DNA from: Actinomycetota bacterium
Lineage (GTDB): Bacteria; Actinomycetota; Thermoleophilia; Gaiellales; Gaiellaceae
DNA: 64,000 nucleotides
Direction of reading: 5' to 3'
NCBI GenBank assembly: GCA_046734455.1
Contig: JBKPRJ010000055.1
Span: forward strand, 14,151 to 78,150
Numbering within the stretch: the first letter of the stretch is position 1; every line of letters starts with the position of its first letter. This document shows positions 1 through 64,000 of the stretch, in pieces. The translations under genes and the position numbers were made by a program. The notes beneath the pieces were generated by a model. That model saw only the letters and a program-made list of their open reading frames with translations, was not told where the DNA came from and made no database searches.

Positions 1-122
1 AAGCACTCCGTCTCGACGAAGATCGGCTCGGCTCCCGCCGAGCGTACGCACTCCGCGATCGCGGGACCGGGAACGCCGTCCCGCTCACCGAGCGCGATCA
101 CCTTCTTGCCGTCGAGCTTCAT
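1..122 (-). CDS. grdA: Glycine/sarcosine/betaine reductase complex selenoprotein A (GrdA). Only the N-terminal ~40 codons are present; the gene runs off the left edge.
   Basis: Reverse translation from ATG 120-122 gives [40 protein letters not shown]. This matches the conserved GrdA N-terminus ([17 protein letters not shown]....TECFVU). The window ends about 2 codons before the expected Sec codon. The start overlaps the trx stop (ATGA). It is absent from the ORF track because it is truncated. Confidence 0.8.
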
Positions 123-445
123 GCAGCGCCACCTCCTTTCAGCGTCGCGAATGCTTCCTCCACCTGCTCTCTCGAGACCTCGCCGGAGAGCCTCTCCAGC
201 TCCGCGCCGTCGCGCATCAAAATGTACGTCGGCAGGCCGAAGACGCGCAGCTCGCGGCAGACGTCGCGGTTCTGGGTCGAGTCGACCTTGACGACCTTGA
301 CGGCGCCTCCTGCCTGCTCCTCGAGGTCCTTGATCGCTGGCATCATCGCCAGGCAGGGCTGGCAGCGCGGGCCCCAGAAGTCGACGAAGACGCTTCCCTC
401 GCTCGTGAGCTCCTTGAAGGTCTCCGGTGTCGCGTCGACCGGCAT
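119..445 (-). CDS. Thioredoxin-family protein with an atypical CQPC active site
   Basis: 108-aa ORF with a thioredoxin fold. The active site is FWGPRCQPC instead of WCGPC. An SD-like GGAAGGAG lies just upstream. The stop overlaps the grdA start, the trx-grdA arrangement known from glycine reductase operons. Confidence 0.85.
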
Positions 446-490
446 CCTCGCTCCTTCCCCTCGTTCCGGCTGACTGTGAAGGAGACAGTA

Positions 491-1849
491 CTAGGGCAGT
501 CCCTCACGGGCTACGCGTGCGACGAGCTTCGCGCTGTCGCGCACGCGGCGCTCGAGCGTGTCGAAGTCGACGTGCACGATGCCGAAGCGGTAGCTGTAGC
601 CGTGCGGCCACTCGAAGTTGTCGAGGAGCGACCAGACGAAGTAGCCGCGCAGCGGCAATCCGCGCTCGACAGCGGTCAGCGCCGCTTCGAAGTGACGCTC
701 GAGGAAGCTGACCCGGTCGGGATCGCACGTCGGATCGCGGACGTCGAGAGGATAGGCGGCGCCGTTTTCGGTCACGTAGATCGGCAGGTCGCCCGTGCGC
801 GACGCGGCGAACTCGAGCACCTCCAGGAGGCCGGCGGGATAGACCTCCCACCCCATTTCGGTCTGCTCGTGCCCGTCGGGCGAGGCGAGCGCCGGGAGGA
901 AGGGCGAGCGAACCAGGTGGCGGCAGTAGTAGTTGACGCCGAGGAAATCGATCGGGCTCGCGATCAGCTCCAGGTCGCCGTCTTGCACCTCGTCCCGATG
1001 CCAGCCCGCGGCCTGCACCGCTTCCTCGGGATAGCCGCGTCCGGCAATGGGATCGAGGTACCAGCGGTTGAGCCGGTCGTGGGCGACGATCGCGGCCTCC
1101 TGGTCGAGCATGTGCGGCGTGGCCGGATGCTTCGGATGGAAGTTGAGGACGATCCCGGCCTCGACGCCCGGGGCGGCCACCCGAATCGCCGCGACGGCCA
1201 GGCCGTGCGCGACGAGCAGGTGGTGCGCCGCTGCGAACGCCGCGTCGGGCTCGGTGCGCCCGGGCGCGTGCGTGCCGAGGCCGTAGCCGAGCTCGGCGAC
1301 GACGTAGGGCTCGTTGAGCGTGGCGATGTGGCGGACACGATCCCCGAGCCGCTCGGCCACGATTCCCGCGTAGCGGGCAAAGGCTTCCGCAGTCGCGCGG
1401 ACAGGCCAGCCGCCCGCATCCTCGAGGGCCTGCGGGAGATCCCAGTGGTAAAGCGTCGGGTAGGGCTCGATCCCGTGCTCCAGGAGCTCGTCCACCAAGC
1501 GGTCGTAGAAGTCGAGCCCGGCCTGGTTCACGGCACCGGATCCGTCGGGCACGACGCGCGGCCAGGCGATCGAGAAGCGGTACCCGTCGAGACCGAGCTC
1601 CGCCATGAGGGCGACGTCCTCGCGGTAGAGGTGGTAGTGGTCGCAGGCGACGTCGCCCGTGTCGCCGTTCCAGATCCGTCCGGGCGTGTGCGCGAAGCGG
1701 TCCCAGATGCTCTCGCCGCGCCCGTCGGCCGTGACCGCGCCTTCGATCTGGTACGACGCCGTCGCTGCTCCCCAGACGAATCCGGCGGGGAAGCGGCGGC
1801 CTCCGGCCGGCTCCCCTGCCTGCTCCGGGTCGAGAACTCCGCGGCTCAT
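491..1849 (-). CDS. GH1 beta-glucosidase (BglC-like)
   Basis: The real start is ATG 1847-1849, inside track ORF 491..2770 (452 aa). GH1 motifs are present: [23 protein letters not shown] (acid/base) and YVTENG (nucleophile). ATGA overlap with the upstream permease. Confidence 0.93.
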
Positions 1850-2709
1850 CCCTTCACGGCTCCTTCGAGGATTCCGCCCACGATCTGCTTGCCGAGGAGC
1901 GCGAACACGATGAGCACCGGCACCGTCCCGACGAGCGTGCCCGCGAGGATGATGGAGCGGTCGGGGACGTAGCCCTGTCCGAGGCTGTTGAGCGCGACCT
2001 GGACGGTCGGGTTCTGGCTGGAAAGCGCGATGATCGGCCAGAAGAAGTCGTTCCAGGCCGTGAGGAACGTCAGCATCCCGAGGACCGCCATCGCCGGGCG
2101 GGCGGTCGGGAGCACGATCGAGCGGAAGATGCGGAAGGTGGAGGCGCCGTCGACGACCGCGGCCTCGATGATCTCCGTGGGCAGCGCGCGGATCAGGTAC
2201 TGCCGCATGAAGACGACGCCGAACGCGCTGACGAGGGTCGGCAGGATCACGGCCTGCAGGTGGTTCACCCAGCCGAGCTTGGCGACGAGGATGAAGAGCG
2301 GGACGACGCCGAGCTGGGCCGGAACCATCATCGTCGCGAGGAGGATGATGAGCAGCGCTGTGCTCCCGCGGAAGCGGAGCTTCGCGAACGCAAACCCGGC
2401 GAGCGTGCAGAAGAAGACGGTCCCGAGCGCGATCGCCCCGGCGACGACGAGCGAGTTCAGGAGCGCCTTGAACATGTCGACCTGGTCGAGCGCTTCGCGG
2501 ATGTTGGAGAAGAGGTTTCCGCCGGGCGTGAGCGGAGGCGGCGTCTTCGAGATGTCCGCGTTCGTGCGCGACGCAGCAACGACCGTCCAGTAGAGCGGGA
2601 AGATCGCGAGCACCGTCGTCAGCGTGAGGATCACGTAGGTGAGCGGTCCTCCGCGGCGTTCCCCCACCCGGCGCCCGAAGAACCTGCGCGGGCTCGCGAC
2701 GGCGCTCAC
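1846..2709 (-). CDS. Carbohydrate ABC transporter permease (MalG/CebG-like)
   Basis: 287-aa multi-TM protein with an EAA loop (IIEAAVVDGASTFRIF). GTG start in a GTGA overlap with the upstream permease. Confidence 0.92.
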   Translation of the reverse strand: MSAVASPRRFFGRRVGERRGGPLTYVILTLTTVLAIFPLYWTVVAASRTNADISKTPPPLTPGGNLFSNIREALDQVDMFKALLNSLVVAGAIALGTVFFCTLAGFAFAKLRFRGSTALLIILLATMMVPAQLGVVPLFILVAKLGWVNHLQAVILPTLVSAFGVVFMRQYLIRALPTEIIEAAVVDGASTFRIFRSIVLPTARPAMAVLGMLTFLTAWNDFFWPIIALSSQNPTVQVALNSLGQGYVPDRSIILAGTLVGTVPVLIVFALLGKQIVGGILEGAVKG

Positions 2710-3713
2710 GCCGGCCTCCCCTTCCGGCCGAGCGTGAACGCGCTCCTGCCGCGCGCCGCGAGCAGCGCATTGATCCCGACCGCCACGATGATGATCAGGA
2801 ACATCGTCCAGGCCGTCGCGGCGGCACGGCCGAGCTGGAAGTTGAACCAGCCCTGCTCGTAGAGAAGGAGGCCCAGGGTCTGGTACTGGTGGTCGGCGCC
2901 GCCCGAGTGGCCGCCGGCTCCGCCGAAGAGGAGAGGCTCGCCGAAGAGCTGGGTCGCTCCGATCGTCGAGATGATGATCGTGAAGACGATCGTCGGCCAG
3001 ATGCCCGGGACGGTGACGTGGCGGAACTGGTGCCAGCGAGTCGCGCCGTCAACCTCCGCCGCTTCATAGAGGTCTTTCGGGACCGCCTGCATCGCCGCGA
3101 GGTAGATGAGCGCGTTGTAGCCCGTCCAGCGCCACGTGACGATCGTCGAGATCGCGATCTGCGACGACCAGCGTCCGCTCTCCCAGTCGACGTTGTCGAA
3201 GCCGAGGAGGCCGAGGAACGAGTTGATGAGGCCGAAGTCGCGGCCGAACAGCATGGCGAAGACGATGGTGGCGGCCGCAACCGAGGTCGCATACGGCATG
3301 AGGAGCGAGACGCGCCAGAAGGTCGATCCCCGCACCTTGCAGTCGAGGGCGTAGGCGAGCCCGAGCGCCATCAACAGCTGCGGGACCGTCGAGATGACGC
3401 CGATCGTGAACGTGTTCGTGAGGGCGTTCCAGAAGCGGTCGTCGTGGAAGAGCCGCGTGTAGTTGTCGAGCCCGACCCACTCCATCTCGTCGGTGTTCTG
3501 GAGCGTGACGCTGTGGAGCGAGACCCACGCGGTGTAGACGAGAGGGAAGAGCCCGAAGGCAATGAAGAGGAGGAAGAAGGGCGAGACGTACGCGTACGGA
3601 GAGAAGCGCTGGTCGAACCTCGTCAGCCGCATGCGCCACGGCCGCGGTGCCGCCGGGTCAGCGCGGAGGGCGACTGCCGCGGCGAGCTCGGTATCGGTGC
3701 TGGTCTTCGCCAC
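2706..3713 (-). CDS. Carbohydrate ABC transporter permease (MalF/CebF-like)
   Basis: 335-aa ORF with TM helices and an EAA loop (YEAAEVDGATRWHQF). The start is GTG 3713, or alternatively ATG 3632. Confidence 0.9.
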   Translation of the reverse strand: MAKTSTDTELAAAVALRADPAAPRPWRMRLTRFDQRFSPYAYVSPFFLLFIAFGLFPLVYTAWVSLHSVTLQNTDEMEWVGLDNYTRLFHDDRFWNALTNTFTIGVISTVPQLLMALGLAYALDCKVRGSTFWRVSLLMPYATSVAAATIVFAMLFGRDFGLINSFLGLLGFDNVDWESGRWSSQIAISTIVTWRWTGYNALIYLAAMQAVPKDLYEAAEVDGATRWHQFRHVTVPGIWPTIVFTIIISTIGATQLFGEPLLFGGAGGHSGGADHQYQTLGLLLYEQGWFNFQLGRAAATAWTMFLIIIVAVGINALLAARGRSAFTLGRKGRPA

Positions 3714-3793
3714 GTAGCTGGATGGGCGTCCGGCGGCTCCCGACGATACAGCCGGGAGCCGCCGGTGAGGAGGTCAGGATCGCCCGCGGTGCG

Positions 3794-5125
3794 TCATCCG
3801 ATGGCGCTCGCGATCTCGTCCATGGTCTTCTGCCAGGCGGTGTCGGGGTCCTCGCCCTGCTGGTCCACTCGCAGGAGACCGTTCGAGATCGTGTCCTTGA
3901 TGACGCCGTCTTTCGGCCCGAGGGTCGCGACGGTGAGATTGTCGGCGGACTCCTTGAAGAGCTCGCCCACGGGCGCGTTCGAGAAGTACTCGTCCGTGGC
4001 GGCCGCGACGGCATCGTCCTCGGCCGCGGTCGAGCTCGACGGGAAGTGCTGCGCCTGCGTCCACATCTTCACCTGCTGCTCGGGGGCGGTCAGCCACTGG
4101 ATCAGGTCGTACGCCTCCTGCTGGTGCTCGCTGGCGGTTGGGATGGCGAGATACGAGCCGCCCCAGTTTCCGCCCCCGCCCGGGATGGGAGCGACGTCCC
4201 ACTTGCCCGAGCCGGTGTCGCCGGCCTGGCCCTTGATGTAGCCGATCATCCAGGCGGGGCAGGCGATCGTCGCGAAGCGTCCGTTGGCAAACGCCTGGTT
4301 CCACGGCTGGTCGAACTGCTTGAGCTTTGCGGTCAGCCCGGCCTGGATCGCCGAGACCGCGAGGTCCCACGCGTCCTTGACAGCCGGGTTCGTGTCGTAG
4401 ATCGGGTTGCCTTCCGTGTCGTAGTACTGGGTCTCCGACTGGCCGATGATGGCGTTGTAGTAGCCGGAGGCGCTGTCCATGAACGCGGAGTTGTCGGGCG
4501 CGTTCGCCGCGTACTGCTTGCCGACCTCGATGAAGTCGGGCCACGTCTGCCACATCGACGCGAGCTCGTCGCGGTCGGTCGGCAGCCCGGCCTTCTTGAA
4601 GAGATCCGTCCGGTAGCAGATCGCGAGGGGGCCGGTATCGGTGCCGAGCCCGACGACCGCGCCGTCGGGGCTCGTGGCCGCCTCCCACTTCCACGGGAAG
4701 AAGGTGCTCTGGAGATCGTCCGCGCCGAGATCGCGCAAGTCGACGAACTTGTCCGCCTGCGTCTGCGTCACCTCGGCGATGCGCGCGACTTCGATGCCCT
4801 GGATGTCGGAGAGGCCGGCGCCGCCGGCGAGATGAGTCTGCAAAGCCTGGTAGTAGTCCTGCTCGAACTCGATGCTCGTCTCCTTGATGGTGACGTTCGG
4901 GTGGAGCGTCATGTACTCGTCGTACAGCCCGGCTTCCTTGTAGCCGAACGTGCCGAAGAGCCCGACGGTCAGCGTCACCTTCTCGCTGCTCGCCGACGCA
5001 GTCTCCGACCCACCGGACACCGCGTCGTCGCCTCCGCAGCCGAGGGCCGCCAGCACCAGGCCGGCAGCGACCGCGAGCAACGAAACGACGCGCGCCCACG
5101 TCGATGCCTGCAACGGTTTCAGCAT
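3794..5125 (-). CDS. Sugar ABC transporter substrate-binding lipoprotein (CebE-like)
   Basis: Real start is ATG 5123-5125 with SD GAGGAGG upstream. The lipoprotein signal is MLKPLQASTWARVVSLLAVAAGLVLAALGCGGDD. The rest resembles a family-1 solute-binding protein. Confidence 0.9.
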   Translation of the reverse strand: MLKPLQASTWARVVSLLAVAAGLVLAALGCGGDDAVSGGSETASASSEKVTLTVGLFGTFGYKEAGLYDEYMTLHPNVTIKETSIEFEQDYYQALQTHLAGGAGLSDIQGIEVARIAEVTQTQADKFVDLRDLGADDLQSTFFPWKWEAATSPDGAVVGLGTDTGPLAICYRTDLFKKAGLPTDRDELASMWQTWPDFIEVGKQYAANAPDNSAFMDSASGYYNAIIGQSETQYYDTEGNPIYDTNPAVKDAWDLAVSAIQAGLTAKLKQFDQPWNQAFANGRFATIACPAWMIGYIKGQAGDTGSGKWDVAPIPGGGGNWGGSYLAIPTASEHQQEAYDLIQWLTAPEQQVKMWTQAQHFPSSSTAAEDDAVAAATDEYFSNAPVGELFKESADNLTVATLGPKDGVIKDTISNGLLRVDQQGEDPDTAWQKTMDEIASAIG

Positions 5126-5190
5126 CTGAACCTCCTCGAAGAATCCGCGCGGGAGCCCGTTGGCTCGACCGCCCGAAGCGCTCGATAAGA

Positions 5191-5219
5191 TGTAAGCGCT
5201 TTCATTGGAAGCGCTTACA
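5191..5219. promoter_or_regulatory. Pair of LacI-type palindromic operators (CebR-box-like)
   Basis: TGTAAGCGCTTTCA (5191-5204) and TGGAAGCGCTTACA (5206-5219) each centre on GCGC. Together they form an 11-bp perfect inverted repeat, TGTAAGCGCTT/AAGCGCTTACA. They lie between the divergent binding-protein gene and the LacI gene. Confidence 0.6.
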
Positions 5220-6296
5220 TTACACTGCAAGCGACGACGTGTAAAGGAGGCGGAGATCAAGAAGGCGGAGCAGCATTCCCACGGGGGCCGGTCCCTCCCG
5301 ACGATCGCCGAGGTGGCACGGCTCGCGACCGTCTCGACGGCGACGGTGTCGCGTGTGGTCAACGGGTCCCCCAACGTGCGGCCCACGACGCGGGACGCCG
5401 TCCTCGATGCGATCGACCAGCTCGGCTACACGCCCAATCGCGCCGCCCGCACGCTGGTCACTCGGCGGACGGACACGATCGCCCTCGTCGTCTCCGAGTC
5501 CGAGACGCGCGTCTTCTCCGACCCCTTCTTCCCGAGCATCGTCCGCGGCGTCTCGGCCGCGCTCGCGCACACCGAGCTCCAGCTCCTGCTCCTCATGGCC
5601 CGCGACGACAGGGAGCATGCGAAGGTCGAGCGCTACGTGCGCCAGGGGCACGTCGACGGCGTCATTCTCATGTCGCTGCACGGGGACGATCCCCTGCCGA
5701 AAACGCTCCCCCGGCTCGGCGTGCCGACGGTGCTCGTGGGCAGGCCGAAGAGCGACGAACGCCTCCCCTGGGTGGATGCGGACAACCGCGGCGGCGCCCG
5801 GGCCGCGACGGGACGACTGCTCTCCGGCGGGAGGAAGAGCGTCGCGACGATCACGGGGCCTCTCGACATGACGGTGAGCGTCGATCGCTTCGACGGCTAT
5901 CGCGACGCCCTGCGGGCAGCGGGACGGCGCTACCGGAAGAGCCTCGTCGCCCACGGCGACTTCGGCAAGGAATCCGGCGCGCGCGGCATCCGGGAGCTCG
6001 CCCAGCGCGTGCCCGACATGGACGCCGTGTTCGTCGCCAACGACCCGATGGCGATCGGCGCACTCGAGGCGCTGCGCTCCCTCGGCCGGCGCGTCCCGGA
6101 CGACGTCGCGGTCATCGGCTTCGACGACATCGCCGAGGCCGCCCTCACCGACCCTCCGCTGACCACCGTCAGCCAGCCCCTCGAGCAGATGACGAACGCG
6201 CTCGCGGAGCTCCTCCTCAGGCGCATCAGCCGCCTCGGTGATGCGGAGGAGTCGGTCGTCGTGCCGACCCAGCTCGTCGCACGCGCATCGGCCTAG
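5205..6296 (+). CDS. LacI-family transcriptional repressor (CebR-like)
   Basis: The HTH is PTIAEVARLATVSTATVSRVVNG, followed by a periplasmic-binding-fold effector domain. The start is uncertain. The track start is TTG 5205, inside the operator. An SD (AAGGAGG, 5244-5250) is followed in frame only by ATC 5256. Confidence 0.88.
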   Translation: MEALTLHCKRRRVKEAEIKKAEQHSHGGRSLPTIAEVARLATVSTATVSRVVNGSPNVRPTTRDAVLDAIDQLGYTPNRAARTLVTRRTDTIALVVSESETRVFSDPFFPSIVRGVSAALAHTELQLLLLMARDDREHAKVERYVRQGHVDGVILMSLHGDDPLPKTLPRLGVPTVLVGRPKSDERLPWVDADNRGGARAATGRLLSGGRKSVATITGPLDMTVSVDRFDGYRDALRAAGRRYRKSLVAHGDFGKESGARGIRELAQRVPDMDAVFVANDPMAIGALEALRSLGRRVPDDVAVIGFDDIAEAALTDPPLTTVSQPLEQMTNALAELLLRRISRLGDAEESVVVPTQLVARASA

Positions 6297-6304
6297 CGGC
6301 TGCG

Positions 6305-7612
6305 CTAGCGAGACGGTTCGAGCAGGACCGACATGCCGTCGGCCAGCTCCGTCATGCGGCCGAGAAACAGCGATCCCTTGGCGACCAGCATCGTCGAGTC
6401 GATCTCGCCGGCGCGGAGCGCCTCGAGACCGTGTGGTAGCCAAGGCACGGCCGAGGCGACGTGGCCCTGCGTCGGCGAGAAGCCGGGCAGGCCGCGCTCG
6501 CGCTCGAAGCCGTCCAGCTGCTCACGCGGGAGCTCTCCTCGCTTGACCGCCAGTGCGGCGATGAGCTTGTAGTTGCGCTGCGGCACGTTGCCCGCCCCCG
6601 CCGGTTCGGTGATCTCCGGGTCGTGGAGCTCGGTCGCGTACCGGTCGACGTCGAGGATCCCGCGGCCGAGGCGCCCGAGCGGTTCGACGACGAGGTCTTC
6701 GAGAACCGCCTGCTGCGCCGAGCCCGAGCCGACGCGGTGGCGTCCGACGGCGTCGAGGCGGATCGTCGCGGCGCCATCCTCTACGGGGCCCACGAGAATC
6801 GCGAGGCCGGCGAGGACGTCCTCGAGGACAGGCACGTCGTTGCGCAGCGCGCCGGCGAACTTCATGCCGAGCTTGGCGAGCGAGCCTCCTGCGACGACCG
6901 CCACGTGCTCGTACACGCCTGAACTGACGAGCGAGGCTGCGACGACGAGCGCGTGGATCGGGCCCGCGCAGAAGGCCTTGACATCGGAGCCGGACGCGTT
7001 GACGCAGCCGGCTTGCTCGGCGATCGCCTTGCCGAGATTGCCGCCGCCGCGCTGGTAGCGGTCGCCCACCGCCTCCTCGCCGCAGCCGATCGCGTACGCA
7101 AGTTCCTCGGCGGGGAAGCCGGTGCGGGTCAGGAGGTGCTCGAGCGCGACGGCGCCGGTCGCCTTGCAGGCGAGGTTCTCGAGCAGGACGCTGGCCGAGA
7201 GGCTCTCGTCGAGCTCGTGGGCACGGTCCATGACACCCGCTCGGCTGCCGTTGCGGTAGAGAGGAAGCGCGCCGTCGGCGGCCTCGCGCCCATCCAGGTG
7301 GAGGAGCTGGAACTGGTCCGCGGCGGCCATGCGCGAGTAGAGCTCGTCCTGGTCGACGAAGACGCCGAACGGGCCCTCGGCTTTCGGCTCGGCGGGATGG
7401 CGCCACCACGGGCGCTCCGTCTCCCAGAGCGCGTCCGGCGAGAGGTTGCCGATGAAGACCTGGTGCGGCGGGTAGCCGAGCGCCTCGTCGAACGTACGGA
7501 GGGCCAGCTTGATCTCATCGGCGGCGTGCTCCCGGGCCGGCTTCGATCCGTGGCGGACGAGGTCGGGCGCGTGGGCGAGAACGAGGCTGCAGCCGTGGAC
7601 GGCGGCGCTCAC
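6305..7612 (-). CDS. Glycine/sarcosine/betaine reductase component C beta-subunit-like protein (GrdC-like, thiolase-type fold)
   Basis: Preferred start is GTG 7610-7612 with GGAAGGG 8 nt upstream; the track start 7654 is an alternative. The N-terminus (LVLAHAPDLVRHGSKP...LRTFDEALGYPPHQVFIGNL...RPWW) resembles GrdC N-termini as I remember them. The central block DVKAFCAGPIHALVVAASLVSSGVYEHVAVVAGGS is thiolase-like. The family call is from memory, not searched. Confidence 0.7.
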   Translation of the reverse strand: MSAAVHGCSLVLAHAPDLVRHGSKPAREHAADEIKLALRTFDEALGYPPHQVFIGNLSPDALWETERPWWRHPAEPKAEGPFGVFVDQDELYSRMAAADQFQLLHLDGREAADGALPLYRNGSRAGVMDRAHELDESLSASVLLENLACKATGAVALEHLLTRTGFPAEELAYAIGCGEEAVGDRYQRGGGNLGKAIAEQAGCVNASGSDVKAFCAGPIHALVVAASLVSSGVYEHVAVVAGGSLAKLGMKFAGALRNDVPVLEDVLAGLAILVGPVEDGAATIRLDAVGRHRVGSGSAQQAVLEDLVVEPLGRLGRGILDVDRYATELHDPEITEPAGAGNVPQRNYKLIAALAVKRGELPREQLDGFERERGLPGFSPTQGHVASAVPWLPHGLEALRAGEIDSTMLVAKGSLFLGRMTELADGMSVLLEPSR

Positions 7613-7718
7613 CGGCCGCGCCCTTCCGGCTCGTTCTCGGCACATTCCACGCACCTCGCTCGCGATTTACGGCGATACGATCGAGGTGGGTGGAGGCATG
7701 GGGTGGCCGAGGAAACGG

Positions 7719-8990
7719 TCACTCGTCGACCTCCCAGACGGTGGTCGCCTCGACGTCTGTCTCGAGCATGTCGAGTGCGCGCTCCACGATCCGCCGCCGC
7801 TCCTCCTCGTCGAGCCCGAACGGATGCGTGATCGCCGGACCGCGCACGATGCGGTTCGCTCCGATCATCGTGGCAACGGTCGGAAGCGACGTCACGTAGA
7901 CCGCCGGTATTCCCGCCCGCTCGATCTCCTTCGCCAGCACTGCCCCGCAGCGCGTGCCCGTCCCTCAGGTGCCGGAGAGGAGGACGGCTTGTACGCCCGC
8001 GTCGCGAAGCTCGCCCGCGATCTCCTGCCCGAATTTCGTCGCGACGACGACGGGCGTGCCGTTCCCCGTCGTCGTGTAGAGCGACTCGTGGACGCGGCCC
8101 ACGCGCCCAGCGCGCTCGAGGCCGCGAACCGTGTCGAGCGGGACGAGCCGGTTCGGATCCTCGTTCGCGAGGGTGACGTCGAAGCCGCCGTGCACCGACT
8201 CGTACCGGCCCGACGCGAGTGTCTCGGCGCCGCCGAGGTCGTAGCGGAACCAGCCCTGCGCACGCACGGACTGAAGGTGGTCCGGATTTCCCTGCGGCAC
8301 ACACCCGGCCTCGGTCACGAGCGCCACGAGCGCGGACGACAGGTCGGCAACCGGAGGCGGCGGCTCGACGCGGTCCATGTCTCCGCCGACCTCGGTTCGC
8401 GTCTCGCCGGCGAGCTTCGCAAGGAGGAGCCCGACCGCGCGCTCGGCGCCGGTCTTCTCGGCGAAATAGTTGCGCCGGAACCCGCGCACGAGGTAGCCCT
8501 CCTCGTCGGCCGAGCCGAGCTCGCGGCCCGACGCGAGCGCGGAGGTAAGAGCCCCGAGCCGCGGGAGAGCGTCGCGCATCCCGGCAACGTTCACGGCCGT
8601 CGGGACGACGTAGGCGGCACCTGCCTCCCCCACACCCGGGTTCTCCTCGTGCATGGCCGCGACGGCCGGAATTCCCCGCTCGGCGGCGGCCGCGGCGAGC
8701 CGCGCACATGCGTAGCCGTATCGGCCGGAGCCGAACGCCGGCCCGGCGACGAGGACGTCCGGTTCGTGCTCGGCCAGCATCTCGAGCAGCGTCGCCAAAG
8801 CCTCCTCCTCGTGCTCGGCGAAGTAGTCGTCCCCGCAGGCGAGCGTCGCGACGATCTCGACGCCTTGGAGCTCGGCGGCGAGCCCGCGCCCGGGCCCGAC
8901 CGCTCCCTCGAGCCGCGTCGGCGGCGTCTCGGCCTGCTCCTCCCCGCCCAGGCCGGCGAAGAACTGGTTCAGGTAGTGGACGGCCTTCAC
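7719..8990 (-). CDS. Glycine/sarcosine/betaine/D-proline reductase family selenoprotein B (GrdB/GrdF/GrdH-like), with in-frame UGA (Sec) at 7965-7967
   Basis: Track ORFs 7965..9278 and 7719..7940 share one frame, and TGA 7965-7967 is the only interruption. The start is GTG 8988-8990 (VKAVHYLNQFFAGLGGEE) in a GTGA overlap with the upstream gene. Read-through gives LLSGT-U-GTGTRCGAVLAKEIERAGIPAVYVTS, the family Sec block. The product is 423 codons with Sec at about residue 342. Confidence 0.85.
7937..7967 (-). other. Sec UGA codon plus candidate SECIS hairpin
   Basis: UGA lies at 7965-7967. A hairpin, GCGCUGC-GGG-GCAGUGC (7 bp including one G-U, G-rich apical loop), spans 7937-7953 and starts 11 nt after the UGA. 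Confidence 0.55.
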
Positions 8991-10162
8991 TCGGTCCTCG
9001 CACTCAGGGCCAGCTGCCCCATCTGGTTGGCGGCGCCGAGGTAGTTGCGGACGGGAATCGGGCCAGCCGCGGCCGCCTGAGCCCCGTCCAGGAGCCGATC
9101 GCCGCCGAGCACGCGCTCCGGCGTCCACGCGTCGACGAGCTCCTCGACGTTCCCGGTCGAGACGATCGAATCGGCCTCCCGTACCCAGTCGGTGAGGATC
9201 GGCTTCGTCGACTGAGGATCGGTCTCCTCGGCCAGGACGACAGTTGTGCGGATGCCGGCCTGCTCGCACGCGCGGCATGTGAGCATGACGTCGGTGTGCG
9301 AGTTGCCGCCCGCGTCCGTCGTGATGACGACGCCGTCCGCGCCGAGCTCGCCGGCGACAGCGGCCCCTCGCTCCGCCGCGTGCTGCTTGTCGGCCGCACT
9401 CTGTTCGTAGCCACGCATCAGGACGACGCCGGCGAAGCGCAGTGACTTCCCATGCTCGCGGTAGAGCGTGCGGATGAGCTCGTTCCGCTGGAAGAACCAG
9501 GTCGGGTTCCGCATCGCGGCCCAGTGGTACTCGCCGCAGGTGACCGCGCCGTCGAGCACCTCGGCGGGGCCGAAGGCGCGCGGCAAGCCGGCATCGCCCG
9601 CCGGCACGCCGTAGACGTACTGGATGTACAGCGGCCCCAGATCGGAGAGCTGGATGAGTGCCGCGACCGCCGGGAGGCCCGCATCGCCCGCGCCGAGCGC
9701 GAAGCGCTCCACCTCATCGTGCTCGGCGTCGAGCGTCCCGCGCGCGATCTCCTCGGCAACGGAGAGAGTGGTGCGGCGCGCCTCCGCATCGATCGCCACA
9801 TGCCCTCCCCCTCCAGGCGAGAAGGTGAGGATGACGGCGGTCATGTCGGAAAAGGGAGTCAGCGCGGCGCCGGGACCGCCGAGGTCGACGATCGACTCCT
9901 GCTCGTGGAGAGGCCTCTCCTCGCCCGGGAAGTCGAGGCACGAAAGGACGACGACGCCGTCGAGGCGGTTCGTCCGCCCCTCCCCGGCCCGCCCGTCGGT
10001 GGGGAACGCGGGGCGGCCGTCGGGCCGGATCCGCGGCTCCACGGCGTCGAGCACGTGCGTCACGCGCACGGGGGAGCCACGCGGCACGACCTCGACGTCC
10101 GCACCCTCGACGACAGGCTCCCGAAGGAGGTCGGGCGAGAACGATGCGAGCTCCCACGGCAT
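8987..10162 (-). CDS. Glycine/sarcosine/betaine reductase component B alpha/beta proprotein-like (GrdE/GrdG/GrdI-like)
   Basis: 391-aa ORF immediately upstream of, and translationally coupled to, the selenoprotein B gene. It has the size and layout of GrdE-type partners. Cys209 (AVTCGEYHW) is a possible self-processing site. Confidence 0.75.
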   Translation of the reverse strand: MPWELASFSPDLLREPVVEGADVEVVPRGSPVRVTHVLDAVEPRIRPDGRPAFPTDGRAGEGRTNRLDGVVVLSCLDFPGEERPLHEQESIVDLGGPGAALTPFSDMTAVILTFSPGGGGHVAIDAEARRTTLSVAEEIARGTLDAEHDEVERFALGAGDAGLPAVAALIQLSDLGPLYIQYVYGVPAGDAGLPRAFGPAEVLDGAVTCGEYHWAAMRNPTWFFQRNELIRTLYREHGKSLRFAGVVLMRGYEQSAADKQHAAERGAAVAGELGADGVVITTDAGGNSHTDVMLTCRACEQAGIRTTVVLAEETDPQSTKPILTDWVREADSIVSTGNVEELVDAWTPERVLGGDRLLDGAQAAAAGPIPVRNYLGAANQMGQLALSARTE

Positions 10163-10183
10163 CAGGCCCGAATTCTCTCGCAG

Positions 10184-12592
10184 TCAGGCACGGACGCGCT
10201 CGTTCTCCGGGTCGTAGAGGGCGTCCGCCGCGATCTCGGCGGGAACCATCTCGCCGAAGACCTCGACCTCGAGCTTCGTCCCCTCCGCGAGCTCCGACGG
10301 CACGTAGGCGAGTGCGACGTTGCGGCCCACGGTGAATCCGTAGCCGGCGCTGCGCACTCGACCGATCACCGAACCGTTCAGGTGGATCGCCTCGCCGCCG
10401 TAGACCGTCGCATACTCGGCGCCGCCGACGAGCAGCGTCCTCAGGCGCCGCGCGGGCTCTCTACCTTCGAGCGCCGCCCGCCCGGTGAACTCCTTGTCCC
10501 ATGAGACGCAGAAGCCGAGGCCGGCCTCGAGCGGGTCGTCCCCCGCCGTCAGGTCGGTGCCGAAGTAGCGGTAGCCCTTCTCGAGGCGCAGGGAGTCGAG
10601 GACGCGGTAGCCGCCCGGCGCGATCCCGAACAGCTCGCCGGCCGCCATCAGGCGGTCCCACACCTGCACGGCCGAGTCGCGCGCGAGGTAGAGCTCGAAG
10701 CCGAGCTCGCCCACGTAGGTGATCCGCTGTGCGAGCACCGCGATTCCGCCGACCGCGATGTCCTTTGCGCGGCGGAACGGCAGAGCCTCGGCGGCGACGT
10801 CGTCTTCCGTCACCGACTGGAGCACGGCCCTCGCCTCGGGCCCCCAGAGCCCGATGACAGCGAGCTCGTCGGTCTCGTCGCGGATCTCCACGACCCCGTC
10901 CTCCGGCCGCGCTTTGAGCCGCAGCCAGCCGAGGTCGGAGTCGACTGCGCCCGCGCCGGTGACGACACGGAAGCGTTCGTCGCCGAGCCGTGTCACGGTG
11001 AGATCGGAGACGATGCCGCCGCGGTCGTTCAGGAACTGGGTGTAGACCACGCTGCCGACCGGCCGGTCGATCCGGTTGTCCGCGACGCGCTCGAGAAGCG
11101 CCAGCGCCCCCGGTCCCGCGACCTCGATTTTCCCGAACGACGTCATGTCGATGATCCCGACGCGCTCGCGGAACGCGCGGTGCTCTGCGGCGAGCAGGTC
11201 GAGATAGGGCGGCGGGTTCCAGCCGAACTCGCGCTGGTCGGCGCCCGCGCGGCGCCAGGCCCGGCCGGGCCGGAAGTAGTCGGCCCGCTCCCAGCCGTTC
11301 TTCGTGCCGAAGACCGCGCCGAGCTCCTGCAGCCGCCCATGGAGCGGGCTCAGCCGCTGCGGCCTCCCCCATTCGTCGGTGTCGAGGGGATAGCGAAGGC
11401 GGTAGTAGTAGCGATAGACCTCGCGCGCGGCCGCGGTCGTGAAGCCCGGGTCGCGGTAGGGCCCGCCGAAACGCCAGGGCCTGTAGCCCTGGACGTCCAG
11501 CTCCGACTCGCCGGAGGTGATCAGCTCCGCGGCGGTCTTCCCCATCCCGCCGGCGCCGCCGAAGCCGTTGAGCGAGAGGCCCGCGGCCATCCAGAAGCCG
11601 GGTACGCCGGGCAGCGGGCCGAGCAGTGGGTTCCCGTCCGGCGTCATCGCGTCGGGATGGCAGACGAGCTTGAGCATCCCCGCGTCCTGCAGGAACGGGA
11701 AGCGGCGGATCGCGCCCTGCCAGAGAGGCCGGAAGCGCTCCTCGTTCGGAGGGAGCGAGGCGCTCCCGTGCTCCCACGGGACGCCGTCCTCCCAGCGCGA
11801 GGCGGGATCGCCCTCGTAGCCGCCGAAGAGCATTCCGCCAGCCTCCGAGCGCCCGTAGACGAGGTTGTCGGTGTCCCGGAAGCAGGGCATCGCACGCGGC
11901 AGCTCGTAGCCGTCGACGGAGGCGAGCGCGATGTGCTGGTGGTCGACCGGAATCGACGGCGTGAAGGCGCCCACCATCGCGGCGACCTGCGGCGCCCAGA
12001 TCCCACAGGCGTTCACCACGCACTCCGTCTCGATCCGTCCGTTCTCGGTATGGACGGCGCGCACCTCGCGGCGGGAGCCAAGCTCGATTCCCGTCACGCG
12101 CATGCCGGTTTGAAAGCGGACTCCGAGATCGCGTGCGGCCGAGGCGAGGGCGTGTGTCGCGGTGTGCGGGTCGACCGCGCCGTCGTCAGGAATCCAAACC
12201 GCGCCGTGGAGGGACTCCTCGGTCGCCGCAGGCATGAGGCGCACCGCGTCCTCCGGGCCGATGACCTCCACGTCGAAGCCGATGGCGCGCGCGCGGCTCG
12301 CGCCGCGCTGCAACTCCTTGAGGCTCTCCGGGCTCGACGCGATGCGCAGGCTCCCGACGGTCTCGAAGACGCCGAGCTCACGGTAGAGCTCCACGCTGTA
12401 GCGGCGGAAGCGCATCATCGTCGGCGAGGGGTTGAACTGCGTCACGAGCCCCGCCGCGTGGCAGGTCGACCCGCTCGTCAGCTCCCCTTTCTCGAGCAGG
12501 AGCACATCGGTCCAGCCCGCTTTGGCGAGGTGATAGGCGACGCTCGTCCCGGTGATCCCGCCGCCGATGACAACCACCCTCGCCCGCTCCAT
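10184..12592 (-). CDS. FAD-dependent dimethylglycine/sarcosine oxidase-dehydrogenase with a C-terminal GcvT-type folate-binding domain
   Basis: 802 aa. The N-terminal dinucleotide fold is VVVIGGGITGTSVAYHLAK. The segment SGSTCHAAGL is present. The C-terminal aminomethyltransferase-like half matches the ~800-aa dimethylglycine oxidase architecture. Confidence 0.9.
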   Translation of the reverse strand: MERARVVVIGGGITGTSVAYHLAKAGWTDVLLLEKGELTSGSTCHAAGLVTQFNPSPTMMRFRRYSVELYRELGVFETVGSLRIASSPESLKELQRGASRARAIGFDVEVIGPEDAVRLMPAATEESLHGAVWIPDDGAVDPHTATHALASAARDLGVRFQTGMRVTGIELGSRREVRAVHTENGRIETECVVNACGIWAPQVAAMVGAFTPSIPVDHQHIALASVDGYELPRAMPCFRDTDNLVYGRSEAGGMLFGGYEGDPASRWEDGVPWEHGSASLPPNEERFRPLWQGAIRRFPFLQDAGMLKLVCHPDAMTPDGNPLLGPLPGVPGFWMAAGLSLNGFGGAGGMGKTAAELITSGESELDVQGYRPWRFGGPYRDPGFTTAAAREVYRYYYRLRYPLDTDEWGRPQRLSPLHGRLQELGAVFGTKNGWERADYFRPGRAWRRAGADQREFGWNPPPYLDLLAAEHRAFRERVGIIDMTSFGKIEVAGPGALALLERVADNRIDRPVGSVVYTQFLNDRGGIVSDLTVTRLGDERFRVVTGAGAVDSDLGWLRLKARPEDGVVEIRDETDELAVIGLWGPEARAVLQSVTEDDVAAEALPFRRAKDIAVGGIAVLAQRITYVGELGFELYLARDSAVQVWDRLMAAGELFGIAPGGYRVLDSLRLEKGYRYFGTDLTAGDDPLEAGLGFCVSWDKEFTGRAALEGREPARRLRTLLVGGAEYATVYGGEAIHLNGSVIGRVRSAGYGFTVGRNVALAYVPSELAEGTKLEVEVFGEMVPAEIAADALYDPENERVRA

Positions 12593-12612
12593 GCGATAGA
12601 AACCTACGCCAC

Positions 12613-13527
12613 GTGGAAGGCGGCGGCACGCAGATCGACGAAGTCCTCGAGCTCGTTCCCGAGCTGCGAGACGCGCACGCCGTCTCCGAGCTCGCGGGCG
12701 GGCTGACGAACACGAACTACAAGGTCGAGGCCGAGGGCGGCGCCTACGTCGTCCGCGTCTCCGCGAAGGACGCGGGGCTCCTCGCCATTGACCGGGAGAA
12801 CGAGTACTTGAACACGGTCGCGGCCGCCGAGGCGGGCGTCGGGGCCGGCGTGGTCGCCTACATGCCCGACCGCGGCGTTCTCGTGCTCGAGTTCATCGAA
12901 GGGCAGACGCAGACGGCGGAGGATCTGCGCCGCGGCAACCGGCTCGACTGGGTCGCAGCCGCCTGCCGCAAGCTGCACGGCGCACGGCGCTTCCGCGACG
13001 ACTTCAACATGTTCCGGATTCAGCAGCGCTATCTGGGCCTCGTCCAGGAGCGCGGCTTCCGACTTCCCGACGGCTATCTCGACTACGAGCCGCAGGTGCG
13101 CCGGATCGAGAGGGCCATGGCCGTCAGGGACGAGGGCACGGTTCCCTGCAACAACGACCTCCTCGCCGAGAACTTCATCGACGTGGGCGACGGCTTCAGG
13201 CTCATCGACTACGAGTACTCCGGCAACAACGACGCGTGCTTCGAGCTCGGCAACGTCTGGAGCGAGTCGAACCTCGCGCTCGAGCAGCTCGACGAGATCG
13301 TCGCGCGCTACTACGGCCGGCAGCTCGCCAACAAGGTCGCCCGCGCGCGCCTCTGGGGGCTCATGTCGAAGTACGGGTGGACGCTCTGGGCGTCCATCCA
13401 GGACAGCGTGTCCGACATCGACTTCGACTTCTGGGGCTGGGGAATGGAGAAGTACGAGCGCGCCGTCGCCGAATTCGAGGGTCCCGACTTCGAGCGCCTG
13501 CTCGAGGACGTGGAGCGCGAGGATTGA
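12613..13527 (+). CDS. Choline/ethanolamine kinase-family phosphotransferase
   Basis: 304 aa. It carries a Brenner-type motif (PCNNDLLAENFI) and a choline-kinase-type motif (LIDYEYSGNND). It diverges 20 nt from the DMG-oxidase-type gene. Confidence 0.8.
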   Translation: MEGGGTQIDEVLELVPELRDAHAVSELAGGLTNTNYKVEAEGGAYVVRVSAKDAGLLAIDRENEYLNTVAAAEAGVGAGVVAYMPDRGVLVLEFIEGQTQTAEDLRRGNRLDWVAAACRKLHGARRFRDDFNMFRIQQRYLGLVQERGFRLPDGYLDYEPQVRRIERAMAVRDEGTVPCNNDLLAENFIDVGDGFRLIDYEYSGNNDACFELGNVWSESNLALEQLDEIVARYYGRQLANKVARARLWGLMSKYGWTLWASIQDSVSDIDFDFWGWGMEKYERAVAEFEGPDFERLLEDVERED

Positions 13528-13565
13528 CACGGCGCTTCCGCCGCAGCGGTGCGTAGACTCGGCGC

Positions 13566-14405
13566 GTGGCCGCGTTCCGCGCACAGGGCCTCGCGAAGCG
13601 GTACGGGAACGTGACCGCCCTCGGCGGGGTCGACCTCGAGGTCGCGGAGGGAGAGCTCGTGGGCCTGCTCGGGCCGAACGGAGCGGGGAAGTCCACGCTC
13701 GTGAAGATCGCGTGCGGGCTCGTGCGGGCGAGCGCGGGCACCGCGGACGTGGCCGGTGCACCGGCCGGCTCGCCGGCGGCGCGCGCGGCTCTCGGCTATC
13801 TCGCCGAGCTCTTCCGCTTTCCCGGCTGGTACAACGCCGACGAGCTCCTCGCCCTGCACCAGCGCCTTGCCGGCTCCGAGGGAGGCGAGGCCGAGCGGGC
13901 CGAGCTCCTCGACCTTGTCGGCCTGACCGAGGCGCGGTCGCGCAAGGTCGAGGACATGTCGAAGGGGATGCAGCAGCGGCTCGGCATCGCCCAGGCGCTC
14001 GTGGGCCGGCCGCGGCTCCTCTTCCTCGACGAGCCGACGAGCGCGCTCGACCCGGTCGGCCGGCGCACCGTCCGCCGCCTCCTCGAGGAGCTGCGGCGAC
14101 GTGGAGTCTCGGTGCTCCTCAACTCACATCTCCTGAGCGAGGTCGAGCTCGTCTGCGACCGCGTCGTCATCCTCTCCAAGGGCCTCGTCGTGGCCGCGGG
14201 CCGCACCGAGGAGCTGGCCAGGCCGCGCGGGGTCGAGATCGACACGGACGGCGGGACGCGGCTCTTCGACTCGGCGCGCCGTGAGGATGCACCGCGCATC
14301 GTCGCCGAGCTGGTCGCGGCCGGAGAGAAGGTCTACGGGGTCCGCGTCCTCGAGACGACTCTGGAGGAGATCTATCTCGAGGCGGTCGAGGGAGAGACGA
14401 GTTGA
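13566..14405 (+). CDS. ABC transporter ATP-binding protein
   Basis: Walker A (GPNGAGKST), ABC signature (MSKGMQQRL) and Walker B (LLFLDEPTSALD) are all present. Confidence 0.92.
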   Translation: MAAFRAQGLAKRYGNVTALGGVDLEVAEGELVGLLGPNGAGKSTLVKIACGLVRASAGTADVAGAPAGSPAARAALGYLAELFRFPGWYNADELLALHQRLAGSEGGEAERAELLDLVGLTEARSRKVEDMSKGMQQRLGIAQALVGRPRLLFLDEPTSALDPVGRRTVRRLLEELRRRGVSVLLNSHLLSEVELVCDRVVILSKGLVVAAGRTEELARPRGVEIDTDGGTRLFDSARREDAPRIVAELVAAGEKVYGVRVLETTLEEIYLEAVEGETS

Positions 14406-15277
14406 GAGGCGCGGTCATCGTCGCGGGCTACGCGGTTCAGGAAAGCGTCCGCCGCCGCGTCTTCCCGGTCGTCCTCGTCCTCACCCTCGCCTTCCTCGGG
14501 CTCTACAGCTTCGGGGTCTACAAGGCGTACCAGTCGATCGACCCGGGCTCCACGGAGTCCGTCGGCAACGGCGACGAGCTGGCGATCGTCGACACGCAGG
14601 TGCTCTTCAGCGCGACACTCTTCGGCCTCTCGATCTTCGCGGTGCTCTTCCTCGGAACGGTGCTCGCGATCTTCCTCACGCACGCGGTCGTCCGGGGAGA
14701 TGCAGAACGCGGCCTCCTGCAGCCGCTCGTCGTGAGGCCGGTCGGGCGCGCCGCGCTCCTCGCCGGGCGGTACGGCGCGGCGGCGCTCGTCTGCGCTGTC
14801 TACGTCGTTCTCGTCTACGCGATCTCGCTGCTCGTCATACACTGGGTGACCGGCTGGTGGCCCGACCAGATCGTCGTCCCCGCGCTCGAGCTCGCCGCGG
14901 CCGTCGCGGTCATCGTCGCCATCTCGCTCTTCGGCTCCATCTTCCTCTCGGCGATTGCGAACGGCATCGCAATCTTCATGGTCTTCGGCGCGGGCCTCGT
15001 CGCCGGCCTGCTCGGCCAGATCGGGGAGGCGCTGAACTCCGACAGCCTCAACACGATCGCCAACGTCTCCTCGTGGGCGCTCCCCTTCGAGGCGCTCTAC
15101 CAGGACGCGCTCAACGGGATCACCTCGGACACGGCCGGATTCACGAAGGTCGCGCTCTCCCTCGGGCCTTTCGGAGGCGCGCAGCCGGCGGGCGCCTGGC
15201 TCTGGCCCTACCTCGTGGGATACCTCGCCGCTCTCGGCGCCGTCGGGCTCTGGGCCTTCAACCGCAAAGACCTGTAG
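14402..15277 (+). CDS. ABC-2-type transporter permease
   Basis: 291-aa polytopic membrane protein. TTG start in a TTGA overlap with the ATPase stop. Confidence 0.8.
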   Translation: MRGAVIVAGYAVQESVRRRVFPVVLVLTLAFLGLYSFGVYKAYQSIDPGSTESVGNGDELAIVDTQVLFSATLFGLSIFAVLFLGTVLAIFLTHAVVRGDAERGLLQPLVVRPVGRAALLAGRYGAAALVCAVYVVLVYAISLLVIHWVTGWWPDQIVVPALELAAAVAVIVAISLFGSIFLSAIANGIAIFMVFGAGLVAGLLGQIGEALNSDSLNTIANVSSWALPFEALYQDALNGITSDTAGFTKVALSLGPFGGAQPAGAWLWPYLVGYLAALGAVGLWAFNRKDL

Positions 15278-15329
15278 CTCACCCTTCCGGGGGGCATGGA
15301 AAGGCGAAGTCCCGTCCTACAGTCAGAGC

Positions 15330-15623
15330 GTGTGGGAGCTGGCCCGAGCGCTGGAGGACGACAGCCGCGCCGCGGACCTGTTCGCCTGGCTCGCCACGGC
15401 CGGGGTCGCGACCTGGGCCGCGTCGTTCATCCTCGCCGACTCGCTGCTCCCGATCACGAGCATCGCCGCGCTCGGCGCCCTCGTCTTCGGCGTCGTCGGC
15501 TGGCGGGCCTCGAAGCACGGCGATCCGCGCGAGGCGACCAACTTCGTCGCCGTCGCGCTCGCAGTCGTCCTCGCCGTGCTCTGGCTCTTCCTGCTCGGCT
15601 CGCTGCTCCTGAGACTGTTCTAG
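15330..15623 (+). CDS. Small hypothetical membrane protein
   Basis: 97 aa with three hydrophobic helices and high GC3. Confidence 0.5.
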   Translation: MWELARALEDDSRAADLFAWLATAGVATWAASFILADSLLPITSIAALGALVFGVVGWRASKHGDPREATNFVAVALAVVLAVLWLFLLGSLLLRLF

Positions 15624-16597
15624 TCGCCGGTGGGAGCGGCGACGAGGACGCCGCCGAGGATCTCGTCGATCCGCTCGAGGACATCATCCGCGAGCTCGAC
15701 GCCGCTCGCCGCGACGTTGTCGTCCACCTGCTCGGGCCGCGACGCACCGACGATCGCGCTCGAGACTCCCGGCTCCCGGAGGACCCAGGCGAGCGCGAGC
15801 TGCGGCATCGTGATGTCGAGGTCGTCGGCAACGGAACGCAGGTTCTGCACGGCCTCGAGCACGTCGTCGCGCATGAAGCGGGTCATCATGTCCTGGTCGC
15901 CGGGCGTAGCCGCGCGCGTTCCCTCCGGCGGCTGCTCGCCGGGCTTGTACTTCCCCGCGAGGACGCCCTGTGCGAGCGGGGACCACACGACCTGGCCCAT
16001 CCCGAGGCGCTTCGAGACCGGGAGCACGTCCTCCTCGATCTTCCGCTGCAGCATCGAGTACTCGGGCTGGTTCGAGGCCAGCGGGTCGAGGTTGAGCTCG
16101 GCCTGGATGCGGCGCGCCTCCTCGATCCGCTGCGCCGACCACTCGGAGACGCCGACGTAGAGCACCTTGCCCTGCGTGACGAGGTCGTCGAGCGCCCGCA
16201 GCGTCTCCTCGAGCGGTGTGTCCGCATCCGCGCGGTGGCACTGGTAGAGGTCGACGTAGTCGACGCCGAGCCGCTTCAGGGAGGCGTGGCACTGCTCCAT
16301 GATGTGCTTGCGGGAGAGCCCCCGGTCGTTGGGCCCGTCGCCCATCGGGAAGTACACCTTGGTCGCGAGGAAGTAGTCGTCGCGCGGGATGCCCTTGAGC
16401 GCGCGCCCGGTGACCTCCTCGGCCGCGCCGCGCCGATAGACGTTCGCCGTGTCGAAGAAGTTGACGCCGAGCTCGAAGGCGCGGTGGATGCAGGCGATCG
16501 CGCGCTCGTCCTCCACCGACCCGCCGTAGGTGAGCCACGAGCCGAGGGAGATCTCCGACACCTTGACCCCGAAGTCGCCGAGCTTCCGGTAGCGCAT
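15620..16597 (-). CDS. Aldo/keto reductase
   Basis: 325 aa. The sequence MRYRKLGDFGVKVSEISLGSW...FFDTANVY is a typical AKR N-terminus and core. Confidence 0.93.
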   Translation of the reverse strand: MRYRKLGDFGVKVSEISLGSWLTYGGSVEDERAIACIHRAFELGVNFFDTANVYRRGAAEEVTGRALKGIPRDDYFLATKVYFPMGDGPNDRGLSRKHIMEQCHASLKRLGVDYVDLYQCHRADADTPLEETLRALDDLVTQGKVLYVGVSEWSAQRIEEARRIQAELNLDPLASNQPEYSMLQRKIEEDVLPVSKRLGMGQVVWSPLAQGVLAGKYKPGEQPPEGTRAATPGDQDMMTRFMRDDVLEAVQNLRSVADDLDITMPQLALAWVLREPGVSSAIVGASRPEQVDDNVAASGVELADDVLERIDEILGGVLVAAPTGD

Positions 16598-16639
16598 GCC
16601 CGGAGGTCTACCAGAAGCGCGGCGGCGCTAACCCTTCAG

Positions 16640-16713
16640 TCGGGACGGCCGGATTCGAACCGGCGGCCTCCTGCTCCCAAAGCAGGCGCGCTACCAGGCT
16701 GCGCCACGTCCCG
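16640..16713 (-). tRNA. tRNA-Pro (anticodon UGG)
   Basis: The 74-nt cloverleaf was folded by hand. Acceptor stem CGGGACG/CGTCCCG, D stem GCGC/GCGC, anticodon stem CCTGC/GCAGG with loop TTTGGGA, T arm GCCGG-TTCGAAT-CCGGC, discriminator A. No encoded CCA. Confidence 0.95.
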
Positions 16714-16760
16714 CGCCTTCCAAGTGTAGAGGGCCTGCCGCCCGGATAACCTCCGCCGCC

Positions 16761-17735
16761 GTGGTCGACGCCCCGCTCACCGTCCGCGAGCTCGACGAAG
16801 AGCCCGCCGTTCGTCGCCGTCCTGCGGTCGGCTACGCGCTCGTCGTCGCCGCGATCGCGCTCTGGTCGATCAACGCGACGGTGGCGAAGATCGTCGTCGA
16901 CTCCGGCGGCCTCTCCGCGCTCCGACTGGCCGAGGTGAGAGGTACCGGCGCCGCGATCCTCCTCCTCGCCGGCGTCGCGATCTTCGCGCCGCGCACCCTC
17001 CGCGTGACCCGGCGCGAGCTCGGCTACCTCGCGATCTTCGGGATCTGCGGTCTCGCCTTCGTCCACTTCTTCTACTTCACGGCGATCACGCACCTGGACA
17101 TCGGGATCGCGCTCGTCATCCAGTACCTCGCCCCCGTGCTCGTGGCCCTCTGGGCCCGCTTCTTCGTCCACGAGCCCGTGCGGCGGCGGCTCTGGTACGC
17201 GCTGGCCCTCGCGCTGGCCGGCCTGACGCTCGTCGCGGAGATTTGGAGCGGCGGCGGGACACTCGACGGCGTCGGCGTGGCGGCGGCCCTCGCGGGCGCC
17301 TTCGCCTACGCGCTCTACATCCTCATGGCCGAGCACAGCGTTCGCGGTGGGCGCGACGTGTTCTCGCTCCTCGCCTGGGGATTCTTCTTCACCGCGCTCT
17401 TCTGGGCGGTGGTGCAGCCCTGGTGGAGCTTCCCGGACGGCATCCTCACGAGCGACGCCTCTCTCCTCGGCCGGCTCGACGACTACGAGCTGCCGGTCTG
17501 GCTCCTGATCGCCTACATCGTCGTCCTGGGGACCGTCGTGCCGTTCATCTTCATGATCACGGCGCTCCGGCACATCCCCGCGACGCGCGCCACCGTCGTG
17601 GCGATGATCGAGCCCGTTCTCGCCGGTGTCGTCGCCTATGCGTGGCTGGGGGAGGAGATCTCCGCGGGGCAGCTGATCGGCGGGCTGCTCGTCCTCGCCG
17701 CGATCGTCCTCGCACAGACGGCGCGCGGACCCTAA
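16761..17735 (+). CDS. EamA/DMT-family transporter
   Basis: 324 aa with about 10 TM helices arranged as two EamA-like halves. Confidence 0.88.
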   Translation: MVDAPLTVRELDEEPAVRRRPAVGYALVVAAIALWSINATVAKIVVDSGGLSALRLAEVRGTGAAILLLAGVAIFAPRTLRVTRRELGYLAIFGICGLAFVHFFYFTAITHLDIGIALVIQYLAPVLVALWARFFVHEPVRRRLWYALALALAGLTLVAEIWSGGGTLDGVGVAAALAGAFAYALYILMAEHSVRGGRDVFSLLAWGFFFTALFWAVVQPWWSFPDGILTSDASLLGRLDDYELPVWLLIAYIVVLGTVVPFIFMITALRHIPATRATVVAMIEPVLAGVVAYAWLGEEISAGQLIGGLLVLAAIVLAQTARGP

Positions 17736-18172
17736 GTCGTCCCGAGCAGGTCGCGGAGCTCCGAGAGCTTCTCGGCGCGGAGCTCCTCCCGCTCGCCGCG
17801 CTTGACCGCGTCGACGACGCCCCCGACGAGATCGGCGAGCTCGACCGGGTTGAAGGGCTTCGTGATGTAGTCGAGCCCGCCGGCGCCGAGCCCCCGGGCG
17901 CGGTCGCGGACGTCCGCACGGGCGGTGAGGAAGATGATCGGGATGCGGCGCGTGACTTCGTCCTCGAGCAGCTCCTGCGCGACCGTCCAGCCGTCCATGC
18001 CCGGCATCATCACGTCGAGGAGAATCGCGTCGGGGCGCTCCGCCTTGGCCACCTCGATCCCGGCGCGGCCGTTGTCCGCCTCGAGCACCTTCGCTCCCTC
18101 CGCCTCGAGGTTGACGCGGCAGAGCAGCCGGATCGGCGCTTCGTCGTCGATCACGAGCACCGTCAGGGCCAT
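17732..18172 (-). CDS. Single-domain response regulator (receiver only)
   Basis: 146 aa. VLVIDDE...ILLDVMMPGMDG...ITKPF. The start overlaps the kinase stop by 1 nt (TGATG). Confidence 0.9.
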   Translation of the reverse strand: MALTVLVIDDEAPIRLLCRVNLEAEGAKVLEADNGRAGIEVAKAERPDAILLDVMMPGMDGWTVAQELLEDEVTRRIPIIFLTARADVRDRARGLGAGGLDYITKPFNPVELADLVGGVVDAVKRGEREELRAEKLSELRDLLGTT

Positions 18173-21100
18173 CAGGCGGTCACCTTCTCCGGAGCCTCCT
18201 CGACGACGCCGCTCGGCGACGCGGGCAGCTCGAAGACGAACGTGGAGCCCTGGCCCTCCTTCGACTCGACCCAGATCCTCCCGTCCATGGCGAGCACGAG
18301 ACCGCGCGCGAGGAAGAGCCCGAGCCCCGTGCCCTGCACGCCCGGCCCGGTGCCTTCGGCGCGGAAGAACTTGGAGAAGATCCGCTGCTGGTCGGCGCGC
18401 GGAATGCCGATGCCCTGATCGGTGACGCGCACCTCGACGCTCTCGGTCCGGCGGCGCGCGGAAATGGAGATGCGCCCGCCTTCGGGCGAGAACTTGACGG
18501 CGTTGTCGACGAGGTTGAGGAGAACCTGCGAGAGCTTCTCGCGATCGGCCTCGACGAGCACGCCGGCGGCAGGCAGGTCCAGCTCGAGCTCCCAGCGCTC
18601 GGCGTGCTCCTGGATGCGCGCGACGACCTCACCCGCAAGCGCTCCGACGTCGATCTCCTCGATGGTGAGCCGCAGCGTGCCGGTCTCGAGCCGGGCGACG
18701 CTGAGCAGGTCGTCGACGATGTTGATGAGCCGCTCAGACTCGGATGCTATGTAGCCGAGGAAGGTCCTCCGCTCGGAGTCGGAGAACTCGACGTCGCCGC
18801 GCATGAGCGTCTCCGCGAACCCGTAGATCGACGTGAGCGGAGTCCGCAGCTCGTGCGAGACGGTCGCGACAAAGTCCGACTTCATCTGCTCGACCACGCG
18901 CTCGCTCGAGACGTCGCGGAAGGCGAAGACCCGGCCGGCGACCGCGCCCGCCGCGTCGAGCATGACCGCCTCACTCACCGAGAGCCACACTTCCTTGTCG
19001 CCGCGCTGAATCGAGAGCGTGCGCTCCCCCGGAGTCGCGCCTTCGTCGGCGGCGAGGTCGCGCTGCAGGACCTTCGAGACATGGCGGCCGAGGGCCTCCG
19101 AGGCGGGAACGCCGCTGATCTGCTCGGCGGTCGCGTTCCAGAGCACGATGTCGCCGTCCCGGTCGACGGCGACGATGCCGTCGGCGATGTTGGCGAGAAT
19201 CGCCTCGCTCCGCTCCTTCTCCTCGGCGACGCGCTGGTAGAGCTCAGCGCTCGAGAAGACGGCGGACGCCGTGGCGGCGAGCGCCGAGAGCGCCTGCACC
19301 TCGTCCTCGCGCCAGGTCCGCACCTCCGAGTCGTAGACCGTGAGGACGCCGCTCAGGCCGCCGCCGTGGATGACCATCGGCACGGCGACGCAGGACACCA
19401 TTCCGTTCGCAAGCAGCGGATCCTCGTGCCCGAATCTCGGCGTCTCCCTGGCATCCGAGACGGCCAGCGGCGCGCGCGACTGCGCAGCGATTCCAACCGC
19501 TCCGCCCGCGGAGCTCGAGCGCATGTTGCGGATCCCCTGCGTGCCGGGGCCCCACGCAGCCCGCACGACGAGATCGTCGTTCTCGATCAGGCGGAGGACG
19601 GCGGAGTCGGCGTCGAGGAGGACCGGCGCCTCGCGCACGACTTCTTCGAACGCGGCCGCCGGGTCGAGCTTCGTCGCGAGAAGGCCGCCGATGTCCGCGA
19701 GCCGCTGGGAGAACGTATGTGCGCGCCGCTCACCTTCGAAGAGCTCGGCGCGCTCGAGCGCTCCTCGCGCCGCTCCGGTCAGGTGCCGCGCGAGGGCCAG
19801 GTCGTCGTCCGAGAACTTCCGCTCCTCGCGGAAGAGGACGAGCACCGCGTGCTTCTGGCCCTCGGCCCCGAGCACCGGCGCGGCGATCAGCGACCGGTAG
19901 CCCTGTCCGGTCAGGAGCCCGCGAAGGCTCTCCTCGAAGCGGTCGTCATCCTGCAGCGAGGTCGAGGAGAGGATCCGGCCCTCCTCCGCGGCGGCGCGCA
20001 GCGACGAGACGTCGCCCGGAAGGCCCTGCGCAAATCGCTCCCGCAGCTCCGCACGGAGCTCGTGGGCGCCCGAGAGCCGGAGCCGTTCGCCGCTTGGCTC
20101 GAGGACGATCGCCGACGAGCCGCCGAGCGCATCGCACGCTGCCTGCGCGAGCGCGTCGAGCGTCTCGCCGAGGGAGAGCGTCGATCCGAGCACCTCCGCG
20201 ATGCGGTAGAAGCCGCGTTGAACCTGCGCTTGGCGCTCGCGCTCGCCGAAGCTCTCGGCGTTGTGCAGGGCGAGCGAGGCGAGGCGCGCGAAGGTGTCGA
20301 GCAGCTCCAGGTCCTTCTCGTCGAAGTGGCCGTGCTCCCGCGCGCAGACACCGAGGACGCCCCGGACCTCGCCCAGCCAGGTGATCGGCGCGTCCATGAC
20401 CTCGGCGAAGATCTGGTAGTCGTCCGTCGGCGTCGGCGACTCGGTGCGGGCGAAGTCCCGCTTGAGGAGCGCGCGCCCTGTCGACAGCACGTGCTCGAAC
20501 GTGCCCTCCGGAACGATCTCGCGGCCGACGTTCCGCTCGGGCACGCCGAGCACGGCCTCGCAGCGCAGCATCGTCCGGCGCTCGTCGTAGACCCAGCAGT
20601 CGGCGGCGTCGGCTCGGAGGAGCTGGACGACCTCCGTGACCAGGCGCTGGATGACCGAGGCGAAGCGCAGGTCGGAGGTGAGGACCTGGCCGGCCTTGAG
20701 GAGCGCGGCCTGTTCCTGCAGGCGCCGTTCGTTCTGCTGCAGGAGCTGCGCGGTGTGGACCGCGAGACCGATCTCGCGCGCCACCGCCTCGGCGACCGAG
20801 ACGTCGTGCGGGCTCCAGACCGACGCCTCGGCGCGATGTAGCGCGAAGATCCCGATGATCCGGTCGAAGACGAGAATCGGCGTGGCGATGGCCGCGCGCG
20901 TGCCGAGCTCGACCAGCGTGTCCCTGCCGCCGAGTGTCGGGTCGTCGAGGTCGGGCGCGACGAGGACGTCTCCGACGACGACGGTCCGGCGCTCGCGCGC
21001 AGCGAGGTTCGAGACGGGCAGCCGCCCGGCCGCGTTGCCGATCGTCTCGACTCCGGGCGCGTCCCACTCCGCCCTGACCGGCGCGTCATCACCCGGGTCG

Positions 21101-22104
21101 CCGAGCCGAATGAACGCGCGGGAGAGGTCGAGAGCCATCCCGACCTCCGTCACGGCGACGTTCAAAACGGCGTCGAGGTCGAGCTCCGAACGGACGCGCC
21201 TGCCGATCTCCGAGATCACCCGCTCGCGCTCGAGCGCCTCCTCGAGCGCGTCGCGTGACGAAGCGTGCCCGAGGGCGAGCGCCGTCTCGTTGGCCAGGTC
21301 CTGCATGAGCTCGGTCTCCGACGGGGTGAAGAGCCGCGGCTTCTCGCTCGCGACGGCGAGGACCGCCGTCACCCGGCCGTCTGCGAGCAGTGGCACGAAG
21401 GCGGCGCTGTGCGCCCCCACGCGGGTCGCGAGATCCTGATTCACCTGCGGCGAGGTCTTCACGTCGAAGACGACGAGGGGCGTGCGCTCGCGAGCGACGG
21501 CCACGATTCCGCTCCGGGCGGTCTCGAGGTCAAGGACGACGGTGCGCCACCAGGTCTCGTCGATCCCGCGCGCCGCGTAGCCCGCGGCGATTCCCGCCTC
21601 CTCATCAACGGTGGCGATCATCGCCCTGGTCACCTCGAGGGCGCTCTCGAGCTCGTCGAAGAGCCGGTTCGCCGCCTCCCGCCCGCTGACGGCCTGCGAA
21701 AGGGCGGTCGAGAGCCGGGAGATCGACTCCGCGTCGCGCCGCCGTTCTGATGCCTCCCGTTCGGCCTTGTCGACGCGCGGCCCGGCCGAGACGAGCAGGT
21801 GCCGCTCGTTCCAGCGCCAGACGAAGATGGCGCCGGGCACGAGCGCGAGCAGCGAGAGCCCGAAGACCACCCAGGGGCTGAGCGTGCTCAGGAAGTCGTC
21901 GTCCGAGAGCCGCTGGCCGCCGGCCAGCGCGGCGAACGTCCCGATGAGGATGAAGACGAGCCACATCCCGAGTCCGAGCCAGGAAAAACGCTCGCGGCGG
22001 CGCAGGAGCTCGGGCGCAAGGGCGAGCGAGACGCCGAGGTACAGGGCCGCAAGCACGAACAGCGGCACGACCTCGAGCAGGATGACTCGACTGTGGTGAC
22101 TCAC
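18172..22104 (-). CDS. Membrane-anchored multi-GAF/PAS sensor histidine kinase
   Basis: 1310 aa. N-terminal TM helices are followed by several GAF-like segments and a PAS domain (IVAVDRDGDIVLWNATAEQISG). The H-box is SHELRTPLTSI and the HATPase block is DQGIGIP...GTGLGL. Confidence 0.9.
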   Translation of the reverse strand: MSHHSRVILLEVVPLFVLAALYLGVSLALAPELLRRRERFSWLGLGMWLVFILIGTFAALAGGQRLSDDDFLSTLSPWVVFGLSLLALVPGAIFVWRWNERHLLVSAGPRVDKAEREASERRRDAESISRLSTALSQAVSGREAANRLFDELESALEVTRAMIATVDEEAGIAAGYAARGIDETWWRTVVLDLETARSGIVAVARERTPLVVFDVKTSPQVNQDLATRVGAHSAAFVPLLADGRVTAVLAVASEKPRLFTPSETELMQDLANETALALGHASSRDALEEALERERVISEIGRRVRSELDLDAVLNVAVTEVGMALDLSRAFIRLGDPGDDAPVRAEWDAPGVETIGNAAGRLPVSNLAARERRTVVVGDVLVAPDLDDPTLGGRDTLVELGTRAAIATPILVFDRIIGIFALHRAEASVWSPHDVSVAEAVAREIGLAVHTAQLLQQNERRLQEQAALLKAGQVLTSDLRFASVIQRLVTEVVQLLRADAADCWVYDERRTMLRCEAVLGVPERNVGREIVPEGTFEHVLSTGRALLKRDFARTESPTPTDDYQIFAEVMDAPITWLGEVRGVLGVCAREHGHFDEKDLELLDTFARLASLALHNAESFGERERQAQVQRGFYRIAEVLGSTLSLGETLDALAQAACDALGGSSAIVLEPSGERLRLSGAHELRAELRERFAQGLPGDVSSLRAAAEEGRILSSTSLQDDDRFEESLRGLLTGQGYRSLIAAPVLGAEGQKHAVLVLFREERKFSDDDLALARHLTGAARGALERAELFEGERRAHTFSQRLADIGGLLATKLDPAAAFEEVVREAPVLLDADSAVLRLIENDDLVVRAAWGPGTQGIRNMRSSSAGGAVGIAAQSRAPLAVSDARETPRFGHEDPLLANGMVSCVAVPMVIHGGGLSGVLTVYDSEVRTWREDEVQALSALAATASAVFSSAELYQRVAEEKERSEAILANIADGIVAVDRDGDIVLWNATAEQISGVPASEALGRHVSKVLQRDLAADEGATPGERTLSIQRGDKEVWLSVSEAVMLDAAGAVAGRVFAFRDVSSERVVEQMKSDFVATVSHELRTPLTSIYGFAETLMRGDVEFSDSERRTFLGYIASESERLINIVDDLLSVARLETGTLRLTIEEIDVGALAGEVVARIQEHAERWELELDLPAAGVLVEADREKLSQVLLNLVDNAVKFSPEGGRISISARRRTESVEVRVTDQGIGIPRADQQRIFSKFFRAEGTGPGVQGTGLGLFLARGLVLAMDGRIWVESKEGQGSTFVFELPASPSGVVEEAPEKVTA

Positions 22105-22295
22105 TGGGCACTTGATGATAGGCGCGCCTCGGGCGTCCGTCGAGACACGCGCAGCGCGGAAATCCCGATTGCAAAGATGGGCCGAAGGACCTATTGGCAG
22201 GGCTCGAGCGCCGCTGTACCTTCCCCGCCACTGGGCGATGCGAACCGCGGCATGTGTCCCTGGCCATGTGAAGCCGCGGTGAGCAACTGTGGGAA

Positions 22296-22340
22296 GGCCC
22301 GCCGCGCTTACCCCCCGAGCGGCGGGCTTTTCCGCTTTTC
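22296..22340 (+). terminator. Orphan intrinsic-terminator-like hairpin with T tract (plus-strand orientation)
   Basis: GCCCGCCGC (22297-22305) pairs with GCGGCGGGC (22319-22327), giving 9 perfect bp around a 13-nt C-rich loop (GCTTACCCCCCGA). It is followed by TTTTCCGCTTTTC. No plus-strand CDS lies upstream. Confidence 0.5.
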
Positions 22341-22395
22341 GAGGGAGACGCGTAGACGGTTCTCAGCCAGCCGCTGAGAGGCTGTAACTACACTC

Positions 22396-23349
22396 ATGGC
22401 GGTGGTCAAACGGCTGGTCCTCGCCTCGCCCAGGGGCTATTGCGCCGGCGTCGAGCGGGCAGTCAAGACCGTGGAGCAGGCACTCGAGGTGCACGGGGCG
22501 CCCGTCTACGTGCGTAAGCAGATCGTCCACAACGCGCACGTCGTCCGCGACCTCGAGCGGCGCGGAGCGGTCTTCGTCGAGAGCGTCTCGGAAGTGCCGC
22601 CGTCGAGCATCGTCGTCTTCTCGGCGCACGGGGTCTCGCCCGCTGTCCGCCACACAGCGCGCTTCCGCGGCCTCCGGGCGATCGACGCGACGTGCCCGCT
22701 CGTCTCCAAGGTGCACGCGGAGGCCCGGCACTACGCTCGCCTCGGCTACACCATCTTCCTCATCGGCCACGCAGGCCACGAGGAGGTCGAGGGAACCACG
22801 GGCGAGGCGCCGCAGGCGATCGTCCTCGTCGAGACCGCAGAGCAGGCGGAGAACGTCACCCCGCCGCAAACGGACCGCCTCGTCTATCTCACGCAGACGA
22901 CGCTCTCCGTGGACGAGACCGACGAGATCGTCGCAGTGCTTCGCCGCCGCTTCCCCGGCATCGAGGCTCCGCCGAAGGAGGACATCTGCTACGCGACGAC
23001 GAACCGCCAGCGCGCGGTCAAGCAGACCCTCGCCGCCGTCGACCTGCTGCTCGTGATCGGCTCCCGGAACAGCTCGAACTCGAACCGCCTCGTCGACGTC
23101 GCACGCGCCGGCGGAGTCCAGGCGCATCTGATCGACGACGAGACCGAGATCGACGAGACCTGGCTCGAGGGCGTGGAGAGCGTCGGAATCACCTCCGGCG
23201 CATCGGCGCCCGAGTCCCTCGTCGCCCGCGTCGTCGCCTGGTTCCGCGAGCGCGGCGTGTCCGAGATCGAGGCGCTCGACGGTGCGGCCGAAGACGTCTT
23301 CTTCAAGCTCCCGCGCGAGGTTCGCGCGGACGCTCTCACCAGGACGTAG
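22396..23349 (+). CDS. ispH: 4-hydroxy-3-methylbut-2-enyl diphosphate reductase
   Basis: 317 aa. LASPRGYCAGVERAV...VHNAHVV is the typical IspH/LytB sequence with conserved Cys ligands. Confidence 0.95.
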   Translation: MAVVKRLVLASPRGYCAGVERAVKTVEQALEVHGAPVYVRKQIVHNAHVVRDLERRGAVFVESVSEVPPSSIVVFSAHGVSPAVRHTARFRGLRAIDATCPLVSKVHAEARHYARLGYTIFLIGHAGHEEVEGTTGEAPQAIVLVETAEQAENVTPPQTDRLVYLTQTTLSVDETDEIVAVLRRRFPGIEAPPKEDICYATTNRQRAVKQTLAAVDLLLVIGSRNSSNSNRLVDVARAGGVQAHLIDDETEIDETWLEGVESVGITSGASAPESLVARVVAWFRERGVSEIEALDGAAEDVFFKLPREVRADALTRT

Positions 23350-23869
23350 CCGAGACGCTGCCCACCCGCTTGCCCGTGCGGGTGAAGAGCACCACCGAGT
23401 GCCCGTCGGAGAGGAGGGTCGCGACGAGCCGGCCCTCGTCGGCGAAGCCGAGCCCGCCGCCGAAGCTCCCGGCCGGGACCGGGAACGCGGCGAGAAGCCG
23501 TCGGTCACGCCAGAGCTCGACCGCGGCCTCCACCGGCTCCTTCGCCGGAAACCGGTAGATCGCGAGCGCGAGCGTGCCGTCGGGGGCCGTGGCGAGGTGG
23601 GAGATGTCGAACGGCTCGCCGGTCTCGAGGCTCGGGAAGGCGGCGTCGATCGACGCCGTGCTCAGGTACTCGCGCCCGTGACGCAGGACACGCTTGCGGG
23701 TGAAGGGGCCGACCGCGACGTAGCCCGACGACGGGCGCTGGATCGAGGCGGATGCCGCCGCGCCGTTCGAGGCCTCCGAGATCGCCCTCTCCTTCGCGTC
23801 CGGCCTGAGCGCGTCGGCCGCCGCCACCGCGACGAGAACGACCACCGCGGCCAGGACGAGGCGGGTCAT
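23336..23869 (-). CDS. Hypothetical secreted or membrane-anchored protein
   Basis: Only the last 177 codons of track ORF 23336..24619 are plausible. ATG 23867-23869 overlaps the ileS stop (ATGA). The N-terminal signal/anchor is MTRLVLAAVVVLVAVAAADA. Confidence 0.6.
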   Translation of the reverse strand: MTRLVLAAVVVLVAVAAADALRPDAKERAISEASNGAAASASIQRPSSGYVAVGPFTRKRVLRHGREYLSTASIDAAFPSLETGEPFDISHLATAPDGTLALAIYRFPAKEPVEAAVELWRDRRLLAAFPVPAGSFGGGLGFADEGRLVATLLSDGHSVVLFTRTGKRVGSVSATSW

Positions 23870-26800
23870 TCGACTTTGCGCACCGCCAGCTCGGCACCCA
23901 CCTCGACGTCCTCCGCAAGCGTCTCGGCGGCAATCCAGTCGCGGTGCTCGAGCAGCGCCTCGTCCGCAGAGGAGACGGTGAGGACGATGCGATCCGTGAC
24001 CTCGAGGCCGGCGTCGCGGCGCAGGCGCTGGACGGCGTGGATGAGGTCGTACACGCGGCCCTCCGTCAGGAGTTCGTCGTCGAGCCGGGTGTCGACGCCG
24101 ACCACGTACTCGTCCTCGTGCTTGACCTCCCAACCCTCGCGCGGCGCGTACTCGAGCATGAACTCGCCCTTCGAGAGGATGTAGGCGCCTGCGCGCAGGG
24201 TTCCGTTCGACACCTCGAAGCTGCCCTCCTCGAGGAGCTTTCTGAGGTCCGGGAGATTCGGTCCGTAGCGTGGGCCGACCAGGTCTAGGCGGGGCTTTGC
24301 CCGCATCTCGGCGACCTCCCTCGGGCTCTCGAGGATCGCCACTTCCTTCACGCGAAGCTCGGCGGCGAGATCCTCGACCTGCCGAGAGATGAGCATCCGC
24401 CGCCCGGGATCGGGAGTCGCGACCACGAGCCGCCGGAGCGGCTGGCGCAGCTTGATCCCCGCGGCATCGCGTGCTGCGCGGGCGAGCTCCGCGACGCGCC
24501 GTGCGCCGGCCACCTCCGCCAGGAGCTCGGGATCCTCGTAGCGCGTCGCCGCCTGCGGCCAGCCGGCGAGGAAGGCGCTTTCCGGTGCCCCGCGCACGGA
24601 CGCGGCGAGGTTTCGCCACATGTGCTCGGCGAGGAACGGCATCACCGGCGCGATCACCCGCACGGCCTGGACGAGGGCGTACCAGAGCGTCCTGAACGCG
24701 GCCTCGTCGAGGCTGTAGAAGCGCTTACGCGAGCGGCGGATGTACCAGTTCGAGAGATCGTCGGTAAATCGCTCCCACGCGCTCGTGACGTCGGGCGTCC
24801 AGAAGCGCTCATAGGCATCCGTGGCCTCCTGGACGAGCTGCTGGGTCCGCGCGAGGAGCCAGCGGTCGAGTGGGCGGAGCTCCTCCGGGTCGGGGCCCGA
24901 GGCCAGATCGCGGTACGTCGGCTTGAACCCCTCGATGTTCGCGTAGAGGACGAAGAACGAGGCCGAGTTCCAGAAGGTGAGAAGCCGCCGCTTGACCTCG
25001 TTCGCCGGCCCGTAGCCGAAGTTGAGGTTCTGCTGGGGGACGTGGTCGCAGTACATGAACCGCATCACGTCGGCGCCCATCTTGTCCATGGCCTCGTTGG
25101 CCTCGATCGCGTTCCCCCAGGATTTGTGCATCTCCTTGCCGGTCTCGTCGCGGAGCTTCTCGTAGGCGAGGATCTGCCGGTACGGCGCCTTCCCGACAAG
25201 CGCGACCGACATGAAGAGCTGCGAGTAGAACCAGAGCCGGATCTGCTCGCGCATCTCCGAGACCCAGTCGGCCGGGAACCAGGTCTCCCAGTACGCGTGG
25301 TCCGGAAGGTCGGCGCCCGAGAGCCCCTCGGAGGCCCCGTTTGCATAGCCGCGCTCGCGCCACTCTGTGTTCTGCCAGCCCAGCGTCGAGAACGGCACGA
25401 TGCCCGCGTCGAGCCAGGCGTCGCCCACCTCCGGGATGCGCCTGACCTCCTCCCCGCACGCTTCGCAGCTGATCGGCACGTCGTCGATCCAGGGCCTATG
25501 CAGCTCCTGCAACTGGTCGAGGCCGCCGGTCGCGCGCTCCTCGAGCTCCGCACGAGAGCCGATGACGTTGAGCTTCCCGCACTCGCAAGGATAGAACGGA
25601 AGCGGCAGGCCGAAGTAGCGCTTCCGCGAGATGTTCCAGTCGCCCATGTTGCGGAGCCAGTCGTCCATGCGCTTCGAGTAGAAGTCGGGCGTCCACTCGA
25701 CGGTCGCGTTCGCTTCGAGCATCGGCTGACGGATCTCGTCGCACGCGATGAACCACTCGTCGACGATCCGGAAGATGAGCGGCGTGTGGCAGCGCCAACA
25801 GACGGGATAGCGGTGGACGATCTCGCCTGCCTCGAGCAGCCGGCCGCGCTCGCCGAGGTCGCCGATGATCTGGTCCTTCGCCTCGGCGGTCGAGGTGCCG
25901 TGCAGCCAGCCGTAGGAGTCGTAGAAGCGGCCGGCCTCGTCCACCGGTGTCAGGACCGGCAGGTCGTGGACACGGGAGAGCTCGAAGTCCTCGGCGCCGC
26001 AGCCCGGGGCGATGTGGACGATGCCCGTGCCCTCCTCCATGGTCACGTCGTCCCACGGGATCACGCGGTGGTCGACGTCTTCGGCGGCTGCGAGGTGGTC
26101 GTAAGGCCCCTCGTAGCGCTTCCCAACGAGGTCGACGCCCTTCGCCTTTGCCACGACCTCGCCGCCGAAGGGGAGCTCGGGCAGCCTCGCCTCCGCGACC
26201 CAGAGCAGGCCGTCGGCGGTCGAGAGCTTCACGTACTCGGCCTCGGGGTCGACGGCCGCGGCGACGTTGGCCGGCAGCGTCCAGGGCGTGGTCGTCCAGA
26301 CGACGAGCGCCTCCCCGGCCTCGTCGAGGAGCGGCAGGCGGACGTAGAGCGACGGGTCGCTCCGGTCCTCGTACGACCCGATGAGCTCGTGCTGGGAAAT
26401 CGACGTCCCGCAGCGGGGGCACCAGACGTTTGAGCGGTGGCCCATGTAGAGCCACCCGCGCTCGTTCACCGTCTTCAGGAAGCGCCAGATGTACTCGATG
26501 TTCGTGTCCGAGAACGTGTAGTAGTCGTTGTCCCAGTCCATCCACATGCCGAGGCGCTTCGACTGGTCGGTAATCACCTCGGAGTACTCCGCGACCGACT
26601 GCTTGCACTTCTCGGCGAAGGCCGCGAGCCCGTAGTCCTCGATCTCGCGCTTGGAGTTGAGCCCGAGCTGGCGCTCGACGTTCACCTCCACCCAGAGGCC
26701 CTGGCAGTCGAAGCCGTTCTGGTAGCGCTGGTCGAAGCCCTGCAGAGCCTTGTAGCGCTGAAAGACGTCCTTGAGCGTGCGGCCCCAGCAGTGGTGCACG

Positions 26801-26964
26801 CCCATCGGGTTGTTCGCGGTGATCGGGCCGTCGACGAAGCTCCACTTCGGGCCCTCGCGATTGAACTCACGCAGCCGCTCGAAGACCTGCTTTTCCTCCC
26901 ACCAGTCGAGCACCTCGCGTTCGAGTCCTGGGTGATCGGGTACCGAGGGAAGCGGCTGGAACAT
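23866..26964 (-). CDS. ileS: Isoleucine--tRNA ligase (type 2)
   Basis: 1032 aa. PITANNPMGVHHCWGR is the HIGH-type motif and KMHKSWGN is KMSKS-like. The long C-terminal extension is that of type-2 IleRS. Confidence 0.97.
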   Translation of the reverse strand: MFQPLPSVPDHPGLEREVLDWWEEKQVFERLREFNREGPKWSFVDGPITANNPMGVHHCWGRTLKDVFQRYKALQGFDQRYQNGFDCQGLWVEVNVERQLGLNSKREIEDYGLAAFAEKCKQSVAEYSEVITDQSKRLGMWMDWDNDYYTFSDTNIEYIWRFLKTVNERGWLYMGHRSNVWCPRCGTSISQHELIGSYEDRSDPSLYVRLPLLDEAGEALVVWTTTPWTLPANVAAAVDPEAEYVKLSTADGLLWVAEARLPELPFGGEVVAKAKGVDLVGKRYEGPYDHLAAAEDVDHRVIPWDDVTMEEGTGIVHIAPGCGAEDFELSRVHDLPVLTPVDEAGRFYDSYGWLHGTSTAEAKDQIIGDLGERGRLLEAGEIVHRYPVCWRCHTPLIFRIVDEWFIACDEIRQPMLEANATVEWTPDFYSKRMDDWLRNMGDWNISRKRYFGLPLPFYPCECGKLNVIGSRAELEERATGGLDQLQELHRPWIDDVPISCEACGEEVRRIPEVGDAWLDAGIVPFSTLGWQNTEWRERGYANGASEGLSGADLPDHAYWETWFPADWVSEMREQIRLWFYSQLFMSVALVGKAPYRQILAYEKLRDETGKEMHKSWGNAIEANEAMDKMGADVMRFMYCDHVPQQNLNFGYGPANEVKRRLLTFWNSASFFVLYANIEGFKPTYRDLASGPDPEELRPLDRWLLARTQQLVQEATDAYERFWTPDVTSAWERFTDDLSNWYIRRSRKRFYSLDEAAFRTLWYALVQAVRVIAPVMPFLAEHMWRNLAASVRGAPESAFLAGWPQAATRYEDPELLAEVAGARRVAELARAARDAAGIKLRQPLRRLVVATPDPGRRMLISRQVEDLAAELRVKEVAILESPREVAEMRAKPRLDLVGPRYGPNLPDLRKLLEEGSFEVSNGTLRAGAYILSKGEFMLEYAPREGWEVKHEDEYVVGVDTRLDDELLTEGRVYDLIHAVQRLRRDAGLEVTDRIVLTVSSADEALLEHRDWIAAETLAEDVEVGAELAVRKVE

Positions 26965-26992
26965 TTGCGGGTCAGTCTACGTTTCAAGGGTC

Positions 26993-27310
26993 ATGGCAGA
27001 CACGATCACAACTGACACATTCGACACCGAGGTGCTCGGGAGCGAAAGCCCCGTGCTCGTCGACTTCTGGGCGGAATGGTGCGGCCCGTGCCACGCGGTG
27101 GCACCGGTGCTCGACCAGATCGCCGAAGAGCGCTCGGATCTGCGGCTGGTAAAGGTCAACATCGACGAGGAGCCCGAGCTCGCGCGCCGCTACGGCGTGA
27201 TGAGCATCCCCACGATGATCCTCTTCGACTCCGGCGAGCCCAAGGCCGCCGCGGTCGGCGCACAGCCGAAGACGATGCTCGAGAAGTCACTCGGCCTGGT
27301 CGAGGCCTAG
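26993..27310 (+). CDS. trxA: Thioredoxin
   Basis: 105 aa with the canonical FWAEWCGPC active site. Confidence 0.95.
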   Translation: MADTITTDTFDTEVLGSESPVLVDFWAEWCGPCHAVAPVLDQIAEERSDLRLVKVNIDEEPELARRYGVMSIPTMILFDSGEPKAAAVGAQPKTMLEKSLGLVEA

Positions 27311-27427
27311 CCTCGTAATCTTCGGCACCACGGAGTAACCTCGGCCGATGAGAGTCGGTCGCGGGCTGCGGGCCACGGGCGCCCTGGCGGTCGGGCCGTG
27401 ACGGCTTGCCGCCCGCGCGGCGGGGGA

Positions 27428-27571
27428 TCAGTCCCTGTCTTCCAGGAAGGTCTGGAAGTCGGCGTGCTTGCGGAGATAGGACTCGACGTCGGCGAGGCCT
27501 TCGGCCACGAAGGCGTCCAGCCACTCCTCCGTGAGGTCGTCGTCGATCCGGTGCGTGCCGCGCTCAGCCAA
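27428..27571 (-). CDS. Possible 47-aa small protein (below the ORF-track size cutoff)
   Basis: A TTG-initiated frame, LAERGTHRIDDDLTEEWLDAFVAEGLADVESYLRKHADFQTFLEDRD, has very high third-position GC. It is bounded upstream by an in-frame TAG. No SD was seen. Confidence 0.35.
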   Translation of the reverse strand: MAERGTHRIDDDLTEEWLDAFVAEGLADVESYLRKHADFQTFLEDRD

Positions 27572-27608
27572 CGTGGCTGGATTATCGGCAGGGAGCCCCG
27601 AGTTCTAC

Positions 27609-27631
27609 ATGGGCCGTTCGGCCCATTTTTC
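27609..27631 (+). terminator. Intrinsic-terminator-like hairpin plus T5 (plus-strand orientation)
   Basis: ATGGGCC-GTTC-GGCCCAT is a perfect 7-bp stem followed by TTTTT. On the minus strand it is preceded by A5 and has no U tract. Confidence 0.5.
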
Positions 27632-27636
27632 GGCCC

Positions 27637-28152
27637 CTACAGACCCTCTTTCCAAGCATTGAGAACGGCGACGGTGTTCTCGAACGCGAACTCGTCCCAC
27701 GGCGGGAGCTCGTCGCGCGCGAACCAGGCGACCTCGGCGACGTCGTCCGCGGGCTCGGGCTCGCCCGACGCGATGCGCGCGGTCCAGTAGAGGTTGAGCG
27801 TCCAGATGCCCCCGCCTCCGTAGCGGTCGGGCCACGCTCCGTAGAACTCGAGCGGCTCGATCTCGACCCCGGTCTCCTCCCGGAGCTCGCGCGCCAGTGT
27901 CTCGAGTGGCGTTTCCCCCTCGTCCGCGAACCCGCCGAGGATGTCCCAGAGCCCGCGACCGGGCTCGGCGGCTCGGCGCGCGAGGAGGATGCGCCCGTCG
28001 TCGTCGAGGATGAGCGCGCTCACCGTCGGCCCGGGGTTCGCGTAGACGATCAGGCCGCACTCCGGGCACGTTGCCGTCGCGTCTGCGATGTTCAGCTCGG
28101 CTGTGCAGCGGGGACAGCTCCTCCAGCCGTCGAAAAACGGACTCCGTCCCAT
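27637..28152 (-). CDS. NUDIX hydrolase with an N-terminal zinc ribbon (NADH-pyrophosphatase-like)
   Basis: The Nudix box is GGFADEGETPLETLARELREETG. The zinc ribbon is CPRC...CPEC. ATG 28152 is preferred; GTG 28185 (the track start) is an alternative. Confidence 0.85.
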   Translation of the reverse strand: MGRSPFFDGWRSCPRCTAELNIADATATCPECGLIVYANPGPTVSALILDDDGRILLARRAAEPGRGLWDILGGFADEGETPLETLARELREETGVEIEPLEFYGAWPDRYGGGGIWTLNLYWTARIASGEPEPADDVAEVAWFARDELPPWDEFAFENTVAVLNAWKEGL

Positions 28153-28166
28153 ACGATCGAGCCTAT

Positions 28167-28304
28167 ATGTCCACCGGAGAGACACCCGAGCCGACCGAAG
28201 AGGAACAGGACGCGCCGCCCGAGCGCCGGCAGGACGAGGACGCGCAGCGGTATCCCGCCCACGAGGATCCCGAGCGCGTCATCGATCCCGACGAAGAGCG
28301 GTGA
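28167..28304 (+). CDS. Possible 45-aa acidic small protein
   Basis: MSTGETPEPTEEEQDAPPERRQDEDAQRYPAHEDPERVIDPDEER has high GC3. Its stop overlaps the GTG of the next ORF (GTGA). Confidence 0.35.
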   Translation: MSTGETPEPTEEEQDAPPERRQDEDAQRYPAHEDPERVIDPDEER

Positions 28305-28594
28305 GACATCAGAGCGCGACGGCGAACGAGCTAGCGCGAATCGCCGAGCTCGCAGGCGTTCCCGGAGAGACCCTCGTGCGCCTCGCCGAGCGCATGCACC
28401 GAAGCGAGCTGGCTGCGGGTGCGGCCTTCGACGGCAAGGACGACTTCGGCGTCGTCCTTGCCGGGATGCTGCGCGGCGAGGCCGGGCTTCTTCGTCCGGG
28501 GGACAGCTTCTCGGGCCGCGTTGTGGCCGTGACTCCCGCCACGATCGCAAACTGCGAGCGGGCGGTCTACGACGAGATCCGCGAGCGCGCGTAG
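28301..28594 (+). CDS. Hypothetical protein (97 aa)
   Basis: The GTG start is coupled to the preceding small ORF. Only the second half of track ORF 28088..28594 has coding character (ELARIAELAGVPGETLVRLAERMH...). Confidence 0.5.
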   Translation: MRHQSATANELARIAELAGVPGETLVRLAERMHRSELAAGAAFDGKDDFGVVLAGMLRGEAGLLRPGDSFSGRVVAVTPATIANCERAVYDEIRERA

Positions 28595-28761
28595 GTGCGC
28601 AGCGTCAGGCCGCGCTTCCGGATCCTCGTGAGCGACGAGCGCCGGCCCCAGGTGGAGAGGGCGTCAGCCGCCGAGTTGAACCCGCCGAGGAAGCGAAGGC
28701 AGAGCGCCGCGAACGTGTAGCAGACGACGATGATCAGGAGATTCCACACGGCTCCCGTCAT
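28567..28761 (-). CDS. Small hypothetical membrane protein (64 aa)
   Basis: MTGAVWNLLIIVVCYTFAALCLRFLGG... ATG 28759-28761 overlaps the stop of the upstream serine hydrolase (ATGA). GC3 is high. It is the only credible part of track ORF 28567..30093. Confidence 0.5.
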   Translation of the reverse strand: MTGAVWNLLIIVVCYTFAALCLRFLGGFNSAADALSTWGRRSSLTRIRKRGLTLRTYARSRISS

Positions 28762-29600
28762 CGTAGCTCCGCGAGAACGGCATCGGAGAGCGGCGGCCAG
28801 AAGTCCTTCGCCCACTGTCCGAACCGCCGGTCGGCGAGCGAGGCGCACGCCATGCCCGCCTCGGGGTCGACCCAGAGAAAGCTCCCGGTGCCGCCGAAGT
28901 GCCCGAAGGTCCGGGGCGAGTTGCGCGTGCCCGTCCAGTGGGGGTCCTTCGCGTCGCGGAGCTCGAAGCCGAGCCCCCAGTCGAGCGGCTCGTAGCGCCC
29001 GAAGTCGGGGAGGATCCCGGAGAGGCCGGGGAACGCGACCGCCGTCGCCTCCTCGAGCGTCTCCGGCGCGACGAGCGTCGGCGCCTGGAGCTCGCGGCCG
29101 AACGCGAGCAGGTCGTCGAGCGGGCCCGCGAGCCCGGACGAGGGCGGGCCTTCGAGCGTCGTCCCGCCCAGGCCGAGCGGCCTGAGCACCGCCTCCGAGA
29201 GGTACTGGTCGAACGGCATCTCGGCCTTCTCGGCGAGAAACGCCCCGAGCTGATCGAAGCCCGTGTTCGAGTAGATCCGCCGCTTGCCAGGCTGGGAAAT
29301 CGCGCGCGGCCCGTCGAAGGGAAGCCCCGAGGCGTGCGCGAGCAGGTGGCGGACCGTCGATCCCTGTGGCCCGGCCGGCTCGTCCAGGTCGAGGACGCCC
29401 TCCTCCGCCGCGACGAGGGTCGCCATCGCCGTGAAGAGCTTGGTCACGGATGCCCACGCGAACTTCCTGTCGGCCGGACCGTGCGTCCACGTCTCCGACC
29501 CGCGCAAGACTCCGGCGGCGGCATGCTCGACCGGCCAGCCGTCGATTCGGGCGAGGGCATGCATGGGGCGCGATACTAGCCACGTGGAGCGCATGCTCAT
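28758..29600 (-). CDS. Serine hydrolase / beta-lactamase-family protein
   Basis: 280 aa with the SxxK motif (ASVTKLF) near the N-terminus and a class-C-like/esterase layout. Confidence 0.88.
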   Translation of the reverse strand: MSMRSTWLVSRPMHALARIDGWPVEHAAAGVLRGSETWTHGPADRKFAWASVTKLFTAMATLVAAEEGVLDLDEPAGPQGSTVRHLLAHASGLPFDGPRAISQPGKRRIYSNTGFDQLGAFLAEKAEMPFDQYLSEAVLRPLGLGGTTLEGPPSSGLAGPLDDLLAFGRELQAPTLVAPETLEEATAVAFPGLSGILPDFGRYEPLDWGLGFELRDAKDPHWTGTRNSPRTFGHFGGTGSFLWVDPEAGMACASLADRRFGQWAKDFWPPLSDAVLAELR

Positions 29601-29973
29601 CTCGTCGGGCTCTCCCTACGAGCCCGTCGTCGGCTTCTCGCGCGCCGTGCGCGTCGGCGAGCACGTCTACGTGGCCGGCACGGCGCCCCTCATGCCCGAC
29701 GGCGCCGACCCTCCCGGGGACTCCTACGGCCAGGCCCGCCGCTGCTTCGAGATCATCGGCGCCGCCCTGGATGACGCCGGCGCCTCGTTCGCGGACGTCG
29801 TGCGCACCCGCGTCTATCTCGTGAAGGCCGAGGACTTCGAGGGCGTCGGCCGCGCGCACGGCGAGATCTTCGGAGACATCCGCCCGGCCAACACGACCCT
29901 GCTGGCCGGAGGGCTGCTCGATTCGCGCTGGCTCGTCGAGATCGAAGCCGAGGCAGTCGTAAGCGGGCCCTGA
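29593..29973 (+). CDS. RidA/YjgF-family protein
   Basis: Real start is ATG 29593 inside track ORF 29284..29973 (126 aa). The sequence reads FSRAVRVGEHVYVAGTAP...RTRVYL...VEIEAEAV. Confidence 0.9.
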   Translation: MLISSGSPYEPVVGFSRAVRVGEHVYVAGTAPLMPDGADPPGDSYGQARRCFEIIGAALDDAGASFADVVRTRVYLVKAEDFEGVGRAHGEIFGDIRPANTTLLAGGLLDSRWLVEIEAEAVVSGP

Positions 29974-29975
29974 GG
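29942..29975 (+). repeat. Direct repeat copy 1 (3' end of the RidA gene)
   Basis: GAAGCCGAGGCAGTCGTAAGCGGGCCCTGAGG recurs at 30184-30217. The last 18 nt are identical and there are 4 mismatches further upstream. Confidence 0.7.
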
Positions 29976-30183
29976 TTAGGCCGAGCGTGACCGCTCGATG
30001 CGGTGAAGCTGGCGACAGGACGTCGCAGCATGGGCGAGCGATGACGCAAGCATCCCCGACTACCTGTCCCTGATCGAGGTTCGCTCGCATCACGGCGCCG
30101 TTGTTGGACCGATTCCCCTGTTCGAGTCCACTCTGCCGGGCTCGACAGCTGGCGTTAGCGCGTCAAGACGGTCAGAAGACGCC

Positions 30184-30217
30184 TTGAAGTCGCGACAGCC
30201 GTAAGCGGGCCCTGAGG
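30184..30217 (+). repeat. Direct repeat copy 2 (relic of a RidA-type gene end, fused to a hairpin)
   Basis: GAAGTCGCGACAGCCGTAAGCGGGCCCTGAGG, read in frame, gives ...LEVATAVSGP*. The RidA gene ends ...EIEAEAVVSGP*. Confidence 0.7.
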
Positions 30218-30230
30218 CCCGCTTACGGCT
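30197..30230. terminator. Very stable 15-bp hairpin between convergent genes (terminator candidate without a U tract)
   Basis: AGCCGTAAGCGGGCC-CTGA-GGCCCGCTTACGGCT has 15 perfect bp and a 4-nt loop. Confidence 0.5.
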
Positions 30231-30253
30231 TGCCTGCCCTTTCCCGACTTGTC

Positions 30254-30829
30254 CTAGGCGGTCTGCGGGCGAGCGAGGTGCTTCGTCGCAACGGCGGCTC
30301 CCCAGCCGAGAAGCAGGAGGCCGACGGCGAGGCCAGCGCCGACCGCCGCGTCGTTCCAGTCGAACCCGGCCGCGACGACCTGCGGCTCGCCGATCGACCG
30401 AGGCTGCGTCCGGACGAACTCGATCTTGTCGCTCGAAGTGCCGCTGGGCTGCGCCCGGACGACCTCGATCTGGTCTCCACTCGAAAGCGCGTAGTCCGTC
30501 GGCAGCGCGCGAGGCATGCCGTAGTCGGCGGCGACGAACTCGCTGCCGGTCGAGCGCGGCTGCTGCACGCGGACGAGCTCGATCTTGTCGCCGCGAACCT
30601 GCGCGTAGTCGCTCGGCAGTGCGCGAGGCATGCCGTAGTCGGCGGCGTTGACCTGCGAGTTGATCTGCGAAGAGGACGGGAAGTCCGAGACGAACGCCTG
30701 ATAGCCGTTGCCTTGAACGGAGGAACCCTCGTCCACCTTCGCCTGCGCCACCGGGGCTGCGACCGCTGCGATCGCGAGCCCGAGGGCGATCCGCTTGACC
30801 AGCCAGTTCCTTCTCCGATTGCTGCGCAT
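30254..30829 (-). CDS. Secreted repeat protein with a C-terminal membrane anchor
   Basis: Likely start is MRSNRRRNWLVKRIALGLAIAAVAAPVAQA (signal peptide). It contains the tandem repeats AADYGMPRALP(S/T)DYA...D(K/Q)IE(L/V)VR.Q and a C-terminal TM segment (AAVGAGLAVGLLLLGWGAAV). Confidence 0.7.
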   Translation of the reverse strand: MRSNRRRNWLVKRIALGLAIAAVAAPVAQAKVDEGSSVQGNGYQAFVSDFPSSSQINSQVNAADYGMPRALPSDYAQVRGDKIELVRVQQPRSTGSEFVAADYGMPRALPTDYALSSGDQIEVVRAQPSGTSSDKIEFVRTQPRSIGEPQVVAAGFDWNDAAVGAGLAVGLLLLGWGAAVATKHLARPQTA

Positions 30830-30925
30830 CTTCTGTGCTCCCTTCCTGCGACCCCTGCTCTTGCGCACCAGACGGAAGGGCGGCCGCTTTTCTTCCACCG
30901 GCAGCCGGTTAGAGTCTTACGGGCC

Positions 30926-32125
30926 GTGAAACAGATCTATCCGGCCACGATCACCGGGAAGAGCTTCGCGCCCGGCGGCAGCGTGCTCGACCACAACTTC
31001 GGGGCGGGTGAGCAGTACACCCTCGGAGTCGAGGAGGAGTACATGCTCCTCGACGGCGAGAGCTTCGATCTCGTCCAGCACGTCGACACCGTGCTCTCAG
31101 CCGCCCAGAACGGCGAGCTGACCGACCGCATTGGGCCGGAGCTCATGCAGTCCGTCGTCGAGATCTCGACCCCGGTGTGCAAGAGCGTCGCCGACGTGGA
31201 CGCCGAGCTCCGCAAGCTCAGGGGCCTCGTCACCGGGATCGCCGGCGAACGCGGGATGCGCGTCGGTTCCGCGGGCACTCACCCGTTCAGCCTGTTCGAG
31301 CGCCAGCGGATCACGGCCCGCGACCGCTACCGCAACCTCGTCGACCAGCTGCAGTACGTGGCTCGGCGCGAGCTCATCTTCGGGCTCCACATCCACGTCG
31401 CCGTGGACGACCCGGAGAAGGCGATCAAGGTGACGAGCGCGCTCCTCCTGCACCTGCCGGACTTCCTCGCGCTCTCCGCGAACTCACCGTTCTGGCGCGG
31501 CGAGGCGACGGGGCTCGCGTCCAGCCGGCAGATGGTCTTCGCCGCGTTCCCGCGCTCGGGGCCCCCGCCCCGCTTCCGCGACTACGCCGACTACGCGGAG
31601 GTCGTCGGCCAGCTGGAGAAGACCGGCTGCATCGCCGACTACACGCACATTTGGTGGGACATCCGGCTCCACCCCCGCTTCGGCACGATCGAGGTGCGCG
31701 TGATGGATGCGGTCACGCGCGTCGAGGAGACAGTTGCGCTCACCGCCTACGTACAGGCGCTCGTGAAGCACTACGCCGAGCGTTTCGAGTCCGGCGGCGA
31801 GCTGCCTTCGTTCCACCGCATCCTCATCTCCGAGAACAAGTGGCTCGGCGCGCGCTATGGGCTCGAGGCGCCGGTCATGGACCTCGCGACCGGCCGCAGG
31901 AACCGCGTGCCGATCGCGCAGCTCATCCGGCGCACGCTCAGGGACATCGAGCCGCACGCGCGCGAGCTCGGCGCCGAGCGCGAGCTCGAGGGCATCCGCG
32001 CGATCCTCGGGAAGGGAAACGGCGCCGACCGCCAGCTCCGCGTCTTCAACGCGAACCGCGACATCGTCGAGGTCGCGAGCGAGATCGCAGACGCGACCGA
32101 GGCGGCAGCGGTGGCTGCGAGATGA
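30926..32125 (+). CDS. Carboxylate-amine ligase (YbdK / glutamate-cysteine ligase family 2)
   Basis: YTLGVEEEYMLLD...ELMQSVVEISTPVC...ELIFGLHIHVAV...ANSPFW...IWWDIRLHPRFGTIEVRVMD is the GCS2 signature. The start is GTG 30926, or alternatively GTG 30983. Confidence 0.9.
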   Translation: MKQIYPATITGKSFAPGGSVLDHNFGAGEQYTLGVEEEYMLLDGESFDLVQHVDTVLSAAQNGELTDRIGPELMQSVVEISTPVCKSVADVDAELRKLRGLVTGIAGERGMRVGSAGTHPFSLFERQRITARDRYRNLVDQLQYVARRELIFGLHIHVAVDDPEKAIKVTSALLLHLPDFLALSANSPFWRGEATGLASSRQMVFAAFPRSGPPPRFRDYADYAEVVGQLEKTGCIADYTHIWWDIRLHPRFGTIEVRVMDAVTRVEETVALTAYVQALVKHYAERFESGGELPSFHRILISENKWLGARYGLEAPVMDLATGRRNRVPIAQLIRRTLRDIEPHARELGAERELEGIRAILGKGNGADRQLRVFNANRDIVEVASEIADATEAAAVAAR

Positions 32126-32583
32126 TCGGCGTCGGCGACGCCGTCCCTGCAGCTCGAGTGTGGCTGACACCTCGTGATGACGCGGAGCTCCGCGAGCTCG
32201 CCGAGGGCTCGCCTTACCTCCTGCTCTTCTACCTCTTCGACTGGTCGAGCACCTGAACGGACGAGTTCACGCTCCTGCGTGACAGGGGCCAGGAGTTCGA
32301 GGAGGCGGGCGTGAAGGTCTTCGGGATCTCGCGCGACAGCCCTTGGTCGCACGTGGCCTGGGCCCAGGCGCTCGACCTCTCGACTGCGCTCCTCTCCGAC
32401 TGGAACGGCGAGGCCGTGGCGGGCTTCGGCATCGGCCATGACTACCGGGGAATGGAAGGCGTCGCCGAGCGCAGCGCGTTTCTCGTCGACGGAGACGGCA
32501 TCATCCGCGGGACATGGCGGTACGAGCCTGGCCAAGTCCCCGACTTCGACGAGCTGCTGGCAGCCGCCCGCTCGCTCTCGTAA
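32122..32583 (+). CDS. AhpE-like 1-Cys peroxiredoxin with Sec (UGA 32254-32256) at the peroxidatic position
   Basis: ATG 32122 is in an ATGA overlap with the ligase stop. The frame continues through TGA 32254-32256 into track ORF 32311..32583 (same frame, the intervening 54 nt are open). The joined 153-codon product reads LLLFYLFDWSST-U-TDEFTLLRD...VFGISRDSPWSHVAW...LLSDWNGE...AFLVDGDGIIRG. Confidence 0.85.
32254..32296 (+). other. Sec UGA codon plus candidate SECIS region
   Basis: Two mutually exclusive hairpins follow the UGA. One is UCACGC/GCGUGA (32267-32282, loop UCCU). The other is CUCCUG/CAGGAG (32272-32295, 12-nt loop containing GGGG). Confidence 0.5.
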
Positions 32584-34457
32584 CCCTCCTCTACGCGGCC
32601 GCGGCGGTCGCGGCGACCTGGCCGGCGATCGGCTCGTTCGGAAGCGCGTTCATGGCGAGCGGCGGCGAGGGTCACGGCGCCCCGCCGGCCGGCGACCACC
32701 TGCAGACCCTGTACCGGTTTTGGCTCGTCGGCCACCAGCTGTCGAACGGCGCCGCGCCCTGGCTGGACCCGTACAGCTTCCAGCCGCTCGCCGAGCAGCA
32801 GACCGTGCTCGGCGGCTGGCCCTTCGGACTCATCTACTGGCCGCTCGGCGCGATCTTCGGGCCGATCGTCGCATGGAACCTCCTGCTGCTCGGGACGATC
32901 GTCGCCGCAGGCCTCGTCACCTTCCTCTGGCTGCGGGCGCTCGACCTCGGCCCGTGGGCAGCGGCGATCGGGGGCCTCGCCTTCGCGGTCGCTCCTTACC
33001 GGCTCGACCAGAGCGCGTCCGGCCACCTGCTCGGCTGGGCCGCGCTGTTCATCCCGCTCGCGCTCCTCGGGATCGAGCGGGTGCGGGTCGCCGCCACCCC
33101 GCGGCGGGCGCACGGCTGGGGGGCGCTCACCGCCGTGTCCCTCGCCTCGATCGCGCTCTCCGGGCAGCTGCACCTCGCGCTCGGCGCGATTCCGTTCGTC
33201 CTCGCCTACGCGCTCGTGCGCCGCGGGCGGATCCCGCTTCTCTGGACCGCGGTCGGGTCCATCGTCGCAGCGGTGGTCGGGCTCGTCGTCCGCTACACGC
33301 TCATCGCGGGCTCGGCGGAAGACCAGGGGCGTTCGCTCGCGGACGTGCGCCGGTTCCAGGCGGAGTGGGCCGACCTCTTGAACCGCTGGCATCGCCCCGG
33401 AAGCGAGGAGTTCGTCTACTTCGGCTGGCTGACACCCTTGCTCGCCGTGGCCGGACTCGTGGTCCTCTGGCGGGGGCGGCGCTGGCTGGCCGTGGTGCTC
33501 GGGCTGGGCGCTCTGCTTCCGATCCTCTTCACCGTCGGCACGAACCTGCCGACCTACTCGCCGCTCTGGCACGCGCTGCCGCCGCTCCGCTTCCCGCGGG
33601 TGCCGGAGCGCTTCATGCCGATCGCCGACCTCGCACTGGCCGCGCTACTCGCGTTCGCCGCCGCGGAGCTCGTGCAAAGAGCCGGGCGGCGCGGCGCCGC
33701 CCTGGCCGCCGGGCTACTCGTGCTCGTCGCCCTCGACCTCGGCGCACAGCCGGTCTCGGCGACCGCGGCCGACCCGGACAATGCGGCGTTCGCGGCCGTC
33801 GCGCCCGGCCGGATCCTCGATCTGCCGCTCTTCGATCCGGGGATCCACTACGGCTCGGTCTACGACTACTACGAGCTACAGGCTCCGCGGGAGCGCCCGC
33901 AGGGGTACAACACGCTCGCGCCGCGGAGCGCCTATTCGTTCGCGTTCACGTACAACCGGATCGGGTGCGGCGTCTGGGAGCCCGGCGACGAGGCGACGCT
34001 CGAGCGGCTCGGCGTCGAGAACGTCCTCCTCCAAACGGGCGTCTACCAGCAGGCGAGAGAGCGGTCGGCGTGGTTTGCCTGGCGCGAGCTGGAGCAGCAA
34101 GGGTGGGCAGCGGTGAAAGAGGACGGCGCAGTCACGCTTTTCACGCGCGGCTCTGCGCCGCGTACCCCGACGGTCCCCGAGCCCAGCCACGACCAACCCG
34201 TCTTCTGTCAGGGCTGGCGCGACGGGAGAACGACCGAGCTGCAGGCGCCGTTCTGGGTCTACGGGACCGGCCCGTTCACCCTGGTGCTCACGTCGGAGGA
34301 GCCCATCCGCGCAACCATCACGGTCAACGGGCAGATCCTGTACGAGGACCGCGTCGACGGGCGCGCGACCGCCCAGCTCGAGTTCCCCGAGGAGGAGTGG
34401 CACGCGGTCGTCCTCGACGCGACGAGCCCGGGGCTCGGACTCGCGTTCGTGCGCTAG
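32514..34457 (+). CDS. Large polytopic membrane protein (possible GT-C-type glycosyltransferase-like); hypothetical
   Basis: 647 aa. About 12 N-terminal TM helices are followed by a soluble C-terminal domain. It overlaps the peroxiredoxin 3' end by 70 nt if ATG 32514 is used. Confidence 0.75.
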   Translation: MAVRAWPSPRLRRAAGSRPLALVTLLYAAAAVAATWPAIGSFGSAFMASGGEGHGAPPAGDHLQTLYRFWLVGHQLSNGAAPWLDPYSFQPLAEQQTVLGGWPFGLIYWPLGAIFGPIVAWNLLLLGTIVAAGLVTFLWLRALDLGPWAAAIGGLAFAVAPYRLDQSASGHLLGWAALFIPLALLGIERVRVAATPRRAHGWGALTAVSLASIALSGQLHLALGAIPFVLAYALVRRGRIPLLWTAVGSIVAAVVGLVVRYTLIAGSAEDQGRSLADVRRFQAEWADLLNRWHRPGSEEFVYFGWLTPLLAVAGLVVLWRGRRWLAVVLGLGALLPILFTVGTNLPTYSPLWHALPPLRFPRVPERFMPIADLALAALLAFAAAELVQRAGRRGAALAAGLLVLVALDLGAQPVSATAADPDNAAFAAVAPGRILDLPLFDPGIHYGSVYDYYELQAPRERPQGYNTLAPRSAYSFAFTYNRIGCGVWEPGDEATLERLGVENVLLQTGVYQQARERSAWFAWRELEQQGWAAVKEDGAVTLFTRGSAPRTPTVPEPSHDQPVFCQGWRDGRTTELQAPFWVYGTGPFTLVLTSEEPIRATITVNGQILYEDRVDGRATAQLEFPEEEWHAVVLDATSPGLGLAFVR

Positions 34458-35791
34458 ACGTCGACGAAGACCGGTGGGCGCAGGAGCTCGGACTGGCCGC
34501 CGGGGGCCGACTGTTCGTCGCTTCGGCCTGCCATTCCTTCGATGTCTCGCATGCCCGGAAGGAAGAGCGCGCCCAAGGTTGCAACGGTACCGACGGCCGC
34601 TGCGACAACAAGCGTCGTCGGAGCGCCCAAGAGTTCGGCAACCGGCGCGGTCAGCGCGAAGGACAGCGGGAGGAGCCCAATCGAGATCAACCAGTCGAGG
34701 CTCGACACCCGGCCGAGCATCGAGGCCGGTACGTGGCGTTGCTTGATCGTCGCCCACACGATCGTCCCTGCCGTTTCGAGCGCGTTGAACGCGAGACAGG
34801 CGATCATCAGCTGCCACGAGGCGGTCGCGAGCCCGTATCCGGCCACGGCGAGTGTGGCCACGGTCCACGTCCCGTACATCACGGTCACGTCCCTCTGCGG
34901 ATGGCCCCGCTGACCCATGAAAAGCGCCGCACCCACGGCTCCCACGCCGCCGGCCGCAAAGACGAGACCGAGATCCCCGGCGGATGCATGGAGGACGTTC
35001 TTCACGACGTACGGCAACAGCACTTCTGCGGGTCCGAGGAAGGCGAGGTAGGCGATCGCGGCCGACAGCAGCGTCCCCCAGAGCCAGACCCGTCCGGTTA
35101 CGAACCGAAGCCCTTCCTTCATCGCGCGCACCGGTGACTCGGCATGGTCCGAGCGCGGGTGCACGGGCGGCGTCATCGCGAACACGGCCACCGTCGAGGC
35201 GACAAACGAGAGCGCGTCCAGCGCGAACGCCGCGCCCGTCCCGGCGGTGGCGACGAGGACACCGCCGAGTGCCGGCCCGAGCAGGCGCAGGGTGATCGGC
35301 CGCACGAACTGGTCGAGCGAGTTTGCGGCCGGTAGATCCTTGCCGGGCACGACGTCCGGGACGATTGCCTCAAACGCGGGCGTGAAGAACGCCGTTCCGA
35401 TCCCGTATACGGCCACGATGGCCAGGAGGTGCCAGAAGGTGAGGAGATCGGTCAGCGCGAGCAGTGCAAGCACTCCCACGACGAGCGCCCGCCCGATGTC
35501 GGCCCAGAGCATGACCATGCGGCGGTCGAGCCGATCGCTCAGGATCCCTGCCGGCAGGAGGAAGACGAGGGTCGGGACGGTCATCCCGATGCCGAGGATT
35601 GAAAGCGCAGCGGGCGCGTTCCACAGCTCGTAGGCCTGCCATGCCATTGCGACGAGAAAGATGCCGTCCCCGAGCAGCGAGATGGTCATCCCCGCCCAGA
35701 GAAGGCGGAAGTCACGGTGGCGGAGCGGCGAAAAGAGGTTGACGCGGGAGAACCCGCCTGGGCGGTCCAGCGCCTCGTGGCTATGCTGCAC
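34454..35791 (-). CDS. MFS transporter (EntS/MFS_3-like exporter type)
   Basis: 445 aa. FRLLWAGMTISLLGDGIF...LSDRLDRR is a typical MFS N-terminus and loop 2-3 motif. The GTG start overlaps the stop of the GGDEF-EAL gene by 11 nt. Confidence 0.9.
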   Translation of the reverse strand: MQHSHEALDRPGGFSRVNLFSPLRHRDFRLLWAGMTISLLGDGIFLVAMAWQAYELWNAPAALSILGIGMTVPTLVFLLPAGILSDRLDRRMVMLWADIGRALVVGVLALLALTDLLTFWHLLAIVAVYGIGTAFFTPAFEAIVPDVVPGKDLPAANSLDQFVRPITLRLLGPALGGVLVATAGTGAAFALDALSFVASTVAVFAMTPPVHPRSDHAESPVRAMKEGLRFVTGRVWLWGTLLSAAIAYLAFLGPAEVLLPYVVKNVLHASAGDLGLVFAAGGVGAVGAALFMGQRGHPQRDVTVMYGTWTVATLAVAGYGLATASWQLMIACLAFNALETAGTIVWATIKQRHVPASMLGRVSSLDWLISIGLLPLSFALTAPVAELLGAPTTLVVAAAVGTVATLGALFLPGMRDIEGMAGRSDEQSAPGGQSELLRPPVFVDV

Positions 35792-38700
35792 TGCCGGCGA
35801 CCTCGTCGAGCCCGAGATCGAGATACTCGACCAGGTCGTCGCGGCTCATGGGCTTGGCGAACAGGAATCCCTGTCCGAGCTCGCACCCGAGGTCTCGAAG
35901 TGAGCCGATCTGCTCGGGGAACTCGATTCCCTCCGCGACGACCTCGAGATTGAGGCTGTTGCCCATTGCGATGATCGCACCCGCCAGGCCCGAGTCCTCG
36001 TGCTCCTTCGTGAGGAAGGCTCGATCCATCTTGAGGATGTCGACAGGGAACCGGCTCAGATACGAGAGCGAGGAATACCCGGTTCCGAAGTCGTCCATCG
36101 CCAGCATGATCCCCAGCCCCTTCAGCTCGTTCAGCCGCGCGACCGCGAGGTCGGTATCGGCCATCATCACGCTCTCGGTGATCTCCAGGACGAGCGAAGC
36201 GGGCGGCAGGCCGCTCGAAGCGAGTGCGTTCTGCACATCGTCCACGATCGTCTCGGACTGCAGCTGCTTCACCGAAAGGTTGACGCTCACGGTCAGCGGG
36301 GGAACCTTGTCCGAGCGCTCGTGCAAAGCTGCCCCTTGCTTGCAGGCCTGCTCGAGCACCCAACGGCCGATCGGGATGATCAGACCGGTCTCTTCGGCAA
36401 GGGGGATGAAGTTCAGCGGCGGGATCATCCCGCGCTCCGGATGCATCCAGCGAAGGAGGGCCTCGACGCCGTAGTCCGTGCGGGAGGCGAGGTTCACCAC
36501 CGGCTGGTAGTAGACCTCGAGCTGCTCGAACTCGAGCGCCTGCTGGAGCTGTGCCTGCAGCTCCAGACGCTCGACGACTTGCTCGTGCATCGTCGGCTCG
36601 AACACGCGATAGCTCCCCTTGCTGTCACGCTTCGCCATGTACATCGCGACGTCGGCGTTGCGGAGCAGCTCCTCGGCGTCGGGACTTCCGAACTCGTTTC
36701 CGGCCAAGCAGATTCCGACGCTCGCCCGGGGATAGACCTGCTTGGCCCCTACTTCGTAGGGAGCTTCGAGCGAAGCGAGAACACGCGCGGCGACGTCAGC
36801 CGCATCGGCCGAATCGCTGATCCCGTCGAGCAGGATCGCGAATTCATCCCCGCCGAAGCGGGCCACGGTGTCCGGGGGCCGCACGGCGAGCAGCAGCCGA
36901 CGCCCGACCTCTTGGAGGACGGTGTCTCCGGCCGCATGACCGAGGCTGTCGTTGACGGTCTTGAAGTCGTCGAGATCGATGAACATGACCCCGATCGACG
37001 GCCCTCCGCGAAGAGAGCGCATGATCGAGTGCTGGACGCGGTCTGCGAACAGGGCGCGGTTCGCGAGGTTCGTGACGGGGTCGTGGAAGGCCTGGTGAGC
37101 GAGCTGCTCCTCGAACGCCTTGCGCTCGCTGACGTCGCGGCTGTTGAGAACGATCCCGCGCACGTGTTCGTCCTGGAGCAGGTCGGTGTGCTGGACCTCG
37201 AACTGGAGCCAGGTGCCGTCGCGGTGCTTCAGGCTGCACTCGATCACGTGTGTCTCGGCGCCACCGCCGGCGTAGGAGTCTGCGAGACCCGACAGAATCT
37301 GCGTCAGCCGTGGACGGTCCACCGGCGCGAGGATCCGCGCAAACTCGGTCCCCTCCATCTCGTCGGGCCTGTAGCCGAGCACACGCTCCACCGATGGACT
37401 CTGGTACGTGACGGTTCCGTGCGCGTCGAGGACGGTGATGAGGTCGCTGGAGTGGGCGACGAGGGAGCGGAAGCGAGCCTCGTTCTGGCGCCGGTGGAGA
37501 TCCTCGGCGAGGCTGGCGCCCTCGAGCGCGAGGGATACCTGGCTGCTCAGCGACTCGAGCGAGTCGACGAGCTCTCGAGCAATCGGAGTCCCCGCCGAGA
37601 GGAAGAGAACGCCGCGCATCTCCTCGCGGACGGCGAGCGGCAGAAAGAGCGCCACAGCGCTTCCCCTAGCGTGCAGGTCGTCGAGAACCTGTGGTGGCAC
37701 GCTCGCGCTCCAGCGCTGTGTCGGCCCGGACACCGATTCGTGTAGCCAGCTGTTGGTCTCTTTCGACAGCTGCCATTCGTCCTCCGTCTCGGTGGACGCG
37801 GCCACGACGGCGCCATCCGACTGGTAGAGGACGAGCCGCGCGCTCACGTCCTCATCGGCGAGAGTCCGGACGGCGGAGATCGCGGCCCGGTTGACCTGCT
37901 CCCGGCCGGCCGCGGCGACGAGGTCGACTCCCGCGGCTCTCAGCGCGAGCTCGCGAGCGGCGGCGCGCTCCTCCTGTCGGACGAGCCCGGCCATGCGCAT
38001 GACCACGAGGAGAAAGAGGATCGCCGACGCGAGGATCAGGACGAGCAGGTCGGTGTCTCCCCACGCCTGCCAGGCTCGAATGCTCGGCGCGATGAGACAC
38101 GCGCCCGCGAGCAGGAGCAGACGAAGTGACGTGAGACGCGTTCGGTCCTCGAGCGCCGGCTCCTCGAGCGTTCGCATCGAGGGATGCAAGGCCGCCGCCC
38201 CCCAGAGGATGTAGTACACGATCCAACCGAGGTCGTAGCTCAGCTGGTGGTCGTACGCGCCGGTTAGGAGCGCGTAGTTGTACGCCGAGTCGACGGTCAG
38301 GAGAGAGACGATGCTGCCGATCAGCAGATAGAAGGCGGGCGCACGCTTGCCCATGTCGACCGCGAGCCTGATCGCCGCCGCGAGGAGCAGGATGTCGCCG
38401 AGCGGATAGGCAGCGGAGACCGCCTTCTCCAAGGTCGTCAGTCCCGAGAGATGGATGTTCGGAGCGATCAGGAAGACCCACGAGATGAGCGCGATGCCGA
38501 CGGTGAGAATGAGCGAGTCGATGACGCCGGCGCGGTCTCCGCGCGGGTTTCGCCGCCTGACGAGGATGAGCAATCCCGCGATGAGCGCCGGGTAGACCAG
38601 CAGGTACAGGACGTCGCCGAGCGACGGGAACTCGACATCGGCTCCGAAGACCTTCGGATAGCTGTACGTGTAGAGGTCGCCGGCGAAGAAGAGGAACTGG

Positions 38701-38918
38701 CCGACGATGAAGAGGAACCACGCGGCTCGTGCGCGCGGCCGATGGAGGTAGATCCCGACCGCGATGGCGATGGAGGACGAGAGGCCGAGGAGGTTGATCA
38801 GGGGCCCGTTGCCCTTGAGCGGCGGAAACCACATGTAGGCGGCCGTCAACGCCGCACAGACGGCCACGTAGACGATCCAGACGCGCTTGCGCCAGTTCAC
38901 CGACCTCAGGGGCTTCAT
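35781..38918 (-). CDS. Membrane sensor PAS-GGDEF-EAL protein (putative bifunctional diguanylate cyclase/phosphodiesterase)
   Basis: Real start is ATG 38916-38918, in an ATGA overlap with the upstream gene (1045 aa). About 10 TM helices are followed by a PAS domain, GGDEF (ARFGGDEFAIL) and EAL (VEALLRW, DDFGTGYSSLSYL). Confidence 0.92.
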   Translation of the reverse strand: MKPLRSVNWRKRVWIVYVAVCAALTAAYMWFPPLKGNGPLINLLGLSSSIAIAVGIYLHRPRARAAWFLFIVGQFLFFAGDLYTYSYPKVFGADVEFPSLGDVLYLLVYPALIAGLLILVRRRNPRGDRAGVIDSLILTVGIALISWVFLIAPNIHLSGLTTLEKAVSAAYPLGDILLLAAAIRLAVDMGKRAPAFYLLIGSIVSLLTVDSAYNYALLTGAYDHQLSYDLGWIVYYILWGAAALHPSMRTLEEPALEDRTRLTSLRLLLLAGACLIAPSIRAWQAWGDTDLLVLILASAILFLLVVMRMAGLVRQEERAAARELALRAAGVDLVAAAGREQVNRAAISAVRTLADEDVSARLVLYQSDGAVVAASTETEDEWQLSKETNSWLHESVSGPTQRWSASVPPQVLDDLHARGSAVALFLPLAVREEMRGVLFLSAGTPIARELVDSLESLSSQVSLALEGASLAEDLHRRQNEARFRSLVAHSSDLITVLDAHGTVTYQSPSVERVLGYRPDEMEGTEFARILAPVDRPRLTQILSGLADSYAGGGAETHVIECSLKHRDGTWLQFEVQHTDLLQDEHVRGIVLNSRDVSERKAFEEQLAHQAFHDPVTNLANRALFADRVQHSIMRSLRGGPSIGVMFIDLDDFKTVNDSLGHAAGDTVLQEVGRRLLLAVRPPDTVARFGGDEFAILLDGISDSADAADVAARVLASLEAPYEVGAKQVYPRASVGICLAGNEFGSPDAEELLRNADVAMYMAKRDSKGSYRVFEPTMHEQVVERLELQAQLQQALEFEQLEVYYQPVVNLASRTDYGVEALLRWMHPERGMIPPLNFIPLAEETGLIIPIGRWVLEQACKQGAALHERSDKVPPLTVSVNLSVKQLQSETIVDDVQNALASSGLPPASLVLEITESVMMADTDLAVARLNELKGLGIMLAMDDFGTGYSSLSYLSRFPVDILKMDRAFLTKEHEDSGLAGAIIAMGNSLNLEVVAEGIEFPEQIGSLRDLGCELGQGFLFAKPMSRDDLVEYLDLGLDEVAGSAA

Positions 38919-40219
38919 GCCGCGTACTCGTTCGGCTGGGCGGGACGAAGGTCGAACCCCGCGGCGAGCTTGCCGATGACGTCGACGAGTTGCTCGATCT
39001 CCGCCTGTGAATTGGCAGCGGTGACTTGGATCCGAAAGCCGACCTCGCTCTTGGGCACGAGCGGGTACGCAGCCAGCGTGACGTAGATGCCGTTCTCGAA
39101 CAGGAAGCGGCCCGCCGCGTCGATGTCCTCGTGCCGGGCAAGAGGGACTTCGATGATGGGGAAACCGGAGCGATTGGGCGTGTGAATCCCCAGGCGGTCG
39201 AGGCACTCGAGGATCGAGGCCGTCTTTCTCCAAAGGTCGGTTCGAATCTGCTCTCCGCGAGTGTCGTTGACGTCGAACCCAGCGAGCACCGTGGCGAGCG
39301 AAGCCGTGGGCGAGGGACCTGAGTAGAGATACGGAGGCGCCGCGGTCTTCAAGAGCTGCTTCAGCTGCGTCGGACAGGCGATGAACGCTGCGAGCGACGA
39401 GTACGACTTCGAGAAGCCCGACACGAGCACGATGCCGTCGTAGGACTCTCCGTAATGCCGGATGACGCTGTTCCCCCGGACTCCGTATGGGCTCGGCTCG
39501 TCACTCGACCTCTCCCCGATGACACCGAACCCATGGGCATCATCGACATACAGGATCGCGTCGTATCGCCGCGCGACGCGAGCAAACTCACGAATGTCGG
39601 GCGCGTTCCCTGTCATGCTGTTCACGCCGTCCATGCAGACGAGGCGTGTCGTCGACCGGTCATCGCGGAGAAGCTGCTCGAGGTCGTCGGGATCCTCGAA
39701 ACGGAACCGCTTGACGGTCGCGCCGCGGGCCGACGCGAACTGGCAGCCGTCGTAGATGGTCTTGTGTGCCCTGTTGTCCACGAAGATCGTCCCGTCCCCT
39801 GCGAGCACCGGGATCACCGACAGGTGGATCAGCGTGATGGTCGGCAGGACGAGCGCGTCTTCGCATCCCACCAGAGATACGAGACGCCTTTCGATCTCCT
39901 CATAGAGGACTGGACTTCCGAGCATCCGCGACCAGCTGGGATGCGTCCCCCATTTCTCGAGATATGCCGGAACGGCATCGATGATCTCTCGGTCGAGATC
40001 GAGCCCGAGGTAGTTGCAGGACGCGAAGTCGGCGAGCCATTTGTCTCCGATCCTGATCATCCGCCCGTCGATCTCGTCGATGACCGCGTCCGTCATCGGA
40101 TTGGACCGCTCGAGCTCGGCCAGCTCGCTGCAGGCAGCCAGCCAGCGGTCGATCCAACGCGTCGATGCATGGGGGGGCCGGTGGCCGACCGGCCGATAGG
40201 CACTCATGCGCACAAACAT
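38915..40219 (-). CDS. PLP-dependent alpha-oxoamine synthase-family enzyme (BioF/Kbl/SPT/CqsA-like)
   Basis: 434 aa. SCNYLGL, DNRAHKTIYDG, YVDDAHGFGVIG and GFSKSYSS (PLP lysine) are the class I/II aminotransferase-fold AONS pattern. The start may be 40219, 40207 or an internal ATG. Confidence 0.88.
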   Translation of the reverse strand: MFVRMSAYRPVGHRPPHASTRWIDRWLAACSELAELERSNPMTDAVIDEIDGRMIRIGDKWLADFASCNYLGLDLDREIIDAVPAYLEKWGTHPSWSRMLGSPVLYEEIERRLVSLVGCEDALVLPTITLIHLSVIPVLAGDGTIFVDNRAHKTIYDGCQFASARGATVKRFRFEDPDDLEQLLRDDRSTTRLVCMDGVNSMTGNAPDIREFARVARRYDAILYVDDAHGFGVIGERSSDEPSPYGVRGNSVIRHYGESYDGIVLVSGFSKSYSSLAAFIACPTQLKQLLKTAAPPYLYSGPSPTASLATVLAGFDVNDTRGEQIRTDLWRKTASILECLDRLGIHTPNRSGFPIIEVPLARHEDIDAAGRFLFENGIYVTLAAYPLVPKSEVGFRIQVTAANSQAEIEQLVDVIGKLAAGFDLRPAQPNEYAA

Positions 40220-40673
40220 CGTCTTTCGGGATCGCTTCCTTTAGCGCTTCGCCGCTCCGAAAGGACGTTTGTGTGCGAGGCGCTACATCCCCATCGCGTG
40301 GTGAGGAGTGTGCGTTTCGCAGGAATCGCGAGCCGAAGTCGTCACCGACATCACCGCGACAGCACCGGAGCAGCGCCAGACAGCACATCGGAGCACCTCC
40401 GCTTTGGAGGAGGTCAGAAGGTGCACCCCCACGCTGACGGTCCGTCCACAGGCCAAAGCTGGAGCGAGCCGGAACGCTTTACGGAAACGCGGCGGCGCCA
40501 GGGAGGTGCCCTATAACCCGGATTTGTGCGGATGTGGTGACCAGCATTGACTCAAAGCAGGGACTCTGAAAGTCTCGTCGTTGGATCGTTCGCCGCGTCG
40601 CCGTAGTTCGACGGCCTCGACGAAATCTCGCCGCTCGCCGTAATGCGCTGCCCTCAGGCGGCCCTTCGCGTCT

Positions 40674-41210
40674 CTACGCGGCCTTCTCGAAGGGCAACTC
40701 GGGCGTCGCCTGCGCGCCGTGCGCCGTAGCAAGGGCGGGCCCGCGCCGCTCAAGGAGCTGGTAGACGAGACCGATCGTCGTTCCGAGGGCGAGGTGTGCG
40801 ATCCACCACACCCACAGCGGGCTGATCAAACCGGTGGTGAACAGCCTATCCTCGGGCGTGTTGACCGGCAGGAAGACGTACCGCTGCAGCGCCCACAGTC
40901 CGGCGCCGTACGCCGCGCCGAGGACGAGTGCCCCAGGTGGGTTGCGCAGCACCCGCAGCAGCACGACGAAGACGATGGCCACGAAGATCGCGTTCAGCAT
41001 GTGACCGCCGATCCCGAGCACGATCGGCCCGATGTGGTCGACCGGCCGGCCGAAGTGGTTGAGCCCGCCGATGTAGGCCCAGATTCCCATCGGTGCATCC
41101 CAGGCGGTGTGGGAGCTCGAGGCCCAGCCGTAGATCATCTCGACCGCGGCCATCGCCAGGCCAGCGGCCGCGCCGGCGACGACGCCAACGAGGAGAGTGC
41201 GTCTGGTCAT
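40674..41210 (-). CDS. Hypothetical 4-5 TM membrane protein
   Basis: 178-aa hydrophobic protein with high GC3. Confidence 0.7.
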   Translation of the reverse strand: MTRRTLLVGVVAGAAAGLAMAAVEMIYGWASSSHTAWDAPMGIWAYIGGLNHFGRPVDHIGPIVLGIGGHMLNAIFVAIVFVVLLRVLRNPPGALVLGAAYGAGLWALQRYVFLPVNTPEDRLFTTGLISPLWVWWIAHLALGTTIGLVYQLLERRGPALATAHGAQATPELPFEKAA

Positions 41211-41507
41211 CGGTTTCCTCTCTTCCGACGTTGGTTCAAAGAGCCTGTCTCAGGCTGTCCTCGATCGCTGCCCTACCCGGGCACCGTCACGTGCGTTGGT
41301 CAAACCTCACGATCACGAACTTGTTCGCGGCCTCGCGCGGCCTTTGCCAGCGTGGTCGAACGGCAGCGGGCGGCGCCCGGAGAATGGCGGCCGGGACGCT
41401 CGCCGCCCTTGCTCCGGGAGCGCGTTCGGACCGACGCCCCGAGCGTCGGCCCAGCTCACGACGCTCGAGGACGGCGCTCCGGTCGGTGGAGCAAGGAGGG
41501 AGTGGGA

Positions 41508-42590
41508 TTACGCTCGCACGGCCGAGTCCGCTGCTGTTGCCAGCGCGGTGGCTGCGGTGAAGAACTCCTGGGACTGGCCATTGAAAAGCCCGCTAGCAGC
41601 AAGACCCTGGACCGCGCCCAGGGCCGCTCCCACCGTCTCAGTGGGACGGATGATCGAGCAGATCGGGAACTTGCGATCGAGGAAGACCGTCGGCTCGGGC
41701 ATGATCAGGTTGGTCTGCGTCAGCTCGCTGCCGCTGGCGTTGAGATCGGGGAACACCAACCCGTTCGTCGGATCGGTGAGCGGCGGGGCGTTGCCGGCTT
41801 TGTCCTGCCAGGTCTGAAAGTGCATCGTCTCCGTCGGCCCGATGCTGAGAAGGATGCGTAGTACTTCTGGATCGCTGACCCGCTGCGCGAGCGAGGCATA
41901 GAGGCTTGTGCCGCCTTGCTCGATCATGCCGAAGTGGAAGGCGGCCGTGTTGGCAATCGCCTGCAGGTGCTTGCGCGGGCGGAGGTCGGCGTCGGTTCGG
42001 GGGATCGCGGGGAACTTCCCGGCCGCCAGCCCCGGCACCGCCTGCGGCAGGGTGTCGCCAAGGTCGGGGTTCTGCGAGTCGCTTCGGTACCGCGTCCAGT
42101 AGCTCGTGTCGACCGTGAGCTCCATCAGGTTGGTGAGCCGTCCGACCTGCGCTGCGCCGCTGGCCTTGCTGCCCGGGACCGTGCGAAACGGGTCGAGGTT
42201 GATGGGCTGCGCACCGCGCGCCTTCAGGTAGGCGTTGATGAAGTCTGCGTGGCTTTGCTCGTCGTCGGCGTTGTCGTGGATGTACTGGGGCATGTCCTCG
42301 TCGAGTACCGATAGCGCCCGGGTGTACGCGCGATTCCCGCTTCCGCCGCGGATCTCGTCGTCCTGAACTCCGCCGAGCTCGTTGTACTGCTTCCAGAGGT
42401 CGGCTTCGAGTAGCTCCGCCGCAGCGAGGAACTGGAGAATTGCCGCGTCGCCCGCAGGCAGACTCCCGCCCGCGAAGGCGACCGGCGTATCGATCAAGAG
42501 CCGGCCGGCACCGAGGGTCAATGCGCCCGCCGCGGCTCCCTTGACCAGGAAAGCGCGGCGGCTGGTCCGAGACTGAGACAAGTCACTCAC
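41508..42590 (-). CDS. Ferritin-like domain protein with a Tat-type signal
   Basis: 360 aa. The twin-arginine leader is SRRAFLVKGAAAG. Ferritin-like helices follow (AAELLEADLW...DDEQSHADFI...). SD AAGGAGGG precedes the GTG start. Confidence 0.8.
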   Translation of the reverse strand: MSDLSQSRTSRRAFLVKGAAAGALTLGAGRLLIDTPVAFAGGSLPAGDAAILQFLAAAELLEADLWKQYNELGGVQDDEIRGGSGNRAYTRALSVLDEDMPQYIHDNADDEQSHADFINAYLKARGAQPINLDPFRTVPGSKASGAAQVGRLTNLMELTVDTSYWTRYRSDSQNPDLGDTLPQAVPGLAAGKFPAIPRTDADLRPRKHLQAIANTAAFHFGMIEQGGTSLYASLAQRVSDPEVLRILLSIGPTETMHFQTWQDKAGNAPPLTDPTNGLVFPDLNASGSELTQTNLIMPEPTVFLDRKFPICSIIRPTETVGAALGAVQGLAASGLFNGQSQEFFTAATALATAADSAVRA

Positions 42591-42831
42591 TTTTGTGATC
42601 CCTCCTTAGTTCGACGGGGGTCACAAGGCTTGTAGTTCTCGACGGGACCTCACCCGCATACCTCGAGGTGGCCAAGAGACGGCTGCGTGCGCTTCTGCGT
42701 GCGCTCGAAGAGGACGGCGAGCCAGATCGAGCCCTCGCACGGCGCCCACATCGGAAGCAGTTCAACGGCCGCTCGCACCCTTGCCTGACAGCGTGAGCTC
42801 CGCGCGAAGGCACGCGGAGAGAGGCTCGTTG

Positions 42832-43353
42832 CTAGCCGGCGGCGGCTTTCGTCCGCCGCGGAAGGATCCAGTCAGGGCGGACGAAGTGGCAGGTGTAGCC
42901 GTTCGGGTACCGCTCGAGGTAGTCCTGGTGCTCGGGCTCGGCCTCCCAGAACGGCCCGGCCGGCGCCACTTCGGTCAGAACCTTGCCCGGCCAGCGGCCC
43001 GAGATGTCGACGCTGGCGATCGTCTCGTCGGCCACGCGGCGCTGCTCTTCGTCGAGGTAGAAGATCGCCGAGCGATAGCTCGTGCCGATGTCGTTGCCCT
43101 GACGGTTCAGCGTCGTCGGATCGTGGATCTGGAAGAAAAATTCGAGTAGCTCTCGGTAGGAGGTCTGCTCGGGGTCGAAGAGGATCTCGATCGCCTCGGC
43201 GTGCGTGCCGTGGTTGCGATAGGTCGCGTTCGGGACGTCGCCGCCGGCGTATCCCACCCGGGTCGACACGACGCCGGGTCGCTTCCGGAAGAGATCCTGC
43301 ATGCCCCAGAAGCACCCTCCCGCGAGGATCGCTTTCTCGATTTCGGCGCTCAT
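42832..43353 (-). CDS. msrA: Peptide-methionine (S)-S-oxide reductase
   Basis: 173 aa. The active site is GGCFWG and the block GYAGG...YR...HAE is present. ATGA overlap with the upstream gene. Confidence 0.95.
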
Positions 43354-44312
43354 ATCTTGAGCGTAGCGACTGCAGCTCTCCGGACGGGAACGTCCGGGTG
43401 CCCTGCGCGGATGATCGTCTTCCCCCTGATCCGCTCGGTCGGATTGAAAGCGGCGACGGCGTCGTCGAGGGCCGCGACGGTGCCGATGTTCGTCCGTAGC
43501 CGACCATCCCGGACCCGCTGGACGACCTCACCCAACTGCGCACGATCGGCTTCGACGACGAAATCAACCGCCAGGCCGTCGGCAGGCCGCGTCTCGGGCG
43601 GCCCGGCGATGGTCACCAGCGTCCCGCCGGCTCGAACCAGAGCCGCAGAACGCTTCCCGATGTCTCCGCCGATCACGTCGAAAACCAGATCGACGCCGCC
43701 GACGTCTTCCAGGGAGTCGTTCAGAAGGTCGACGAACTCGTGCGCGCCGAAGTCGAGCGCCGTCTGACGGTCGGCGGCACGTCCGGTGCCGATGACGTAG
43801 GCGCCAGCCTCTTTGGCGAGCTGGGTCACCATCGAGCCGACTCCACCGGCCGCGCCGTGCACGAGGAGGCTCTGCCCCACCTGGACGCGGCCGTGCAGGA
43901 ACAATCCCTGCCACGCGGTCAGGCCCGAGATCGGCAGGCTCGCGCCCACCGTGAAGTCGACGTCGCCCGGCAGCGGCGCGAGGTTACGCGCCTCGACGAC
44001 GACATACTCGGCGAGGGTGCCGTCGCGAGTCCAGTCCGTGAGGCCGAACACCCGCTGTCCCACCGACAGCCCGGTCGTGCCATAGCCGAGCGCGCTGACT
44101 ACTCCGGCGAGCTCGTGCCCAGGGATAGACGGCGTTCGGTCCCGGCCGAGGCGATCGGTCCAGGTCCCGGGCCACGTCAGCTCACCCGGGGTGAATCCCG
44201 ACGCATGAACCTGAACGACGACGTCGTTCTGCGCCGCGTTCGGCTTGGGTTGCTCCACGAGCGTCATCCCGGCCGTTCCCGCGGCCTCGTCTGTCACCAC
44301 AATCGCCTTCAT
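43350..44312 (-). CDS. NADP-dependent MDR-family (quinone-oxidoreductase-like) oxidoreductase
   Basis: 320 aa. GHELAGVV...HGAAGGVGS is a zinc-independent MDR pattern. Confidence 0.92.
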
Positions 44313-44695
44313 CGGCCACCTTCCTGTATCGAGTTCTCGCCTCTTGGCCGAACAGACTCCGAGAGGCCGGGACGCGGGACGTTTGCGCCTCGCACGAGGC
44401 CGTTCGGGGCGCTCGATGATGCTCTTGCTGACGCTTTTGTCGGATATTGGGCTTCAATGAGAGGGGAGGCGGCGAACGAGTCGTCTGGCCCCCCTGGACC
44501 GAGTAGGTGGCTTTGTCTCGTGTGCACGACGGCGTTGGTGGGGCGGCCGCGAGTGGAGACGGTCAGCGCGAACCGCCAGAGAAGCCCGAGCCCGAGAAGA
44601 GGCGCGAGCAGTAAGGCCACGGCACCGAGGCCGGGCGTGGCGATCGTGCCAAGCACAACGCTGGCGACGAAGAGATACACAATGGTTCGAACCAT
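44309..44695 (-). CDS. Hypothetical small membrane protein
   Basis: 128 aa with two N-terminal TM helices. The stop overlaps the MDR start (ATGA). The C-terminal half has weaker coding character. Confidence 0.45.
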   Translation of the reverse strand: MVRTIVYLFVASVVLGTIATPGLGAVALLLAPLLGLGLLWRFALTVSTRGRPTNAVVHTRQSHLLGPGGPDDSFAASPLIEAQYPTKASARASSSAPNGLVRGANVPRPGLSESVRPRGENSIQEGGR

Positions 44696-45001
44696 GTCTG
44701 CCTTTCGAATCGATTTCGTTCATCGGGGTGCGCGCCGGGAGTCCTGAGCGGTCAGGCGTCGGCTCCCTGCGAAGACTTGGACTCTCCCGCCCGCTCTTCC
44801 TCGGTTGACGTGCAGAGCTAGAGGTAGGCCAACGGTGGCGGCGAGGTGGGAACGGTCGGTCGACCATGGGTACGCGAGAGGGGAAAGGGACGTGTCCAAG
44901 TGCAGGCCGGAAAGGAAGTCGGCGCAAACGTTTGGCCGCGCGGCGTCAACGTCTTTCCCCCGCCATGCACTTACTGCAGCTCGGGCTCATGCTTTTTCGC
45001 T

Positions 45002-46241
45002 TCAGCAGGGCGCGGGCTTGATCGGCGGGCATGGCGGCACCGTGCCCGGGCCTGGAGGTGCGTCGGGATGGTGGTTTCCGCGGATCGCGGTTTCAGTGGC
45101 CATCCGCCGGATCAAGAGGATGACCGCGACCAGGGCCAGTGCTGCGACGGCCGCCAAGTAGACGAGTGCTGTCTTGTGCAGGCCATAGTGCGATGTGGCA
45201 ATGCCGCCGACAACAGCCGGAATGCCGGTTGCCAGGTAGCTGACGATGTAGATCGCGGCGATCAGGCCGGCGCGATCGTCGGACGGGGCTAGCGCGATCG
45301 TGACTCGGTAGGCGCCCATGAACGCCGCTCCAAAGCCGAGCCCGGCGACGGCCGTACCCACGAAAAGGGCCGCCGGCGTGGCCGTCTCGATCGAGACGAG
45401 CGACACCATGGCTCCGACGATCAGAGCGAAGCAGCCGCCCAACAGCACGCCTGACGGGCTCCTCTTGCCGAGTAGGGCCGAGGCCATGGCCCCGAGACCG
45501 GTGAGCAGGAAGATCAAGATGCCGCCCCAAAGCAGGTTCTTCGAGTGCAGCTGCTGGGCCGCCAGCGACGGTCCCAGTGACACATAGAAGCGCCGAGCGC
45601 CCACAGTCCTACCAACCCTGGCACCGCTGCCGCGAACGCCCCCCTGGCCCGCCGGGACACACTCACGTGCGGCCGCAGTGAACTCGCAGCACCGACGCGA
45701 ACTGCTCCAGGTTCTGGGATCGCCAGCACAACGAAGATGCCGATCACGAACGCCGCCAGGAGCAGCCACCAGACCAAGCGGGTGGGCGCAAGAGCGTACT
45801 GAGCCAATGCGCTCGCACCGATTGCGCCGAGGGCCTGTCCGCCGGTCGGCGCTGCGCTGGAAACGACCGGTGCAGCTCTGCCCTCGGGCCGCAGGTCAAG
45901 CAGCGCGACGCTAGCCGTTCCGGAGATGAGGCCGACGGCGACACCTTGCAGCGCGCGGGCCCCGAACAGCAACACGAGAGCGTGCGCGATCAGGAATAAG
46001 CCGCACGCGGCAGCACCGGCAGCCAGTCCTAAGAGCATCACCGGCCGCCGGCCCACGTAGTCGGACACGGAGCCGAAGAACAGGAGCGTGAGCAGGAGAA
46101 CGGCGATGTAGATCGCGAACAACAAGGTGAGCATCGTCGCGGAGAATCCGAACTGGATCTGGTAGACCGGTAAAGTGGCGACGCCGCGGTGTTGGCTGCA
46201 AACGCCAGAAACGCGATCGCAGCCGCGGCCCAGAAGGACAT
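45002..46241 (-). pseudogene. MFS transporter disrupted by two single-base frameshifts
   Basis: Three track ORFs in three frames tile one MFS protein. These are ...FLAFAANTAASPLY | (R)VYQIQFGFSATMLTLLFAIY...LWALG | (G)FYVSLGPSLAAQQL...LIRR. The junctions lie at about 46166-46171 (CCGG-TC) and about 45588-45596 (GGCG-CTTC). Each is consistent with loss of one G. Confidence 0.75.
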
Positions 46242-46469
46242 GCTCGGCGACAGCGTTGCGCGCCGTGACGGCCTGTCTGTAACCCCGGTGCTGGAGGCGG
46301 ACGTGGTGCATCCTTCGGTCGGCGATCGAGAACCTTCAGGCTCGACTCGGTTGCTTGGACTTCGATCCCCGATCATGGCGCCGCCGTTCGTGACCGCAAG
46401 GCACAACGTCGAACCCAAGGATGCTGGAACTCCCGAAGCTCCTATTCCGGACCCGAGTAGGCTCGAGCG

Positions 46470-47132
46470 ATGCCGGCGCTGATCTTCGACCTGGACGGGA
46501 CGCTGGTCGACACGGTTTACGCCCACGTGTTCGCCTGGCAGCGCGCGCTGGCCGAGGCGGGCCTGGCGATCGACGGTTGGCGGATCCATCGACGGATTGG
46601 CATGAGCGGCGGCCTGTTCACGCGTGCGGTGGCGCGCGAGCTGGGCAGACCGCTGACGTCGACCGAAGTTGAGGCGATCCAGGCCCGTCACGGTCAGCTC
46701 TTTCGGGAGCTGCTTCCGGAGCGACGGCCGCTACCCGGGGCGGCGGAGCTGCTCACCGAGTTGCGAACGGCGGGGGTGCCGTTCGGGATCGCGACCTCTG
46801 GCCGACGGCCAGAGATCGACGCCTCGCTCGAGACGCTCGCACTGGGCCCGGAGACGGTCGTGGTCGAGCGCGGAAACGTTCAGCGGGCCAAGCCTGAACC
46901 AGACCTCTTCCTTGCCTGCGCCGCCCGGCTCAGTGCCTCGCCCGAGGAGTGCTTCGTCGTCGGCGATGCCGTCTGGGACTTGCTCGCCGCACGCCGGGCG
47001 CGGATGCTCAGCATCGGTCTTCTCAGTGGCGGTTATGGCGAGGACGAGCTGAACCGCGCCGGTGCTTTTCGTGTCTACCGGGACACAAAAGAGCTACGCG
47101 AGTCACTGGACGAGCTCGGCCTGCTCTCGTAG
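46470..47132 (+). CDS. HAD-family hydrolase (phosphoglycolate-phosphatase-like)
   Basis: 220 aa with the motifs IFDLDGTLVDT, a (S/T)xG motif and GDAVWD. Confidence 0.9.
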   Translation: MPALIFDLDGTLVDTVYAHVFAWQRALAEAGLAIDGWRIHRRIGMSGGLFTRAVARELGRPLTSTEVEAIQARHGQLFRELLPERRPLPGAAELLTELRTAGVPFGIATSGRRPEIDASLETLALGPETVVVERGNVQRAKPEPDLFLACAARLSASPEECFVVGDAVWDLLAARRARMLSIGLLSGGYGEDELNRAGAFRVYRDTKELRESLDELGLLS

Positions 47133-47331
47133 AGACCACTTCGGGCCGCTCCCGCCCGGGTGTCGACCAGAGGTTTCGCCAGCTCAGGCCCGTGCGCCCT
47201 GGAGAGGAATGAGCCCACTCCGGCTGGTGCTCGCAGACCAGCTCATGTTTCGGGCCCGATTGAATTGACCAGGCTGCCCGGCGTGTTGACCTGGAGCTCT
47301 CCACGGCGAAAGGTCGTCCGTTGGCGAAGGC

Positions 47332-47586
47332 TCATCGCACAGGCTGGAGAGCCGCGAGTCCGCGCAGGTCGACGCATGTGACCCTGTAAGCCTCGACGAG
47401 GACCATCAGGATGCTGTTGCACCGGGGACATCGGACGACCGTCCCGGGCCCCCGCAGGTAGACGCGGAGCTCGCCGACCCACCTGGCCTCGCCGCAGCTC
47501 GCGCACGTTCCAATGGCAGTCGTCATCTCTTGGCCAAAGAGGGCGAAGAGCGTTCCTGCGATCGCGTTGCCGTCGAGGGTGACCAT
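47332..47586 (-). CDS. Small CxxC...CxxC zinc-ribbon-like protein (DUF6510-like, from memory)
   Basis: Start is MVTLDGNAIAGTLFALFG (84 aa). The Cys pairs are CASCGE...CPRCNS. It lies 4 nt downstream of the FNR-like gene. Confidence 0.65.
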   Translation of the reverse strand: MVTLDGNAIAGTLFALFGQEMTTAIGTCASCGEARWVGELRVYLRGPGTVVRCPRCNSILMVLVEAYRVTCVDLRGLAALQPVR

Positions 47587-47590
47587 CAAC

Positions 47591-48322
47591 CTAGGTTCCC
47601 GTTGGGCCGAAGCGCTCGATCCGGATCCGACCCGGTTCGTGGCCGAGCGCGACAAGGAGGTCGGCGGCCGTTTCGACGAACGCGGTGGGTCCGCAGATGT
47701 AGACGAGTGGCCGATCCTGCGCCGGCCAAGCCACTTCCTCGATGAGCGCTCGGTCGATCCGCCGCGTGTACCCGTCCCAGCCCTCGGGTCGCTCACGCGT
47801 CAGCGTGATGCACGTGTCGAAGCTTGCGAGCTCCTGGCGGTAGATCAGATCTTCGCGCGTTCGCGCTGAGTAGAGCAAGCGGGCGGGAACGTCGCTCCCC
47901 GTAGCGCGGTGGTGGCGCAGCATCGCGCGCAGCGGCGCCACTCCTGAGCCGCCGCCGACGAGCATGAGCGGGCCTCCGAGCGACTCCTCCCAGACGAAGT
48001 ACCCGCCGATCGGCCCGCGAAGCTCCAGTTCGTCACCGGGGCGCAGCTCGCCGGCGAGATACGGGGAGACCTCGCCGTCGATGAGCCGTTCGACGGTAAG
48101 CATGACTCTGCGTTCCTCGGGGGCCGAGGCGATCGAGTAGCTGCGCTGCGCCTGGTAGCCATCTTCGGCAGTGAGGCGCACGTCGACGTGCTGACCGGCG
48201 CGATGCCCCGGCCACCGGGGAGCGTCGAGCACGATGCTCTTCGTTCGCGGGTTCTCCTCGATGAGGTCGACCACCGTCGTCAGCTGCCAGCTCAGTCGCC
48301 GCGGTAGCGCTGCTCTTTCCAC
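47591..48322 (-). CDS. Ferredoxin-NADP reductase-like FAD/NAD-binding oxidoreductase
   Basis: RSYSIAS is the FAD motif and MLVGGGSGVAPL is the NAD(P) motif. GTG 48320-48322 is proposed as the start, overlapping the upstream gene by 31 nt. Confidence 0.85.
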   Translation of the reverse strand: MERAALPRRLSWQLTTVVDLIEENPRTKSIVLDAPRWPGHRAGQHVDVRLTAEDGYQAQRSYSIASAPEERRVMLTVERLIDGEVSPYLAGELRPGDELELRGPIGGYFVWEESLGGPLMLVGGGSGVAPLRAMLRHHRATGSDVPARLLYSARTREDLIYRQELASFDTCITLTRERPEGWDGYTRRIDRALIEEVAWPAQDRPLVYICGPTAFVETAADLLVALGHEPGRIRIERFGPTGT

Positions 48323-48897
48323 GGGTCGCCATAGTTGTGGTAGCCGTAGTACTCCCAGAAGCCTGGCTCGTCGTATTCGAGCAACTCGAGGCCGCGCACC
48401 CATTTGGCGCTCTTCCAGAAGTAGAGGTGCGGAACGAGCAGCCGGGCCGGGCCGCCGTGTTCCGGTTCGAGGGGTTCGCCTCCGTACTCGTAAGCGATCC
48501 ATGCCTGGCCGCCGGTCAGATCCGCAAGCGGCAAGTTGGTTGTGTAGCCGCCATCGCAGAAGGCGAGCCCGTGCTCGGCGACGCTCGTCTCCACACCGTC
48601 GAGCAGCGTGTCGAGCGAGACGCCCCTCCAGACCGTGTCGAGCTTCGACCACTTGGTGACGCAGTGGATGTCGACCGTGATCGTCTCGCTCGGCAACGCT
48701 TGGAATTCCTCCCAGGTCCACGAGACCGGCTCATCGACAACGCCACGGATCGTGAAGTCCCACGCGGCGAGCGGGGTGTGCGGTGTCGGGCCGGCTGACA
48801 GCACCGGGAAGTCGCCGGTGACGTACTGGCCGGGCGGCACCCGCGCCGGATCGGCGTCGTCGCGGCGCCTGCCCTGGAAGCCGCGCGAGATAGCCAT
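48292..48897 (-). CDS. Sulfite-oxidase-like molybdopterin-binding oxidoreductase (short YedY/MsrP-type domain)
   Basis: 201 aa starting MAISRGFQ. The Mo-ligand Cys context is VDIHCVTKWSK. Its start and the Dps stop overlap by 1 nt (TGATG). Confidence 0.88.
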   Translation of the reverse strand: MAISRGFQGRRRDDADPARVPPGQYVTGDFPVLSAGPTPHTPLAAWDFTIRGVVDEPVSWTWEEFQALPSETITVDIHCVTKWSKLDTVWRGVSLDTLLDGVETSVAEHGLAFCDGGYTTNLPLADLTGGQAWIAYEYGGEPLEPEHGGPARLLVPHLYFWKSAKWVRGLELLEYDEPGFWEYYGYHNYGDPWKEQRYRGD

Positions 48898-49451
48898 CAG
48901 GCGTGCTCCCCAAGCTGGACTCGCAGCATCCACTGCTGTTTCTCGAGCTCGCGCACGACCTCGATCAGGACATCCTGCGAAGCGACATCGGCGTCGCCCA
49001 GGCGGTCCATACGGCGCCTGACTCGCTCGCTCACCTCGGCGACCCGATGAGTGAGCTCGCGCACGACCAGGTGATCCTCGATCGATCCGCGTGCAACCGG
49101 TGCCAACTCCGACCCCGCCGCGATCGCGCCCGCTTGGCCATCCGGAACGAAGCCGAGCGCGACGGCCCGCTCGGCGACCGTGTCGGAGAGCTCGTGCCAA
49201 GATTCGACCAGCTCGTCGAGCTGCAGGTGGAGGGGCCGAAACAGCGGGCCAACGATCGCCCAGTGCAGCTGCTTGCCGATCAGGGAGAGATCGAGGAGCT
49301 CGTGCAGGGTCGCCTCCAGCTCCACTCCAACGCCCTCGCGCTCATGCGGCACCTCAAGCGTTGGCAGATAGGTCGATGTTGCCGGTGAAGCCATTCCAGC
49401 CATCCCGTCTCCTTCCCGCGACGCGCCGCTCGCCACCTCTTGGCAGGTCAT
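48897..49451 (-). CDS. Dps-family ferritin-like DNA-protection protein
   Basis: LHELLDLSLIGKQLHWAIVGPLFRPLHLQLDE is the Dps ferroxidase-site region. The start may be 49451 or an internal ATG near 49403. Confidence 0.88.
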   Translation of the reverse strand: MTCQEVASGASREGDGMAGMASPATSTYLPTLEVPHEREGVGVELEATLHELLDLSLIGKQLHWAIVGPLFRPLHLQLDELVESWHELSDTVAERAVALGFVPDGQAGAIAAGSELAPVARGSIEDHLVVRELTHRVAEVSERVRRRMDRLGDADVASQDVLIEVVRELEKQQWMLRVQLGEHA

Positions 49452-49582
49452 CTGAGTCGCAAGACATTCACCTCATACGCTGCCAAGCCTGGGTTCGGAC
49501 GCGGGAACGACGAGGTGCGCTTGTTCCGTCCGGCGACAAAGTCGTCTGGCGAGCTTCCCGCCACGGCGCGTACGGTCGCGCC

Positions 49583-50491
49583 ATGACCAATAACGAACAC
49601 CCAACCAACGGAATCAGGGCCGCCTCACCCGCAGCGCGCCCGCCACGCACCACTAGCTCGCGCGGGTCCAGCCCAGCTGCCTTCGACCCGCTCGCGCTTT
49701 ACCTGCACGAGATCGGTCGCTACCGGCTGCTTACGCGGGCGCAGGAAGTCCAGCTGGCGAAGCGGATAGAAGGTGGGGACCCGCAGGCGAAGGAGCGGCT
49801 CATCAATTCGAATCTCCGCCTGGTCGTTTCGGTCGCCAAGCGCTACCAGCGCCAGAGCATCCCTCTCCTCGACCTAATCCAGGAAGGAACGCTCGGCCTG
49901 ATCCGGGCGAGCGAGAAGTTCGATTGGCGCCGCGGTAACAAGTTCTCTACGTATGCAATCTGGTGGATCCGCCAAGCCATCGACCGTGCTGTCTGCAGTC
50001 AGGCAGAGCCGATCCGGATCCCCGTTCACGTCAACGAACGACGGCGTAGGCTCGCACGCGTCAGGCAAGCGCTCACACTCGATCTCGAGCGCGAGCCCTC
50101 ACTCGCCGAGGTCGCTGCCGCAGCAGCGCTGTCGCCCGCACAAGCCGAGCAGGCGCTGAGCATCCCGGCCGGCTTCGTCCCCCTATACGGTGCGAACGCC
50201 GACGGCCGCGAACCCAGGACCGAGATCGTCGACGCGCAAGCCAGCGAAGCATACGAGCGCGTTGATGGCGTCCTCACTGGCACCCGTCTCGACGACCTGC
50301 TCGATGCACTGCCCACGCAGCAACGTCAGGTGATTGCGCTTCGCTACGGCATCACGGGCGAAGAGCGCACGACCGACCAAACCGCCGCAGATCTCGGCAT
50401 TTCGCCACAACAGGTTCAAGCGCTCGAGCGCACGGCGTTGCAGCGCCTGCGCGAGCTGAGCTCACTGGCCGAGTTGGAGCAGGCAGCCTGA
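49583..50491 (+). CDS. RNA polymerase sigma-70 family factor (group 2/3-like)
   Basis: Real start is ATG 49583 (302 aa). LINSNLRLVVSVAKRY, DLIQEGTLGLIRASEKFD and FSTYAIWWIRQAI are regions 2.1-2.4. A region 4 HTH is present at the C-terminus. Confidence 0.9.
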   Translation: MTNNEHPTNGIRAASPAARPPRTTSSRGSSPAAFDPLALYLHEIGRYRLLTRAQEVQLAKRIEGGDPQAKERLINSNLRLVVSVAKRYQRQSIPLLDLIQEGTLGLIRASEKFDWRRGNKFSTYAIWWIRQAIDRAVCSQAEPIRIPVHVNERRRRLARVRQALTLDLEREPSLAEVAAAAALSPAQAEQALSIPAGFVPLYGANADGREPRTEIVDAQASEAYERVDGVLTGTRLDDLLDALPTQQRQVIALRYGITGEERTTDQTAADLGISPQQVQALERTALQRLRELSSLAELEQAA

Positions 50492-50521
50492 AGAGAGCAC
50501 CACTGCAGGAAGTGGCCGGCA

Positions 50522-53500
50522 CTACACCGGCGACAGTGGTTCCGAGTTTGACGCGAGTGCAGGATCCTGGAGAAGCGGGATCTCGACGTCGACTCGGGTT
50601 CCGCTTCCGGGCGGGCTCGCAACGCGGATCGTGCCGTCGAGGGCCTCGACGCGATCCTTGAGCCCGATTAGACCGGAGCCTCTCGAATCTGCTCCCCCCA
50701 CGCCGTCGTCGACGATCGAGAGGCAGAGCGTCTCCTCCTCGACGTGGAGATCGATCCGGACGCAAGAGGCGTCAGCGTGCTTGGCGGCGTTCGTGAGCGC
50801 TTCCGAGGCCACGTAGTAGACGGCGACCTCGATTCCGTCGGGGAACCGGCGCTCACAGCGTATGTTGAGCTTGACACGTATCGGCGAGCGAAGAGCGAGC
50901 GCCTCGAGGGCCGGTGAGAGGCCGCCCTCTGTCAGAACGGCTGGATGGATGCCGCGCGACATCTCGCGGAGCTCCTCGATCACACTCGTCAATCGATCCG
51001 CGAAGCGCCCGACCTCCGTCCTTAGGTCCTCGAGGCCGGCGGGAACCCGGTCTTCTGCGGAGCGCAACCCAAGGGCCAGTGTGACCAGCTGCTGCTGAGC
51101 ACCGTCGTGGAGGTCACGCTCGATGCGCCGACGGCTTTCGTCGCCGGCGGCAATGACGCGGGCGCGGGAAGCGGCGACTTCGGCGCGCATCGTCGCGTTC
51201 GAAACGGCGGTCGCAACGAGTTCGGTGAAGCGTCCGATGCGCTCCGCTGTCTCGGACGGATTCCGGTCGAGCTCCGGCGTCGCCACGCAGAAGACGCCCC
51301 AGAGGCTGCCGTCGACGACGATCGGGACACCGAGGTCCGACTCCGACGGGTGGCCTTCCCACATTTCGCGCGGGGTTGCCACCGCGATGTCCGTGAAGTT
51401 GGCGACGTGGACCGGGCGCCCGGCGGTATGTACGCGAGCGGCAAGGCTGTCGACGTCGAGAGGCCAGCGGCTGCCGACCGGAAAGCGGGTGCCCGAGGCC
51501 GCGAGGATGGTGCATACGTCGCCCTCGTACCGGGCGAGCGTCACGGCCGCGGGCTCGAAGAGCCCCGCCACTTCTTCTGTAACAGCCGAGAAGAGTGCGG
51601 CCGGCTCCGCACCTTCGGCAACAAGTGTTGCGACTCGCCGGAGCGCAGCCTGTTCATCTGCGAGCCGGCGAAGGTTGTCGCGCGACTCGGCGTTGGCGAT
51701 GGAGGTGGCGAGCAGCTCGGTGAACTCTACGATTCGCGACTCCGTGTCGGCGGGCAAAGGCCTGCTTTGGTTCGTAGCGGCGATCATCGCGCCCCAGAGC
51801 CGGCCCTCGACCGCGATCGGAGACGCAACGGCGGAGCGCACACCCAGCACGTTCGCCATGGCCGCGACCGAACCGGTTGCGCTCTCCCAGTCATCCATCC
51901 GGGCGGCCTGTCCCGTTTGATGCACCGTGGCAACGATGTTCTCCCCCTCGAGAGTAAGACGGGTGCCCAGCGGTGGCGGGTCCCACGGAGTCTCCGACTG
52001 CGCGACGAGCGTGGCGGTCTCGTCGGACTCGAATCGAAGCATCCCGATGGCGTCCACCTCCAAGACCCGAGCCGCCTCTCCGGCGACCGCTTCGAGGACC
52101 TCAACCGGCGATGATTCCTGCGCCGCAACCGTCGCCACCCGCCGCAGGGCGGCTTGTTCTGTAGCAAGCCTGCGAGCGCGCCCTTCGGAGGTTGCAAGCT
52201 CGGCACGGCTTTCCGTGTTCGCGATCGCGGTGGCGACCAGCTCCGTGAAGTCTGCGAGCCGCGCTTCCGTGCTCTCGGGGAGTGGCTCGCGCCGCGGCGA
52301 GAGGACAGCTATGGCGCCCCAGAGGCGACCTTCGACAGTGATGGGGCTCGCGACCGCCGAACGCATCCCCGCCTGCCGCACGACGGCAGCGGCCTGTCCC
52401 CGTACGTCCGTGTAGTCGTCGAGCCGGGCGGGTCCGCCGCTCTGCCATACGGATGCGAGCACCCCGGGGCCGTCGAGCTGCCAGCGTGCTCCGGGCGCGA
52501 GCGGATCCACCCTCTCACCCCCGCCGCCGATGAGCTCCGCCGCCGAGCCGTCCAATTCGTAGCGGACCAACCTCACGAGCGGGACGTCGATGATTCGCGC
52601 GACCTCCTCCGCGACAGCGGCAAAGAGCTGTTGCGGCGACGACTCGCGTGCCACGAGGGTCGCAACGCGCCGCAAAGCGGCCTGCTCACCCGCCAGCTCA
52701 CGCAGATGGCCCTCCGCTTGTTTCGCGGCAGAGAGATCGCGCAGCGCTCCACAGATCCGGACCGGCTCAGCCTCGACCTGGCTTAGCGCCAACTCGACGG
52801 GGAACTCGCTCCCGTCTGCCCGCATGCCAGTCATCTCCATTCGGCGTCCGATCATGCTCCCGTGGCCGGTCTCGATGAAACGAGCAAAGCCGGTGATGTG
52901 GCGCTCGCGTAGGGAAGGCGGCACGATCAGCTCCGCCATCGTTCGCCCGAGCGCTTCCTCACGGGTGTAGCCGAACGTCCGTTCGGCGGCGGGGTTGAAT
53001 TCGACCACCCTGCCGGACGCGTCCGCGATGATGACGCAGTCCAGGGCCGCCTCGAAATAGGCGCTTGCGCCCGGGTTTGACGTCGTGTTGGGCCGCCCGC
53101 CCGCGACTTTCACAGCCATTCCGCAATCGCCCGAATGCCACACGGCGGCGTGACCCCTGGCTTGCTCTTGCGCACTTCCTTCCGGGCGCTCAAGCGTCTC
53201 GTTTGCTGCAGCGCCGAAGCCGGGCGGGCCGGTACGGCGGACAAGGTACGCCTCGCCATGGCCGAGCGGCTCCGCAGCGGCCAACGAGCCGTCGCCCAAG
53301 AGGATCTCGCCGCCACCTTCGGGAATCGCGAGTGGCTTCGGGGACGCCGCTAACTGCGCGCCGGCGAGCACGTAGCCGTCCGGGCTCACCAGTACATCCG
53401 TTGCCCTCGTCGCCAGGTCGGCATAGCGCCGTCGCAAGCGAGCGTCGCTTTGGCGTCGCGCATCGGCGTGGCAGTGCTCCAGTGCCCGGGCAGCCGTGGT

Positions 53501-54175
53501 CGCGAGCTCCAGGCTGAGTGGATGGACCGTCTCGAAAGGGCTCGAGAGGTCGACGACTCCGAGTACTCGACGGGATACAGGGTCGTGCACAGGCGCCGCA
53601 GAGCACGTCCACCCATGGTGTCGCTCGTTGAAGTGCTCGGAGGCGAACACCTGCAGGGCATGGTCAGCCGCGAGCACCGTCCCGATTCCGTTCGTTCCCG
53701 CCGCGGCTTCGCTGTACCGGGCGCCTTCGACGAAATTCATCTCCGCGGCGCGCTCCCTCAGAGCCTCCGGACCTTCGATGTGCAAGAGCAACCCGGAGGC
53801 GTCGCTTACGACGATCAGGCTCTGGGAGTCGCTCGCGATCCCCTTTAGCTGATCGAGTAGCACGCGCACAAGGGAACCAAGTGGATGCTCGGCCCACCGC
53901 TCCCGCATCTCGCTCCCGTCTGCCTCGAGCGGAGCCAACAGATCGACAGGATCAAGACCAGTGTCCAGAGAACGCTTCCAGGAGTCGACGATCGCCCATC
54001 GCAACTCTGCGGCTGCCCCGGGCGGGGGCTCAGAGTTCAGCTCGCGACCGGCGAGCAGGCGCTCCCAGCTCTGATGAAGCTGTCGAGCGCGTACGCGCGG
54101 ATCCACCCCCGGCGAAAGAGCCAGCCACTGGGAAGGCACGGCCCGACGATCATAGCGCCCCGTTCGACAATCCAT
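50522..54175 (-). CDS. Cytoplasmic multi-GAF/PAS sensor histidine kinase (HisKA_3 / NarX-class)
   Basis: 1217 aa. An N-terminal AcoR-type GAF is followed by a PAS domain (CVIIADASGRVVEFNPAAERTFGY). Three GAF modules are each introduced by EQAALRRVAT. The H-box is ERDLHDGAQQQL and the HATPase block is DDGVGGAD...GLIGLKDRV. Confidence 0.9.
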   Translation of the reverse strand: MDCRTGRYDRRAVPSQWLALSPGVDPRVRARQLHQSWERLLAGRELNSEPPPGAAAELRWAIVDSWKRSLDTGLDPVDLLAPLEADGSEMRERWAEHPLGSLVRVLLDQLKGIASDSQSLIVVSDASGLLLHIEGPEALRERAAEMNFVEGARYSEAAAGTNGIGTVLAADHALQVFASEHFNERHHGWTCSAAPVHDPVSRRVLGVVDLSSPFETVHPLSLELATTAARALEHCHADARRQSDARLRRRYADLATRATDVLVSPDGYVLAGAQLAASPKPLAIPEGGGEILLGDGSLAAAEPLGHGEAYLVRRTGPPGFGAAANETLERPEGSAQEQARGHAAVWHSGDCGMAVKVAGGRPNTTSNPGASAYFEAALDCVIIADASGRVVEFNPAAERTFGYTREEALGRTMAELIVPPSLRERHITGFARFIETGHGSMIGRRMEMTGMRADGSEFPVELALSQVEAEPVRICGALRDLSAAKQAEGHLRELAGEQAALRRVATLVARESSPQQLFAAVAEEVARIIDVPLVRLVRYELDGSAAELIGGGGERVDPLAPGARWQLDGPGVLASVWQSGGPARLDDYTDVRGQAAAVVRQAGMRSAVASPITVEGRLWGAIAVLSPRREPLPESTEARLADFTELVATAIANTESRAELATSEGRARRLATEQAALRRVATVAAQESSPVEVLEAVAGEAARVLEVDAIGMLRFESDETATLVAQSETPWDPPPLGTRLTLEGENIVATVHQTGQAARMDDWESATGSVAAMANVLGVRSAVASPIAVEGRLWGAMIAATNQSRPLPADTESRIVEFTELLATSIANAESRDNLRRLADEQAALRRVATLVAEGAEPAALFSAVTEEVAGLFEPAAVTLARYEGDVCTILAASGTRFPVGSRWPLDVDSLAARVHTAGRPVHVANFTDIAVATPREMWEGHPSESDLGVPIVVDGSLWGVFCVATPELDRNPSETAERIGRFTELVATAVSNATMRAEVAASRARVIAAGDESRRRIERDLHDGAQQQLVTLALGLRSAEDRVPAGLEDLRTEVGRFADRLTSVIEELREMSRGIHPAVLTEGGLSPALEALALRSPIRVKLNIRCERRFPDGIEVAVYYVASEALTNAAKHADASCVRIDLHVEEETLCLSIVDDGVGGADSRGSGLIGLKDRVEALDGTIRVASPPGSGTRVDVEIPLLQDPALASNSEPLSPV

Positions 54176-54270
54176 CGAAGCTCGACGAACCCTCGCTGCG
54201 CTCAGGTGCGCTCACGGTTGATCGGCTCACGCCGGACGCGACCTGTCGCCCCTGCTTCGGCATCGACGAC

Positions 54271-54747
54271 TCACGCTGCCTCAAGCCCTGCGAAGCCGGC
54301 AGGGCGATCCGCGCCAGATATGGACGCGTCCCGGTACCGCAACCTCGCTTGCTCGACGTCTTCGAGGTGCTCGTCCGCCCAGTCGGCCAACGCCATCAGT
54401 AGTTCAGTCGCCGACCAGCCAAGGGCGGTCAGCGAATACTCGACACGGACGGGAACCTCTGCGTAGACGTTGCGATCGACGAACCCGTCACGCTCAAGGC
54501 CGCGCAGGGAGTCGGTGAGCATCTTCTTCGATGCGCCCCGGAGGTTGTCGTAGAGCCGGCTGTATCGATGGACGCCGCGGGCTAGCAGGTACAGCAGATC
54601 GACCTTCCACTTCGAGGAGAGAAGGTCGCGCGCCGCCCGGGTACGGTCGATCATCTCGAGGTCCTGACGCGTCGGCCCTGCGTTCGGCCGACCGGCGCGC
54701 CGGGTGCCATGAGCATGATTGCCTCGGACTGATACGAGCTCTGCCAT
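54271..54747 (-). CDS. HxlR-family transcriptional regulator
   Basis: LSSKWKVDLLYLLARGVHRYSRLYDNLRGASKKMLTDSLRGLERDGFVDR is an HxlR winged helix. ATG 54747 has GGAAGGGG 6 nt upstream; ATG 54654 is an alternative. Confidence 0.85.
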   Translation of the reverse strand: MAELVSVRGNHAHGTRRAGRPNAGPTRQDLEMIDRTRAARDLLSSKWKVDLLYLLARGVHRYSRLYDNLRGASKKMLTDSLRGLERDGFVDRNVYAEVPVRVEYSLTALGWSATELLMALADWADEHLEDVEQARLRYRDASISGADRPAGFAGLEAA

Positions 54748-54820
54748 GCTGTCCCCTTCCTGTCGTCGCCCGGTTACCAGTGCACCGGGCGGACTTTTTG
54801 TTCAGGTCTGGTCGCCCCGC

Positions 54821-54925
54821 AGGATCCCTGAGGAGGTCGTCGCTGTCGTTGCCGCCAGCGCACAACCGGTGCGGCGGTTAGCCGAGATCTTCGCGTCCGG
54901 GCTAGCGCCCAGGGAGAAAACGCGG
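54821..54925. repeat. Conserved intergenic element, copy 1
   Basis: The first 57 nt are 84% identical to 56457-56513. After an equal 22-nt spacer there is a second conserved block, GGCTAGC.C..CAGGGA....ACGCG. It contains the imperfect palindrome CCGCC(AGC)GCAC-N5-GTGCGGCGG. Confidence 0.6.
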
Positions 54926-54991
54926 CTTCTTTCGGAAGAAGGCCGCCGTAGCAATCGCTCGGATGGGCAGTCAATTTCTAGGCTAGCGCCC

Positions 54992-55399
54992 ATGTCCTCC
55001 AGCGTCTCCGCCTGCGATCCTGGGAGCGTGGCTTTGCGCTGCCTCATCGTTGATGACCGACCGGACTTTTGTGAGGCCGCGCGCGAGCTGCTCGAAGGCC
55101 AAGGCGTTGCGGTCGTCGGGGTCGCCGCGTCCAGCGCTGAGGCGGTCCAGAGCGTTCGGGAGTTGCGGCCGGAGGTCGCTCTCGTCGACATCGACCTGGG
55201 CGCCGAAAGCGGATTCGATCTCTCCCACCGTCTCGCCGACGGCGTCGGCGGCAGCGCCCCGCGGGTGATTCTCATCTCGACGCACGACCACCGCGAGTTC
55301 CTGAAACTGATCGAATCCAGCCCGGCCGTTGGCTTCCTCGCCAAAACGGAGCTATCCGCCAAGCGGATCTATCAGCTGCTCGACCTGGCCGACGCCTGA
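54992..55399 (+). CDS. Single-domain response regulator (receiver only)
   Basis: Real start is ATG 54992 (135 aa). CLIVDDRPDF...VALVDIDLG...ILISTH is a receiver fold. Confidence 0.8.
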   Translation: MSSSVSACDPGSVALRCLIVDDRPDFCEAARELLEGQGVAVVGVAASSAEAVQSVRELRPEVALVDIDLGAESGFDLSHRLADGVGGSAPRVILISTHDHREFLKLIESSPAVGFLAKTELSAKRIYQLLDLADA

Positions 55400-55440
55400 C
55401 CAACCGGGTCGGTTCCCGACATTTCGGGAGTCAGCGCCGG

Positions 55441-56136
55441 CTATCCGGCTCGATCGGGCTCGCGAAGCGACGGTCGCAAGAATGTGATTACGGCGAGGAC
55501 GCGACGATGGTCGTCGTCGGTCTCCGGCAGACGGAGCTTGACCATGATGTGGTGCACGTGATTCTCGACCGTTCCATCGGTGATCCACAGCTGGCGAGCG
55601 ATCCCGGCGTTCGAGCGGCCCTCGGCCATCAAGGCGAGCACCTCGCGTTCGCGAGGCGTGAGCGATTCGAGCGGATCATCGGCCGTTCGCGCCGAGACGA
55701 GCTCCTGCACCAGACTCGGGTCGACGACGGAGCCGCCTCGGCACACGCGCTCCACCGTCTCGAGGAACTCGTTGATATCCGTCACGCGACTCTTCAGCAG
55801 GTACCCGCTGCGGCTCCCGCTCGAAAGCAGCGTCATCGCGTGCTCCACCTCGACGTGTGCCGAGAGGATCAGAATCGCCATGTCCGGGAACTCGTCGCGA
55901 ATCACAGCCGCCGCCTCGAGGCCTTCCGTCGAACGGGTCGGAGGCATCCGGATGTCGACGATGGCTAGATCGGGCCGGTGCTCGCGAACGAGGCTCAAGA
56001 GCTCCGATCCGTCGCCCGCCTGACCGACGACCTGGTATCCCGTTCGCTCGAGCAGGCTCACAAGGCCCTCCCTCAGCAGGACATCGTCGTCAGCGACGAT
56101 CACGCGCCTGCTGCTCGGGCCAGCCTCGCTTGCCAC
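55441..56136 (-). CDS. NarL/LuxR-family response regulator
   Basis: The receiver is VIVADDDVLLREG...AIVDIRMPP. The LuxR HTH is LTPREREVLALMAEGRSNAGIARQLWITDGTVENHV. Confidence 0.93.
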   Translation of the reverse strand: MASEAGPSSRRVIVADDDVLLREGLVSLLERTGYQVVGQAGDGSELLSLVREHRPDLAIVDIRMPPTRSTEGLEAAAVIRDEFPDMAILILSAHVEVEHAMTLLSSGSRSGYLLKSRVTDINEFLETVERVCRGGSVVDPSLVQELVSARTADDPLESLTPREREVLALMAEGRSNAGIARQLWITDGTVENHVHHIMVKLRLPETDDDHRRVLAVITFLRPSLREPDRAG

Positions 56137-56214
56137 CCCTGGAGTATGCGGTACGTGAGACCGCGCCGCACGCCACGGTTGGGGGGCGAGCGGTTGGTGC
56201 GCTTCCGTCGGCGC

Positions 56215-56439
56215 TCAGCGCACGATTTCGAGTGCCAACTCGGGCGAGCAGCCGTGCTCGACCAGGCGTGCGATCTCGTGCCAGTCGACGAAGGACGCCA
56301 CCGCGCTCGCAATCACATGCGAGAGCCCGAGCGTAGAGAGCTGCTCTACCCGCCACGCGTAGATGCGCGCATCCTCTTCGGACTCCTCGGCCGCGACCTC
56401 GATCTCTGCTAGCTCTTCCACGATCGGCTCCTTTCGCAT
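56215..56439 (-). CDS. Small acidic hypothetical protein (74 aa, or 68 aa from GTG 56421)
   Basis: (MRKEPI)VEELAEIEVAAEESEEDARIYAWRVEQLSTLGLSHVIASAVASFVDWHEIARLVEHGCSPELALEIVR. AAGGAG lies 6 nt upstream of GTG 56419-56421. Confidence 0.5.
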   Translation of the reverse strand: MRKEPIVEELAEIEVAAEESEEDARIYAWRVEQLSTLGLSHVIASAVASFVDWHEIARLVEHGCSPELALEIVR

Positions 56440-56456
56440 TCGTGTTCTCGCGTCCG

Positions 56457-56561
56457 AGGATCGCCGAGGAGGCCGCCGCTGTCGTCGCCGCCAGCACACA
56501 ATCCGTGCAGCGGCCAACCTCAATCTCGTTGCGGTGGCTAGCCCACAGGGAACCCACGCGC
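56457..56561. repeat. Conserved intergenic element, copy 2
   Basis: See copy 1. The orientation is the same. It lies 18-36 nt upstream of the small minus-strand gene. Confidence 0.6.
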
Positions 56562-56809
56562 CCTCCGCGGCTGGGAACGACATCTACCAGCTGCCATCCC
56601 ACCTATATCGCCCGCGAGCGCGGAGTCGCGAGCGGCGGTCGTCTAGCGCGCTTCGACCGGCGCCGCGCGCTCGCAGCCTCGTAGTCGCCCGCGCCCGGGC
56701 CGCCGACAGCGCAGGCCTCTCGGCGAGAGAACTGGCCAGAGGAACTAGCTCGAACGCTGCGCACGCGAGCGATCCCGACGTGCGCGGTGGCGGGTGGCAG
56801 GGTCGGGGC

Positions 56810-57478
56810 GTGACGCGCATCGCAGTCATCTACTACAGCGCGACCGGCAACGTGCACGCGCTCGCCCGGGCGGTCGCCGAAGGTGCCGCCGACGAGGGCG
56901 CAGAGATTCGCCTTCGCCACGTGGCTGAGCTGCCGGAGGAGATGCTGATTTCCTTCCAGCAGTACTGGGGCCGTCATCGCTCCGGATTCGAGGATCAGCC
57001 CGACGCGGCGCTCCAGGACCTCGAATGGGCGGACGGGATCGCCTTCGGCACGCCGACCCGCTTCGGGAACGTCGCCGCGCAGCTGAAGGTGTTCCTCGAT
57101 CTTGCTGGCGAGCTGTGGGAGCGAGGAGCGCTCGTCGACAAGGTCGTGACCTCCTTCACCTCGTCGCAGACCGAGCATGGCGGTCAGGAGTCGACGATTC
57201 TCGCGCTCAACAACACCTTCTACCATTGGGGGGCGATCGTGCTCCCGCTCGGGTACACGGTGCACGAGGTCTTCAACGGCGGCGGCAACCCCTACGGGGC
57301 GTCGTACACGAGCGACCATAGCGTCGACGGACAACCCGGTGAGGATGCGTTGATGGTGGCTCGTGGGCAGGGCGCGCGGCTTGCACGCGTCGCGGGTGTC
57401 GTCGCGACAGCACGGGCGGCTGGCCTTCTGACCGCAGAGGTGCCCACTGAGACCACCTCATCAGACAGCAAGGGATAG
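56810..57478 (+). CDS. WrbA-type NAD(P)H:quinone oxidoreductase (flavodoxin-like)
   Basis: GTG 56810 start (222 aa). IAVIYYSATGNVHALA...GTPTRFGN...SQTEHGGQE is the WrbA pattern. Confidence 0.88.
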   Translation: MTRIAVIYYSATGNVHALARAVAEGAADEGAEIRLRHVAELPEEMLISFQQYWGRHRSGFEDQPDAALQDLEWADGIAFGTPTRFGNVAAQLKVFLDLAGELWERGALVDKVVTSFTSSQTEHGGQESTILALNNTFYHWGAIVLPLGYTVHEVFNGGGNPYGASYTSDHSVDGQPGEDALMVARGQGARLARVAGVVATARAAGLLTAEVPTETTSSDSKG

Positions 57479-57489
57479 GAGAAATAGCC

Positions 57490-57579
57490 ATGCCCGACGA
57501 ACAGTCGTTGACGAGACGGCGGGCTCGTATCGACCGGCGACATCGCCGGCGGACAGCCGACAGGGGATGTCCGAGATGA
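57490..57579 (+). CDS. Possible 29-aa arginine-rich small ORF
   Basis: The SD GGAGA is followed 8 nt later by ATG. The product is MPDEQSLTRRRARIDRRHRRRTADRGCPR. Its stop overlaps an ATG of the next ORF (ATGA). Confidence 0.25.
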   Translation: MPDEQSLTRRRARIDRRHRRRTADRGCPR

Positions 57580-57857
57580 GCTCCTCGCTCCTGCATGCCA
57601 CAGCCCCCTACGCGGCGACGGTCGCCGCCGCACTTCTGATGGTTCGCCTCGGGTCAGCCTTTGGATTGATCGAGCCGAAATACCGATCTCACTGGTGCGC
57701 CTCCTGCCACAGGCGCATCAACGGTCGCCGCTGCACCTGTGCGCGCGACCGGTGGTCGACGCAGGCCAGCAGAGCAGCCTTGCCGGGACTCTTCGCCGCA
57801 GCGCGTCGTCGCGGCGCCCGTCTGGATTGGCGAATCGCTGGCTGCCGCTTACGCTGA
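57576..57857 (+). CDS. Possible small membrane-anchored Cys-rich protein
   Basis: MSSSLLHATAPYAATVAAALLMVRLG...HWCASCHRRINGRRCTC. Coding character is moderate in the first half only. Confidence 0.3.
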   Translation: MSSSLLHATAPYAATVAAALLMVRLGSAFGLIEPKYRSHWCASCHRRINGRRCTCARDRWSTQASRAALPGLFAAARRRGARLDWRIAGCRLR

Positions 57858-58237
57858 CGGTGCGGCGGCGGCCACTCTCACGGGCCGCGGCCCTGGGCTC
57901 TGTGCCAGGCTACTCTCGCAGTCGGCGGACCTATTGACAAAGCTCCTCGCCGCCCGCGGATGTGGCTCACCGCAACCGTGCCGCTGATCGTCGATATGCA
58001 CTCGGGTCGACCGCGGTGCAGGACGGCCTTCAGCGCGGCGATGGGCTGGTAACAGCGGGCATCGCCTCGCTGGTGACCAATGCGGTTCCGATACAGCTGG
58101 CATCGATTCCCGCGTGCGCACCCCTTCGCACCTTCCGGTTCCCGCCCGGTCGCAACGTGCCGCTACGTTGGTCTTCGAAGCGAATTCGCCGCCGATCACG
58201 GCGTGCGGCGTCCCTGACGAGAGGAGCACCGGAAGCA

Positions 58238-58558
58238 ATGACTGATGTGGAGGCCAACAGCGCGCCCGAGCAGGCGGAGCGCAAGCCCTCGTCAGAGCCA
58301 GACCCGAACCACCCGCTCCCGCTCCGGGCGATGGCCCACAAGCAACCTAAGCCGGCGGATATTTCCCGGACCGACGACGAGAAGGCGGCAGGAAACGGCA
58401 AGGAGCGTGAGGATGCGGTCGGGCAGCTGGCCGAGGCGCTCCAAACCGCCAAGCGCTCGCACCGCGCCTACCTGGCCGAGCTACGGCAGAGTAGTGACGT
58501 CCAGCCGGCCGAGGACTGGTCGACTTGGTATGCCGAATACCTGCTCGGACTGCGCTGA
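58238..58558 (+). CDS. Hypothetical protein (106 aa)
   Basis: SD GAGGAG lies 11 nt upstream of ATG 58238. A low-complexity N-terminus is followed by a helical C-terminus (...AYLAELRQ...WSTWYAEYLLGLR). Confidence 0.5.
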   Translation: MTDVEANSAPEQAERKPSSEPDPNHPLPLRAMAHKQPKPADISRTDDEKAAGNGKEREDAVGQLAEALQTAKRSHRAYLAELRQSSDVQPAEDWSTWYAEYLLGLR

Positions 58559-58574
58559 TGGGCAGGGCAGAATA

Positions 58575-58919
58575 GTGGACGTCGAACGCGCCCGGACGCT
58601 GCTTGCCGCCGAACGACGGGAGATCGAGCAAACTCTCAACCATCGCGGGCACCAGGACGACGGCGACGACGCGGGCTGGCTGGAGCTGGGGAACCTGGCC
58701 GCGAACCTCTACCTCGACGAGCTTGACGAGGGCCTGGCCGAAGACCTTCGCGACCGGCTTGCCGCCCTTGAGCGTGCGGAGCAGCGTCTGACCGCGGGTA
58801 ACTACGGCCTTTCGATCGAGAGTGGCCGGCCGATCCCGGACGAGCGTCTCGAGGCTTTCCCCACCGCCGAGCGGACGGTGGAGGAGGAGCGCGTCGTGGC
58901 CAGGCGCCGCGGCGGATGA
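58575..58919 (+). CDS. DksA/TraR-like protein lacking the four zinc-finger cysteines
   Basis: GTG 58575 (114 aa). A coiled-coil region is followed by LTAGNYGLSIESGRPIPDERLEAFPTAERTVEEE. This aligns with the G.YG.C..CG..I...RL.A.P....C..C block, with every Cys replaced. Confidence 0.6.
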   Translation: MDVERARTLLAAERREIEQTLNHRGHQDDGDDAGWLELGNLAANLYLDELDEGLAEDLRDRLAALERAEQRLTAGNYGLSIESGRPIPDERLEAFPTAERTVEEERVVARRRGG

Positions 58920-59118
58920 CCGCAAACCGGTTTCGGTCCTCGTGGCCGACGAACGCGGGCGCACAATGCGCGTCAGGGTGAACTTGGCCGACGGTTGAAG
59001 CTGTACAGCAATCGCCTCAGCCAGACAGGCTCCGACTGTGATTCGGCCGATGAAATGGATGCCGAGGCGGATCTGTCGTTTTAACGCCTCTAGACGAAGC
59101 GCGCCATCGGCGCCGCGC

Positions 59119-60141
<1,023 letters not shown>

Positions 60142-60187
60142 TCGTCCTCACTCCTTGGTAAGTCGTATTAGGGGCGATGGGGAATGA

Positions 60188-60225
60188 GCACGCACCTGCG
60201 TGCCTCCCGCCCCTACATATATGTA
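60188..60225. promoter_or_regulatory. Two palindromes upstream of the sigma-factor gene
   Basis: GCACGCA-CC-TGCGTGC spans 60188-60203. An AT-rich perfect palindrome, TACATATATGTA, spans 60214-60225. They lie 47-84 nt upstream of the proposed start. Confidence 0.35.
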
Positions 60226-61005
60226 AACGCCTAGAGGGCACTGCCTGTTCCGCGACCGGCGTTCCGTCGAGGCTGCACGATCCTCACCAACTCGACGCCC
60301 GATCGAAACCACGCCGAGGCACGGAAGTCGACCGAATCGTGGGTCATGATCTTTGCCGCCGGGGTATCGCGCATGCGGGCCTTGGTCGAATGAACTGGCG
60401 ATCCAAGCTGGCGTGTTGGCGGCTTCGAGGCGACCTCGCTGTGCGATCCTCCGTCGAGAACAGGTGAACACCGCGCCGCGGCCGTGGCGGTTACCCGGGA
60501 CCCCGACGTGCCGAATGGCCGGCAGGTTCCCAGGGTGACCGAGATGTTGTCGCCGCGGATCAGTAGGCACACATGCCCGGGCGGCCATAGACATATTCCT
60601 GCGACGAGCGAGCGTTCGACCGCCGTCCATTCCTTGGTAGCTGGCTGCTTGTACTCGCCGCCGCTGCACTGGACTGGATCCCCGTCGCCGGGGCTGCGGC
60701 TGCGACGAACTCGAGGGGTCCTCGAGCTCTCGCGGATCGCGACCGGAGTCAAGAAGCTTCCTCGCCGGCCGGCGCCCTCAATACCTCAAGGCACTCGACC
60801 CGGCCGCCTGCGTACTTCGCGGTGCCTACCGGTCGCGAAGCCAACAGGTATCTGTAACCAGAACAGAGGAATGCATTGCCACTCGCCAACAGCGGGAGGA
60901 GCGGAACGAAGAGAGGCTCCACTTGCCTCTCGAACTGTCCCGCGCCGGCGCGCGCATTACGGATGCCTTCCATAGGTCCAAGCCAGCTCGAAAGGAGGAA
61001 ACCTG

Positions 61006-61329
61006 ATGATCAATCCACCGGAAGCGACCGTAATCATCCGCCATCGGGTTGGGGACTACCGGCGTTGGAAGCGCGTCTTCGACGCCAATCTGGCTACACG
61101 GCTGCGCCACGGAGGCGTCGGTCACCGGGTTCTGCGATCGCAAGATGATCCAAACGAGCTCACCGTGGTGCTCGACTTCGCCTCGCGAGGCGGGGCACTG
61201 GGGTTCCTAGACGACCCAGCTCTAATCTACGCAATCGGCGACGCAGGCGTGATCGGCGGCGCGCACCACAAGCAGTGGTCGGAGCAGCTGTTGGCCGAGG
61301 TCGACGCCACCACCCGCTACTCGCTTTGA
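61006..61329 (+). CDS. Hypothetical small alpha+beta protein (ABM/dimeric alpha-beta-barrel-like)
   Basis: A strong SD (AAAGGAGGAA) lies 5 nt upstream of the ATG. The 107-aa product begins TVIIRHRVGDYRRWKRVFD... Confidence 0.7.
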   Translation: MINPPEATVIIRHRVGDYRRWKRVFDANLATRLRHGGVGHRVLRSQDDPNELTVVLDFASRGGALGFLDDPALIYAIGDAGVIGGAHHKQWSEQLLAEVDATTRYSL

Positions 61330-61381
61330 CGGCGGCCGGAGCATCGGTACCAGGTCTGCCTCAAACGAGAAAGAAGCGCAC

Positions 61382-61801
61382 ATGGCTTTTCAAGAGATCA
61401 TCAAACTCCACCCACAGCCGACCAGCCTGGATCGCGGCGCGCTCCTCCGTTGTATCGAAGAGTGTCTCGATTGCGCCGCCAGCTGCACCGCCTGCGCGGA
61501 CGCCAGTCTGAGCGAGAGGGATGTGCAGGAGCTGCTCCGCGTCATTCGACTCTGCCTCGACTGCGCCGATGCCTGCGACGCAACCGGTCGTATCGTGACG
61601 CGGCAGAGCGCGCCGGATCTCCGCCTTCTCGCCGCGATGCTCGAAGCCTGTTCGGCAGCCTGCCTCGCCTCGGCCGAGGAGTGCGAATTGCATGCCGCTC
61701 ACCACGAGCATTGCCGCCTCTGCGCCGAGGTCTGTCGCCGCTGCAAGAAGACCTGCGACGACCTTCTCGCGACAATCGTCGTGGACACCAACAGTGATTG
61801 A
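61382..61801 (+). CDS. Cys-rich four-helix-bundle (DUF326-type) putative copper-binding protein
   Basis: 139 aa with repeated CxxxC/CxxC helices (CIEECLDCAASCTACADA, CLDCADACDA, CSAACLASAEEC, CRLCAEVCRRCKKTC). Confidence 0.85.
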   Translation: MAFQEIIKLHPQPTSLDRGALLRCIEECLDCAASCTACADASLSERDVQELLRVIRLCLDCADACDATGRIVTRQSAPDLRLLAAMLEACSAACLASAEECELHAAHHEHCRLCAEVCRRCKKTCDDLLATIVVDTNSD

Positions 61802-62144
61802 GCGCAGGATCACGCTCACGTTCGCGAGTGGCGCACGTGTGGACCTACTCGACGAAGATGCTGCCTGGCTACGCGAGGAACTCGTCAGAGGCGAGTACAC
61901 GTCTCCGAAGCGCGACGCCGGCATCGTCGTCGACCGAGCGCTCGGGGCTATCGACGAAGATACAGAACCCTCGGCAGCCGACATGACTCCCGCAAACGTC
62001 GTTGAACTCGCCTGGGCGCTCCGCGGCATGCTGGACCATGATTCAGATCGCTTTACAGGCTCGCCTCTCCTCATGCATCTTCGCGACCTTCTATTCATCG
62101 AGCCCGAACGAGGAACACAAGAGGAACTGGTAAATCGGAAGTAG
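61794..62144 (+). CDS. Hypothetical protein (116 aa)
   Basis: GTG 61794 overlaps the preceding stop by 8 nt. The stop TAG overlaps the ndh GTG by 1 nt. Confidence 0.55.
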   Translation: MIERRITLTFASGARVDLLDEDAAWLREELVRGEYTSPKRDAGIVVDRALGAIDEDTEPSAADMTPANVVELAWALRGMLDHDSDRFTGSPLLMHLRDLLFIEPERGTQEELVNRK

Positions 62145-63481
62145 TGGGCGCTGTGCGCACCTCTGGCTCCCCAGAACACCAGATCATCGTCGTCGGCGGC
62201 GGTTTCGGTGGCCTCCAGGCGGTCTCGAAGCTGCGGCGTGCGCCGGTCGAGATCACGCTCGTCGACCGCCGCAACTTCCATCTCTTCCAGCCGCTCACCT
62301 ACCAGGTTGCGACGGGAGCGCTTTCGCCCGGCGAGATCGCCTATCCGCTCCGCACGATCTTCAAGCGCGACCGCAACGTCCGCGTCCTGCTGGCGGAGGT
62401 CGCCGACTTCGACCTCGATGTGCGCGAGCTGCACCTACGCTCCGTCTCGGCGGTGCCTGCGCCGGAACGACTCGTCTACGACACACTGATCGTCGCCGGC
62501 GGCTCGCACTACTCGTACTTCGGCCACGAGGAGTGGCGGATGCACGCCGCCGAGGTCAAGTCCCTCGAGAGTGCACTCGCGGTTCGCAGCCGCCTCCTCG
62601 CCGCCTTCGAAGCCGCCGAGACCGAGCCGAACGCAGAGCAACGGGACGCGTGGCTCACATTCGTCGTCGTCGGCGCGGGCCCCACCGGCGTCGAGATGGC
62701 CGGCCAAATCGCCGAGCTCGCGCGGGACACGCTGCGGCGCGACTTCCGGACCATCGATCCCCGCCGCGCCCGCATCCTGCTCGTCGAGGCGGCCGATCGT
62801 GTGCTGACGAGCTTCCCAGCCTCGCTGTCGGCGAAGGCAGAGCGATCGCTGCAGCGCCTCGGCGTAACCGTCCTCGCAGGGCGCACGGTGATCGGGATCG
62901 ACGCCGCCGGCGTGACGCTCGAAGGCCGAGACGGTGGCGCGGAGCGCATCGCCAGCCGCGCGGTGGTCTGGGCCGCCGGCGTCACCGCATCCAGCCTCGC
63001 CGGCAGGCTCGGCGAGCTAACCGGAGCCGAGCGTGACCGCGTCGGCCGCGTCACGGTCGAATCCGATCTGACCCTGCCCGGGCACCCGGAGGTGTTCGCG
63101 ATCGGCGACATGGTGCGCGTCCGCGACCCGGGCGGCGAGCCCGTCGTGCTGCCCGGCTTCGCACCCGTCGCGATGCAGCAAGGGCGGTACGCAGCCGGCG
63201 TCGTCCGCGCGCGGCTTCGAGGCCGCGAGCACAGAGCGTTCCGCTACCGCGACAAGGGCAACCTGGCCACGATCGGCCGCGCAGCGGCAGTCGCCGACAT
63301 CAAAGGCGTCCGGCTGAGCGGCTTTCCGGCGTGGGCGACCTGGCTGGTCGTCCACCTCTGGTACCTGATCGGCTTCCAGAATCGGGTGCTCGTCCTCATC
63401 CGCTGGTCGTTCAGCTTCGCGACCCACGGTCGTGGCGCCCGACTCATCACAGGCCCTTCGACAAACGGCGAGCAGCGCTGA
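62144..63481 (+). CDS. ndh: Type II NADH dehydrogenase (NDH-2)
   Basis: 445 aa. IIVVGGGFGGL and VVVGAGPTGVEMAG are the two dinucleotide folds. A C-terminal membrane-association helix is present. Confidence 0.92.
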   Translation: MGAVRTSGSPEHQIIVVGGGFGGLQAVSKLRRAPVEITLVDRRNFHLFQPLTYQVATGALSPGEIAYPLRTIFKRDRNVRVLLAEVADFDLDVRELHLRSVSAVPAPERLVYDTLIVAGGSHYSYFGHEEWRMHAAEVKSLESALAVRSRLLAAFEAAETEPNAEQRDAWLTFVVVGAGPTGVEMAGQIAELARDTLRRDFRTIDPRRARILLVEAADRVLTSFPASLSAKAERSLQRLGVTVLAGRTVIGIDAAGVTLEGRDGGAERIASRAVVWAAGVTASSLAGRLGELTGAERDRVGRVTVESDLTLPGHPEVFAIGDMVRVRDPGGEPVVLPGFAPVAMQQGRYAAGVVRARLRGREHRAFRYRDKGNLATIGRAAAVADIKGVRLSGFPAWATWLVVHLWYLIGFQNRVLVLIRWSFSFATHGRGARLITGPSTNGEQR

Positions 63482-63482
63482 T

Positions 63483-64000
63483 GTGGCGCTGATCGGTTGG
63501 GCCATACTCGTCGGCGCGAGCCTCGTCGCAGGAGTCCTCGTCGCGGTGGTCACGCGGCTTCCCGAACGCATCGCCGCGATCGTGACCTCCGTCGGCGGCG
63601 GCCTTCTCGTCGCGGCGATCGCCTTCGAGCTCGTCCCCGAGGCGGACGAGCGTGCGGGCGCGGCGATTACCGCGCTTGGGCTTCTGGCCGGGACGCTGGT
63701 CTATGTCGGGGCCGATGCGTGGCTCACGCGCGACGAGGCGATGAAGGCGATGCGACGCTCGGGCCAGGCGGCCGCAGCTGGTCAGCCCATGACGATGCCC
63801 GCCGACTACGCCGAGGCGGCGCGGGGCGAGTCGATCGCCGTGGGACTCTTCGTGGACGGGGTGCCGGAGTCGATTGCGCTGGGCCTCACGGTTGCGGAGG
63901 GCGAGATCGGGCTTGCGCTGCTCGTCGGGATCGTCGTCGGCAACGTGGTCGAGGCGTACGGTGCCGCCCAGCCGATCATCGCTGGCGGCCGCGCGAAGCG
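63483..64000 (+). CDS. ZIP-family metal transporter (partial; runs off the right edge)
   Basis: GTG 63483. TM helices carry FELVPEA and GLFVDGVPESIALG motifs typical of ZupT-like proteins. Confidence 0.8.
   Translation, partial: MALIGWAILVGASLVAGVLVAVVTRLPERIAAIVTSVGGGLLVAAIAFELVPEADERAGAAITALGLLAGTLVYVGADAWLTRDEAMKAMRRSGQAAAAGQPMTMPADYAEAARGESIAVGLFVDGVPESIALGLTVAEGEIGLALLVGIVVGNVVEAYGAAQPIIAGGRAK

What the first reader, a model, noticed from the sequence alone, without database searches (positions are those of the whole stretch)
34454..40219. Three overlapping genes: alpha-oxoamine synthase, membrane PAS-GGDEF-EAL sensor and MFS exporter; a candidate signal synthesis/sensing/export module wired to c-di-GMP
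Seen: the AONS-family PLP enzyme (38915..40219) overlaps a 1045-aa protein by ATGA. That protein has about 10 TM helices, a PAS domain, an intact GGDEF motif (RFGGDEF) and intact EAL motifs (EALLR, DDFGTGYSS). Its stop in turn overlaps the GTG start of an EntS-like MFS transporter by 11 nt. No biotin, threonine or sphingolipid genes are adjacent.

Known: besides BioF/Kbl/SPT, the AONS family includes the autoinducer synthases CqsA (Vibrio) and LqsA (Legionella). Those genes lie next to the membrane sensors that detect the alpha-hydroxyketone product.

Inference: the operon may make an amino- or hydroxy-ketone-type signal, export it through the MFS protein and sense it with the polytopic domain of the GGDEF-EAL protein. 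This would couple a diffusible signal directly to c-di-GMP turnover instead of to a phosphorelay.
Basis: inference. Interest (0 to 1): 0.7.

Follow-up and report, generated by a model that had tools for sequence, protein, structure and literature searches.

The report
Aminoketone synthase wired to c-di-GMP sensor
A soil actinobacterium keeps three genes tightly together (a small-molecule aminoketone-making enzyme, a membrane sensor that makes and breaks the second messenger c-di-GMP, and an exporter), and related bacteria keep the same pairing after gene reshuffling or fuse it into one protein, which points to an undescribed chemical signalling module.

Summary
Three overlapping minus-strand genes encode an alpha-oxoamine synthase (AONS), a 10TM-GAF-PAS-GGDEF-EAL enzyme with all catalytic motifs intact, and an MFS_3 transporter.

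- **Host:** the window comes from a Gaiellaceae bacterium.
- **Enzyme class:** the AONS is not BioF, Kbl, SPT or CqsA/LqsA. It falls below every NCBIfam equivalog cutoff. It sits in a separate clade with 100% bootstrap support, whose nearest relatives are ACP-, FAAL- and PKS-fused AONS domains.
- **Synteny:** the triad is present in all 82 Gaiellaceae loci examined, while its flanking genes are not conserved.
- **More distant relatives (42-66% AONS identity):** the genes stay together in permuted orders.
- **Fusion:** in Streptomyces ossamyceticus-group isolates the sensor and the AONS form one 1,500-aa protein.
- **Outgroup:** in a low-GC lineage, the same AONS clade sits beside a dCache histidine kinase.

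The functional coupling between this AONS and membrane signal transducers is therefore strong. That the sensor detects the AONS product remains inference, because homologous 10TM sensors (Kitasatospora; the Streptomyces CdgC/CdgF architecture) also occur without an adjacent AONS.

Closest analogues are RpfF/RpfR and CqsA/CqsS. Verdict: new variant of a known kind, interest 0.74.

The parts
38915..40219 (-). Alpha-oxoamine synthase (AONS family, PLP-dependent), clade X. The probable true start is the ATG at 40207 (430 aa).
   Evidence: PF00155 E=6e-26. It scores below every NCBIfam equivalog cutoff. Catalytic H152, D226, H229, K271 and R396 are intact. The clade has 100% bootstrap support. Orthologues begin at MSAYRP.
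35781..38918 (-). 10TM-GAF-PAS-GGDEF-EAL membrane protein, a predicted bifunctional diguanylate cyclase/phosphodiesterase (CdgF-like architecture). Its ATG overlaps the AONS stop (ATGA).
   Evidence: It is 39% identical over 1037 aa to a Kitasatospora EAL-domain protein.
37959..38918 (-). N-terminal polytopic sensor domain (residues 1-320): 10 TM helices joined by short loops.
   Evidence: Hydropathy scan. AlphaFold pLDDT 82 with 10 helices. No Pfam, PDB sequence or PDB fold match. 102 near-invariant residues, many of them polar.
37521..37901 (-). Weak GAF-like domain (residues 340-466).
   Evidence: GAF_3 E=0.0016 and GAF_2 E=0.0074. A faint GAF hit is recorded on the L001 orthologue. It is the least conserved segment.
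37119..37478 (-). PAS domain (residues 481-600).
   Evidence: PAS_4 E=1.8e-9 and TIGR00229 E=8.5e-19.
36618..37091 (-). GGDEF domain (residues 610-767) with an intact GGDEF motif and the RxxD I-site.
   Evidence: PF00990 E=4.9e-43. Motif conservation is 100%.
35850..36554 (-). EAL domain (residues 789-1023) with all catalytic motifs.
   Evidence: PF00563 E=5.8e-71. The catalytic positions of the motifs are 96-100% conserved.
34454..35791 (-). MFS_3-family transporter (12-TM class). Its GTG start overlaps the sensor stop by 11 nt.
   Evidence: PF05977 E=6e-50. Tet(V), 2A0121 and EntS models all score below cutoff. It is present in every related locus long enough to show it.
40218..40244 (-). 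Conserved promoter-like element directly upstream of the AONS gene: CTAAAG, about 15 nt, (G)TCGAT, about 11 nt, ATG.
   Evidence: TAAAG lies within 90 nt of the start in 60 of 78 loci, although upstream genes are unrelated. No Rfam family matches. Function is inferred only.

Best explanation
The three genes form a self-contained small-molecule/c-di-GMP signalling module.

**Shown**
- A catalytically intact AONS of a distinct clade ('clade X') is co-transcribed, and probably translationally coupled, with two partners: a membrane-embedded CdgF-like enzyme able both to make and to degrade c-di-GMP, and an MFS_3 transporter.
- This linkage has been kept across Gaiellaceae, across more distant high-GC lineages with permuted gene order, and as a single fused polypeptide in Streptomyces.

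**Inferred**
- The AONS condenses an amino acid with an acyl-CoA or acyl-ACP thioester to give an alpha-aminoketone. The product may be further reduced or may dimerise spontaneously.
- The MFS protein exports it.
- The compound, or a derivative, acts back on the sensor. It could bind within the membrane through the short-looped 10-TM domain, or inside the cell through GAF/PAS. Either way it would shift the cyclase/phosphodiesterase balance and hence c-di-GMP-controlled behaviour such as matrix production and attachment.

In logic it works like CqsA/CqsS with a c-di-GMP output, or like RpfF/RpfR with an AONS-type synthase.
For: 1. **Synteny.** All 82 Gaiellaceae loci (72-95% AONS identity) carry AONS, then sensor, then MFS. 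Every locus with enough sequence has all three. The window's flanking genes recur in only 0-6 of those loci, and no fourth gene family is shared by more than 13 loci.
2. **Own promoter.** A conserved promoter-like motif sits directly upstream of the AONS whatever the upstream gene is.
3. **Linkage survives reshuffling.**
   - Sensor, AONS, MFS: L095 and L115.
   - MFS, AONS, sensor: L094.
   - Sensor, AONS, then a PAS-LuxR regulator: L085.
   - AONS, then the 10TM domain, at 42% AONS identity: L116 and L117 (hhalign E=1.6e-40).
   - Sources.
4. **Rosetta-stone fusion.** A 10TM-PAS-GGDEF-EAL-AONS protein of about 1,500 aa occurs in 5 RefSeq Streptomyces proteins plus JGI and Logan copies. They are 96-99% identical and the linker is conserved. 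It is a single 4,497-nt ORF in two independent assemblies.
5. **Different sensor, same clade.** In a low-GC lineage (39-44% GC), the AONS gene is immediately followed by a dCache_1-HAMP-HisKA-HATPase kinase in 6 of 8 loci. Five of those six, plus L103 and L104, also carry an SBP gene, and most of these an SDR and small EamA-like proteins; the sixth (L110) keeps only the AONS-kinase pair.
6. **Clade-specific association.** The sister enzyme P0481, outside clade X, has no adjacent sensor.
7. **Competent enzymes.** The AONS active site is intact. The GGDEF, I-site and EAL motifs are conserved.
8. **Sensor domain under constraint.** The short-looped 10-TM domain has 102 near-invariant residues, many of them polar, which suits an intramembrane ligand site.
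9. **Precedents.** RpfF/RpfR is a synthase-receptor pair that forms a physical complex (PMC6361424). The dCache kinase CqsR binds amino alcohols (PMC7046293, PMC12410723).
Against: - No chemistry or binding was tested. The product, its export and its perception are all inferred.
- The 10-TM domain is not exclusive to AONS loci. A full-length homologue in Kitasatospora (39% identity, same TM motifs) has no AONS or MFS nearby. The same architecture exists as CdgC/CdgF in Streptomyces (PMC6205966), and weak relatives occur in haloarchaeal kinases.
- The low-GC lineage uses an unrelated sensor domain (dCache), so there is no single conserved receptor fold.
- A synthase fused to its own receptor is unusual for a diffusible signal and fits a 'second output' reading equally well.
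- The Streptomyces fusion has no adjacent MFS.
- The AONS is a highly conserved (72-95%) core gene of the family, which resembles a housekeeping enzyme more than a typical variable autoinducer synthase.
Confidence: 0.45

Rival explanations
1. Dual-output sensor. The 10TM-GAF-PAS sensor responds to some other cue, such as membrane or redox state or an external compound. It then controls two outputs in parallel: c-di-GMP turnover and AONS activity. The AONS product is an exported effector (an antibiotic-like, surfactant-like or interspecies compound) that the sensor itself does not sense.
For: - In Streptomyces the AONS is a C-terminal domain of the sensor protein, the position where output domains usually sit.
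- Homologous 10TM sensors work without an adjacent AONS (PMC6205966), so the input need not be the AONS product.
- The nearest AONS relatives are natural-product-type ACP-, FAAL- and PKS-fused domains.
- An exporter is part of the module.
Against: - In most lineages the AONS is a separate protein, and it is encoded first in the operon.
- The low-GC lineage pairs the AONS with a complete sensor kinase and a periplasmic binding protein, which looks like a perception apparatus.
- No regulatory domain is evident on the free-standing AONS.
Confidence: 0.3
2. Envelope lipid module. The AONS acts like a serine palmitoyltransferase and makes a long-chain amino-ketone base for a membrane aminolipid. 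The MFS protein flips or transports the lipid intermediate, and the polytopic sensor monitors membrane composition.
For: - Bacterial SPTs are the second-best solved-structure matches (126 bits), and the SPT models score 176-189 bits.
- The nearest relatives use long-chain acyl-ACP donors.
- The MFS gives weak hits to LplT-type acyltransferase/transporter models.
- The sensor domain is buried in the membrane and has short loops.
- The AONS is a highly conserved core gene.
Against: - SPT equivalog cutoffs are missed by a wide margin (189 bits against 500).
- No gene family other than the three (for example a ketoreductase or a dedicated ACP) recurs in more than 13 of the 82 Gaiellaceae loci.
- Pairing with a dCache kinase and a periplasmic binding protein in the low-GC lineage is hard to reconcile with a structural lipid.
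Confidence: 0.12
3. Ordinary BioF or Kbl housekeeping enzyme that shares an operon with unrelated genes by chance.
For: JGI pipelines name the homologues '8-amino-7-oxononanoate synthase'. The best solved-structure match is the promiscuous Thermus BioF/Kbl enzyme (143 bits).
Against: - The bioF model scores 198 bits against a 426 cutoff, and the Kbl model 150 against 460.
- Identity to E. coli BioF and Kbl is 25%, and both fall outside the 100%-supported clade.
- No bio or tdh genes are nearby in any locus.
- The linkage survives gene-order permutation and a gene fusion, which chance co-location does not explain.
Confidence: 0.04

Closest known systems
CqsA/CqsS (Vibrio cholerae CAI-1) and LqsA/LqsS (Legionella)
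   Same: An AONS-family PLP enzyme is encoded next to a polytopic membrane sensor. A single enzyme can make the signal from primary-metabolism precursors. The low-GC branch of clade X even has an AONS gene followed by a sensor histidine kinase.
   Different: - It is not a member of that clade. NF005526 scores 80 bits against a 428 cutoff, and PDB CqsA scores 41 bits against 143 for the best hit.
- The output is c-di-GMP turnover rather than a phosphorelay.
- The sensor is an unrelated 10-TM domain plus GAF and PAS.
- An MFS exporter is part of the unit.
RpfF/RpfR (Burkholderia/Cronobacter BDSF system)
   Same: The signal synthase gene lies adjacent to a PAS-GGDEF-EAL receptor, so a diffusible signal is coupled directly to c-di-GMP. 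Synthase and receptor form a physical complex (PMC6361424), which parallels the Streptomyces sensor-AONS fusion.
   Different: The synthase is a crotonase-family enzyme that makes a cis-2 fatty acid, not an AONS. RpfR is cytoplasmic with no TM domain, and no exporter gene is present.
Streptomyces CdgF/CdgC (10TM-PAS-PAC-GGDEF-EAL; PMC6205966)
   Same: The domain architecture is the same, and CdgF also has intact GGDEF and EAL motifs. A Kitasatospora homologue is 39% identical over the full length and shares the TM motifs. The input signal of this sensor class is unknown.
   Different: The paper consulted does not mention any AONS next to cdgC or cdgF, and the Kitasatospora copy has none. Orthology to S. 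venezuelae CdgF could not be tested here.
ACP-, FAAL-ACP- and PKS-fused AONS domains (natural-product and long-chain amino-ketone synthases)
   Same: These are the nearest sequence relatives outside clade X, at 37-45% identity and 250-345 bits. They share the FASCNYLG-type motif, with Cys in place of BioF Asn47.
   Different: The window enzyme is free-standing, with no ACP or adenylation partner in the locus. It forms its own 100%-supported clade.
Thermus thermophilus AOS/KBL (PDB 7poa, 8s1y) and bacterial serine palmitoyltransferases (3a2b, 2jg2)
   Same: These are the best solved-structure matches (143 and 126 bits) over nearly the full length. They share the fold and the catalytic residues.
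   Different: Similarity is only at family level, and all equivalog cutoffs are missed.
CqsR (V. cholerae dCache histidine kinase that binds ethanolamine, serinol and alaninol)
   Same: It is a precedent for a dCache kinase sensing small amino alcohols (PMC7046293, PMC12410723). An AONS plus an SDR in the low-GC lineage would produce that class of compound.
   Different: This applies to the outgroup lineage only. It is an analogy from the literature and was not tested.

Membership tests
AONS (alpha-oxoamine synthase) family, fold-type I PLP enzymes | Aminotran_1_2 domain plus the PLP-binding Lys, stacking His, Asp and His of the D..H motif, and the carboxylate-binding Arg | tested here: met
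   PF00155 E=6e-26. K271, H152, D226, H229 and R396 align with E. coli BioF K236, H133, D204, H207 and R361.
BioF (8-amino-7-oxononanoate synthase) | Score at or above the TIGR00858 equivalog cutoff (426 bits) | tested here: not met
   198 bits. Identity to E. coli BioF is 25%, and BioF falls outside the clade.
BioF (8-amino-7-oxononanoate synthase) | Genomic association with bioA, bioB or bioD | tested here: not met
   No BioA, BioB or BioC hit in the 64-kb window or in 82 related loci.
Kbl (glycine C-acetyltransferase) | Score at or above the NF005394 or TIGR01822 cutoffs (460 and 493 bits), and adjacency to tdh | tested here: not met
   150 and 130 bits. No adjacent tdh, only two weak generic dehydrogenase hits among 82 loci.
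Bacterial serine palmitoyltransferase | Score at or above the NF047599, NF047600 or NF047603 cutoffs (500-670 bits) | tested here: not met
   189, 176 and 135 bits.
CqsA/LqsA alpha-hydroxyketone autoinducer synthases | Score at or above the NF005526 equivalog cutoff (428 bits) | tested here: not met
   80 bits. PDB CqsA chains score 41 bits, E=1e-9, and align only to residues 108-415. No CqsA or LqsA sequence was available to place in the tree.
CqsA/LqsA alpha-hydroxyketone autoinducer synthases | Synthase gene adjacent to the cognate membrane sensor gene | tested here: met
   The AONS is adjacent to a membrane sensor in the window, in 82 Gaiellaceae loci and in several distant lineages. This shows that it works like such a system, not that it is a member of the family.
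CqsA/LqsA alpha-hydroxyketone autoinducer synthases | Product is a diffusible alpha-hydroxy- or amino-ketone that activates the sensor | not testable with these tools
   This needs LC-MS and receptor assays.
GGDEF diguanylate cyclases | PF00990 domain with an intact GG(D/E)EF active site | tested here: met
   147 bits. GGDEF is 100% conserved in 49 orthologues, and the RxxD I-site is present.
EAL c-di-GMP phosphodiesterases | PF00563 domain with the catalytic residues of the EAL, N, E(xxE), DDFG(T/A)GYS, K, E and Q motifs | tested here: met
   239 bits. All motifs are present, and their catalytic positions are 96-100% conserved. Enzyme activity itself was not tested.
CdgF/CdgC-type 10TM-PAS-GGDEF-EAL proteins of Streptomycetaceae | Ten N-terminal TM helices followed by PAS-GGDEF-EAL, with full-length homology | tested here: met
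   The AlphaFold model shows 10 helices. A Kitasatospora 'EAL domain-containing protein' is 39% identical over 1037 aa. The architecture is as described in PMC6205966. Orthology to S. venezuelae CdgF itself is not testable, because that sequence is not on hand.
MFS_3 (PF05977) / EntS | PF05977 above the gathering score; the EntS equivalog NF007792 at or above 324 bits | tested here: inconclusive
   PF05977 scores 171 bits against a 27 cutoff, so that criterion is met. EntS scores 144 bits against a 324 cutoff, so that criterion is not met. Tet(V) at 248 bits and 2A0121 at 246 bits are also below their cutoffs. It is a family member whose substrate is unknown.
RpfF/RpfR DSF signalling | Crotonase-family synthase and an RpfR-type FI-PAS-GGDEF-EAL receptor | tested here: not met
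   The synthase is an AONS, not a crotonase, and the receptor has a 10-TM N-terminus. The resemblance is in logic only.

The most novel reading that the evidence does not exclude
Clade X AONS enzymes are a previously unrecognised family of autoinducer-type signal synthases, distinct from CqsA/LqsA. Their amino-ketone or amino-alcohol products would be perceived by whichever membrane transducer is encoded beside them: a 10TM-GGDEF-EAL enzyme in Gaiellaceae, Streptomyces and other high-GC lineages, or a dCache histidine kinase in a low-GC lineage.

If so, very abundant soil Actinomycetota would have a self-produced chemical signal wired directly to c-di-GMP. The orphan 10-TM sensor domain shared with the Streptomyces developmental regulators CdgC/CdgF would gain its first candidate ligand class.
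Probability: 0.35. Interest if true: 0.85.

Novelty: new variant of a known kind. Interest (0 to 1): 0.74.

Why it matters
- **Ecology.** Gaiellaceae are among the most abundant uncultured soil actinobacteria, and almost nothing is known about their signalling. At least 566 stretches in GTDB species-representative genomes encode a relative of this AONS, so the module is a core trait of a major soil lineage.
- **An open question becomes testable.** The inputs of membrane-bound GGDEF-EAL enzymes are mostly unknown. For the 10TM-PAS-GGDEF-EAL class, which includes Streptomyces CdgC (a key developmental cyclase) and CdgF, the literature states that the perceived signals are unknown (PMC6205966). 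A conserved, sometimes fused, small-molecule synthase gives a concrete hypothesis and a compound class to test.
- **Experimental handle.** The fusion occurs in cultured Streptomyces ossamyceticus-group strains.
- **Concept.** If confirmed, this would extend AONS-based cell-cell signalling beyond Proteobacteria. It would also add a second chemically distinct example, after DSF/RpfR, of a signal coupled directly to c-di-GMP without a phosphorelay.

Tried and rejected
1. **Whole-triad paralogues in one genome.** L008+L012 and L015+L023 looked like duplicated signal-receptor pairs. For L008/L012 the flanks are also 86-89% identical at nucleotide level, so these are most likely two strains in one bin. 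The idea was dropped.
2. **Fusion as artefact.** I first suspected the 1,500-aa fusion P0242 was a frameshift artefact. Its linker looks like translated intergenic DNA, and the related metagenome contig L092 has two separate genes. This was overturned. Fifteen cluster members exist, including 5 RefSeq Streptomyces proteins with a conserved linker, and the gene is a single ORF in two assemblies.
3. **Riboswitch or known RNA upstream of the AONS.** None was found at the gathering threshold or at E<=5.
4. **Sigma-70 promoter scan of 34000-41300.** It found nothing, and terminator-like hits were no more frequent than in shuffles.
5. **Identity of the 10-TM domain.** There was no Pfam hit, no PDB sequence hit, and no significant Foldseek match (best E=0.16, TM<=0.31).
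6. **Exact look-up of the window's AONS.** It is not on record, so the source genome was not identified beyond Gaiellaceae.
7. **Literature searches for an AONS plus GGDEF association.** They returned nothing relevant.
8. **A tree including SPT, CqsA and LqsA sequences.** None were obtainable with the tools, so placement relative to them rests on HMM and phmmer bit scores. The tree is neighbour-joining with 100 bootstraps, not maximum likelihood.
9. **Naming the low-GC lineage.** Neighbour proteins carry no source names.

Full report
**1. What is in the window**

The region lies in 64-68% G+C DNA.

- **AONS gene, 38915..40219.** It encodes an AONS-family PLP enzyme (PF00155, E=6e-26).
- **Sensor gene, 35781..38918.** Its ATG lies inside the ATGA that ends the AONS gene. 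The 1045-aa product carries PAS, GGDEF (E=4.9e-43) and EAL (E=5.8e-71) domains.
- **Transporter gene, 34454..35791.** It starts with GTG, 11 nt before the sensor's stop codon, and encodes an MFS_3 transporter (PF05977, E=6e-50).

Best hits identify the organism as a Gaiellaceae bacterium (Thermoleophilia, Actinomycetota). The exact AONS sequence is not on record.

Two small corrections apply:
- Orthologues begin at MSAYRP, so the AONS probably starts at the ATG at 40207.
- A weak GAF-like domain lies between the TM region and PAS.

**2. The enzymes look active**

- The AONS keeps the PLP lysine (K271), the stacking histidine (H152), the D226/H229 pair and the carboxylate-binding arginine (R396).
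- In the sensor, the GGDEF motif, the RxxD I-site and every canonical EAL motif are present. Their catalytic positions are 96-100% conserved in 49 orthologues. The protein is therefore a potential bifunctional cyclase/phosphodiesterase.
- The N-terminal 320 residues form 10 TM helices with short loops. AlphaFold gives pLDDT 82 and pTM 0.77.
- That domain has 102 near-invariant positions, many of them polar. It has no Pfam, PDB sequence or PDB fold match.

**3. Which kind of AONS**

NCBIfam scores against the equivalog cutoffs:

| Model | Score (bits) | Cutoff (bits) |
|---|---|---|
| BioF | 198 | 426 |
| SPT | 189 | 500 |
| Kbl | 150 | 460 |
| ALAS | 104 | 339 |
| CqsA/LqsA type | 80 | 428 |

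Scores against solved structures:

| Structure | Score (bits) |
|---|---|
| Thermus AOS/KBL | 143 |
| Bacterial SPT | 126 |
| Kbl | 114 |
| BioF | 85 |
| CqsA | 41 |

An exhaustive search of 1.84 billion cluster representatives and Pfam scans of the hits show two layers of relatives.
- The nearest are a few free-standing enzymes at 45-66% identity.
- Next come many AONS domains fused to ACP, FAAL-ACP or PKS modules, at 37-45% identity.

A neighbour-joining tree with 100 bootstraps defines a clade with 100% support, which I call clade X. It holds:
- the Gaiellaceae enzymes;
- several high-GC metagenomic relatives;
- a Streptomyces fusion protein;
- a low-GC lineage.

E. coli BioF and Kbl are 25% identical and fall outside it. 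No bio or tdh genes occur in the window or beside any related locus. The enzyme is equally not a CqsA/LqsA-clade member.

**4. Synteny**

- A scan of one genome per GTDB species found at least 566 stretches encoding a relative.
- In all 80 loci kept, plus 2 from an exact look-up, the order is AONS, then sensor, then MFS on one strand. Every locus with enough sequence has all three.
- The window's own flanking genes recur in only 0-6 of these loci.
- Clustering all flanking ORFs finds no fourth family in more than 13 loci. No gene family other than the three, such as a dedicated ACP, acyl-CoA ligase or reductase, is therefore consistently attached.
- A conserved motif lies directly upstream of the AONS start in most loci, whatever the upstream gene is: CTAAAG, about 15 nt, (G)TCGAT, about 11 nt, ATG. 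The triad appears to carry its own promoter.

**5. Beyond Gaiellaceae**

A metagenome scan and further look-ups show that the linkage survives rearrangement.

| Arrangement | Loci | AONS identity to window |
|---|---|---|
| Sensor, AONS, MFS | L095 | 62% |
| Sensor, AONS, MFS | L115 | 44-48% |
| MFS, AONS, sensor | L094 | 66% |
| Sensor, AONS, then a PAS-LuxR regulator | L085-L087 | 61% |
| LuxR-type regulator upstream, then AONS, MFS | L093 | 66% |
| AONS, then the 10-TM domain (hhalign E=1.6e-40) | L116, L117 | 42% |

The strongest item is a gene fusion.
- A protein of about 1,500 aa has the architecture 10TM-PAS-GGDEF-EAL-linker-AONS.
- Its 90% cluster has 15 members. Five are RefSeq Streptomyces proteins: WP_338059894.1, WP_364703040.1, WP_391329554.1, WP_355402671.1 and WP_055516048.1.
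- The copies are 96-99% identical and the linker is conserved.
- The gene is one 4,497-nt ORF in two independent assemblies (L113, L114).
- A neighbouring gene is named as from S. ossamyceticus.
- The gene follows an exopolysaccharide-type cluster: a GT2 enzyme, UDP-glucose dehydrogenase, epimerases and a beta-helix protein.

The sister enzyme P0481, outside clade X, has no adjacent sensor.

**6. The low-GC branch of clade X (39-44% GC; 46-49% AONS identity)**

- In 6 of 8 loci, the AONS gene is immediately followed by a dCache_1-HAMP-HisKA-HATPase sensor kinase, often with overlap.
- In one further locus the kinase lies two genes away, with response regulators nearby.
- Seven of the eight loci carry a divergent NMT1/phosphonate-type binding protein, and most of these also an SDR and two small EamA-like membrane proteins.
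- In L110 the flanks differ, but the AONS-kinase pair is kept.
- Sources.

This is a CqsA/CqsS-like layout with a different sensor. An AONS plus an SDR would give vicinal amino alcohols, a class that the dCache kinase CqsR is known to bind (PMC7046293, PMC12410723). That link is inference from the literature.

**7. What the sensor is related to**

- The 10-TM domain is not unique to these loci. A Kitasatospora plasmid encodes a full-length homologue (39% identity over 1037 aa, same TM motifs) with no AONS or MFS nearby.
- Haloarchaeal HAMP kinases give weak matches.
- The architecture matches Streptomyces CdgC and CdgF ('10TM-PAS-PAC-GGDEF-EAL'). Both are membrane-bound, and CdgC is a major developmental cyclase. 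[quoted passage not shown]

**8. Interpretation**

Shown: a distinct, catalytically competent AONS clade is persistently coupled to membrane signal-transduction proteins, through operon structure, gene order, gene fusion and partner swapping. In the window's lineage the partners are a CdgF-like c-di-GMP enzyme and an MFS_3 transporter.

Inferred, and my best explanation (0.45): the AONS makes an alpha-aminoketone-type compound. The compound is exported and acts back on the sensor to set c-di-GMP levels.

Rivals:
- **Dual-output sensor (0.30).** The AONS is a second output of the sensor. The position of the AONS in the fusion and the AONS-less homologues favour this reading.
- **SPT-like envelope-lipid module (0.12).**
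- **Coincidental housekeeping BioF or Kbl (0.04).**

Nothing here tests chemistry, export or binding.

**9. Novelty**

Full-text searches found no description of an AONS linked to a GGDEF/EAL protein. The logic has precedents:
- CqsA/CqsS, an AONS synthase beside a membrane sensor;
- RpfF/RpfR, a synthase beside a PAS-GGDEF-EAL receptor, with a physical synthase-receptor complex (PMC6361424).

I therefore rate it a new variant of a known kind rather than categorically new. It matters for three reasons:
- it is a core trait of a very abundant soil lineage;
- it offers the first candidate ligand class for an orphan sensor family that includes Streptomyces developmental regulators;
- the fusion exists in cultured strains, so it can be tested directly.

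**10. Limits**

- The tree is neighbour-joining and lacks SPT, CqsA and LqsA sequences.
- The low-GC lineage is unnamed.
- Apparent double triads within single MAGs are probably strain mixtures.
- Whether Gaiellaceae carry a separate canonical bioF could not be checked.

Noticed in passing
window 40218-40244 (minus strand), with a hairpin-like CGTCCTTTCGGAGCG at about 40253-40267: A conserved upstream element (CTAAAG, about 15 nt, (G)TCGAT, about 11 nt, ATG) precedes the AONS gene in most Gaiellaceae loci, although the upstream genes are unrelated. It resembles an ECF-sigma-type -35/-10 pair with a near-leaderless mRNA. It is often preceded by a GC-rich hairpin with a TTCG loop (for example L007 GCACCCATTCGGGTGC). 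No Rfam family matches.
   Followed up: partly
L113 and L114, 2806-9764 (Streptomyces ossamyceticus-group assemblies): The fused sensor-AONS gene lies directly downstream of an exopolysaccharide-type gene set on the same strand: a GT2 glycosyltransferase, NAD-dependent epimerases, UDP-glucose dehydrogenase and a beta-helix protein. This may be the c-di-GMP-controlled output.
   Followed up: no
L001 4280-9954 and L002 930-6604 (Gaiellaceae relatives): Upstream of the triad lie a 942-aa SARP/BTAD-AAA-TPR regulator, a second MFS_3 transporter and a MASE9-HD-GYP-type protein (a possible further c-di-GMP phosphodiesterase). This set is not present in the window.
   Followed up: no
L060 13843-16860; L070 13833-15500: A second GGDEF-EAL gene follows the MFS gene in some loci. 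In L060 it is 40% identical to the window sensor and carries a 30%-identical 10-TM domain.
   Followed up: no
L085 6693-7775; L093 62-1438: LuxR-type (GerE) HTH regulators flank the AONS in distant lineages. One of them has a PAS domain. They could be additional receptors or effectors of the system.
   Followed up: no
L112 5968-7464 (Haladaptatus plasmid); also H2 Nocardia farcinica: Weak homologues of the 10-TM sensor domain (about 30% identity, E=2e-7) occur at the N-terminus of haloarchaeal HAMP histidine kinases. The domain is therefore a mobile sensor module used with different outputs and across domains of life.
   Followed up: partly
window 32514-34457 (+): A 647-aa polytopic membrane protein (weak PTPS_related hit, E=9e-4) converges on the MFS gene, and the two stop regions overlap by 4 nt. 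It is conserved only in the closest relative, L003.
   Followed up: partly
window 30230-32125 (+): A GCS2/YbdK-type carboxylate-amine ligase ORF has about 255 residues upstream of the domain when read from the first TTG. The true start is probably later, or there is an uncharacterised N-terminal extension.
   Followed up: no
window 40674-41210 (-) and 41508-42590 (-): A 178-aa membrane protein with no family assignment and a ferritin-like protein with a twin-arginine-like N-terminus lie upstream of the triad. Neither is found in any of the 82 related loci.
   Followed up: partly
window 16640-16713 (-): A single tRNA gene is the only Rfam gathering-threshold match in the window.
   Followed up: no
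P0249 (JGI metagenome protein, clade X): This clade X member has Glu in place of the PLP-stacking His and Ile in place of the conserved Ser. It may be an inactive paralogue.
   Followed up: no
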